Of a DNA stretch of 64,000 nt, positions 1 through 64,000 are shown piece by piece. The translations under genes were made by a program, and so were the position numbers. The stretch's first letter is position 1, and each line of letters opens with the position of its first letter. The notes beneath the pieces are model-generated. The model was not told where the DNA came from. It saw nothing but the letters and a program-made list of their open reading frames with translations, and did no database searches. The DNA is from Octopus vulgaris (lineage: Eukaryota). Location of the stretch: the NCBI GenBank assembly GCA_951406725.2, contig OX597825.1:77314001-77378000 (forward strand), given 5' to 3'.

Positions 1-125
1 GTTTTCGTCGTGATATTATGACGACTTACCATGTTAAGAAAAAATATTTCAGGTAAACATGAACTTATGAAATGAAATGTTTTTAAGTGAAACTTAATTG
101 ACATACAATGCTGGTGGAGATCCTG

Positions 126-820
<695 letters not shown>

Positions 821-1091
821 AGCGTATGTGTGAGTGTATATTTTATGTATACGTATATTTATTATATATGTTGTCTCCTCAGGTGCACTTTCACTGCTTG
901 GTTTGTTTGTTAGTAATATTGGAATGTTTCTTTAATGCTTGCCTATGTTTAAAGCATCGTTGCATATATGCATGCTTGTCATCTCTGTATAACTGTCTAC
1001 ATACATACATACGCAATCATACATACATACGCAAATACATACTTGCATATATATAAGTCTGCATGTATATGTCTATATATATATATATATG

Positions 1092-1124
<33 letters not shown>

Positions 1125-1759
1125 GTATGCGTACACACACATAGCAATCCTTGAACACAAATACGCACATATATACACATTTACTGCACATTTCAAATTT
1201 TCTCTTAATATGTTATGATATAATTTATTGTGGTTTTATCTGCATATATAACTTACTCCCACCCATTCTTTTATGCAAATGCGATCAGCTGCATGCCTCT
1301 TTGATTAATTTTAAACATGGACCCATGTTAAACTGTTTCTCAAGTTTCGCTAACACGACATACTGACGGACACAGTAGCTGCATCCTTGGTACAGTTGCA
1401 CACTCACATATTCACCGTTTAACATCATATGTATTCTGCCGCCGCTCATTATTTGTTACAATTGCAAACATATTTCTTATAGGCGAAGGTATATATATAT
1501 AAAACAATGACTTTCATGTAAAATATTTAGTTTCTTCTGCTTTTTCTTCTTCACAATTTGAAAATATTCCGTTGAAAAATCATGTCACTGTTTATTCGAA
1601 AATATTTATGCCAACTCAGCATTATGGCGTTAATGCGTTGAGTACATCGTCTTAAAATGTGCTTCTTCTCTTGCTTTGAACGAGAACATGCAACTCCTAA
1701 AACAATCTGTGTGAAAGTGTATTTGTGTGTGAGTATATATATATTATCTATTTCTGTAC

Positions 1760-1838
<79 letters not shown>

Positions 1839-2179
1839 AATCTATTTATCTATCTATCTATCTAAATATCTATCTATCTATCGATCTATATATCTATCTA
1901 TCTGTCTCTCTATCTATATATCTATCTATTCATGTACTTACCTATCTATGTAACTATCTATCTATTTAGCTATCTACCTGTCCGTCTGTCTCTCTGTCAA
2001 TACATTATCTATACACATCTGCTTATGTATCTAAGTATCTGTACCTTTGTTTGTATGGATGTGTGTATGTATGTATTTATTCATGTATGTATGCACCTGT
2101 CTGTCTGTCTATCTGTCTGTCTGCTTGTCTGTCTGTCTGTCTATTTATCTATCTGTCTGTCTATCTATCTGTCTCTCTT

Positions 2180-2214
<35 letters not shown>

Positions 2215-2295
2215 GCCTGTCTTTATCTATATATCTATCTGTCTGTCTGTGAGTTTCTGTGTCTGTCTATCTGTCTATCTCTCTCTCTATCTATC

Positions 2296-2333
<38 letters not shown>

Positions 2334-2400
2334 CGCGTGTGTGTGTGTGTGTGTATGTGTGTTTGTGTGTGTATTTGTATATGTACTTGTACATACATAT
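1760..2400. repeat. Compound (TCTA)n/(TCTG)n/(TG)n microsatellite
   Basis: Visible tetranucleotide and dinucleotide arrays. Confidence 0.95.
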
Positions 2401-2934
2401 ATGTATTATACTCTATGCGTGCTTTTCTCTATTTAAGTTGGTATAATGTGTGCGTATGTGCGTGTGAGATACGGGAAGGATTTAGCATCTATTTCTAAAA
2501 TGGTTTTATCCCCGCCGCCACCAACGGCTCAGTGATTCGCTTGAGAAACGGTATTAATGTGTCATTTATTAATTGCTTTTCGAAACCAGATCGATAGTTT
2601 TACGAAAATATGTTCGTCTGCTAATCCGCCTGATTATATTATCTGGGATTTTTGAAGAATGAGTCACACAGGAATCCAAGACCGGTGCCGTATTGGCTTT
2701 TGGACATTACACATGGAAAATCCTCTTATTATACTGAGAACTAAATGTTTCCTGCATTAGGAGAGACAGGAACGACACAGCTGGTTCTTGGCGCATTTTA
2801 CCAACAGTTTGAGAAATAGCAGTCAGATCCTTATATTATAGTCTTACTCTCGTTTTGTTTTAAGTTGGACATTGTAGAAGGTAGTCTCAGATATACTTAT
2901 CCCAAACAATACAAAACGAAGGCCGGGAACTTAT

Positions 2935-3065
2935 ATAGTTCAGTTAATCTTTTATTGAACCCGAAAGGATGAAAAGTAAAGTCGACCTCGGCGTAATTTG
3001 AACTCAGTTCATAAAGACGGACGATAAGTCGTTCAGCATTTTATCCGGCGCGCTAACGATTCTCA
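2935..3065 (-). mobile_element. Meta-domain SINE fragment (family M)
   Basis: ccgaaaggatgaaaagtaaagtcgacctcggcgtaatttgaactcag is the reverse complement of the family M core. Confidence 0.8.
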
Positions 3066-3154
3066 AATTAAAGATAAAAGATAATAGATATACAGAAACT
3101 GGTCTTCCATGCAATTTCCGTCTACCAACCACAAGACCGACAATGAAAAGGCAT

Positions 3155-3268
3155 ACTCTTTACACCTTAGCTTGTTTCAGTTACTTGACTGCGGCTGTGC
3201 TGGAGCACCGCCTTGAAGGGATTTAGTCGAAGAAATAGACCCCAGGACTTATTCTTTGTAAGCCTAGT
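3155..3268 (-). mobile_element. 3' fragment of SINE family A
   Basis: ttgtttcagttacttgactgcggctgtgctggagcaccgcc...gacttattctttgtaagcctag matches the full copies at 9036 and 10671. Confidence 0.8.
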
Positions 3269-3269
3269 C

Positions 3270-3790
3270 TTGTGGTTGCAGTGCAAGCGGCACAGTCACA
3301 GCTATTCCCACATCTTAAGAAATGTCTAGCTCTGCGTTTATCGGAAACAATAACTTTCATATTGTTTATCTTAATGAGGAATAAAAAAAGCCACCTCGTT
3401 ATCTCACTGGCATTATTACATTACACAAAAGTTATTAACGCAAAAAAATAATCAATATGGATTCCAATGTTTGCTAAACAACCTGACGAACAGCATATTG
3501 TGCAACAAGGCATGTGGAGCAGAATTTTCGCTTTCTGTTTATCAACACAGTTACCGTCCCAGATTGCAATAATATAGACAGAGTGGAAGGAAGTTGGATC
3601 GGCGGAATCAATATGGCAACGGACAGGATGAAGGTTGTCTTGTAGGATTGAGGATGGTTACAATTAACAAGAAAATGGTAGTGCATTGGTAGACTTGATA
3701 CAGCTTACTAATAAAATGGTGGTGGATTAATCAGAATTAGAATTGCTTGAGTTACCAATATATTGGAGTTAGAATGGCAGAATTCTCTTA
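3270..3790 (-). pseudogene. Highly degenerate non-LTR retrotransposon RT fragment
   Basis: Minus-strand frames give IVTILNPTRQPSS..., PIQLPSTLSILLQ and QYAVRQ, resembling RT motifs IPKPxKxPS, YRPISLLSxLSKLLE and QYGFR. Frameshifted. Confidence 0.35.
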
Positions 3791-4043
3791 GAAGACATAT
3801 ATAGATTTGTGTGTATATGTGTGTGTATGAATGTATATATTTATTTATGAAAGAGGGTATATGCACTTTTATCCCCTCTACTTTATATTTGCACATATAT
3901 GTAGGTGTATATATATGTATAAATATGTGTGTGTGTGTGCGCGTGTGTGTGTGCGCGTGTGTGTGCGCGTGTGTGTGCGCTCGCACCTGTGTGCGTGTGT
4001 ATGTATGTTTGTATGCATACATGTGTGTATTTATGTGAGTATA

Positions 4044-4472
4044 TACTCTTTACTCTTCTGCTTGTTTCAGTTTCTTGACTACGGCTGTGCTAGAGCACCC
4101 CTTAAAGGGATTTAGTCGAAGAAATCTACCCCAGGACTTATTCTTTGAAAGCCTAGTACTTATTCTATAGGTCTCTTTTGCCGAACCATCAAGTTACTGG
4201 GACGTAAACGAACCAGTATCGGTTGTCAAGCGATGGTGGTGGGGGACAAACAGACACAAAGAGACATAGATGAAGTTATATATATATATATATATATACA
4301 TATATGTATATATGTATACAACGGGCTTCTTTCAATTTCCCTCTACTAAATCCACTCACAAAGCTTTGGCCAGCCCGAAACTATAGTAGAAGAAACTTGC
4401 CCAAGATACCACGCAGTGGGACCGAACCTGGATCCATGTGGTTGGTAAGCAAGCTTCTTACCACACAGCCAC
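4044..4472 (-). mobile_element. tRNA-derived SINE family A with internal microsatellite
   Basis: Near full-length match to the 10671-11085 copy; internal (TA)n at 4278-4318. Confidence 0.9.
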
Positions 4473-5632
4473 GGGTCTTCGTAAAATACCTTCAAATTAC
4501 TTTACTGCATTCAGTTTTGGTCTGTATACTTTGCTGAAGTGAGGTTAGGTTTTCTTTCCCCTTGTCCTGCAGACATGAAATAAAATATGAACGAGTGGGG
4601 TATTGTGGATCGATTTAATCGAATGTACAGGGCCCAACTCTTCACTTCACCGAAAAAGGAAAACTTGATGCGACCTCGTGTCAATAATACTAATTAGCTG
4701 TGTGCAAGTATTTCAAATGCTACTTCGGAAATTAATTCCAAAATATGCTACTTAATTCGGAAAACGATGTAAAATGAAGAAACATTTTTCGACATTAATG
4801 GCTTACATCCGTTTTAGTAAATGGTTTATACATATTCCCACATGTATTTAATTTGATTATCCACTTAAGTATTGATTCTAACGTTGTTTTTTTAAAACTT
4901 TAATGCTTTTAAATATGTTTGCTGAGATCGTGGTGAAGTCGGACATTAGTTACTGACCAGCCATTGGTCAATGAAACAGAGATACATATAAACCGAGTAA
5001 GACTGATAGAAATGAAGATAACTGGTTATAGACCTTTTTCATCATGGCTGACTTGAGGATAATCAACAATGGCGGCGACAAAAACAACAACAATAACAAG
5101 CAAAAGAACAATGATAACAAAGGCAATAACAACAACTGTGCTGTCTAAAGGCGAACCGATATTGATGGACGCATTTTCTAGAATAGTCCAAATACCTGAA
5201 CATCTCTGTTACTGTTCTGCGAGGGACTAACAGTCTTTTAGTAGCTTGGTAACGTCTGGCATTTTGACGAATCGAATAATCCTAAGTAAACATGATATAT
5301 ATCATATCTATATTGATTTTGTATTGATTTAGTAGCATTTTGCCGATTCCATGGCACAGACAACGGCAGGTCTTGAACATCAAAGACGAACGTCAGATAT
5401 CAAATAAAACAAGTAATTCCTCGTATATTTAGCTATGTTGGAGGAGGAGGAGAACAAACACGCTCCTGTAAGGAATGGCTAATTGAGATTGTGTTTCGAT
5501 AAAAGTACTGGTTGCTGTGCAACACAAAAGGACATTTTCCTGGAATGAGGGTGAGATGTCTGAAAAAAACAAACAAAAAGGAAGAAAGGATGAAGAGAGG
5601 GAGAGAACGAGGAGAATGAAAGATAGATAGAC

Positions 5633-5663
<31 letters not shown>

Positions 5664-5667
<4 letters not shown>

Positions 5668-5821
5668 CAGATGGATGTATAGATAAATAAGATAGATTGA
5701 TAAGATAGATAGATAAATAACTAGGCAGATAGAGAGGGAGAGAGAGATAGAGAAAGAGAGAGAGAGAGAGAGAGACGTATATACAAAATCACAGACAGAA
5801 GATAGAGAGATAGATAGACAG

Positions 5822-5881
<60 letters not shown>

Positions 5882-6066
5882 AGGACAGACAAACGGATAG
5901 ATAGATAGATAGATAATTAGAGAGATAGACAGACAGACAAGCAGCTGGATGTATAGACAGATAAGATAACTTGATAATATAGATAGATAAATAACTAGAT
6001 GGATAGAGAGGGAGAGAGAGAGAGAGAGAGAGAGAGGCGTACATACAGACAGTCAGACAGACAGAC

Positions 6067-6125
<59 letters not shown>

Positions 6126-6130
6126 CAGAT
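5664..6130. repeat. Tandem duplication (period about 274 bp) of a GATA/GA-rich unit
   Basis: caagcagatggatgtatag...ataaataactag...gagagggagag...cgtatatac at 5664 recurs at 5938. Confidence 0.75.
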
Positions 6131-6454
6131 GGAATTTTTTGCCATCAACTTCTAAACTCAAAGGCGGCATGCAGTTATTTTCTTTGAATACTAACGCCAA
6201 CCAATTCTTCGTCATGAGACGAGTAAATAAGGCAGAAACGAAGCAGCCATTTCGAAAATAGCGGATTTCTAAGTGAAATCCGGCGAGTAAAACTGATAAT
6301 TCTCTCTTAGAGTTAGTCAAATAGCCAAATAAGTATTTTGTAGATAGCACAAGAAAAGATTCTGTTTACTTCTGCAAAATAACAAACGTGTTTCTTGAAG
6401 TAAAGAGGGAGACAGGATGTTATGTAGGAATGTAGCGTAGATGCAATATGGACG

Positions 6455-6600
6455 AAAGGTTTGGAAGTTTGTTTCGTAATCACCAGTTCCCGGGATCGGT
6501 CCTACTACGTGATATCATGAGTAAACATAGTTTTATATAGCTTCGAGTCACCCCAGATATTGTGAACGAAATTAGGTTGACAAGAACTCTATAGAAGCCC
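6455..6600 (+). mobile_element. Degenerate 5' half of SINE family A
   Basis: agtttgtttcgtaatcaccagttcccgggatcggtcctactacgtg...tatagcttcgagtcaccccag resembles the family A head and body. Confidence 0.55.
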
Positions 6601-7827
6601 ATTTACAATCATGTAACTGTTATTCGAAATTACAACCATGTCAAAATCCGAGATCTTTGTATTTCATTCGTTCGGGGTCGATGAAATAGGGGTTGTTTGA
6701 GCACTAGGGTCCATATAACCTTTCTCTGCAAATTTTAGACACCGTACTCTGGATATAGTAGAAAGCATCATTGTTTTTTATCAACATCCTCATCATCTAC
6801 ATCATCATCATCATCATCGTCATCATCATAGCTGTTGTTTCAGTTGTATGCATAATTACATAAGCCACTGTGCATACGCACAAACAAACACACACAGACA
6901 CACAGTCACACACACACACAAACACATACAGACACACGCACACACGCAAACTTATATACATATTTTATGCGTGTATATACATTACACGCATGTCTCTGTC
7001 TGTACATTTGTGTGGATAGATTTCTGAATATATATATTATATGTGTGTGTGTATGTATGTATGTTTGTATGTATGTATGTATGTGTGTGTGTATGTATGT
7101 GTGTGTGTGTGTGTGCATATGTAAGCATACATAGATAATCAAGCACACACAAACACACACACACATACACACAGGACAACACATACGCACATCAATGAAG
7201 GAAGACAAGACTCTTTAACAAAGTTCTAACTTCAAAAAACCGCAAATGGAACTTGTTTCATTAAGAAAGAGAGTCAAAGTTTTATTTTAGAATTCACCAC
7301 CGCCGCCACCACATCCACTGCAACCATAGAGCCTGCAGCGTGTAGATTCCACAAAATAATTATAGATCTACTCAAAAGAACATATCCCACTAAGCAACAT
7401 AGCAGAAATATAACATTAATTACAGGCTAAAAATAGTCCAGCTCATACAAAAAAGCAGAGACGGCCTGAAACACAACGCACTGAAACCACACACACACAC
7501 AATTGAAATAATAAAACTGAGCATCAACCGACCAAAGCAAACACAGGGGAAAAAATACGAATTTAAAACAAGCAATAACAATCGAGAGATGAAGTGAAAA
7601 CTGGCCAATATTTGTATCCGACATTAACCTATAAAATTTACACATAAAACTGTATATAGCGTTATGTAATCTACGATAGTAACAGTAAGGAGAGCAGCAA
7701 AGACAACAGCAGCAAAGACAACAGCAGCAACAGCAGCAAGAGCAACAGCAGCAGCAACAGCAGCAACCTCAGCGGTCAGTCTGCATCCTGCGTCGCAATA
7801 ACTAACTCGAATATTATACCCACACTG

Positions 7828-8368
7828 CCTTTACGATCTGAGTTCAAATTTCACCAAGGTCGACTTTGCCTTTCATCCTTTCGGGGGTCAATGAATTAAG
7901 TACCTATTTCTTTATTAGCCACAAGGGGCTAAACAGAGAGGGGACAAACAAGGGCACACATAGGTATTAAGTCGATTACATCGAACCCAATGTGTAACTG
8001 GTACTTATTTAATCGACCCCGAAAGGACGAAAGGCAAAGTCGACCTCGGCGGAATTTGAACTCAAAACGTAGCGACAGACGAAATACCTATTTCTTTACT
8101 ACTCACAAGGGGCTAAACACAGAGGGGACAAACAAGGTCAGACAAACGGATTAAGTCGATTACATCGAACTCAGTGCGTAACTGGTACTTATTTAATCGA
8201 CCCCGAAAGGATTAAAGGCAAAGTCGACCTCGGCGGAATTTGAACTCAGAACGTCGCGGCAGACGAAATACTTCTAAATTAAGTACCATTTGCGTACTAG
8301 GATCGATCTAATCGACTGATCCCCTCACCAAAAAATTCGGGCCTTGACCTAGAGTAGAAAAGAATACG
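7828..8368 (+). mobile_element. 5'-truncated Meta-domain SINE (tail type A) interrupted by a nested insertion
   Basis: Core gttcaaatttcaccaaggtcgactttgcctttcatcctttcgggggtc, continuing after 8287. Flanked by direct repeat CCCACACTG at 7819-7827 and 8369-8377. Confidence 0.85.
7905..8276 (-). mobile_element. Nested head-to-tail dimer of a ~184-bp Meta-SINE unit (tail type B)
   Basis: Units at 7905-8088 and 8089-8271. 11-bp TSD AATTAAGTACC at 7894-7904 and 8277-8287. Confidence 0.9.
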
Positions 8369-9035
8369 CCCACACTGACCGATTCCTTGCATCCATGGAT
8401 ACTACCAGCAAAACCTCAGCGTGCACATCGTTTTCAACTCAATAGAGAGCGTTGCACATGTTCAGACTATCACATGACACCCCATACAAAACGTCACTGC
8501 CTGATTAGGGTGCAATCTGGTCTTTAGCAGACGACCGTAGGGTAGAACTAGAAAAATATGATTACAGGGTCACACATTGTGGTTTGGCTGGCAAATGTTC
8601 GCCCACAAACGACTCAAGGCTATGAAACAGCAATGTCAACAACAAAACCAAAATAAATATTTGTTTATTTGAAGAAAAGTCAAGTATTTTGTATAAGAAA
8701 AAATTATTGGATTAAGATAATGGGATTATCATAATCCAGTTACAAATCTATTGTTAGGAACAACTTAAGATATTTAACAATTATAACGAAGACCTGGATA
8801 CGCCTGATTATATTTACTACAAGCATACATATACACAAACACACGTATTTATGCAGACATAATAGTATATATGTGTGTGTGTGTGAATATATAGAATATA
8901 TGCTTACCCGCCATTTCAAGGTTAAAACGATGCAAGGAAACACACTGTGACCAGCGGTGTATAACATCGGATACTCTGACACTCTGGTTGATACAGTGAT
9001 ACATATGCATGCAGGTATATATATATATATATATA

Positions 9036-9439
9036 TACTCTTTTTTACTCTTTTACTCAGTCATTTGACTGCGGCCATGCTGGAGCACCGCCTTTAGTCG
9101 AGCAAATCGACACCAGTACTTATTCTTTGTAAGCCCAGTATTTATTCTATCGGTTTCTTTTGCCGAACCGCCAAGTGACGGGAACGTAAACACACCAGCA
9201 TCGGTTGTCAAGCAATGCTAGGGGACAAACACACACACACAAACACACACATACATATATATATATACATATATACGACAGGCTTCTTTCAGTTTCCATC
9301 TACCAAATCCACTCACAAGGCATTGGTCGGCCCGGGGCTATAGCAGAAGACACTTGCCCAAGTTGCCACGCAGTGGGACTGAACCCGGAACCATGTGGTT
9401 GGTTAGCAAGCTACTTACCACTCAGCCACTCCTGCGCCT
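9036..9439 (-). mobile_element. tRNA-derived SINE family A, full length
   Basis: Minus-strand head aggcgcaggagTGGCTGAGTGGtaag...GGTTCAGTCCC (A and B boxes), internal (TA)/(TG) repeat, tail with aaagagt repeats. Confidence 0.92.
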
Positions 9440-9677
9440 GTATATATATATACATACATATATGTATGTAAATGAGTAACAAAGATGTACAGGTGTCAAT
9501 TACGGCTGTTTCAAGCGGTGTCTATAATTGATTAATGAAAACATTGCATCAAGCTGAAAGGAACCGTTCTCGACGTTGTATGCATTTTTGATGTAAATAT
9601 ATTTTTTAAAAATGATTATATCCTTTATATTTAGAATCTGTATCTGTTTTCTCTCTGTCCTCTCATTTCTCTCTTCG

Positions 9678-9740
<63 letters not shown>

Positions 9741-9922
9741 CTGTATGGCCGCAGTTGTCATATATATATATATATATATATACACAAACACATATATGCA
9801 TGTGTCATGAAACATATGTACAAGTATATTTCATATATGCCTGTATGTGTGTGTGTGTTTAATATATCAAAGTTGACTAGCAACATTTGATATATAAACA
9901 CACAGACATACACATAAGAATA

Positions 9923-9961
<39 letters not shown>

Positions 9962-10670
9962 GAAGAGTGTGTGAGCTCAAGCCATCTAGTTGATTCACAT
10001 TATTCTGAGTCACTTTAGAATGGTCAAATTGCAGCCGATAGGACTTCGTGACGAAACATTAGCAACAGTTTATTTCTTAGTTCTATGACCCACCCGTTGA
10101 CGGGCCATGTCATATTCGACCCGCTTCAGGTTGAAGATTGCCCTCCCTGCTCATGACATTGGTGTTATTGCTGCTTAGCCCTAAGTTAGTCTATGGACCA
10201 ATGTGTTTCAACCCTGAATATCCCGATTGTATAATTCTGTTTTATGTATCCTTCATCAATATACTCTTCTATATTTAAAATAGTTTATTGTTATTTGAAG
10301 TAAATGTGTCTGCTCTTTCTCACTAGTCGATATACTACACAAAAGCTCTCCCATTTGCTACTATTAATCCGCTTTAAGAAAGTGTTGTGTCAGATAATAT
10401 CAGTTTCTAATTAAAATAAATGAACATCATTCACTCATATCACGTGATGTCTCGGTACTTTTGGCAGGAAATGTTTTATCGTTTTGTATCTTGTGTTTTG
10501 GTAGTTTAAGTATTTTTTCTAAATATTCAACAGAAAGCTGAGCTAAACTCGTTGCTTTAGTTCCTAATCTTATGGGCCAATGCCCTGACAGAGAAAACCT
10601 TTGCATATAGATGTTCCACTCGTCACCATCCCTTGATATTCTACATATATAGATGCGTCTTATTTAATAT

Positions 10671-11085
10671 ACTCTTTTACTCTTTTACTTGTTTCAGTCA
10701 TTTGACTGCGGCCATGCTGCAGCACCGCCTTTAGTCGAGAAAATCGACCCCGGGACTTATTCTTTGTAAGCCCAGTACTTATTCTATCGGTCTCTTTTTT
10801 GCCGAACCGCTAAGTGACGGGGACGTAAACACACCAGCATCGGTTGTCAAACAATGCTAGGAGGACAAACACAGACACACAAACACACACATACACACAC
10901 ACATATATATATACCTATATACGACAGGCTTCTTTCAGTTTCCGTCTACCAAATCCACTCACAAGGCTTTGGTTGGCCCGGGGCTATAGCAGAAGACACT
11001 TGCCCAAGATGCCACGCAGTGGGACTGAACCCAGAACCATGTGGTTGGTTAGCAAGCTACTTACCACACAGCCACTCCTGCGCCT
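10671..11085 (-). mobile_element. tRNA-derived SINE family A, full length
   Basis: Nearly identical to the 9036-9439 copy. Confidence 0.93.
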
Positions 11086-11504
11086 ATTATCTCTTGTCAT
11101 GTTTAGAAACACAAGGCTGCCTGTAATTTCAAGAACCTTTTATCTTTTTATATCATGTTAGCCATGCGAATAAGTTAAACCACCATCGTTTATTTAGCTA
11201 CCAATGTGTAATAACTAATATGTACACACTGCCAATACGAACTGATAATGCACTATTTGTCCTGATATAATATTTCTTATGGAGTTGCTTTCTTAAAAAC
11301 GCAATAAATATCCGTGAAAGATTAAAATTGATCCCAGCAGCGCCCAATGATAACGCCAGGTGCAAGACAATAAGAAATGTTATCTCAGGACAAATACTGC
11401 AACAACTCGCGTATCAAAGGTGTATGTACATTAAATATGATACATAGATATCTGTTTTAATGAAATACTTCATCAATTGCGTATAACTCTATACGTTTAA
11501 AATA

Positions 11505-11834
11505 TTCTTTTACCTTATACCTTTTGCTCAACAGGTTGTGGCCATGCTAGGGCACAACACTGAAAAGTGTAGTCGAACCCAGTACATATTTTTGTTTTGA
11601 AATCTTGTACTTACTTTATCAGTCCCTTCAACCGAACCGCTAGTTTTCAGGACAGGAAACAAATCAACATTGTTTGCCAAACGTTGGAGTGGGGTACTGG
11701 ACAATCACCAACACAGATATTCACCCACACATAAACATACGTATACACACGTGCGCGCACACATACACATACATGCATATACATATATACATATAAATAA
11801 ATACACATATATATTTATATATATATATAAATAT

Positions 11835-11895
<61 letters not shown>

Positions 11896-11922
11896 AATAT
11901 AGATATATATATATACATACAT

Positions 11923-11979
<57 letters not shown>

Positions 11980-12013
11980 CATGTATATGTATATAAATAT
12001 ATATATGTATATT

Positions 12014-12054
<41 letters not shown>

Positions 12055-12220
12055 GACAGGCTTCTACACAGTTTCCGTATACCAACTTTATTCCGAAGAC
12101 AATACTTGTAGACTCGAGGCTATAAATAAAAACATTGGTCACAAAGTGCCACGCAGTAGGCGGGAACTGAACTGTAGACCACGGGGTTGTCAAGCTAGTT
12201 TTTTAACCAACCACACAACC
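11505..12220 (-). mobile_element. Old SINE family A copy with expanded internal microsatellite
   Basis: 3' half at 11505-11710 and 5' half at 12052-12220, separated by about 340 bp of CA/TA repeats. Confidence 0.75.
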
Positions 12221-12894
12221 GAATTATTTTATTTTGCACTACAGTTTTTTTTTTCTTTTTGTTCCACATTGAGTCAGCCAATAATAAATATCTGAAACAA
12301 GACGGCAGACTCAACCGTCGTTCTGCAAATAAATTAACTGTCCCTATCTGGCCAGACTTAAACGAAAATCTACGCAATCGCCCTCTGAATGCCGTTTTTA
12401 GTGATACGCTTATTTTGTAACACAACAAACTGGAGATAATCAGTGATCAACTTTGAAATCATTTGGTGTTATCAGCAACAAACTTCAGCTTTTGACAGAC
12501 AATTTGGCATCGGATCTTCTCTCTCTCTTGTATTTTTATTTATTTATTCATTGATTATCTTGCGGGTTTTGGTTTTTCTTTTTTTTTTTTTTCAAATGTT
12601 ATTTTAAACAAATCATTTGTAGACACGAAAATAAAAAGAAACTTTATTTGTTTGCTTAGCATTCAACACTAACAGACCGTTCGGAATGAACAAAGCATAC
12701 ACACACATAACACACGTAAGTGCGTGTACGCACACATACCTCACACATACATACACAAGCACATATGCATATATACACGCATATACAGACAAACTATTTA
12801 TCACACATGCATATATACAGCTATACATACGTACATACATGCGGATATACATACCCACACATATTATGTATATAATTATATATTTTATTATTTT

Positions 12895-13268
12895 ATTCTT
12901 TTACTTGTTTCAGTCATTTGACAACAGCCATGCTGGAGCACTGCCTTTAGTCGAACAAATAGACCCCAGGACATATTCTTTGTAAGATTAGTACTTATTC
13001 TATCGGTCAATTTTGCAGAACCGCTAAGTTACGGGAACGAAAACACAACATCGGCGATGTTGGGGAGACAGACAAAGTCACACAAACATAGAGACACACA
13101 TACATATATATATATATACATATATATATATACATATATATAAAACGGGCTTCTTTCGGTTTCCGTTTACCAAATCCACTCACAAAGCTTTGGTGGACTC
13201 GAGGCTATAGTAGAAGACATTTGCCCAAGGTGCCATGCAAGCTACTTATCTCACAGCCACTCCTGCGC
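12895..13268 (-). mobile_element. SINE family A copy with internal deletions
   Basis: ttgtttcagtcatttgac...ctcacagccactcctgcgc. Confidence 0.88.
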
Positions 13269-13320
13269 ATATTAATATATATATGTATATATATATATAT
13301 AGTTAATTAAAAAAACATAG

Positions 13321-13437
13321 AGAGAAAGAAAAAACAAACGTCAGGACGTAGCATAAGTAATGTGCTAATGAGACGCTCAGAGAAGGGGGAGAGTAGTTGT
13401 TTTTACATTTCGAGCATAGCTGTTCTTTCGAAACAGG
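13321..13437 (-). mobile_element. Penelope-type pLTR relic with degenerate minimal hammerhead
   Basis: Homologous to 40683-40872 (acgctcag...ttttacatttcgagcatagctgttct). Minus strand reads ...agctatgctcGAAAtgta. Confidence 0.45.
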
Positions 13438-13507
13438 AATACATACATGCATACATACACATATCAATATCCATATACGTATATATATATATATATATAT
13501 GTGTGTG

Positions 13508-14340
13508 TATATATATTATATGTAGAAAAATACAAACTGAGACAAGAACGTAAAACATTTAGAAGACGATACAAAAAACACGGACGGGACATTCGAAGCC
13601 TTCAATCTTCAGTCAAGAACCGGATCATCCTAGCAATTTCGGCTGATTAATCTTGAGATCGCTCCGATCCGGCCAGCCCCAAGGAAAAACTAAGCTACAA
13701 GCATTAGATTTCTTGGAAGAAGGATCGAATGTGTACAAAACAGGGACAGAAAAACGGACGATGCCACACCTCACTTTGCACTCACTAGCCAATCCTTGGC
13801 ACGCACTCTTTCTTCTCCCCTCTTTAATTCCTTCTTTCTCTCTCTTCTCCCCCCTTTATTGCCTTCGTCCCTCTTTTTCTCTCTCTCTCTTTGTTTCCTT
13901 TGCCCCCTTTCTTTTCTCTCTCTTCTCTCACGTGACCGCTGGTCAAATCAGCCTCTTTGGTCTCCGACCACTGCCGTGAGAACATCGTTGTCTTCGTCTG
14001 CTGATAAAGGCATTTTTTCCAAATACGCCAGCTAAACTTGTTGTACTGTTTATTAGTCGTAAGACACCCGCTGTTTTTGTCCTGTTTTTACCATTATTGT
14101 TTTTTGTATTTTATATTCGTGTGGCATCGTCCGTTTTTCTGTCCCTGTTTCGTATACATTCGATCCTTCTTCCAAGAAATCTAATGCTCGTAGCTTAGTT
14201 TTTCCTTGGGGCTGGCCGGATCGGAGCGATCTCAAGATTAATCAGCCGAAATTGCTAGGATGATCCGTGTTTTTTGTATCGTCTTCTAAATGTTTTACGT
14301 TCTTGTCCCAGTTTGTATTTTTCTGCATATAATATATATA
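13508..14340. mobile_element. Long inverted-repeat element, probably Penelope-like (inverted pLTR)
   Basis: Arms 13508-13769 and 14119-14340 are near-perfect reverse complements apart from a 40-bp indel. The spacer is CT-rich with a hammerhead-like relic CTGATAAagg...cc at 14001. Confidence 0.7.
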
Positions 14341-14372
14341 GCGGTGTCCGTACCCTCGTTGGCCTTATGTAA

Positions 14373-14502
<130 letters not shown>

Positions 14503-14607
14503 TAAGATGAAAGTTTACAGATGAGCAGGTTCGAAGTCAGGATCGACCTTTTCCTTGTGAGATTTTAGTTAACCCCTCTTTCAAACATACACACACATAC
14601 AAAAAGG

Positions 14608-14669
<62 letters not shown>

Positions 14670-14946
14670 CAGACGAATATATGAATACATAATGATTGCC
14701 AATTCGATTTCATGCAGAACCATTCCTGATTGCTGATAAATGCTTGTAGCAGACAAATGTTTCCTGAAGCGGTTTAATCTAAATATTGTTTTTCTTCTTG
14801 GTGTTGTTGGTATTGTGAAGGCCAGCAAATATTCTGCTAATGGGACAGAGATTCTATCCCGTTGGTGCCACAAGAGTGCAACTCTTCTTCCATGTGCAAA
14901 ATATTTCTCACTCTACGTCTTGGATGACGTCGTACATATACATATC

Positions 14947-14980
<34 letters not shown>

Positions 14981-15015
14981 CGTATGTATGTATGTACGTA
15001 TGTATGTATATATAT

Positions 15016-15090
<75 letters not shown>

Positions 15091-15469
15091 CTATTACAAT
15101 CCAATAATACTATTTTCCAGGCAAGAAGGCATCGTAAAGATAGAATTATTATAAATAGGAAATAATGGCAGAACAAGGTACCAAATTTTGCTGGAAATAC
15201 CAGTCGATAATTGGCACTTTGTTTTGACCACTACTTTCTATTTATAATTCTACCTTTACGGTGCTTTATTTCGTTGGAAAATAATATTACTGTATTGTAA
15301 TAATATTTACATATTTATAGAAAAAATTTCACTGATCTCGGTTCTGTTTATGGCTGGGGCATTCGGCGAGTATGCAGGCACTGATGTAGCGGATATTGTA
15401 TATTTAGTATTTTTTGGTGGACCTAGTTGACGAGGACATGTCAGTTTTAGGATAACAAACGTATTCTGA

Positions 15470-15618
15470 AAAGTAAAAAGCTTGCTTCCACACCACATGG
15501 GTCCGGGTCCAGTCTCAGTAGATGACATTCGGCAAGTGTCTTCTACTATAGGCTTCGGTCGACCAATGCCTTGTGAGTGGATTTGGTAGATAGAAACTGA
15601 AAAAAACCCCGTCGTATA

Positions 15619-15666
<48 letters not shown>

Positions 15667-15881
15667 CGTATGTATGTAAATATTTATGTGTGCGTACGTC
15701 TTTGTGTCTGTGATTGTCCCCACTACCATCACTTGACAACCGATGTCAGCCATAGAATAAATACTACGATTACAAAGAATAAGATCTCGGTTCGATTTCT
15801 TCCGCCAAGAAACCCCCACTTACAGCGGTGCTGCAGCATGGCCGCAGTCGAATGACTAAAACAAGTAAAAGAATAAAAGAA
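15470..15881 (+). mobile_element. SINE family A copy
   Basis: ggcaagtgtcttctactatagg...gtgagtggatttggtag...(TG)n...catggccgcagtcgaatgactaaaacaagtaaaagaat. Confidence 0.85.
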
Positions 15882-16259
15882 TATATGAAAATATAATAAA
15901 GAAGTTGACTGTGAAGATGAAACTTATTTAAAGAGTTTACAGGGCGTCGGTGTGGGCTCTTGTTTCGTATTCACTCTCACTACATGTGACGTTGGGGGAA
16001 GTTTCTTCGGCTATATTTCCAACAAGTGACCAACACATTTTAGCACAGATGTTACATAGATGATTGTCCCCAATAACAGGAGCCATTGGTTCGTCATCAT
16101 GCACTTTCCCAGTGCCGTTTCAAGCCCCTAGCTGTTAGGTAAGTCTTGCCGTATTCATTGAATGCTGTTATCCAGAACGCCTAATCATTTGTTACGTTCA
16201 CATTATGCATGTGTCTGTCTGTGTGCATCTGTATGTGTGTGTGTGTGAGTGTGGGTTCG

Positions 16260-16267
16260 TTGATGCG

Positions 16268-16332
<65 letters not shown>

Positions 16333-16363
16333 GTGTGTATATATATATATATATATATATGTG

Positions 16364-16394
<31 letters not shown>

Positions 16395-16396
16395 AA

Positions 16397-16429
<33 letters not shown>

Positions 16430-16542
16430 CGCATCAACGAACCCACACTCACACACACATATGGATACACTGAAGACACATGCATAATGTAACGTAAAAT
16501 GTGAACGTATAATATATATATACGTATATATATATATATATA

Positions 16543-16614
<72 letters not shown>

Positions 16615-17022
16615 CGATATACATTTTTTTTTTTTGGTTTTCTCTTTATTTAGCAGAAATCATTTGAAACGGAAACATACTTGAGAAAAGTTGGTTACAG
16701 CATAAAGAATATCAATGCAGCTTTTTATGAGTATTTAGTCAAATATTACATCATTTCTTTTATGAGGTTAGGAAAGCCAGACTCATAAAGTCAACAATCT
16801 CTCTGTCTGCTGCTAAACTCCCCCTCCCCCTCCCTTTCTCTCTGTACGGTTTTCCCTCTTTCGTTCATTCATTCTATCACTCACACTGCACCTCTTGATC
16901 TAAATCCTGTTTCATTCTAAATTACTCTTTTTCGTATCACCTTGAACCTGTTAGCGAGTGTATTGCTGATGTGGTGAGCGTTTACGCATTGAGGAACAAA
17001 TACGCACCCATATATATATGTG

Positions 17023-17110
<88 letters not shown>

Positions 17111-17219
17111 AATGAATATATATATGCATTCATATATATATATAAATATATATATATATATGTATATATATATATGCATATATAATATATATATGTATAT
17201 ATATATAAATATATATATA

Positions 17220-17299
<80 letters not shown>

Positions 17300-17320
17300 T
17301 ATATATACATATATGCGTAG
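16260..17320. repeat. Two large (TA)n-rich fields with a short unique spacer
   Basis: Visible arrays at 16267-16610 and 17010-17310. Confidence 0.9.
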
Positions 17321-18235
17321 ACACATATGTGTATTATACACACACATTCTAAACTTAGCTATTTAAAACTCTTACTGACAATGTCTCCCATTTTATTAGA
17401 TTCATCATTTAAAACTCACACATTTATAAATAAATACAGAAATATATACCTGTACATATACTTGTATGTATGCATGTATATATGGATATATATGCATGCA
17501 AATATGCATGGATGTATGTACCTATGTATGTGCATTTGTATCAATATCTTCTATAATGGTAGATTCTTGGAAAACAAACATCAAAAATGCTGTAATATAG
17601 CAGATGCGAAAGTGAGGAGCTGTCAAGCAAGGTGATCGATAATAACAAGGATCGATATAATTATTCTACCTTGAATAAACCCCGTACACACTCACAGACG
17701 CATTCGCACATGCATGCGTTCGTACATATTTAAACCCGAACGCATACACAATCGAATAAGAGAACGGGTATGTATGTTTATGGTTGTGTGAGTGTGTATA
17801 TGTGAATGCATGCATACATGTCAACATATATGTATAAATATACATACATATATATGTGTGTGTACACACACACACACACAAATAAGTATATATATGTATA
17901 TGTATATATTTAGTTACGCAATCAGATTGCATATATTTGTGTGCATATATATATATATATTCTTAGTTACACCATCAGATTGTGTATAATTGTGTACACA
18001 TATATACGTATATACACACATAATATTATAATGTATATACTCACATAATTCAGTAATTCCATATTGTCAGAAATGCCTGATGAACGCTCACGTGAAACTC
18101 GGACCAACAGTTCTTTTCGGCTTTAATGAGATACTATATTACTCTGCCTTTGGTATTCGAGTACTATTTTCCCCTCTTATGTTGCGCATATATGTGTTTG
18201 TGTGTGTGTGTGTGTGTGTGCATGTCTATAAACAT

Positions 18236-18685
18236 GCAGGTGTGGGTATAAGGTAACAAGTTTGCTTCCTGACCACATGATTGCGAGTTCAGTCCCACTT
18301 GGTCAAGTGTTTTGTATTATAGCTTGGCGCTATCCGAAGCCTTGAGAGTGGATTTGATAGAGGGAAACTGAAAGAATCCCATTGTGTGTGTGCGTGTGTG
18401 TGTGTGTGCGTGTGTGTGTGTGTGTGCGTGCGGGTATATATTTGTGTGCGTGCTTGTGTATGTGTTTTTGTATCTGCTTTTGATTCCCACCACCGTTTAA
18501 CAACCGGTGCTGCTCTGTTTACGTTCTCGTTACCTAGCGGTTCGGCAAAACTGAACTCATCATACAATGAATACCAACCTTTAATACAAAAACCAAACAG
18601 AAGTGCTGTGGTCGTACCTTGTCAATAAAATTCTTCAAGGCTCTGCCCCAGAATAGCTGCAATCCAATGACTACAAAAAAATAAC
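18236..18685 (+). mobile_element. SINE family A copy, diverged
   Basis: gcaggtgtgggtataaggtaacaagtttgcttcctgaccacatgattgcgagttcagtcccac, then internal (TG)n and 3' half. Confidence 0.8.
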
Positions 18686-19191
18686 GGACAGAAGCTAAAC
18701 TATATCCCCACACAGATGTGCACATGCAAATATAAAGCTGCAAAGTGCATGCTTTCAGTAAAACTAAGAAGAATTCGTAATAAGCCTAAACCATAAAGAT
18801 GCATAACATATTTATAGACACGTTTAAGATGCTTTAGGTAAAAATGGCCAGCCAGGAATTCTTATCCAATTCATATGAGGTAGTCCCAGATATCAAGTAT
18901 TTTGTAATAAAGAGAAGATGATAGATTCTTGGAGTTTCCTCTCATCTCATCTATTTAGCTGTTTTTAATATCGGATATTCTTCAGAATTCTTTCATTTGA
19001 CTCTCTGTCTCTCTCTCTCTCTCGTTCTGTTTCAACCTCTCTCCCCTTCTCTATCTTTAGCTCATACCTCCTTCCCCTCATACTCCCCACATCCTTTCTC
19101 ATACCATTTATTATTCTTTATTTTCGTAGTAAATCTAAGTACGATTCTATTTTGGTGTACATATATACAAACATACATGAATACATGAATG

Positions 19192-19230
<39 letters not shown>

Positions 19231-19349
19231 GGGTGTGTGCGTGCATACATATATGCATATAAATGTATGAGTGACAGTGGAGCCGATATATGAATGATTT
19301 AATTATTGCACGTGGAACGCATCCAATCATACCCATATGCACACTTTAT

Positions 19350-19415
<66 letters not shown>

Positions 19416-19431
19416 GTATATATATATATAC

Positions 19432-19487
<56 letters not shown>

Positions 19488-19490
<3 letters not shown>

Positions 19491-20480
19491 TTTAGTGTTT
19501 GTTGACTTGGAGAGAGACTTTGACAGTGTATTCAGCCATGTGATATGATGGACTCTAAAGTAGCTAGGCGTAGACGAGAGATTTGTGGAAGCCGGGGAAG
19601 CCATGTATAGAGGTTCTGTCAGTAAAATGAACGTTACCAACAAATATAGCAATGAATTTAATGTACTGGTAGGGCTTCATCCCCGTTCGGTTCTCACTCA
19701 CCTCCGTTTCATCATCGTCCTTCCGGCCGTAACAGAGGAATTCAACACCAATTCTTCCTTGGAACTGTTATATGTTGATGATATTGCTCTGGTAGCGGTT
19801 TCTGTAACAGAACTAGGAAAAGAAAAACAAAATTCTAGTTGCAGAACGAAAATCAGGAATCAAAGATCCTCAACGTTAATTTAGCAACAACTAATATTCT
19901 AGTAGACTAGAATACGGACAAGGGTCTTCCCCAATCAAGTAAATGGTCATAAAATCTATAGATGACGAGGAATCGATTTTCTCAAATGCCCTGAAGGCTC
20001 TTTAGAGGTAGCGAACAATTACTGCTACGTAGGGGATATAATTAGTTGTGGAAGAGGATGCGCGGCAAGTGTAGTCGCAAGATTAAAGCTATGCTGAAGA
20101 TAATTCAGAGAGCATTTACCTCTGATGGTAACCAAATGTCTCTCTCCCCGAGTGAAGGAAAGATTGTGTGATGCACATATAAGAACAGCAAGCTATATAG
20201 TAATGAGGTGTGAGTCCTGAACCCAGAATACATATGAAGTCTCGAGAGAAAAGAAGCTAGTAGGCTTCGCTGGATGTGCAATATCAGTGCACATATGATG
20301 CGTATGGATGTAGACAGTTGTATAGAGAAATGCCGATAACGGAAAGTGGATGGAACTTGTGGACATGTGACGAGGTACTGAAGGCCAATCTCAAGAGACT
20401 GGACCTCATGAAGGAGATGACAAAGGACCGATTATATCTGCACCTAGCCGTATTCAGGAAGACACGTCCGCCACAGGAGA
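19488..20480 (+). pseudogene. 5'-truncated, internally deleted RTE-clade LINE reverse transcriptase relic
   Basis: Translates [11 protein letters not shown]...[16 protein letters not shown]...ELLYVDDIALVA (YADD-like)...LEVANNYCYVGDIISCGRGC...RLRWMCNIS, with stops and frameshifts. Confidence 0.9.
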
Positions 20481-20482
20481 AC

Positions 20483-20760
20483 TGATACTGGTACTGGTGA
20501 CACATGAAAAGCACTGGCGCTTATGCTGCATATAAAGTACCCAGAACACTGTGTAAAGTGGTTGGCGTTAGGAAGGGTATCCAGTGGCAGAGACCATGCC
20601 AGAAGTGACAGTGGTGCCTGGTGCGAACCCTGACCATACCAGCTCCCCTCAGACCGTCCAACCCATGCAAGCATGGAAAACACATGTTAACGATGAAGAT
20701 GATGATGCTCAATATGATGATGATGATGATGGTCGTGGTGGTGGTGGTGGTGGTGGTGAT
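20483..20760 (+). mobile_element. RTE LINE 3' UTR with (GAT)n tail
   Basis: tggttggcgttaggaagggtatccag...ccgtccaacccatgcaagcatggaaaac...(gat)n, directly after the RT relic. Confidence 0.75.
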
Positions 20761-20880
20761 ACATGAACATCTTTTGACCTAGTCTGGTCCTACATCCTAT
20801 CAATCTCTTTACACACGAATGCAAACATGTATATCATACATTATATATATATATGCTATACATATATCTGCATATGTCAT

Positions 20881-20985
20881 AGCGGTTCGACAAAAAACTG
20901 ATAGAATAAGTACTAGCCTTACAAAGAATAAGTCCTGGGGTCGATCTGTTCGGCCAAAGGAGGTGCTCTAGGTGTAAAAGAAATA
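20881..20985 (+). mobile_element. 3' fragment of SINE family A
   Basis: agcggttcgac...agaataagtactagccttacaaagaataagtcctggggtcgat. Confidence 0.8.
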
Positions 20986-20986
20986 A

Positions 20987-21045
<59 letters not shown>

Positions 21046-21110
21046 TACATATGTGTGTGTGTGTGTGAGAGACACAAGTATAGACTGAGAGAAAGTGAGA
21101 GTGATATATA

Positions 21111-21175
<65 letters not shown>

Positions 21176-21485
21176 TTAAATACACACATGTAGCGACACT
21201 CTCCTTCATACACACTCACAGCCAGACACCTAAACGCACACACATGGAAACCTGCCCACTGAAAGATCTATTCGGTGTCTTTCTTATTTTCCCCGCTACT
21301 TGAATGCAAGCAGCGCATATAAAAGAAAAAGAAAAAGCCGCCAGATGATACGCATGAAGTCATTAATCAATGGTTGATCATCTATTTATAGCAGCTGTCA
21401 CACATCAATGCTTTTTGTTGTTTATCGATCAGCCGCAGAATGTTGCCTCTGAAGGAAAATGTAAAGAAAATAACACATACACACC

Positions 21486-21552
<67 letters not shown>

Positions 21553-21783
21553 CATATACATATATATATATATGTGTGTATGTGTGTGTGTGTGTGTATA
21601 AATCAAAGGTGTGTGTATAAATCAACCCCACCCGTATATAATACGCAATTGCGAGATTACGACGCAGTAACTAGTACTTGGGTATGAATATCTGGGTACA
21701 CTTCCAGTAGTATATTGGATAGGGACTATCCCTTAGTTGGTTTCTCAACATCTAACTTACACACACACACACACACATATATA

Positions 21784-22154
21784 TCTCTCTATATATAAAC
21801 GGCAGTTTGTCTGTGTGTGTTTCTGTGTGTCTGTTAGGTTGTACCCTCACCCTGACCACGGCTTTCAACCGATTCTGATGAAACTTGACACACATATAGC
21901 CCAATGTCATAATTCAAAACTAACGCAGCGAAAATTTTGAAAAGTTCCCCCAGTTCTGAAAAAAATCGATAAATTCGACATGGGGTCGAGAATCAGAAAC
22001 ACAAACCACAGACTGTCTAGGGGACGCAAGTCGACCTTTTTAACTAAAAAAAAAATTTACCATCATTTTTTTCCATTTTTTGGCTATAACTCTCTAAAAA
22101 TGCTTTATAGTTATTTCCCTTACAAACCCGAGCAACGCCGGGCAATATTGCTAG
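21784..22154 (+). mobile_element. Complete non-autonomous Helitron
   Basis: 5' end a|TCTCTCTATATATAAA; subterminal hairpin CCCGagcaacgcCGGG at 22127-22142; 3' end CTAG|t. Inserted between A and T with no TSD. Confidence 0.88.
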
Positions 22155-23064
22155 TATAGAGATATTTAGATATATGCGTACGTATGCATATATTTATGCT
22201 TATATCTATGTATAAGTTTCCGTGCAGAAATAGGAGTCATTTTTTAAATGCTTTTAGTTAAATCTATGTGTTCGTTGCTGATTAGATAATCTGTCATTAT
22301 TCATAGACGTGTGTTTGTATGTGTGTGTGTATGTGTGTGTGTGTGATTAGTGACAATTATAAATAGAAATGAATTGATCAATTCATAGTTATTTTGAAAA
22401 GACGCACAAGCACACACAAACACAATCACACACACACAAACATTCAAATTTACATTCATAAATATATACACACACAAGCATATATACATACGTACATATG
22501 TACATAAATGCTTGCATGCATGATTACATACAAACAAACACACACACACACGCATGTATACATGCATATTACATATTTACATACATAGATGCATACACAT
22601 ATATATATGGTGGCTCTCAGCTTGACGAGTATGGTCATTAATTTATTTTATCCTTGATGTTAACGTCAATTGCTGCCAGCCATGTCAGTTCTGAAACTAG
22701 ATATGCAACTTTCACCCACGACAACAAGTAGACCAGAAACAAGGAAGAGCAGGATCTCTGCTTTCGCAATCAAGTTGGTGTTATTTTGGAAATGTCTGTC
22801 TTAGAGAGCTGTCGAAAGATGCTCTCTAGGAGAGCATCATTCTGCAGTGTTCAACGCAAACCAGGAGGCTTGATAAGGTTGCTAGTTTAATCACCGACGG
22901 CCCAGCCATGCGCCAGGTTCTAGTGATTTACATGTTATCAGTGGCACTAAGGGTGACCTGTTATGATCATACATACATACTACTTCTAATGCATACATAC
23001 ATACATATATATAACCATACACACACATACATGTAGTTTCTGCCGATAATGTTTCATCCACAAT

Positions 23065-23280
23065 GTTAGGCGACGAGCCGGCGGAATCGTTTACCAGGCC
23101 GGATGAAATGCGAAATGGCATTTAGTTTCTCTTGACATTCTGAGTTCAAAATCTGCTGAGTTTGGCTTTGCCTTTCATCATTTCAAGATCGATAAAATAA
23201 GTTCCATTTGAGTGCTTCGGTCGATGTAATCGACTTACACTCACTTGAGTTTTCTGGCCTTGTGCCAAAATCTTCAACTA
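23065..23280 (+). mobile_element. Meta-domain SINE (tail A)
   Basis: ggcgacgagccggcggaatcg...ttctgagttcaaaatc...tttgcctttcatc...ggccttgtgcc. Confidence 0.8.
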
Positions 23281-23914
23281 ATAATTCATGCACCAGTTAT
23301 TGGTGATTCTGGTACGATGACAGAGACCATTTCCTGGGGAATGTTACCGCACCATTCCGCTACAGAGCAGCGAATCTAAAATCGTTGCCTCTGTATATCT
23401 GAATAACTAATATGTAAATAGTGAGTAAGCACCGAAGACTTGGTCTCTAACCCTCACTCGAGCTTAAACCGTTCGTAAATCAAACCCAGCCACCTTAAAA
23501 GAGAAAGTATATCTTGAATGTGTGTGGCTCAACGTAAAAAAATACGAGATGTTGAAGAAGGAAATTCTTTCATCATGAATTCATATGAACAGAACTGACC
23601 TGGGGTTAAAGAACGGTAACAACAGCAGTTTCAAATTTATTAACTTATTTCATTACGATCCAATGTGTGGAATATCTGTATGATCGCTTAAACTGTAAGA
23701 AATAACAATTAAATCTTTCTGAAATCAAAAGATAATGACTTATAGAAGATGGACTCGTTCGATAATAAATTTTATCTACAAAAGGATGGTCAAAGCTGGA
23801 ACGCATTTGATCGCAACCACCCCTCCTCCCAGTCAGAGCTAATCTGGCATAAAAACCAAAACAGCATCACAAAGAGTTAAATTTCACTATTTTTTTTTAT
23901 CTATAACTTCTTTT

Positions 23915-24098
23915 AGGCATTGGAGTGCGCCCATGCTGGAGCAGCGCACTGCAGAGTTTAATCAAACAAATCGACACCAGTATTTATTTAACTTAATCCC
24001 GGTACTTATTCTATGGCCCTCTTTTCACCGTACCGCCAATTTACTGAGAAGTAAACCAACTGCTAAGCACTGACATGGCTGACATACACACGGGCGCA

Positions 24099-24163
<65 letters not shown>

Positions 24164-24320
24164 GCACGCACGCCGACACATATGTGTACGAATGTCTCCC
24201 TCACAGTTTCCATCATCCAGGGACTATAGTAGAGGAGACTTGCGCAAGGTGTCATGCTCTGATACTGAACCCGGGACCAAGCGGTTCGAAAGCAAACTTC
24301 TTCCCTTTCAGCCACGCCGG
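23915..24320 (-). mobile_element. SINE family A copy, diverged
   Basis: ccatgctggagcagc...tacttattctatgg...(CA)n...actgaacccgggacc...cagccac. Confidence 0.75.
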
Positions 24321-24489
24321 CTTTACGAATCTAGAACAGGTAACTTCTTTAGTTAGTTCTTACCAAACTGAAAACAAATATTTTATTTCAAAAATTTACA
24401 TGTGCAAATATAAGGTCCACAGATAAGATAGCTCTCATGTGGTCCACAAACAAAATAAGGTTAGAAACCCCTGATTTAGCGTATCGAGA

Positions 24490-24700
24490 CAGCGACTGGG
24501 TAGAGTCGTTACTGCGCCGTACAATAGGCTTAGTGACATTTCTTCCAGATCTGAGTTCAAATATCACCGTGGTAGAGTTTGTCTTTCATCCTTTCGAGTT
24601 CGATAAAATTATTACCAGTTGACTACTGGGGTCATTGTCGTCGATTTCCCCATTTTCTCTCAAAATTACTATCCTTGTGCCCAAACTAGAAACGATTATC
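24490..24700 (+). mobile_element. Meta-domain SINE (tail A), diverged
   Basis: ctgagttcaaatatcaccgtggtagagtttgtctttcatcctttcgagttcgataaa...ccttgtgcccaaactagaaacgattat. Confidence 0.75.
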
Positions 24701-25189
24701 CATCTTGAATTTTTCCGTGTTGGAAGCGGCCGGTAAGCGACTGAAAGAAGATTTGACTGCAAACTCTAGTAGGTTATAAGCAACGAGGTCCGTGTATACG
24801 TCGATGGTTCATGGAAATCCAAATATATAATTGCCTACTTTTATGTCATTTCTTTGAATTTACTGTCAGTTTGTTGCTATTTCTAGCATTTCGAGCAACA
24901 AACATATTGCTTAGGAAAACTGACGTCACAAAACTAAGGTAAACTAATGATGGATGAAAGAGCAGAAGAGGGTGTAGGGCAGATAGCCAATGTGTTCATT
25001 AGAAGTAAAGGGAAGTTTTGCAGTGTATATATATGTAGTATGGCGTAGGTTTGAAAAACAAACAAGAAGGAATAAAGCAATGTTGCATTAAGAGACCATA
25101 TTAAAAAATCTGTTTGAAAAGCATTCGATAACATCAAACGGAAATCTAAATCATTGCCGAACCAATATAGTGTATGCCGTGTGCGCGTG

Positions 25190-25228
<39 letters not shown>

Positions 25229-25257
25229 GTATATGTATGCATGTATGTATGTGTTTG

Positions 25258-25298
<41 letters not shown>

Positions 25299-25330
25299 TG
25301 CATGCATGTATGTATGTATGTATGTGTATG

Positions 25331-25388
<58 letters not shown>

Positions 25389-25492
25389 ATATATATATAT
25401 AACATATACACATACATATATATATGTATGAATGTATGTATGTATATATGTATGTGTGTGTATTGTATTATATAGCTCTGTGTAAATATATT

Positions 25493-25538
<46 letters not shown>

Positions 25539-25699
25539 ACATATAAAACAATATGTAACACAAACACACACATGATGTCCATTGTTACCGTTCAGTAGTT
25601 TTTTTTTATAGCGTGATTTCACTGCACCATCGAGTGCAACTTTCAATCTATCGGTTATATGCGGTGTATTATTTTGGGTTTTCAATTTTCTATTGTTCT

Positions 25700-26135
25700 A
25701 TCCAATCGCACTATTCTCTCTGTACGCTGTGCATATTTATAAGTCTCAAGATATTTTTATGTGCATATTTTTTCCCATCATTTTTTTAAAAACCATTCCC
25801 TAGATCTCTATTTTTAGAGAGACTGATTCTTTTTCATACCAAATATTTAGATCATCTTTGTTGCTAGATCTTTATATCCAGATAATTTCTCAATTTTTTT
25901 TTTATAGAAGCATTATCGATTATAAGGACAAATGCATTGATGAGGTTACACTATTTTCTCGGTAATACTTGATAATAATATGAAGCGCATAAGCTTTGCT
26001 TTCCCACTCTCTGTGCATTGGTACTTTCCACTTTATGGCCACTGACGTCTCTACATTTGTATACCTATGCCATCTCTCTAATGTTGGTATTTTCTAATGC
26101 TGGAAAATATTCCAGTGTAATACTCCATATCTATA
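25700..26135 (-). pseudogene. Degenerate C-terminus of an R4/Dong-like (restriction-like endonuclease) non-LTR retrotransposon
   Basis: Minus strand reads LHWNIFQH*KIPTLERWHRYT...IKWKVPMHREWESKA and IEKLSGYKDL, matching the R4-type IHWxLCxxY..KWYxH, ILWDxPIxTD and EKLSKYKDL motifs. Confidence 0.6.
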
Positions 26136-26428
26136 ATTCTTGTTTCATATAGTTTCTTTTGGCGAAGAAAATCTAAAGACATTACGGTTAAAATGAAGAC
26201 GTATGATATTCATAATGAACATACAAATATAGAAGGGTGATAGCTTTAAACGTTCGTTGCAGGGAAACTCCTTCAAGTTACTTTTGTGCAAAGAAAGAAC
26301 TCAGGTGCCGCACAGAATGTCATTGGCAGATCGTCATACTCTGGTGTCTCGACGCTATACTTTCTTGTTAGTAACAAAATCTCCAAAACATAGACAGACA
26401 GACAGACAGACAGACAGATAGACGAACG

Positions 26429-26528
<100 letters not shown>

Positions 26529-26644
26529 TGTACACATACATAAATATATGTGTGTGCGTATGTGCGTATGCGTTCGTGCGTGTGTGTGTGAGTGTGAGAT
26601 TGTGCACGTTCGTATGTGTGCGTATTTATGTTTGCATCTGTGTT

Positions 26645-26845
26645 TGTCCTCCATTACCGCTTGACAACCGGTGTTGGTGTGTTTAAGTCCCTCTGGCTTG
26701 GCGGTTCGGCAAATAAGACTATAAAATGAGCACCAGGCTTTAAAAAAACACTAAATACCAGGGTTGTTTCATTCGACTAAAACTTTCTCAGAGCAGTGCT
26801 CCAGAATGACCGCAGTCTAATTACTAAAACAAGTAAAAGATAGAA
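26645..26845 (+). mobile_element. 3' half of SINE family A
   Basis: cgcttgacaaccggtgttggtgtgttta...ggcggttcggc...cgcagtctaattactaaaacaagtaaaaga. Confidence 0.8.
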
Positions 26846-26887
26846 GATTCAAAGAGACACATATTTGTGGCATGTCAAAGAGTTATG

Positions 26888-27118
26888 GAGGGGCATGGTT
26901 AAGTGGTTAGGGCGTTGAACTTCAGATCATAAGATTGTGGTTTCGATTCCTGGACTGGGCACCACATTTGTATTCTTGATCAAAAATCTTCATTTCATGT
27001 TGCACCAGTCCACTCAGCTAGCAAAAATAAGTAATCCTGCTACGGACCGGGGTCCCAACCTTCCAGTTGTGTGGGGGATATATACGACATAGAAACAGGG
27101 AAACTGGCCCTTACGAGA
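26888..27118 (+). mobile_element. tRNA-derived SINE with CORE-like body (family C)
   Basis: A box tggttaagtgg, B box ggtttcgattcc, body catttcatgttgcaccagtccactcagct. Homologous to 62670-62912. Confidence 0.75.
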
Positions 27119-27203
27119 AGATTACTTTACCATTTCAAAGAGTCGAACTTACTAGAAATAACAGTTAAGTTTTACAAAAGCTACAAGCTACAACATAATT
27201 TTA

Positions 27204-27425
27204 TCAGGGCATCTACCCCCCATAGGAAAATTCTCGGGACGACAACTACCACCCTTGGACAATTTCTCCTTTTGGTTAATTACCCCCTCTCCAATATATT
27301 TAAGAAGTTTTATATCAACATCTGTTGTCCTCAAGGCTAATTGCCCTTGGGGTGGTTATTGTCCATGAGGGCGGGTGTTATTGTCCATGGGTGTGGTTAT
27401 TGTCCATCGAGGGTAAATGTCCTAG
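27204..27425. mobile_element. Unclassified foldback-like MITE with subterminal repeats
   Basis: Ends tcagggcatctaccccc and gagggtaaatgtcctag are imperfect inverted repeats. GTTATTGTCCAT occurs three times on the right, with complementary ggacaat-like motifs on the left. Confidence 0.5.
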
Positions 27426-27895
27426 ATTCGTTCTAATTACTGAAGGATGATGTCCTAGATAGACTATGTTTTATAAAGGCCGACGTGATTATGACACTCT
27501 ACTCTTTGATCTTGGACACACTGAGTAAAGATTGATCTGAGTTTAAAGGTTAACAGTAGCAGCTATATACAAATACCTGTGTGTATTTTTGTGTGTCCAC
27601 GAATGTTCAACTATCACCAAACACCTACAGACATGTTTTAATAGTTTTAGTACCGAACACGCAGACATATGCACACTTTCATACACAGATCCATACACAT
27701 ACACACAGCGAGGCAGACATGTGTAACAACAAACTTGGAAGAGACGTGTGTATGAATATCTCATCTCTAAAGACTTTTGAGTGTCAGCAACCGACCAGTG
27801 TGATTCACGCCTGCACAAACACGCACAAACACGCATAAATACAAACACACACACACGTACACACACACACACGCACGCACGCACACACTCACACA

Positions 27896-27934
<39 letters not shown>

Positions 27935-28005
27935 ACAAACACTCACACTACACGCCCGCGCACGAACATGCACACACGAATACACGCATTCACAGATATA
28001 TATAA

Positions 28006-28045
<40 letters not shown>

Positions 28046-28197
28046 TTACAAATATTTATAGACAAGTATTCACTCATTCCAACACAAAAGCAATTAGACA
28101 ATACAAACACCTACGCGAACAGAAACCCGCTCATACTTATATATATACATATATATACACATACATACATTCATACATACATATATACACACATACA

Positions 28198-28231
<34 letters not shown>

Positions 28232-28441
28232 CATACATACATACATACATACATACATACATTCATACATAAATACATACATACATACATACATACATAC
28301 ATACATACACACATACGTGCTTAGAGACACAAATGCACATACAAAATTGTTGAAGAACATGAGGTTACATATGCATGCAGTCAGGCAAGAATCACAACTA
28401 ATACATTCTGAATCACAAACACAAACATTGACATAAAGACG

Positions 28442-28533
<92 letters not shown>

Positions 28534-29158
28534 CAGACAATTGAGGAGAAATGTAGAATTGGAGACCTTGAGTCCATCGCATGCCTAAAGTAAAGACTAG
28601 TGTTATTCTTTGCCAAATAAACAAGCATTATTTGCACAGTCTCTATCTTTAGAAGCAACAGATGTTTCCAGTGTATATCGCGTAAATTACCTCCACTTAG
28701 CAAGCTCAGCTCTCTGGTTATTGTCACAGGCATAGACTTCGCTGCAAAGAGGCGAATTGGTACAATTCTTAGAGTATGGTACATTATTTGATCATTCACT
28801 GTCGAGTGTTCAAATGTAGCTAAAGTCACCCGTTTTTTTTCTGTACTTCTTAAGAGTCAATCGTTGTTGCACGCATCCTCACAACACCTCTTTCTTTAGA
28901 AATCGAACTGAGTTAGCTAGAGGCTAATAGGCACTTTCCATAGTAAAAATTAACGACTGCTTACAAGGGTAATTCAACTCACAACGGATCTACACAAAGG
29001 TTTACACCATGTATTACAGTAACAAACTCATTTTCACGAACATTATTCAAAAACTAATTCAAATTGAATAGATTATATTGATTTGCCGGATACTGTAGTG
29101 GGAAATTACTAATGATTTCTTAGCTATATAAATAAATCTGTGTTGATTTCCCAGAAGC

Positions 29159-29225
<67 letters not shown>

Positions 29226-29346
29226 GTAAAATCTCAAGAAGAGATCAGAATAGTAACTATACTAACGAGTAAAGTTAATCTGCCTCGGGTTAAATCATCC
29301 ACTTTGATGTGGCGATTAGTTTTACTTGTTATGTATATGCATGTGA

Positions 29347-29404
<58 letters not shown>

Positions 29405-29424
29405 TTGTGTGTGACACAACATAT

Positions 29425-29590
29425 ATACGACGGGCTTCTTTCAGTTTCCGTCAACCATATCCACTCACAAGACTTTGGTCGGCCCAAGGCTATAGTAGAA
29501 GACACTTGCCCAAGTTGCCACGCAGTGGGACTGAACCCGGAACGATGTGGTTCGTAAGCAACCTACTTACCACACCCCCACTCCTACGCC
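29425..29590 (-). mobile_element. 5' half of SINE family A
   Basis: tacgacgggcttctttcagtttccgtc...gggactgaacccggaa...ccactcctacgcct. Confidence 0.9.
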
Positions 29591-30759
29591 TATCTACGCC
29601 TATGCCTATTTATAAAGTTTTCTTATTTTACACAGCATTTCAAAAGATGTGATTGTGAATTCAGCGTTGATGTTCTTTTTGTCGTTGTTATGGACAAACT
29701 GGTCAAAACATTCTATCAAAATCCATAGAAACATTCTTGCTTTTGTTTGGTTCTTGGTTTTTGATGTCTGGTTGGCGAGATTCACGTATATATTGTTAGG
29801 TTTTGTTTTCTCTTCACTTATGAAAGCTTTCGTACTCTATGTTAACAAAAAGCTTTTCAAAATTGTCAGTTTTCGTGTACATTCAGGTGAAAATTTAAAA
29901 CAACCAGTCATCATTCTTTGAAACAATTTGAACAATAGACATCACCAAAGTAATCCACTTTAAAAAATACAAACAATATAATCCAGAAACTAGAGCGTTG
30001 TGTAGAAATTCATGTCATAGTAAAGTCTGGAGTTTGTGAGGAAGAACAAAAAGTAGTGAGAATACCAATATCTGAAAATGGAAGTTGTGTGTTGGAGATA
30101 AAAATGTCGAAGGAGTGTCAGTGCTAGGGGATACTTTTGGCACATTCCAGATGTCGAAAAGAACTATTATAGAAAGCTGCATGTGGAATATCAATATAGA
30201 GCGAGCGAACAGTAGGCAAAATCATCAGAAGAGAACTCTCACCAAGGAAGCGTTTCGGTCTGTTAGATCCTTACATTTTAATGGAACTGAGCCCACTTAG
30301 GGCGCGACCCCTAGATGTTCTGCTGCTTTCGAAATGCTACCTTTCGAATGAATTAAACCCGAAATTGTGTGTTCTTATTTCCTTGTATTGTGGTGTATTA
30401 TTCAGGACAGCCACTTTTCACGGGAGCCATATATACCCCTAAAGGACCTTGGTACATTTGAAGGGTGTCGCATACTAGCTGTGTTATATTACGGAAATTA
30501 ATGAATGAAACTTAAAGCTGTTTCACAAGGTTTACTGGAAGCAAAGATGTGTTCTTGGTGGGACCATGGCCACAAAATGCGGAGAACGATTGCTGTAGGT
30601 AATGCACAAAAACTGAGCTGAGGAAAAAATCTCAGACTATCGTAGTTATAAGTTAAGGTTCGCTGCATCAGCTATAAAATCGACAAAATTTCAAGCTGTA
30701 AAAATTATGAAATAGAGTAAACAAATAACAAAAAATAGAATTTTAATAATACTTTTAAA

Positions 30760-30877
30760 TTTTGGCACAGGGCCAGCAAGTTTGAGAGAAGAATTTAGCT
30801 TATTACATCAAACCTATAATTGTCTGCTACTTTATTTGATCGACTCCGAAACGAGAAAGGCGATGTTGATCTCAGCA
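30760..30877 (-). mobile_element. Diverged Meta-SINE fragment abutting (TAA)n
   Basis: ggcacagggcc...gatcgactccgaaacgagaaaggcgatgttgatctcagc. Confidence 0.65.
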
Positions 30878-30888
30878 TAATAATAATG

Positions 30889-30980
<92 letters not shown>

Positions 30981-31019
30981 TATTATTATTATTATAATAA
31001 TAATAATAATAATAATAAT

Positions 31020-31066
<47 letters not shown>

Positions 31067-31070
31067 CAAC
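30878..31070. repeat. (TAA)n microsatellite with an internal inversion
   Basis: Long TAA array with a short (TTA)n segment near 30980. Confidence 0.95.
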
Positions 31071-31251
31071 AATATTTCAAGGAGACAACATGCGGGCATT
31101 GTACAATTTTTGTGCGGGTCTACATAAAATATAAGGTGGGGAAAAAGGAAAAACGTTCAAATAAGATAAAATATACAGTCTTCGAGAAACGTCTAACGGA
31201 AAACTGAGATATTTACTTTGAGATATAAATGTGTATCTGTGTATATCTGTA

Positions 31252-31303
<52 letters not shown>

Positions 31304-31343
31304 CATACATACATACACATATATATATATACGTATGTTTGTA

Positions 31344-31393
<50 letters not shown>

Positions 31394-31503
31394 TACATAT
31401 ATACACAGATATATCTCAAAGCAAATCTCTCAGGTTTCCGTTTGATGTTATCGAATGCCTATAGACATCATTTTAATTGCTTCAGACTTATGTATATGTA
31501 TGC

Positions 31504-31556
<53 letters not shown>

Positions 31557-31581
31557 TACATATATATATACACATGTATAC

Positions 31582-31614
<33 letters not shown>

Positions 31615-32736
31615 TGTATGTATGTATGTATGTATGTATGTATGTATGTATGTATGAAGATCGCTTCCATTGAATATCTATTACAATATTTAGGAGACGT
31701 AGAAATATTGTGAAAACGAGATAAAAGAATAACGAAAAAGTACAACGAATATTTAAAGACCAAATATTGACGCCATGAAGGAGAGAGAAACCACATATGT
31801 TGTGGAAAGGACATAAAAGTTAATGATATAATGAAAAATGTATGAGCAGATGACCGCAATGAGGCCAATAACCTCTTGTTTTATAGATCTCGTCTCAGTA
31901 ATATCAAATGTAAAGAAATATAAAATTCATATTGAATTTATCGTTGTAAGGTTTCAAAAATTCACGTATATTTCGAAAACAGGAATGGATTGAGAATACT
32001 GAAGTAATAAGTAGGCACCAATCAAATTTTGTGAAAGCGAAATTCAATCGAATTTCGTGAAGGAACAGGAGATATGAATGCTCTAATTCAGGTTTGGTTA
32101 ATTTCCTCGAAGAATATTTCATGCAAGGTTTATGATGGTTTACAAAATGAACGTAAATCGGGAGGAAAATTTAGTGTAGAATTTAAGAATTAAAGACTCT
32201 GTCATGTTCGCTGCAGTATGTACAGTTCACTAACAATTACCCCATTATGGAATCAACAATGTGTTTATAAACAATAATGTGTAATACAACCATAAGGCCA
32301 AAACTTTTTGAGGTAGGAAGTTAAGTCGATTATAAGGACATCAGTATATGACTGGTACTGCAGTCGATAACACTGTAGTATAAGATAAATCCTGAAGATA
32401 AACATTGAAAGACAAAACGAAAGAAATGTGTAACGGCCATGTTGGGGCACCCCTTTCAAGGATTTAGTTGAACATGTTGGACATAGTAGACGTATCTTTT
32501 TAGTCTTTTTGCTAAGTTACGCAGACGTAAACAAATAAACACCGGTTATCAATCAAGTTGAGGTGAGAAACTCTAACACGCATACACTTACACATCGGCC
32601 CCAGTGTTCAACTGGTACTTATTTTATCGGCGGAATTTCAACTAAGAATGTAATGGCGGACGAAATGTCGCTGAGTATTTTTCTTTTTTGTCCGATTTGC
32701 TAACAATTCTGTCTTTATTATTATCATTATTATCAA

Positions 32737-32993
32737 GGTGGTGAGCTGGCAGAACTGTTAGCACTTTGGGTGAAATACTTAACGGTATTTCACCTGTCGC
32801 TACGTTCTGTGTTCAAATTCCGCCGAGGCCGACTTTGCCTTTCATCCTTTCGGGGTCGATAAATTAAGTACCAGTTACGCACTGGGGTCGATATAATCGA
32901 CTTAATTCATTTATTTGTCCTTGTTTGACCCCTATGTGTTTACTCCCTTGTGGGTAGTAAAGAAATAGGTATTTCGTCTGTCGCTACCTTCTG
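32737..32993 (+). mobile_element. Full Meta-SINE (tail B) followed by the start of a second unit
   Basis: Head ggtggtgagctggcagaa, Meta core, tail ...gtaaagaaatag, then gtatttcgtctgtcgctac again. Confidence 0.88.
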
Positions 32994-33039
32994 CAATAAA
33001 TATACAAACATCAATATAACCAGAATTAAACGAGATAAT

Positions 33040-33248
33040 CCTTTCTACTACAGGCACAAGACCTGAAATTTGGGGAAGAGGGTCAGTCAATTACATCGAC
33101 CCCATTGTTTCACTGGTACTTATTTAATCGACTTCGAAACGGTAAAAGGCAAAGTTGACCTCGGCGGAATTTGTACCAAGAACGTAGCGACGGGCGAAAT
33201 GCCGCAAAGCATTTCGTCCAGCGGGCTAAAGATTCTGCTAGCTCGCCG
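33040..33248 (-). mobile_element. Meta-domain SINE (tail A), full length
   Basis: ctttctactacaggcacaagacc...aaaggcaaagttgacctcggcggaattt...gattctgctagctcgccg. Confidence 0.88.
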
Positions 33249-33261
33249 CATTAGATTAAAC

Positions 33262-33545
33262 CGGTGGTTCCAAAAGTGGGCGGTATTGCCCACCCCCCTC
33301 CGGGGGCGGTAGGAAGTTCCAAGGGGGCATTGAAGAAAAGTGGGGTGATAATGGGGAGGGGGTGATTCATGTAAAATCAACAAAATAATGGGTTCATTAG
33401 GTTAAATTTTATTTGGGAAATACAGTTGCTTTGAATTTGCTTCAAGAAGAGGTATGTGTTTGTAATGGTTATTTGGGGTGAAGGTGCTAGAATTGCGGCC
33501 CTGGTGTCAAGGGGGCGGCAGTTCGAAAACGCTTGGGAACCACTG
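33262..33545. mobile_element. hAT (Charlie-like) MITE
   Basis: TIRs cggtggttccaaa and ttgggaaccactg. Perfect 8-bp TSD GATTAAAC at 33254-33261 and 33546-33553. Confidence 0.92.
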
Positions 33546-34089
33546 GATTAAACAAAATAATATAAAGAGTAGCGTGATAGCTGGTTACTCTCTCGGATCC
33601 GGTTGCCTAGAAATATTAAAAAAATCCAATCCATGCATGCAACAAGGTAAACGGATATACAGAATAGGAAAATAAAAGAGGCGGTTTTTCAGTCTTTAAT
33701 GAAATGAATGTTCGAAAAGAAGAACAAGAAAGGAAGACAAATACTTGAAAAATTTAACAAAAAACGAATAGCCGAAAATCAAAGGACGTGTGAAACGACA
33801 GGTTCTTAGTTAATCATAAAGAACCACTTGGTATGGAAAGTGGTAACAGTTCTTTGAACAAGACAAACCGTTTGATGCCATTTCTAAATTTAGTATATTA
33901 AGAACTCGGAAAAGATATAAAAGGAATCAATGCAATACCCAAAGCAAGAGAATTCTTGTGCGGTATATGGAGAGCGGATACAGGGTCAGAGACAAGATTG
34001 TTTGAAAGATGGAACGCAGTGTCTGGAAAACACAGGCTATCCAATCTTTTACAAGAAATATGCTAAACACTAAATAATAAAATAAAAAC

Positions 34090-34154
34090 AGTAATAATAC
34101 TAATAATAATAGTAATAACAATAATAATGATAATAATAATAATAATAATAATAA

Positions 34155-34201
<47 letters not shown>

Positions 34202-34290
34202 ATAATAATAGTAGTAGTAGTAGTAGTAGTAGTAATAATAATAATAATAATAATAATAGTAGTAGTAGTAGTAGTAGTAGTAATAATAAC

Positions 34291-34380
<90 letters not shown>

Positions 34381-34445
34381 AAGAAGAAGAAGAAGAAGAA
34401 GAAGAAGAACAACAACAACAACAACAACAACAAAAGCAACAACAG
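34090..34445. repeat. Compound trinucleotide array (TAA/TAG/GAA/CAA)
   Basis: In-phase succession of trinucleotide runs. Confidence 0.95.
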
Positions 34446-34578
34446 TAATCATTTTTCTGGAGGCACAATGCCTGAAATTTTGGGGAAGGGGACTTGTCAA
34501 TTACATCGATCGCAGTGGTTCACTGGTATATAATTTATCGACCTTGGCGGAATTTGAATTTGAATATGAATATATATA

Positions 34579-35732
34579 CAGAGGTTGGACAAAATAATGG
34601 AAACACCTTAAAATTTCAGACAAATTTATTTTAATATGGAGTAGGACCGTCTTTGGAAGTAATTACCGCTTGAATTCTACGAGGTATGGACTCGTACAAA
34701 GTTTGAATTGTTTCCAGAGGAATTTTTGTCCATTCTTCAGCTAAAACAGTCTCCAGTTCTTATAGTGATGATTGTCGAGGATATCGACTTCTTACTTGTT
34801 TTTCTAAATAATATTGAGATCTGGGGACTGTGGTGGCCAGATAAAATGTTCAACTTCACTAGAATGTTCCCCGTGCCATTCAGTAACAACTTTAGCTGTG
34901 TGAATTGGTGCATTATCATCCTGAAAGATTGCGTTTCCCTACGGAAACAGTTCCGCAACCATAGGATGAATTTGATCAGATAAAATGCTTAAATAGTGTT
35001 GACTATTAATTCTGCCATGACGGGAAAACATTTCCAAGATATCGCACTCACACCACCCCAGATCATCACAGATCCTCCTTCATGCTGGAAGAAGGTAGTC
35101 TGGGTCAAATGCTTCTTTTAGCTGTCTCCACACGTATACTCAGCCGGTGGTGGGAAATAAGGTAAAGGATGACTCATCCGAGAAAATAGCATTCTTCCAC
35201 TGCTCTGGGGATTAATTCTGTAGGTTTTTACTCCACTTTAAACGCTTTACAACGATTGTTTTTGTAAGCAGTGGTTTTCTGATTGCAGCTCTCCCCTGAA
35301 ATCCGGCTTTGTGCAGCTCCCAGAGTTTTTGTGGAAACTGGGTTCTTAAGCTGGTCATTAAGCTCTGTAGTAATTTGGGGATCAGTACTTTTGTGATCCT
35401 TTCTAACAATTGGCGTAAGAGCCCGGCGGTCCCTATCTGAAAGTTTTGGTTTTCTTCTGGAGTTTTGCTTCAACGAGGAGGTTTTTGCCTCTTTCCCAAA
35501 GTCTTTCGAGACAGTACTTCTTGCTACACCAAACATTTCAGCTGTTTTTGTTGTGCTAGCGCCGGCCATACCACCACCAACACTTTGACCACTTTGAAAG
35601 TCCGATAGATCTGTCATTTTAATGAATTTTAATTACTATTTTCTTATGATATTTGAAAAGAAACAGCAATTTTAGCAAAGCATTTTAAGCAACACTAACA
35701 ACAAATCAAAAGACATTATTTTGTCCAACCCC

Positions 35733-35734
<2 letters not shown>
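34579..35734 (-). mobile_element. Tc1/mariner transposon, DD36E (Incomer-like) spacing, defective
   Basis: TIRs cagaggttggacaaaataatg and cattattttgtccaacccctg, in TA-rich flanks; about 1.16 kb. Confidence 0.92.
34660..35617 (-). pseudogene. Frameshifted Tc1 transposase
   Basis: MTDLSDFQSGQ..TAEMFGVARSTVSK (paired-like HTH), AAIRKPLL, AIFSDESSF, FQDDNAPIHTAK...WPPQSPDLNII* (catalytic E codon now TAG). Confidence 0.92.
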
Positions 35735-35780
<46 letters not shown>

Positions 35781-35784
<4 letters not shown>

Positions 35785-36173
35785 TTTCGACTGACTAGTT
35801 TCGACTGACTAGTCGTAAGTTGGCCTATAGGCCTACATAGCTTCGTTTTATATTTTTACATTCTTACAGTACATTCTCAATTAGAAGTTACACGACATTC
35901 TGTATTATACTATTATATTAGCATTAGTCAAAAATTTTGGCGTCTCAAGCAGTCGTCTTATAAACAAATATGAATGTGCCTCGATGTTTCCGCAACAGGA
36001 TAGTCACGCACTACAATGGAGATTGATAACCAAACCTAGAGGAAGCATTTGTTAGCTGACGTCAACCAGAAATTAAACCCATTAGACTTCAACTGGGCTA
36101 TTTATTATTGCCGCCAGTCGTTGTAAAGTCGATTGGTCGTAAGTCGGATCAGTCGTAAGTCGACAAAGACCTG
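35781..36173 (-). mobile_element. Tigger/pogo-like MITE remnant
   Basis: End reads TA|caggtctttgtcgacttacgactgatccgacttacgacc on the minus strand, with the repeated CGACTTACGAC motif typical of Tigger TIRs. The other end is truncated. Confidence 0.6.
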
Positions 36174-36180
36174 TATATAC

Positions 36181-36217
<37 letters not shown>

Positions 36218-36875
36218 GATAGATAGGTAGATATACATATACATGGATATATATGTATATATACGTACATGTATAAATATATATATATAAATATACACAT
36301 ACACACACATATTACATGCACACACAGACACACACACAATTCTATGTGTGTGGTTTCCTTACAAATTAGCCCACGTGATCAGCTCTCTTTCGGAGAAATT
36401 TTTACGAGCATTAACACTAAAACACGTTGGCCGATATGTGATGAAACTATAAATATGCCAAATCTATAAAAACTTTCATTTTGGTTTTTTTAAATTTGAC
36501 GTTTGTGAATTCAATTATTGCTTTCTCAAACAACTTTATCTCATTTCTCTCTCTCTCTCTCTTTCTCTCTCTCTCATTCACTGTCTATTCATATAATCTA
36601 TCTGTCTGTGTGCCTTTTTGTCTATCTAGCTGTCTGTATTTCTGTCTGACTGTCTTTCTCTCGCAGTTTCTGTCTGTCTGTCTACCTATTTATCTACCTT
36701 TCTGTGTGTCTGTCTGTCTGCTCTTTCGATTTAGGAAATAAGAGTTTTTCAATAGGCTGGAAAACCTATATATCAAGAAAAAAAGCAGTCTGCAATATAT
36801 TTTGCTTAATCTTTCGATAGATAGGTAGATAAATAGATGTATCGATGGATAGATAGATAAATAGATGTATCGATG

Positions 36876-36973
<98 letters not shown>

Positions 36974-36986
36974 TAGATATATATAT

Positions 36987-37055
<69 letters not shown>

Positions 37056-37392
37056 CGGAGAGGCGTTTGCTCCTCTCCGTTATGCGATAAAAGTGAAACA
37101 GAAAGTTATAATAGACATTTCTTTATTCTTGTTATGGCCACCCACCACACACACACACACACACACACACAAGCACACAGCTCACAGCTAGATGCAAATA
37201 ATGACAAACCAATTCATACCTAGACTGTCACGATATTGTGTGAACCCGTCCGTAGATTTAAAAAAAAATACCCACAGTTGTTCCCTTAGATTGTTGTAGT
37301 TCAACATTTAGCTGATGGTGTGCTCCTTGATTGCAGTGTTTCGTCAAAGCATGAGTTTTAGCCAACTGTGTGCCGAATGCATGCACTGCTAC

Positions 37393-37438
37393 TACTAACC
37401 TGTATGCGGTTGTATTCAATTTCTAACCCTTGCTTTAG
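37393..37438 (+). promoter_or_regulatory. Branch point and 3' splice site of exon 4a
   Basis: Perfect TACTAAC at 37393-37399, a second TTCTAAC at 37421-37427, then pyrimidine tract ccttgcttt and AG. Confidence 0.7.
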
Positions 37439-37548
37439 GAATGGCAGGACCTCAAACTAAGATGGAATCCGAAGGAATATGGTGGTGTGAATCGACTGTA
37501 CGTGCCCTCGGTGGAACTCTGGCTGCCAGACATCGTACTATACAATAA
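37439..37548 (+). CDS. nAChR: Internal exon ('exon 4a') of a nicotinic acetylcholine receptor (Cys-loop) subunit, alpha-like loop A
   Basis: ttgctttag|GAA...AAT AA|gtaagt, 110 bp, phase 0 to phase 2. Translates [36 protein letters not shown](N), the canonical WxDxxLxWNPxxYGG...[10 protein letters not shown] nAChR motif. 110 bp is the conserved size of nAChR exon 4. Confidence 0.95.
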
Positions 37549-38043
37549 GTAAGTAGTATAGCGCCTCATAGGTGTACTGCGTCATATTGACGTGTGCCAA
37601 GCAGGATATAGTTATCTGTTCACATCGTTATTTATAATATTGAATAGAGAATTGAGCCACATGAACACTTGTTGTGAAGGTAATCTTTGTTGATGTTAGC
37701 TAGTTCTAGATATATTGTAAATGTAAAGAAAAAAAGCATATAGAAAAAGTTTAACGACAATAAAAGCAACAGCTTAGCCATTTGCGTGATAGAAAGTACA
37801 TTTGATACGAACGATTTTTCTCATATATACTTAGACAAATGCGCTTATAAGACACACTACATTATATCCTATAATAATACGTCACAGCCTATTAGGGAGA
37901 ACTAGCTTCATCCGCCATTAAATACATGATACGTTACGCACTAGAGAACGCATATTCACACATGCAAATACATACAAGCACATACATATATTTACACACA
38001 GACACACAGACATATATAGATATACATACATATATGTGTCTGC

Positions 38044-38075
<32 letters not shown>

Positions 38076-38104
38076 ATATATATACATATATATACATATA
38101 TACG

Positions 38105-38152
<48 letters not shown>

Positions 38153-38513
38153 AGGCTCGCACGTGCATATTGTTCAGAGGTATGTACAAGTATATCTTCC
38201 TATACATAGGTATAAGTAAGGGAAATGTGCTGACGCACGTCAATTATGAATAATCATTATGATTATTCAGATTATAGAGAAGTGATGCGAGAGAGACAAT
38301 CAAGTATCTATTTAATTACATGCTTGCATGCAACTACGTCTATGGATTTACATATCTACAAAATACGCTCCAGAATGTGCATGCGTGAATGCATGTCTCT
38401 AAGCGTATACTTACATACATACATGCATACATATATATATATAAATACATATATGTATATATATATATATGAATGTGTATGTATGTATATATATATATAT
38501 ATATATATTTATA

Positions 38514-38546
<33 letters not shown>

Positions 38547-38555
38547 ATGTATATC

Positions 38556-38620
38556 AGGGCACATGGCCCAGTGGTTAGGGAGTTGCTTTCACTATCACAA
38601 GATCTCGGTTTCAATTCCTG
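38556..38620 (+). mobile_element. Isolated tRNA-like SINE head
   Basis: TGGCCCAGTGG (A box) and ggtttcaattcc (B box), as in the 43184 copy. Confidence 0.6.
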
Positions 38621-38713
38621 CGACACGAATATTTGATCGCTTAAACAATTCATTTGTGTGGGTCGTTCAGCAAAAGCAGGACGCTCATTCGTCGTCTTCG
38701 AGGGGAGAGTCGA

Positions 38714-38780
<67 letters not shown>

Positions 38781-40632
38781 ATGAAGTTGGAAAAACCATA
38801 ATTCAAACGAGGATTCAATACAAGTGTTAGGGAAAGTGAGTATGTAGAATGTAGATCGTAAGCTCCTGCGAGAACTCATACGTTTCCTGGACCCAGTAAT
38901 ATTAAAAACTGGGCTCAAATCAAAACAAAATCCTTCATGATCTACATCCACTAAGTTTTACATTTTTTCCTAACTGCCCTTGAAACGGATAAACTGCCCT
39001 TCTTGACTTTAGCTGAAATAAGCACTAAGCATATGTCTTTGTATGGTGTGTGTATGTGTGTGTATATATACTCACGATGTTAATTAAAGCAGTGGGATAA
39101 TAATAGGTGGATAATTATATACCTAAGATTTGTAATTATATTCATCGTTATACGTTTATTAAGAATTCTATGGCGCTTATTTTAACATTTCCCGACTTCA
39201 TTTTAAAATATAAATACAGAATCTTTAACGGAAATATAATAATGATAAAATTATGAATATTAACAGTTTAAGTCATTTTTAGAAAACGTAGTTTTACTAC
39301 GTAAGTTAGAAGAGAAATAACGCAAATGTCAGCTTATAATAAACATACTGAGAATGTATCGAGGTACATAGCATTTGAACTCCAGTGGGCGCCTGTTATA
39401 TAAGCTGTTAACGATATAACAGACAATATAGCAGGCAAACAGAGTTTTAAAAAATCTACTTGAATATTTACATTGTTCTTGTGTGAATATATATAAGAAT
39501 TAATTATATTAAAGTGATGATATATTTCATTTTACACGAGTAGCTTGATTTGATGTTGCTCTCGTCTTAGCTGAGAATGTGTACAAGTACAATTAGCTCA
39601 AGTAGATCTTTCGATAAACTCGATAGCTGCTCAGTCCGGTAGATGCCCCGGCCTAATGAGCATAAAAACTCGAGATGTATTAATTATTTTATTGTACGAT
39701 ATCTGTCTATACTAATTACGTTGGTAAATTCCGTTTCTGAACGTATAGAAATAGTAACATGCTCCGTAAAAATAGATATACACACAGGCGTAGGCATATA
39801 TATATATACATACTACATACATATACATTGATATATACATACGTATATATATATATATAACGCATGTATATATGTGTGTATATATATATGTGCGTGTTTG
39901 TGTGTGCGTATGTATATATTGATAGGTATGCATTAATGCAATAGAGTTTACCACAATTTGTTGACTCGGGTCCCGTAAGCATATTATTTCTAGACCCTTG
40001 TTATGTTAACATTTTCAACGAAGCAAAGTCAAGCGAGAATATTGTGAAACGCCACAATATAATATCTAATAGAACTACATGTTGAAATTTTGATATTTTG
40101 AATGCATTACATACACGTGTTTCGAGAGTAGATATATAAGAGAATATTTACGTCATATCTTCCTCAGTCGTAAAATTTCGAATAATTTTGTACCAATTTT
40201 CTTACTCGTGATAGGTTTATAAAATGCACTCAAATATCAATTTAACATTTGGTTTCTGTCTCTACACACGCTCGCACTCGCACGCACGTACACATACACA
40301 TATACATTATGTGTGTGCCTGTGTGTGTTTGTCTATGTATATAAAATATTAAAAGGATACACACATCTTAATAATATGTGTGTATGGGGAATATGGTATT
40401 CCTCCGTTTATTTCCCAAAGACTATCGTAACGTACCCAACAAATAATCAGTTTATTATAGGGCAGTTTCAGTGAATATTTTTCGGTTAGATGAAGATGTG
40501 CAATACAAGGTTCGTGTCAACCTGATTACCACACACAAACGTACTCACCAATCCACGTGAGTATGTGTGTGTGTATGTGCGCACGCCTATGGATGTATAT
40601 ATATATATCTATATACATACATAAATACATAC

Positions 40633-40668
<36 letters not shown>

Positions 40669-40682
40669 TTATATATATATAT

Positions 40683-40871
40683 TGGGAGAGTTTACGAAAA
40701 AAACAAAAGATGAAGACAGGTGGTGTACAAAACAAACAGATGTATTAGTATAACGCTCAGGAATAGGAAAAAGTCTTTTACGTTTCGAGCCTACGCTCTT
40801 CTACATAAAGGTACACAGTAAAAACAAGGAGAGAAACAAGGAGAGAAAAAAATGTGTGTAGTGGCTAACGA

Positions 40872-40872
<1 letters not shown>
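40683..40872 (-). mobile_element. Penelope-type pLTR fragment with minimal hammerhead-like motif (40775-40810)
   Basis: Minus strand: cttt-ATGTAGA-a-gagc-gtag-gctc-GAAA-CGTA-aaag, giving stem I, stem II and a palindromic ACGT stem III. Core positions 3 and 6 are non-canonical. Confidence 0.6.
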
Positions 40873-40906
<34 letters not shown>

Positions 40907-40908
<2 letters not shown>

Positions 40909-41227
40909 GGCTCAGTGGTTAGAGCGTCGAGCTTACGATCGTCAGGTTGTGAGCTCGAATCCCGGACCGGGCTGCGTGTTGTGTTCTCGAGCAAGGCACT
41001 TTATTTCACGTTGCTCCAGTTCACTCAGCTGTAGAAATGAGTTGCAACGTCACTGGTGCCAAGCTGTATCGACCTTTGTCTTTCCCTTGGATAACACTGG
41101 TGGCGTGGAGAGGGAGGCTGGTATGCATGGGCGACTGCTGGTCTTCCATAAACAACCTTGCCCAGACTTGTGTCTAGGAGGGTAACTTTCTAGGTGCAAT
41201 CCCATGGTCATTCATGACCGAAGGGGG

Positions 41228-41232
<5 letters not shown>
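40907..41232 (+). mobile_element. tRNA-derived SINE with CORE-like body (family D), inserted in (TA)n
   Basis: TGGCTCAGTGG A box, agctcgaatccc B box, body gagcaaggcactttatttcacgttgctccagttcactcagctgtagaaatgag. Confidence 0.85.
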
Positions 41233-41281
<49 letters not shown>

Positions 41282-42009
41282 ATACACAATATCTCACCAC
41301 CTTACAGAGTCTTCGCTCGATTCGATGCTCCAACAGCTGTGGATTCCCAGTAATCGCTGTCAGGGACTATTTTGTACTATTTTCACCAGTCGTTAGGTGG
41401 CTAAATTTGGATTGATCTAAATGAAATTAAATATCCTTATCCAGCCTTGCCTAATTGTTTGCCTCACTACTTTAACCTCTATATAAATACATAACTCACA
41501 CAGAGACATATGTCCAAAATATCTCTCCCTGTACTAACTACAGTGTCCAAGCCTTCATCACCAGAATAACAATCCACTAGAATAGTAGAACAATTTTCCA
41601 ATCGCAATAGTTTAAACAGAACATTGACAACATCGTTCAGGGAGGGCACGGAAACCGCGTTGTCTCAGCTCGTCCTACACACAGAACACTGGAAAAACTA
41701 AACATATATTTATACCTCTGAGTGTGAGTGTGTGTGTGTGCTGCGTATGTCCGTGTGTATGTGTATCTACTGTGTATATGAGTATTTATGTTAGTATATA
41801 TTTTGATACAGCCAATAGAATAGTGAAATCTATAGATGGTGAAATCTATAAGTCTGATGCTAATTTCCACCTAAGACACAATTCTTCACTTTAGATAGTA
41901 TTTCTGCATTTCTGCACTTACGTTTGCCATTTTTTTATCACTTCACATACTAACATTTCTCAATAATATTAAAGGATAATTTTCTTGATATTATTATATA
42001 TTTTTTTTC

Positions 42010-42176
42010 CGACGAGGTCGATTTTGCCGTTAATCCTTTCCAGGTCGATAAAATAATTTCCAGTCGAGGACTGGGGTTAGCATCATCGACTGGTCCCCTG
42101 CCCCCTGTCCCGCTGCCCCCCTGGCCCCCTGCCCCCCTGCCCCAAAATTTTCGGCCTTGTGCCTACAGTAGAAAAA

Positions 42177-42180
<4 letters not shown>
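42010..42180 (+). mobile_element. Meta-SINE (tail A) ending in (ATT)n
   Basis: gaggtcgattttgcc...actgggg...ggccttgtgcctacagtagaaaaa(att)n, with an internal gccccct minirepeat. Confidence 0.8.
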
Positions 42181-42228
<48 letters not shown>

Positions 42229-42352
42229 ATTACTCAGTACTTTATAATCTTAAGGCATGAATTTACTCTATGAACCGCGCGCAGCATATTGTGACATTGC
42301 TACGTATAGGGATAGGTTTTACATATTTTACTACTACTACTACTACTACTAC

Positions 42353-42419
<67 letters not shown>

Positions 42420-42469
42420 AACAACTACAACAACAACAACCACTGATGGTTTCTCATATTTACCATTCA

Positions 42470-42605
42470 TTCCCTCTAAATTTTGTGCCAAGTTCGATTT
42501 TGCCCTTCATCGTTTCGGGGTCGATAAATTAAGTACCAGTCGGTATAATCGACTATCTCATTGACTCAAATTTCAGGACCTGGGCCTATAGCAGAAAGGA
42601 TTAGT
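42470..42605 (+). mobile_element. Meta-SINE fragment (tail A)
   Basis: tcgattttgcccttcatcgtttcggggtcgataaattaagtaccagt...cctatagcagaaagga. Confidence 0.8.
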
Positions 42606-42619
42606 ATTAATATTATTGT

Positions 42620-42625
42620 TGCTGT

Positions 42626-42664
<39 letters not shown>

Positions 42665-42696
42665 CACTACCACTACTGCTGTCGCTGCTGCTGCTG

Positions 42697-42740
<44 letters not shown>

Positions 42741-42750
42741 GCTGCTGCTG

Positions 42751-42784
<34 letters not shown>

Positions 42785-42785
42785 C

Positions 42786-42818
<33 letters not shown>

Positions 42819-42835
42819 ACTACTACTACTACTGT
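42620..42835. repeat. (CTA)n/(CTG)n compound microsatellite
   Basis: Visible array. Confidence 0.95.
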
Positions 42836-43183
42836 AAAACTGCGTTTTATTTTTACCGGAGGTTAATAAATTTAGTACCAACTCAGTACCTAGAATCAAC
42901 AGCAACCTAAATCTCCAGCATACGACAATCTGTCTCCTCAAGTAGTAACCCTCACCCTTTCTAACCCTCTAATCTTCCCTTCCGGTCAAATAAGGGACCA
43001 CTCCCATTTTGTTATCAAATCCCACATTCCTTTTGCGTCTCGTTCGCGTACAGCTCTATTCTCCAATTCAGGGCCCTTGAGGCTAATGTACAAAATCTTT
43101 ATCGCAAACGTTATGCTGTCATTTCTTGCTAATGTGATATCACTATTACCATGTTCATTCACTTTACCATTATTATGAGCGAC

Positions 43184-43572
43184 GTGGAGGCGCAATGGCC
43201 CAGTGGTTAGGGCAGCGGACTCGCGGTCATAGGATCGCGGTTTCGATTCCCAGACCGGGCGTTGTGAGTGTTTATTGAGCGAAAACACCTAAAAGCTCCA
43301 CGAGGCTCCGGCAGGGGATGGTGGTGATCCCTGCTGTACTCTTTCACCACAACTTTCTCTCACTCTTTCCTCCTGTTTCTGTTGTACCTGTATTTCAAAG
43401 GGCCGGCCTTGTCACTCTCTGTGTCACGCTGAATATCCCCGAGAACTACGTTAAGGGTGCACGTGTATGTGGAGTGCTCAGCCACTTACACGTTAATTTC
43501 ACGAGCAAGCTGTTCCGTTGATTCGGATCAACCGGAACCCTCATCGTCGTAACCGACGGAGTGCTTCCATTC
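43184..43572 (+). mobile_element. Young full-length tRNA-derived SINE (family E)
   Basis: Head gtggaggcgcaaTGGCCCAGTGG...GGTTTCGATTCC; CpG-rich; perfect 12-bp TSD ATTATGAGCGAC at 43172-43183 and 43573-43584. Confidence 0.92.
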
Positions 43573-44168
43573 ATTATGAGCGACATCCTAATCGCTTGTC
43601 ACACACAACATGAACACTAACGCCATTACCGTCTCTTAGAATCCTACCACGGTCATCCTCGATACCACAACCACCATCACAAAATACCTCCCAGACGACC
43701 ACTACCAAAATCTCAACAAACCAACATCATTAGCAACTCCGACAAACAATGTGATTAATTATTTTCTGAAATCTGAATATTTGAAATCATATCTTTCGAT
43801 TATCCTCAATCAAGATCTTAAATGCTTGTCTGATATTACTTTCATGTCAACTTTACTTCTTTTCCTATAATGATTTTTTTCCCTCCAATAGTATTTATTA
43901 TATGATTCCATTGGAACAGTCCTCTACCTATTGCACTATAGGTATATAACACTTAATCAGATTTTTATTTGAAATATATTATAACATATATATGCATATA
44001 CACATGTTTATATACATGTTTTATTTATACATATATATATATATATAAATAAATGTGTCTCTCTCTCTATATATATATATAAATATATATAAATATATAA
44101 GTTTATATACATATATGTTTTATTTATACATATATATATATATATATATAATTATGTATGTATATACC

Positions 44169-44252
<84 letters not shown>

Positions 44253-44400
44253 TGTAGTACGAGCAATTATAAGTTAATAACCTCATCATAAATACTCTCC
44301 AAAAATTCAACAAAAAAATTATTATGCCTTATTTATGTATTTTTTTATTGTATTAGCATAGTACGCAAAATAATTATCAACGCGCCACTTAAACTTATAA

Positions 44401-44435
<35 letters not shown>

Positions 44436-45136
44436 CATACACATATATATATTTACTAAATTTTGTTTGTTTAGGGAGGATAAGGGTGAAAGATATTCTG
44501 TTGTTGCTTTTGATGTTGTCTCAATCTGTGAAAATATTGATTGTCTAATATTGCACAACTGCGCACCTAACGCATTGGTTCCAGTGCAGATGCATGGTTT
44601 AATTCTAATGTTGTTTTTCTCTAATGTTTCCTCCTTTTTCCCCCCTTAAAGGAGAAAAAAAATTACCCGACTGTTTGAAATAACGTATAATCTGTTGCAA
44701 CTCTTTTTTGTATCAATGTCGGCATGATTAAACAGTTCTTTTGAGAGAACATACCGTCTGTATTATGTTTGATGTTTGTTGTTGTTATGTACGAATTGTA
44801 TATGCTACCGTTAATGTAACAACATTACACACATACACACACATATATATCTATACATAAATACATATATGTGTGTATGTGTGTGTATGTATTCATATAT
44901 GTGCATGCATGTTGCATTACTTAGGCGTTTTGATTGATCTGCATGATGTATCACTACGAATCGATGACGCTAAATTGAACTGTCAAATTATTAGCCGTTA
45001 ACTTTTCAAGCCGAGAGACAATGCGGCGCGATATAAACGAATATATAATACGACTTAACTACAGACCTATGCATATAAACAGAACATTATTCGTGTGTAC
45101 ACACACGCACACACACATACACGCACACACACACAC

Positions 45137-45201
<65 letters not shown>

Positions 45202-46147
45202 AACATATATATATATACAAACATATATAAAAACATATATATATGAAATATGCACAGTTTACAACCAGAGATTAAAGTACCTTAGATCTCATACTCAAAA
45301 TCAAACGATCGGATAATCCTTGTATCAAACGAACGAGTCTCTACATATTAATTTCAGCTAGTAGTGAAATTTGTACGAGACGTTTAAGAATATGCTCTTA
45401 TGGATGTAAATATCTCTTAGAAGAGAATATTTCTACCACATTAATTTTGTCAAAATTGTTTTGAATTTTTAAAAAAAGAAATTGCTATTTGCAATGTGTA
45501 CAGCAAGACCTGAAGTGACTATTTTCTAAGTTATGCTTAACATGTGTTCTGGCAGATTCTAGCACAAATATATTAGTCACGTTTGTGTCTATTTTGCAGG
45601 AGTAACACCCCTCCATTACGACCACAGTTTGTGATTCGAGTCTTGCATAAACATATTGTCGTCATAAACTGAGTTGTTCTTCTGCGACATACTCAACAGC
45701 GATTAGCATATCTGCTTTCGAAATGCGAATTGTTATTTTTTGAAATTATTACTTATCACCAAAAATACTTCCAACGGAATCGCACAACTGGGCACTTTGA
45801 AAGTAACTTGTTTTACATAGAGTTGCGTATGTTCTTCTTTCTTTAATTGTTTAGCTTTTTAGTGCGAAGCCCCATCAGATTTACTTCATCTTACGCACAC
45901 TTGAAGTTTGTAAATTGAAATAAAATTCTATAAATACTGAGTTTAATAGAATATATTATAGCCTAAATATTGGTGGATTCCCAAAAATGATTTATATGAT
46001 TGAAGCAAATACCGTAACTTTACGTCCTCTATATAACTAAATCGCAACCGAATTCAAATATGAGTGCATATGCATACACACACACACACACACCCGCACA
46101 CATACACACACACACACACACGTACACACATATATATACATACATAT

Positions 46148-46192
<45 letters not shown>

Positions 46193-46692
46193 TGTGTGTG
46201 TGTGCATGTACTTATCCATCTATGTACATATACATGCATACATACATGCATACATATATGTATATGAATATATATATATGCATGTATGTATGTATGTATA
46301 TGTATATATATACACGCAAACACACAGACATACACAGGAAAGGCTGTGTTTATGGATACCCCCTGATGACATGTCGGAAATTCAATTACATCGAATCATG
46401 ACACATCTGTAGACATTCTCACAACACTTAGTAATCCGATGATAAATGGCATGCTGCTTTCATTGTGTTTCTTGTCAAGTCATTGTCGACCATTTGTTAA
46501 AAGTCTTTCTTTTATATATTGTCTACATAATACATAACACTGTTCTTGTTCTTTTTATTCACAGTCGAATGAATGAATGACTGAATGATCTGGTTAGACA
46601 CACGGTGTCTACGAGAATCTGTGTGATTCTATGTGTGGGTGGATGTGAGTGTGCGTATGTGTGTGTGTGTGTGTAAAGATATATATATATAC

Positions 46693-46743
<51 letters not shown>

Positions 46744-46877
46744 TATATGTATATATATATATACGTGTATATACATATATACACACATATATGTATGCAT
46801 ATATAAATATATATGTCTATATTCAGATATAATACAAATACCTATATATATATGTGTATATATATACATATACATAT

Positions 46878-46923
<46 letters not shown>

Positions 46924-48454
46924 GGATACTATATATAATGTATATATATCTATATATACATATATATATATATGTGTGTGTGTACATATATATATGCGTG
47001 TATAATCATGTATAGATCTCTTAGAGTTCTTTCATTTCTTGGTAATATCCAACATCATTCAACTCTTTACATGAAAACATAAAAGTATACCAGTGTTTCC
47101 ATAAGTACTCATAAAATATTCTTTTTATGACATATATCATTCATATCTTTTTCTCTTACTCCGTCACATCTAAGATAAAAGCTTTTCATTTTGTATATAT
47201 TTTAAGTAATATTTTTGTTGTATCGTCCTAGAAATTTTTGACTGTGTAAGATCATTGCTTATAAGCACGCAATCATTCATAAATACAAATAGACACAAAT
47301 AGACACGAACATATATACTCATATATACATAAATGCATAGACATATTACTTTTTTGTTGAAACCTTTGTCTGTTATAGTCTGGGTATAGTCTGTCTGTTA
47401 TAGTCTGGTGCATTTATCGGGTTGATTCTCGTAGATTCTCGTAGATTCTCGTAGATTCACCAGATGACTGATGACGCACCAATGAAATAATCTATGTATT
47501 ACCCTTCACAGCTTTCACGCCTTTATAAAAGCTATAGTAAATTAAATATTATAAAAAAGTTATCCATCATCTGCACATTTAACTCAGCGCGGATATATTT
47601 AATGGAGCAAGTCATATCTATTATATAGATTAAATTTACATCATAAGCTTATAAAGATACATTCTGTCAAACAATAATAATATGGGAGACAACCTTATGT
47701 GTAAATTTGAATATGGATACTCAGAGAAGTTTGAGTTTAATCTCCCCAAATTTACATAAATCTCAGTCGATGTATGGCCGGACAAGAACTGTTAAGGCTA
47801 CACTTCGATGAAGAGATCTCATGAGGGTGAAATATATCAGCAGATATCAGTGTACTCGCCAGACTTCAGCTCGTTTCTCATTTCTTTCTTACATTTGATT
47901 ATAATTAATCTTAAGTAAGAATTTCATTCGCATAGCTTTCTATTATTTTCAAGCTGTATACTTATTTTTTTCCCACTCCCTACATTTTTAACATGAACTC
48001 TTATAAAATTTAAATAAGACAATACTTATCCAATTCCATTCCCGCAAAGATTAGGCCACACACGGTGTGAGGAAATTTTTACGTGCAAAAAATTTCAAAA
48101 ACCCGGATTATACAACGAAAACTAATCTTTAGAATGGTATGTTTTCAGTTCCGCTGAATGAAAACCAACGGGTTATGCATAAATACATGCATTCATACGT
48201 GCATACACACCTATGTATGCAATTACATATATTTAGACTCTAACATACTTTCAAAGCAAAGAGTAAAAAATCAAATTCAAATTATGTGTTATCTCGAATA
48301 ATTCTTATAAATCGCATATCGGAAGTTGACACTGCACACTATTTAACTGTAAAGGGTTCATTTATATCTATCTATCTGTCTGTATGTCTATCTGTTTGTC
48401 TCTCCGTCCGTCTATTTATCTATCAGTCCATATATATATGTATGTATACATACA

Positions 48455-48555
<101 letters not shown>

Positions 48556-48699
48556 ACATATATATATATATATACCCATGCATATATATACATATACGTG
48601 TATATATATGTGCATATACATACATACAGACATACATATATGCATATATATACAAACATACAAATTCGCATTTGTTTGTGGACAAATTGAAAGCAACAA

Positions 48700-48726
48700 T
48701 TTTCTTAACTTGTGGTCTTGGTAAAG
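48700..48726 (+). promoter_or_regulatory. Weak 3' splice site of exon 4b
   Basis: Branch-like CTTAAC at 48705-48710, followed by a purine-interrupted tract ttgtggtcttggtaaAG. Confidence 0.5.
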
Positions 48727-48836
48727 GAATGGTGGGATATATGGCTGAAATGGAACCCAAGCGAGTACGCAGGTCTGAAAACCATCGAAGTTCCGGCTGC
48801 AGATATATGGACGCCAGATTTGGTCTTGTTCAACAA
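48727..48836 (+). CDS. nAChR: Second, paralogous internal exon ('exon 4b') of a nicotinic acetylcholine receptor subunit; loop A Tyr replaced by Phe
   Basis: cttggtaaag|GAA...AAC AA|gtaagt, 110 bp, same phases as exon 4a. Translates [36 protein letters not shown](N); no stops or indels. Confidence 0.92.
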
Positions 48837-48875
48837 GTAAGTTGGACGTGTGTTGCCTCTTTTTGCTGGTTATGG

Positions 48876-48916
<41 letters not shown>

Positions 48917-49138
48917 TTCTTCTTAATCTCTTTCTCTTTTATATCTTTGTTTAAACTCTTTCTCTTTTTTTTAATATCACTTAATACGGTACTAATTTTA
49001 ATCTATCATCTAATGAGATAAAATGGCATCTAAACCTTTATCTCTCCCTTTGTACTTCCTCTTTCTGTATTTCTGTATATATTTTTGCACATTTTCTGGG
49101 GTTTTGGGGAGGGGTGGGGGTCTTCTTTCACATTGGCC

Positions 49139-49173
<35 letters not shown>

Positions 49174-49176
49174 ATA

Positions 49177-49276
<100 letters not shown>

Positions 49277-49850
49277 TATACATATATATATTCATATTTT
49301 ATATATAAGATTATATATGCATGTATTTATATATGTACATATGTATATACATTTACATATACTATTTATATGTACATATATATACACGTATGTATGTGCA
49401 TATATGTGAATATATATATAAATATATATACATAAATATGTATATATATATATATATGTCCCTTTGTTTGTGGGTGGGTGTGTATGTGCAAGTGTGTGGG
49501 ACTGTTATGTCCAGGTGGTCATTAACATCGAGGCCTATTTTTCGAGTTACTTCTACCAGAGCATTGCGCGGACCATTATTGTTCGGACCAATGCTTTGTG
49601 AACGAATGCCGGCAGCTGGATTACCAGCGTTCATTATTATTTCTGAAGCAAGTAGAACTAATTGTCCCTTCGGATTAAATATTTTTGCATATTTCTTGGA
49701 TGCCTGTAGCTGATGTTATATCGCAGAAGTACATTCGGGTCAAGATTCCGTATTCTAAAGAATTATAATTTTGTCACATTCTCTTGACAGAATTGTTGGT
49801 CTCACGACAAATTTCACTGGTAATGGCCCTAACCAAATTCCTACGGCAGT

Positions 49851-49881
<31 letters not shown>

Positions 49882-49909
49882 CTTCTTCCTCCTCCTTCAT
49901 AATTATCAA

Positions 49910-50290
49910 GTCTTCTTCTTCTTCTTCTTCTTCTTCTTCTTCTTCTTCTTCTTCTTCTTCTTCTTCTTCTTCTTCTTCTTCTTCTTCTCTTTGTCACCCT
50001 CATCGTCGCTCTTGTCCTCCCCCCTTCTTCACCCTCGTTCTTATTCCTTGTCATCAACATCCTCCCCCTCATCATTACCCCCTTCTTCTTCCTCCTTTGA
50101 TCGTCCTTCCCTTCTACTTCTCCTCCCCCTTTTTCTCTTCTACTTTCTATTCCTCTCAATTTTATACCCCTCCTTCTTCTCCTTACCTCCTCCGTCTCGT
50201 CCTCCTTTTTCACTTCTCTTTCAGTTTCATCACCATCACAAAGAACAATTTTATCCTCATACTCATCATTATTTCTTCTTTCCTTCTTCA
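49910..50290. repeat. (CTT)n array and pyrimidine-rich low-complexity tract
   Basis: Pure CTT run at 49912-49988, then degenerate CT-rich sequence. Confidence 0.9.
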
Positions 50291-50663
50291 TTTGCGCTCT
50301 CTTTACTTTCAGTATTTTCCTAACCTAAAGACTATTCTCTTCCTGACCGCTCCTTTTTCCTTTCACCTAAACTAAGATTATCACGAAATATTTTCAGTGA
50401 CATTTAGGTATATATGTCTGAGTGTGCGTACGTGTGCATGTGCTTATATATACAAGCATATATATTTAATATATATGCCTTGGATTGGTGAAGTGCTACT
50501 ATAGTAATTCAACTAAGGGCAACCAATCAATATTTGTTTAATTAAAAGTAATTAAAAGGTGTAACCTTTACTCTGCTATTGGACTCCTTTGCTAGTCAAG
50601 AACCTGCATGAAGTGTTGCTGAGGGGATCATCTGGATTTTACTTACGCCCTCAATTCTTGTGC

Positions 50664-50707
<44 letters not shown>

Positions 50708-50710
<3 letters not shown>

Positions 50711-51035
50711 CAACTGACTTGATCTGAGATCGTGTGCTGAAACAAAAACAATTGCAGCATGGAATGTGTTTATAAGCTATTTAAAAACACACAACAACCA
50801 TTAGTTCCACTTCAACATTTAAATTTAATTTTTCAATCAAAATGTTTTCGTCGCTTTGAAACCGTGACCTGATCTCTGACAAAATTCTGTGCTGCACGAA
50901 ATTTTGTCAGTGAATAGGTCGCCGTCTCAAAGCGATGAAAATATTTTGGCAAATTAAATTTAAATGTTGAAGTGAATCTGACGGTTTTTGTGTCTTTTTA
51001 AATGGCTTATGAACACCTTCCACACTGCAATTGTT

Positions 51036-51036
<1 letters not shown>
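50708..51036. mobile_element. Palindromic (foldback) element, probably Penelope-derived, with one hammerhead-like motif per arm
   Basis: Arms 50746-50892 and 50894-51036 are reverse complements about a centre gtgc-t-gcac; inserted in (TA)n. Confidence 0.8.
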
Positions 51037-51074
<38 letters not shown>

Positions 51075-52653
51075 ACATCTCTATTTGATAACTGCTCCAA
51101 CGTTTATTCTGTTTGTTCTTCGATTCCTTCGTCTAAAGATTAAACGAAGTCAAGCCGCACTCGAATATCTACCTTTCTCTGCTTTCCATTCTAGGAGAGT
51201 TCCTGAAATCTCATTCTGTTTTCTTTCTACATTTTATTAATATTATTATTATATTTAATTTTTTACAATTTTTTTTTTTGCCTACACTTGCATCATTAAA
51301 AGTTTGCTTCCCGAAAAACTTAAATATTTATTTGTATTTTCTATGAATAATTTCTATTGAACGTGTTTTACAGTAATTCTTCAATTTATTTTTCTAATTT
51401 TTGGTTATGCATTTATGATTGAATTATTTTTTTGTTTGCTTTTTCTCTTATGGGGTTTTATTTTCTTAATTAAAAATAATTTTTTAAAATTCCCTGATAA
51501 ACTTTTTTTTTATTTTTCTCTTGAAACCCAGATTGTTTTCTCTGTAAAATATCTCGCTTCGCATGTTTATCACTTTTCTGATATTTTTTCTATTTTCTTA
51601 ATATTCTGTATATTTTCCACTTTTTGATTCTTTATTCATACTGCTTTTCACTGTATCGTCTTTAATTTATGCCTTCATCTTCTTGTACATGTTTTCCTCT
51701 TCTTCTTTTTCTTCTTCTTCTTCTTCTTCTTCTTCTTCTTCTTCTTCTTCTTCTTCTTCTTCTTCTGCCTCCTCCTCCTCCTCCTGCTTAACTCCCTCAT
51801 TCACTTCTGAGACCCTTTCAGTCCTTTTACCTTCTTATTTTTTTTTTCACTTATCTTTCTTTTTCTTTTTATTTGCCCCTTTTCTTCTTTCCTTCTTTCT
51901 TTCTTTTTTCTTTCTTTCTTCCGTCTGGGCTGGGAATCGAAACCGCACTCCTGGGCCATTGAGCCTCCACAGTACCCCAATTATGTATGTTTGTATGTGC
52001 GTATGTGTGTATGTCTGTATGCATGTATGTATGTCTGTATGTCTGTCTGTATGTATGTATGTATGTATGTCTGTATGTCTGTCTCTCTGTCTGTCTGTAT
52101 GTATGTATGTATGTATGTATGTATGTATGTATGTATGTATGTATGTATGTATGTATGTATGTATGTATGTATGTATGTATGTATGGAGGTGTGTGTGTGT
52201 GTATGTGTGTACGTATGTATGTATTGGTAAAAATACCATGAGTTTTCTTCCCTTTTCTTTTACCGTCTGCTATTTTTCTTCTTTCATTTTCAATGCATAC
52301 TTCCTATGACAGGCAATAACTTTATATTTTGTAGCTTAACTATCCTAGTTTTACCTCCGCCGAGAATTGAGTCATAAATCCATCTAAAATTTTCAACCTT
52401 TCCTCAAATCTCTATCTGAATGGGGGTTTTTTTCCGAAATGAAAAACTTGACTAGTATACCTTTTGGTAACTTCCGGTCTATCATGGTTTTATCTCAAAT
52501 ACATAAAAATATTTAAAATCGAAAACAGAAATCCCTCTCTCAGTTTCACTAATCGAAAGTTCTTCACATACAAAACGCGTAAACATATTTCAGTATTCAT
52601 ATTCAAAATTGAACATTCTAAGTGATTAGATGTACACAGATATATGAATATGT

Positions 52654-52720
<67 letters not shown>

Positions 52721-52904
52721 AACAATGCTTTTCAGTATTACCCTAGAATAAGTGACCGCAGTAACATAAAAATGTATTGAACAGTGTCACAAAAATCAAA
52801 CTAAATCCCTTGAAAGTCGAATTGGTCATTGATAAGATATCGAACTGAATATACGATAGTTTATAACTAAGAAGATCAACCTGCCTTGTGCCTATAGTAG
52901 AGAG

Positions 52905-53135
<231 letters not shown>

Positions 53136-53700
53136 TATAACATCTATGTGTGTTTATGCATAACACGCATGCGCGTGTTTGTGTACCGATCCTTCAAACC
53201 TAAATACATAGCACCAAAAACGAAAACCATCGCTTCATCACTGATTTCAAAAAGCAGAGCCATATTGAATATGATTTAAAGAAAGCGAAAATATTTAATA
53301 AGCTCTGATGCCGCATAAGTTTAAACACTTTGATTACACATTAAAATCACTTCATCGATTTGATATATTGATTCTTGATCACATATCAGACATATTCTGA
53401 TTCTGTTTATGCCTTGTTTATGTCTGCGATGAATTTCGTAATTAGCTCTGCCAAATGAAAAAACGTAAATACGATTCGTATTTGTTTGAAATTCGGAAAC
53501 AATGTTAAAATATTGGCACGGTTAAAACATTTGGATGTAGAGAAAGAAGAAATCATTCGGTTATTGTCAATGGAATCAAGTAAAAATATAATTATTTACC
53601 TTGCGTTCATGCTATAAAAGTAACTTTACGTTCCGATGCCAAAATTTCATAGACATTATTCAATCAGACATCAAAAACGTTTCGATGACATATACATAAA

Positions 53701-53851
<151 letters not shown>

Positions 53852-53863
53852 ATTTATATATAT

Positions 53864-53901
<38 letters not shown>

Positions 53902-54462
53902 TGAATGCTATTCATAATCTTGACATAAAACGTTAGTTATTTCTCTGCCCCGAATTATTGAAATTGAATTAATGAAAAGGGGAAACATTAATTATCATTT
54001 TCTGTAAAATTATCTCTAAATCAACCCATGTATGCTGACGCAACATGTAAAAATATGTCTGCCAAAGAGTAGTTCGCAAGCGCTACAGATGCAGTTGAGT
54101 AATGTCTTAATCAGTATAGAATATGAACGCATTACAGATTAGATTGAGAAAATTATAGCCAATACCTCTAACCAGTTGTCAAGAATTAACAACAACCAAA
54201 ATTCTAGATCATGTTTCCTAATAAGTTAGATTAATGGCATTTTTCTAATTCTCTTAGCTTTCTAAAACAAATCCAGTCTTCTGACATATGCAAATGCATA
54301 CATCAATGTATATATGGAAAGATACGTATATAATTTGCTAGTTATACCCATACATAACTATCTATCTATCTCCCTTTCCTGCTCTCGCTATATATATATA
54401 TATATATATTTATATATACATATACATACGTATATGTACATACATCTATATCTATCTATCTA

Positions 54463-54511
<49 letters not shown>

Positions 54512-54549
54512 ATATATGCATACATATACATATACATATATATATAGAG

Positions 54550-54673
<124 letters not shown>

Positions 54674-55454
54674 GTATTGAAGAAGGAATGTTGTATACAT
54701 TAATTCTTCCTCTATTGGCTTCAATCCATTTTAAGCGTGTGCTGTTACCATAAATCCTCAACATATTTATATTATTCAAAATCATCTACAATATGTGTTG
54801 GAGCATGGTTAATCCTACCAAAATGGAGGTTAAAATACCGGATTGACAGATTTCGTGATTAAGTTTAATAGGAAATTTAACATCTCTTCCCAACATTAAA
54901 AATATAAAATAATATTGCTTTAGATTGTGCTGTTCAATAGTAAATCCTCAATTTGATGTGTTCTTTGGATGTAATGCCATACAAGAGGGAGCACTTCAAA
55001 AGAAATAAAAATTCAAAAGATGGCAGCTGCGAAAATTCCCAGTTTGTCATAGTTTAGGCATTGCATTGCTCTACAAATCTTAACCGAGTTTTATACTTTT
55101 TTCGATGCATGCATACCTAAGTATGTATACATACATAAATACATACATACATATATGTTTGTATATATATATGTACTTATTGCAAAATACATACCTACAT
55201 ATATACACACACACATATATACATATAAGTGTATGTGCGTGTGTGTATGCGTGCCTATGCTGATTGTGGAGCTACTTCCTATTTTAAATATATTTTTAGA
55301 ATATATACATGTATTTTGTTATGAGAATCTTCAAACATATATATGAAACTGTTACCATTGCAGTGAGGAGAATGAGAGAGTCAATAATAGTAATAGGGAC
55401 GATGGGAATGTTGACGCTATGTTGATGATGCTGGTGATGACGATGATGTTATGG

Positions 55455-55501
55455 ATAATAATAATAGTAATAATAATAATGATAATAATAATAATAATTA
55501 T

Positions 55502-55539
<38 letters not shown>

Positions 55540-55552
55540 CAACAACAACAAC

Positions 55553-55620
<68 letters not shown>

Positions 55621-55635
55621 TAATAATAATAGCAA
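55455..55635. repeat. (TAA)n/(CAA)n microsatellite
   Basis: Visible array. Confidence 0.95.
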
Positions 55636-55819
55636 TAAAATTATTGATAACAGAAATTGCTGAATGATTTTGCTCAATGAATAAATCGGATTATCAACTA
55701 ACTATAAGCATTAGGTTAATCCTTTGTATAGACAAATCTTTAAAATAAAATGAAAATAAAGATAAAAAATATGCAAACGTAATTGAAATACTAACACAGC
55801 ACGTATATATATATATATG

Positions 55820-55850
<31 letters not shown>

Positions 55851-56489
55851 AAAGTCATTTCAATAATGGATTTAGAGCAACGGTGTAATTTACTTTTTGA
55901 AGTAATAACAAGAAATAACAATAAATAACAATAACTAAACAAATATATTTCGTTAACTAAACTGTTTGCAAATATCTCCTCCCATTAAGTAGAACGGTTA
56001 TTACCTTGCAATCTTCGTAAACTTCCAGTGGGAAAATATTCTAAACAGCGATTCAGAGCGCTACTGCAATCGAACGGAAAGCAATGATGGTGACTCTAAA
56101 TGCTTGTTTAGCAAGCTAGAAACAATGACCGAATTGCATACATTTTATTGATCCTGGAGCAGATAGAACGGAAATTATACCAGTGTATGTCTCGAGTTCA
56201 GAACTTTAATTTCGAAGCAAACACCACAAGGTAGTTTTCATTATCTTTAACAATTTTGCTGGTTCGTGTGATGGAGATTTGTTGCAGAAAGCAATACGTA
56301 CGAATAGAAATGGTTGACGCTTTTTAGTCTTAACGATTGACGTCGAATGAAATATTTGCAATCTAAATTCAAAGGAGAGACATCTGTTTATCATGTTATA
56401 GTATAAACTGATTTATTGGAAATGCAATTTAAAATGTTTCTACAAAAAACAATAAAATACTTTAACTATCAGGAAGTATTATGCTTGAA

Positions 56490-56805
56490 AATGATCGCTC
56501 GACTCTAGAGACACCAGCTATATAGACGTCAACCTCTAAGATGCCACCTTTTAAAAGGGAAAGAGACCTTCAATAACACTGGCATAAGATATATGGTTTT
56601 AAAATGAATGGTCACTGTGTGATTGCTTGACCTGCTAGAAATAAGAGCGCATTTACCGCAAACTACATTGTACAATCTTTCAAAACGGGCGGACACATTA
56701 TTTGATAATTTTACAGGAGATATGGTCTCATATTAAGAATTCTGTGAGTGGTCGCTTGCCCTGTTGAAATTTGGAATTAACAGCTAAATTTCTTTGAAAT
56801 TACAG
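56490..56805 (+). repeat. Three degenerate tandem units (~125 bp) of an interspersed repeat
   Basis: Motif tga/gtcgct(c/t)gac..ctaga recurs at about 56492, 56619 and 56749; related copies lie near 23680 and 27145. Confidence 0.45.
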
Positions 56806-58073
56806 AATAAAATCTTTTTGAAATGAAAGTTATTTCGGATTGTGTTCTTCGACTTCGGAGTTCCATTTTCTAAAATCTAAGGCAAGATTGTCATGGTTGG
56901 AATATTTCCGATCCCAAGTCAATATGATCTGCATAAATATATAATGCTGTATGAAGGAGATATTGGAAATAAATAAAAACAAATAAGCGAACAAAATAAA
57001 TAGAAATATGAAAAAATCGTAACCTACTCGAAAAAAATAATTTTTCATATTTGACAAATATTTTCGGAATTTCTAAACTGAAAAAGCAATCCAAATGTCA
57101 ACAAGTATTCATTTTAAATATACTGTAAGATAAAAAAAATGGCGACGGATTTTTGTTAAAAGTAAACATTCCTGACAACAGAATTACATCGCTAGATCTC
57201 TCTCTGCGTGTATATGTTTGTGTGTTTGTGTGTGTGTGTGTGTGTATTTGTGTATGTGTGTATATGTGTTTAATATGTTATATATAATATTGTATATAAA
57301 TATGCATTTATACATATATACATATATTTGTAACTATGTAAATATATATGTATATATCCATATAGTGTATGCTTGCATATGCCTTAATGTATTTGTGCGT
57401 GTGTGCATGCGTGCGTGTACGTATATGTAGACATGTCAATAATTCCAAGGCAAAGAGCATTTTTGTTTGGTGAAAAGGCATTAGCTAAGACAAAATAGAA
57501 AATAACGTTATTCATCACCTGCCTTATAGAATAAAAATCTGGACGTAAATTCACCAGCTTGGCGTATATGGCCACAACGAGTGAAAGCATTTTATTAATC
57601 GATTTAAGAAGAATGTAAATATAAATTCATAAGTTCAAATACATAAATGTAATTCATAAATGTAAATATATAAATATATATATATATATAACTGGATAAT
57701 TCTCGACGGGCACATAACTCATATTTAAAAGATGAACACAACAAACCTAAGACGCAGAGGACAAAAAAAAATAAGCTTAAAACTAGTCAATACTAAAAGT
57801 TTGGTAGATATTCAAGTGAAGCGAATTTTGCGAATTAGAGGCAAAGTAAAAATCTGTTAAACGAAAATACATTGGTTAAACGCAAAGACATGAATAAAAT
57901 ATGAAAACCTGACAAAAAGTTTGAATGTAAGGAACCAAAGTTTAGTATATTTTATAGAAATAATGTGGAATTTCTATATAGGTTAACGAATAATTGTTCG
58001 CCGCAAGCAGTATTTATAGAATACATTACATTGCTATAGTGTTGTGTCCGCTATAATATCAGTAATATATTTA

Positions 58074-58304
58074 GGGCGGCGAGCTGGTAGAATCGTTAGC
58101 GCGTCGGGCGAAATGCCTAGCGGTATTTCGTCTGCTGTTACGATCTGGGTTCAAATTCCGCCGAGGTCTACTTTGCCTTTCATCATTCGAGATCGATTAA
58201 ATAAGTACCAGTTATGCACTGGTATCGATGTAATGGACTTAACCCCTCTGTCTGCCCTTCTTCATCCCCTCTATGTTTAGACCCCTGTGAGCAATAAAGA
58301 AATG
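58074..58304 (+). mobile_element. Full-length monomeric Meta-SINE (tail B)
   Basis: 19-bp TSD AATATCAGTAATATATTTA at 58055-58073 and 58305-58323; head gggcggcgagctggtagaatcgttagc. Confidence 0.93.
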
Positions 58305-58649
58305 AATATCAGTAATATATTTAACGTGCGTACTTTGCTGAACTTTTAACGATCGATGAAAACAAAGAAGAAAAAAGAAAAGAAAAGCGGGCAAAATATC
58401 TAGCTTCGTTTTGTTTCTTTGTTTCGTGGACAGTCATGCTGACGATTTCGAATAAGAATGAAATCGCTCTATGTATGATTATCTGTGTCAAGAAAACAGA
58501 TTCTGATTTGTTAATAGACAAGGGAAAAAAAGGAAGATCTGGCGTTTTAACAGAAAAGACTGGATATGTTTTTGCTCTCAATGATGTATTTTTCAGGTTA
58601 TAGAAACTTATAAAAATTTTAAATTAGGAGATAAACTTTCTTTGCACAC

Positions 58650-59010
58650 TGGTCAGGCTGATAACCACTCCGAATACTTGTAGGTCAGTCTCAGTAGAAA
58701 AAAATTTGAGAGGGGATGGAATCCATGTCAGTTTTTGGAAGGAAGGAAAATATCTTCTGTGAGATTAAAACCACTGAAAAGAAGGCAAAAATAGAGACCG
58801 GTGGAGTAGGGGTTTGGCTGATGTTTCAGAAGAGCAGAATCTTAGCAAATAGCTAAATGAGGGGGCAGCAGGCATCTTAGCGCTTGTGGTTTCAGTGTAC
58901 CAAAGAATGGGAAGATTAGTTTCCTTTTGAATAAACACTAGGACATTTCCGTATGTAAACCACTTCCCTAAAGATCCGGCATGAAGTCTAATGCAATGGA
59001 AGTCACCATA
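58650..59010 (-). pseudogene. Degenerate 3' end of a CR1-group LINE ORF2
   Basis: Minus-strand reading (allowing a small indel in the T run) FLPKTDMDSIPSQIFSTETDLQVFGVVI resembles FFPRTxxLWNSLPxxxFPxxxDLQxFK; upstream CSSE motif. Confidence 0.4.
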
Positions 59011-59500
59011 TTACATAACAAAATTCAGAAATTCAAGAGTTTATTTAAAACAGAAAAAAATATTTAAGCCACTGATAAACAAGCATGAATTATAGCTTCA
59101 TGAAGAGACAGCGGTTAAAGGCAATGATTAAACGGGAAAAAAACCATTATGTAGAAGAAAATAATTATAACTTTACATGAAATTTTAATGCCTTCTTCAC
59201 CTCCTTACTACAATCAGCATCGATCTATATTGTAACCATGTAAGTATACTATTCAAACCTATATACAATCACACACGCGCACACACACACAAAGACATAC
59301 ATATACACGCATACTCGCTCGTACATAGACGCTTGCCCATACACACAAAAACAATTAGATTGAGGGAAAATAATTTTACACAAATTTATTCAACAAACTC
59401 AACTGAGAGAGAGTTTTCATTCTCTAATGAATAGCCTTACTTGTAATACCTATAATGTATCTAAATATATGTGTATTACACTAAAACGCACTCACATGTA

Positions 59501-59545
<45 letters not shown>

Positions 59546-59695
59546 ATAATTGCCGTTGCAATGGTGAACCGGATTTTTTTTTTTCTATTTATCGTTATCT
59601 ATCTGCTTTTACCTCCCTCATTATCTCACTTTATCGCTCTGTCTTTCTTCCCTTTCTATCTCTTTCTTCTCTCCACTATCTCTCTCTCTTCCCCC

Positions 59696-59746
<51 letters not shown>

Positions 59747-60423
59747 GCATGACTCTAACAAAATGACAATTATCTATTTTAGCAGCATGTTTCTTTTATT
59801 CTGTTCCATTATGTCTGTAATCTGCAACGCGATTCATTCTTTCTTTCATCTGCATATATGTGTGTGTGTGTGTGTTTGTAGACATACACACACACATATT
59901 TACATATACGTATCCACATATATATATATGTATATAAATATATATACATATATATATAATGGTATATGTACATATGTATGCACTATAATGCATGCTTCAT
60001 CGTCTACTGGGTTTCATGCTTTCTTTAGAAGATATACATTTTACCTCTGAATATAGCTTTCTTTCTGAATTCCATTCTCGAATCGGGAATCAGCATAATA
60101 ATTGATATTGATTTTGAGAGATAAATAATTTTTCGGATAATTGCTTTGATTACTATCTAGAATTAGAGCGGTAAAGTAGCACATAGGCTTCTATCGAATA
60201 ACATATATCTTATTTTATTAAGATTCGTTCATTTCAAATACTCTAGTTCAGTATCTGTAACTGTTGAAGGATCCTCGACTGAACCGGAGAGCCTATATAT
60301 AATCCCTAGAATTGCTAGATGTAGCCACCAAATAGCCTCCTAACTGCTTTATTTTGATGTTACAAGGTTTAGATGGGCAATAGTATACGAAAAGATTCTT
60401 AAAATATGAAAGAATTTTTTATA

Positions 60424-60674
60424 TTTTACTTGTTTCGGTCGTTGTTCTGCGGTTACATTGGGATTTCACCTTATAGTGTTTTAAGTCGAACGAATCGACG
60501 CAGAGATTTTTTATCTGTCGGTCTCTGTGTGCGAACCGTTCATTTACGCGGATGTAAACAAGGCAACATCGGCTGTCGAACGGTGTTGAGTGAGAAACAC
60601 AAACACGAAAATACATAGATATATATGTATATATATTCATGTATGCATATACATACATATATATATATATATGC

Positions 60675-60737
<63 letters not shown>

Positions 60738-60970
60738 TATATATATTATTATATATATGCACGAACATATAATTATATACACATATATGTATATATATGT
60801 ATGCGTGTGTTTACGACAAGGTTCTTTCAGTTTCCGCCTTCAAAATAGGCTCACAAGGCTTTGGTCGCCCCGGAACTGTAGTAAAAGACACTTCTCCAAG
60901 GTACCACGCAGCAAGACTGAAACCATATCCGTGTGACTTGGAGAGAAATTCTTTTACCAAAGAGCCGCAT
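60424..60970 (-). mobile_element. Old SINE family A copy
   Basis: 3' half at 60424-60600, expanded (TA)n, 5' half at 60812-60970. Confidence 0.75.
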
Positions 60971-61345
60971 CTATGCTAATTTCGTCGTCCCAATTTTATA
61001 CACAGAATAAAAACATCGTTGAACATTAATTAAAATTAAAATTTTTGCTAGCAAAATAAATAATCTTGTATTTTATTAACAATGGAAAATGAATTCCGAA
61101 GCAAAAGTTAAAATTCATATTAAAATAATTGTCTACATATACAAAGAAAAAAGAAATCGAATTTGATTTTGAAATAGAATCCCAACATGAAAAAAAAAAA
61201 AACCATTTTAAATTAGTTGAAAGAATAACAATGTTCTGAAGGAAGAAATTTGTAATGCGTCTTAGATAAACAAGCATTTAATGACTCAGATATTAATGGA
61301 CAGCACGTTTAGCTCTCGCTTCAGTATACACACACAAACACACTC

Positions 61346-61405
<60 letters not shown>

Positions 61406-61967
61406 GTACACAGAATGATAGGTTTGTTATTTCTGTAGTGTTGATGTCCTCTTCGATTAATCGATAACTTCCTTTCTTAATTACTCCTTTCTCAACGTTT
61501 ATGAAGATTTCCAAATCAAAAGACGAAATGATACGTTTCGGCATTTCTGTTTCTCAATGAAATGTTATGAAATGTGTTTATTAGAATTTTATTTAGAAAT
61601 AAAACGCAAGATGATGCATTTGGCTTGATAAAAATTTATACCGATGTGTTTGGTCGCGATGTAATTAACTTGCGATAGAATCACCAATCGGTGCAATTAT
61701 AGGCGATGATTTGGGTCATATAATGACGTAATATTCTTGATTATAATTTGAAATACACAAAAAGACGTTAAACAACAAGTTTTTCCTTCTCGTGATATCA
61801 TTTCCATGGTTCCCGAAATTCCATCTTTATTCTAGATTACAGATTGCCTGTCCAGACACGTGGAGACGTTGCTATCATTGCATTCTAATGCTAGTTTCGA
61901 GCATCTGGTGGAATGTGATAGTGATAATTCTTCATATTAGCAAATCAGAATTTTTACAAAACTATCG

Positions 61968-62210
61968 AACATTTAACGGTGAGACAGACACAGAATCATT
62001 GTGGTGCCAAGATGAATTCTTTGCAGAATCTGTCATAACCTCTTTAATTTCTGTGTCTGGATCTCACTTCGGTTCACGTTACCTTTCCTTCCAGCACTGC
62101 TCGACAAATAAAATATCAGTTACACGCTGATAATAATGTGCGCGTATATATATACAAGCAAAACGCCCCCGTCCAATGGACGGTGCTGAGTTGTCAAACA
62201 TTTAAACCAA
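61968..62210. repeat. Direct repeat copy 1 (243 bp)
   Basis: Matches 62972-63228 except for a 14-bp indel and scattered substitutions. Confidence 0.9.
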
Positions 62211-62669
62211 GTATTTGTTAAGCTTGAGCACGACAAAAATACTCTAGATACTGGTCAAAACAATGAGCCAATGCAGAATTCTGGTACCCTATAGAATTGA
62301 AGTATCTAATGGTCTTGGTCAAGAGAGAAGAACTTAAGAAAAGGGTATTTAAAGCTTCTCTGCGACTGGCCATATCGATCTGGACAGTATTCAAATTTCG
62401 AAGAATTCCGAAAAAATGTTTTTATTTTTTCTTGTGTTTCTCACATTTGATTGCGACCATTCTGGTGTGTCGCCTCAAAGAGTTTGGTCGATCAAATTGA
62501 CCTGAAAATTCTTGTAAGTCTGTTATGCATTCTACGTTTCCCTGTCTATTTTTGACTGGACTATCAAGTTACGGGAATGTAAACAAACCAAGACCTTAGA
62601 CACGCACATACACACACAAACACAAACATTATGTGTATATATATGTGTGTGTAGTAAAAAAAAACAGTA

Positions 62670-62912
62670 AAGTTCCTTCCGGAGTCATTTAGACTCACAG
62701 GACCGGTTTCCTGGTTTCGATGTCATATATATGTCCCATTGCACACGATGCAAATCCGTCGCAGGATTACTCAAGTTTGCTAGATGAGAGGCTTGGAGCA
62801 ACGTGAAATGAACTGTTCTGATGAGGAACACAACACGTCGGCCGGTCGAGAAATCGAAAGCACAATCTTACAATCATGATTCACTCAAACCACTAAGCCA
62901 CGCGCCTCCACC
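62670..62912 (-). mobile_element. SINE family C copy
   Basis: Minus-strand head gtggaggcgcgtggcttagtgg; body catttcacgttgctcc...gtaatcctgcgacgga. Confidence 0.75.
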
Positions 62913-62971
62913 ATATATATGCGTAATGGGCTCTCTTCATTTCACCGTTGTTATATCTTTTTTAATAGTAT

Positions 62972-63519
62972 AACATTTAACGGTGAGACAGACACAGAAA
63001 CATTGTGGTGCCAAGATGAATTCTTTGCAGAATCTATCTTAGCCTCTTTAAGTTATGTGTTTGGATCCCACTCCGGTTCACGTTACCTTTCCTTCCAGCA
63101 CTGGTCGACAAATAAAATACCAGTTACACGCTGAGGTCATTCTGTCGATAATAATGTGCGCGTATATATATACGAGAAAAACGCCCCCGTCCAATGGACG
63201 GTGCTGAGTTGTCAAACATTTAAACCAAATTTTCTCAAAGCAACTTGTCCGACCGTCCCATAGACCTCCCTTTTGATAAACACTGATTTAACTTTTGGTT
63301 GAGATACCACCAAAAGAAGAAATAAAATAGACTTTTTTTCTATTCCAAAGAAAAACGATTTCCCATGGCTTTATCGATCGCATTCTCACCTGGAATCGAT
63401 TTTTGGAATTTTTTCAAGACTTATACACGTCCTATCTATATATCAAATTTGAGCGCAATCGGATGGAGGATGCCAGAGATCCTAGAAGCCTCCCACACAC
63501 AGGCAGACAGAACGGATTT

Positions 63520-63532
<13 letters not shown>
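62972..63532 (-). mobile_element. 5' part of a non-autonomous Helitron, containing direct repeat copy 2
   Basis: Minus-strand start tattatataaaatccgttctgtctgcctgtgtgt...ccgattgcgctcaaatttgata has the same architecture as the 5' end of the Helitron at 21784. No 3' CTAG end located. Confidence 0.55.
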
Positions 63533-63567
<35 letters not shown>

Positions 63568-63641
63568 TGTGAAAAGCACATACTTTAGATAGAAAGACAG
63601 AGGAATTCATACATACATAGATAAATAAATGAATATATATA

Positions 63642-63688
<47 letters not shown>

Positions 63689-63692
63689 ACAA

Positions 63693-63801
<109 letters not shown>

Positions 63802-64000
63802 CGCATAAAACCTGGATTTTCCGAAACTAGAAACTCTGTTTTAAAGAGGCAGTCAATTTGATAAATACATAAATACCACGTTATCAATCATACTCGCTAT
63901 AAGTACATATTGTATAATAACATATCATCTATTATTAAGAACAAATTAAGTGGAAAATATACTATAAAATTAACTTCGCTTGAATCATGTAAATAATACA

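Follow-up and report, generated by a model that had tools for sequence, protein, structure and literature searches.

An ancient exon switch in the ligand-binding domain of a molluscan nicotinic acetylcholine receptor alpha subunit

Two tandem homologous exons, 4a and 4b, constitute an exon switch in the ligand-binding domain of a nicotinic acetylcholine receptor alpha subunit of Octopus vulgaris, and this switch is real, ancient, and selectively kept. It would consist of a choice between exons 4a and 4b in one type E alpha gene. Going by the sequences compared here, it is on balance probable that the two exons are mutually exclusive and that the subunit made with 4b is still of the alpha type, with its binding site retuned on both faces rather than turned off. 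Of the consequences considered, a retuned potency or selectivity was judged most likely, a change in assembly or in the receptor surface next, and an accessory role third.

Exon pair in the 64-kb window

The window, i.e., the whole stretch of 64 kb that was analysed, contained the following elements of the exon pair:

37395..37438, + strand: 3' splice site of exon 4a, with CTAAC at -44 and -16, 15/20 pyrimidines, and TAG
37439..37548, + strand: exon 4a, the ancestral-type alternative, residues 59-94 in Torpedo alpha numbering, with Tyr79 and Tyr93
37549..48726, + strand: intron separating 4a from 4b, 11,178 nt, microsatellite-rich, with no receptor exon inside
48705..48726, + strand: weak 3' splice site of exon 4b, with TTAAC at -22, 12/20 pyrimidines, and an AAG acceptor
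48727..48836, + strand: exon 4b, the derived alternative, with Trp61, Trp64, Thr77, Glu79, and Phe93
48837..48842, + strand: consensus 5' splice site gtaagt of 4b, equal to that of 4a at 37549-37554

Both exons comprise 110 nt, encode 36 residues plus AA, and are bounded by their own splice sites (tag and gtaagt for 4a, aag and gtaagt for 4b, which is intact). They are identical at 64/110 nt, start in phase 0, and end in phase 2, and thus form a tandem homologous pair that matches in length and phase. Both match positions 56-91 of Pfam Neur_chan_LBD above the curated cut-off and align with residues 59-94 of Torpedo alpha, which places the last aromatic residue at position 93, where 4a ends in VLYN and 4b in VLFN. 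Positions 59, 77, and 79 of the complementary face, which the initial annotation had passed over, are encoded by exon 4 as well. Motif scans, tblastn, and exact 7-mer matching with full octopus proteins detected no other exon of the receptor gene in the window, and an Rfam search of the window gave no match. At window positions 48793-48822, the 4b stretch PAADIWTPD is identical to a stretch in the AChBP/alpha1 chimera 4ZJS (PDB), which is probably a coincidence.

Apart from the exon pair, the window contained an open stretch of 134 residues and two dispersed repeat families:

35228-35632, - strand: open stretch of 134 residues with weak helix-turn-helix Pfam matches below the cut-off
4041-4472, 9016-9439, 10660-11087, 12865-13239, 15473-15663, and 29414-29593: dispersed repeat family 1
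7898-8271, 32737-33249, and 58071-58303: dispersed repeat family 2

The open stretch is presumably similar to the N-terminal end of a Tc1-type transposase. Members of both repeat families are about 200-430 nt long, 75-91% alike, and SINE- or MITE-like.

Splicing and transcripts

Four of 24 listed sequencing runs were compared with positions 48660-48874, a stretch around 4b; 14 runs were taken as RNA-like by guess, none being on record as RNA, and contigs drop rare forms. Run X6 contained one contig of 1,844 nt (depth 207.6) with exon 3, exon 4b, and exon 5 in consecutive order, in which TTNVWLRQ (exon 3) precedes 4b and the completed N, followed by ADGNYEVTL (exon 5), comes after it. Both joints of 4b were found in run X2 on separate short records, next to another record extending into the intron, and the 3' joint was found in run X11; run X15 was DNA-like and read through the whole stretch including the intron. 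The final N of VLFNN is supplied by exon 5 outside the window and was seen in contigs of three RNA-like runs. Since the joints in the RNA-like runs coincide with the splice sites of 4b, VLFNN is real, and the claim of the initial annotation that a genuine exon giving this motif lies at 48727-48836 was confirmed by an intact 110-nt exon spliced to exons 3 and 5.

Each exon is joined singly to the same flanks, as seen in contigs for 4b and in annotated isoforms for 4a (P0017, P0139). The contigs and the identity of the isoforms outside the exon also bear out the earlier proposal that 4a and 4b are alternatives of one gene. Frame analysis showed that the reading frame shifts if both exons or neither are used, and that 4b read after 4a runs into a stop at codon 7, so that messages carrying both exons or neither would probably be cleared by nonsense-mediated decay as a backstop against mis-splicing. 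Steric exclusion was ruled out because the intron of 11,178 nt is far too long. A simple BLAST of the 4-kb flanks for docking/selector pairing returned microsatellites and short matches, and no convincing pairing. The genomic read-through protein P0350 contains an a-type and then a b-type exon about 20 residues apart, i.e., in the order of the window, and the intron is short enough there that steric exclusion might act.

Compared with the acceptor of 4a (TAG, 15/20 pyrimidines), that of 4b (AAG, 12/20) is weak. Lys, from which AAG was inferred, precedes 5/6 other b-type exons, and Lys or Gln precedes 6/43 a-type exons (Fisher p 0.0013; the count was made on unnamed genomic read-through proteins, omitting rows in which another residue precedes the exon, and rows are not independent of each other). 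This suggests a weak acceptor conserved on a regulated exon, and the weak AAG acceptor may be what makes 4b the regulated choice. The same acceptor, together with the location of the rest of the gene outside the window, could be taken to mean that 4b is a decaying duplicate or a part of another gene. This is highly improbable and already largely refuted by the spliced contigs and the identical flanks in isoform pairs. It is also opposed by the lack of a further receptor exon in the 11.2 kb that separate 4a from 4b, and by the conservation of 4b between octopus and cuttlefish (32/36 residues identical, with 60/60 and 116/120 in the flanks).

Octopus isoforms and gene identity

Residues 100-135 correspond to 4a in P0017 (Octopus vulgaris/sinensis; 36/36 identical) and to 4b in P0135 and P0137 (Octopus). 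Between P0017 and P0137, there are 18 differences within the exon and 0 outside, and both the 4a and the 4b form are present in O. bimaculoides. P0017 and P0135 differ in their last few residues as well (alternative C-terminal tail). Both octopus isoforms have FGSWTYDG in loop B, RYLCCPEPY in loop C, and the GEK motif before M2, and the principal-face residues Trp149, Tyr190, Cys192-Cys193, and Tyr198 are kept in both.

Vicinal cysteines in loop C are the established, usual definition of an alpha subunit (also stated in the available text of PMC5325082). They are present in the 4b isoforms P0135, P0137, P0138, P0140, and P0003, none of which thus shows the absence of vicinal cysteines that marks a non-alpha subunit. 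Because these cysteines are kept, both isoforms are alpha subunits; Tyr93 of loop A, which is Tyr in 4a and Phe in 4b, is a typical but not a naming feature of alpha. The initial annotation had read 4b as turning an alpha-type loop A into a non-alpha-like one and had proposed a check of loop C. This check found the vicinal cysteines in both octopus isoforms, which also share FGSWTY in loop B, so that the 'non-alpha' wording was overstated; the direction of the inference was reasonable.

Quick trees calculated without exon 4 place the octopus gene in a group with the type E proteins of molluscs (SH-aLRT 80, 93), with which it also shares the exon pair; on the basis of these trees, it is orthologous to the gene of nAChR type E in Aplysia. 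The sequences deposited for Aplysia californica as 'alpha 1' (AAL78648, NP_001191489) and 'type E' (AGI03861) contain the a exon, as in octopus 4a, and 'alpha 2' (AAL78649, NP_001191490) contains the b exon with VLFNN, as in octopus 4b. All 18 differences between Aplysia alpha2 and type E lie inside the exon. Unlike octopus 4b, the Aplysia b exon has Leu79 and no extra Trp, and the Aplysia forms were deposited under separate subunit names.

Distribution and origin of the exon pair

Twelve molluscan clusters were examined, mostly consisting of database gene models that were taken as annotated. The a/b pair was found in 10/12 of them, the decapod and the Mya cluster having b only, and in 12 molluscan genera (Octopus, Aplysia, Biomphalaria, Pomacea, Haliotis, Patella, Gigantopelta, Ostrea, Pecten, Mizuhopecten, Argopecten, and Mytilus). 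As in Octopus, differences are confined to the exon in Aplysia, Biomphalaria, Pomacea, Haliotis, Patella, Ostrea, Pecten, Mizuhopecten, Argopecten, and Mytilus, and the flanks of the a and b forms are identical in Gigantopelta and in the bdelloid rotifers Rotaria and Adineta. A Tyr/Phe pair with identical flanks was present in 3/3 bdelloid clusters (from these two genera); P0070/P0196, P0206/P0202, and P0083/P0227 are such pairs at the same place, and their Phe form carries two N-glycosylation sequons. Among six other clusters, a pair was found in Lineus only (8 differences), and none in two Owenia, one Tubulanus, one tardigrade, and one horseshoe-crab cluster. The Lineus pair was set aside as a separate duplication, both of its exons being a-like.

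The b form is present in all nine decapod proteins that span the exon, and 4b is thus not a minor form. A search for short 4a proteins, in which 136 candidates were scored, found a 4a form in Argonauta (P0235) and none in decapods; 4b may be the main coleoid form, and assemblies may have dropped minor ones. In the M2 of the decapod P0003 cluster, which lies outside the window, 5/5 gene models or genomic read-throughs have GEKITL and 5/8 full-length transcript-derived proteins have GEKIAL, a pattern that A-to-I recoding of Thr to Ala at the 2' position of the pore would produce, and that an allele might produce as well.

An exon tree was calculated from 41 exons (16 b, 13 a, and 12 other) with 36 columns only, for which the bootstrap had not settled. 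All 16 b exons fell on one side of a branch (99/99), and the 13 a and 12 other exons on the other side. A duplication restricted to coleoids was rejected (p-AU 0.026); an independent duplication in rotifers was not rejected (p-AU 0.132), with a very long rotifer branch. The a exon is the ancestral type, and the trees favour a single origin of the pair in early molluscs.

Residue differences between a and b exons

Residues were compared across 10 molluscan genera and 2 rotifer genera (the panel), with exons being assigned to a or b by overall likeness and conservation being measured by protein identity. The a exons have Tyr93, Tyr/His79, and Val75 in 12/12 genera each, and Lys64 in 11/12. Among the b exons, Val75 is found in 1/12, Lys64 in 0/12, and Tyr/His79 in 0/12, position 79 being occupied by Glu (7), Leu (2), Gln (1), or Ser (2). 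Phe93 is present in 10/12 b exons (8/10 molluscan and 2/2 rotifer genera), with Tyr in Patella and Mytilus. The absence of the complementary-face residue Tyr79 is thus a more constant feature of b (12/12) than Phe93 (10/12), and since position 79 varies among b exons, no single charge effect can be universal. Outside the panel, the b exons of Arion and Bradybaena have Tyr93. The b exon of Potamilus (P0039) has Asp at position 93, so that the loop A aromatic is gone, and its loop C cysteines are kept. The expectation that Phe is conserved in orthologues hence held for its age and for most b exons, and failed for the genera just named.

Eight structural residues, W60, D62, W67, P81, W86, P88, V91, and L92, are invariant in 12/12 b exons, which, like the identity of octopus and cuttlefish 4b given above, is a sign of selection. 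Trp61 together with Trp64 was found in 4/200 unique exon-4-like 36-mers, all of them coleoid 4b; the two unusual Trp residues pointed out by the initial annotation are therefore real and rare, and are a detail of coleoids only.

The variability of b exons bears on a different explanation, according to which splice choice mainly affects how the subunit assembles or is trafficked, or else its outer surface (through partner choice, glycosylation, or access of toxins or modulators), with Phe93 being secondary. We consider this rather unlikely, albeit the foremost of the alternatives. It agrees with the location of most of the 18 differences outside loop A, with the mean identity among the 10 molluscan genera of 0.57 for b vs 0.76 for a, with Phe93 not being fixed, and with N-x-S/T sequons near positions 74-77 in several b exons (Pecten, Mytilus, and rotifers); furthermore, an alternative exon of Drosophila alpha4 is cited as influencing assembly in a title in the reference list of PMC2064938. 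Against it, octopus 4b has no N-x-S/T sequon, and Phe93 is kept in the above-mentioned molluscan and rotifer genera while neighbouring surface positions drift.

Predicted effects on the binding site

Under the preferred reading of a retuned binding site, the exon would alter both faces, because Tyr93Phe lies on the principal side and Arg77Thr and Tyr79Glu lie on the complementary side. Tyr93Phe removes one hydroxyl from the principal face, for which a modest loss of acetylcholine potency is predicted. Arg77Thr and Tyr79Glu are predicted to alter shape and charge of the complementary face, and these changes may in turn alter agonist or toxin selectivity and possibly partner choice. According to the available text of a review (PMC4006026), the hydroxyl of the loop A Tyr is important in acetylcholine recognition; for adult muscle sites, affinity is described as coming mainly from Tyr190, Tyr198, and Trp149, and not from Tyr93 (PMC4621750, available text). 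Position 79 is reported to be among the residues of the complementary face that lie no more than 5 A from docked acetylcholine in alpha9alpha10 models (available part of PMC5325082).

Other subunits, too, have Phe instead of Tyr in loop A. The initial annotation had named insect beta1 as having VLFNN, and this is correct insofar as the beetle beta-like 1 protein P0029 has it; the same site is Phe in human beta3, an accessory subunit (available text of PMC9319688), and in Alvinella Alpo4 (PDB 8BX5), the best PDB match of 4b, which ends in WTPDIVLFN and is described in the available text of PMC10338036 as insensitive to acetylcholine. This raises the alternative already proposed by the initial annotation, namely that 4b makes an accessory or structural subunit whose principal face no longer binds acetylcholine productively, whereby one gene would give an alpha subunit and a partner. 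We regard this as unlikely. Every other principal-face residue is kept in octopus 4b, and both beta3 and Alpo4 have defects in loop C that 4b does not share: loop C of beta3 is shorter and without an equivalent of Tyr190 (PMC9319688, available text), Alpo4, described as an isolated family, has no vicinal disulfide (PMC10338036, available text), and the second domain of beetle P0029 lacks the vicinal Cys. Moreover, Phe93 is found in two arthropod alpha-type exon fragments (P0298, P0457), and 4b is the only form in the nine decapod proteins.

Heterodont clam proteins in which the b exon occurs together with a loop C without vicinal cysteines speak against retuning and fit an accessory role better. 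This combination was found in Mya, Dreissena, and the transcript-derived P0086 and P0091, and the a-type model of Mya keeps the loop C cysteines. However, the Cys-less clam sequences represent one clade, and the cysteines were also lost elsewhere, in a gene of Gigantopelta that has both exons and in a paralogue of Lingula whose exon is a-like. The Mya locus (P0071, P0077, P0225, P0277) apparently contains 3' halves in tandem, a Cys-less one and one that has the loop C cysteines; in the models, b is paired with the former and a with the latter, and the N-termini are identical at 59/62 positions.

A broader scenario, which we regard as distinctly doubtful, would place the switch before the split of molluscs and rotifers and would let one gene give a canonical alpha subunit as well as a partner that is accessory or of low affinity, with the b exon fixed to a Cys-less 3' half in heterodonts and the Phe form being the main one in coleoids. 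If true, the hard-wiring of the b exon in heterodonts would show a route from alpha to non-alpha subunits.

Relation to known systems and implications

Tandem-duplicated, mutually exclusive exons in functionally important nicotinic regions are likewise described for insects, i.e., exons 4/4' of alpha4 and exons 3a/3b and 8a/8b/8c of alpha6 (PMC2064938, available text). According to the same text, the alpha4 pair covers loop E and the Cys-loop region and exon 8 of alpha6 covers TM2. Unlike these insect exons, the molluscan pair extends from the end of loop D as far as loop A, altering a residue of the aromatic box, and no comparable exon pair was found in the arthropod relatives examined. Both isoform sequences were already in databases. 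A literature search, with subscription journals mostly outside its reach, found no description of the exon pair; older Aplysia papers may have noted variants. In the available text of the lophotrochozoan survey PMC6896357, splicing occurs in a reference title only, and the available text of PMC3874043, in which AChR-E was measured in Aplysia R15, leaves isoforms unmentioned.

The exon pair swaps an aromatic-box residue together with complementary-face contacts and has been maintained across the molluscan classes sampled (cephalopods, gastropods, and bivalves). Aplysia 'alpha1' and 'alpha2' would accordingly be forms of the same subunit, and two binding sites would be mixed whenever the type E subunit is assayed. 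Exon choice is therewith a concrete variable for expressed molluscan heteromeric receptors, and the pair may serve as a natural experiment on the role of the loop A Tyr.
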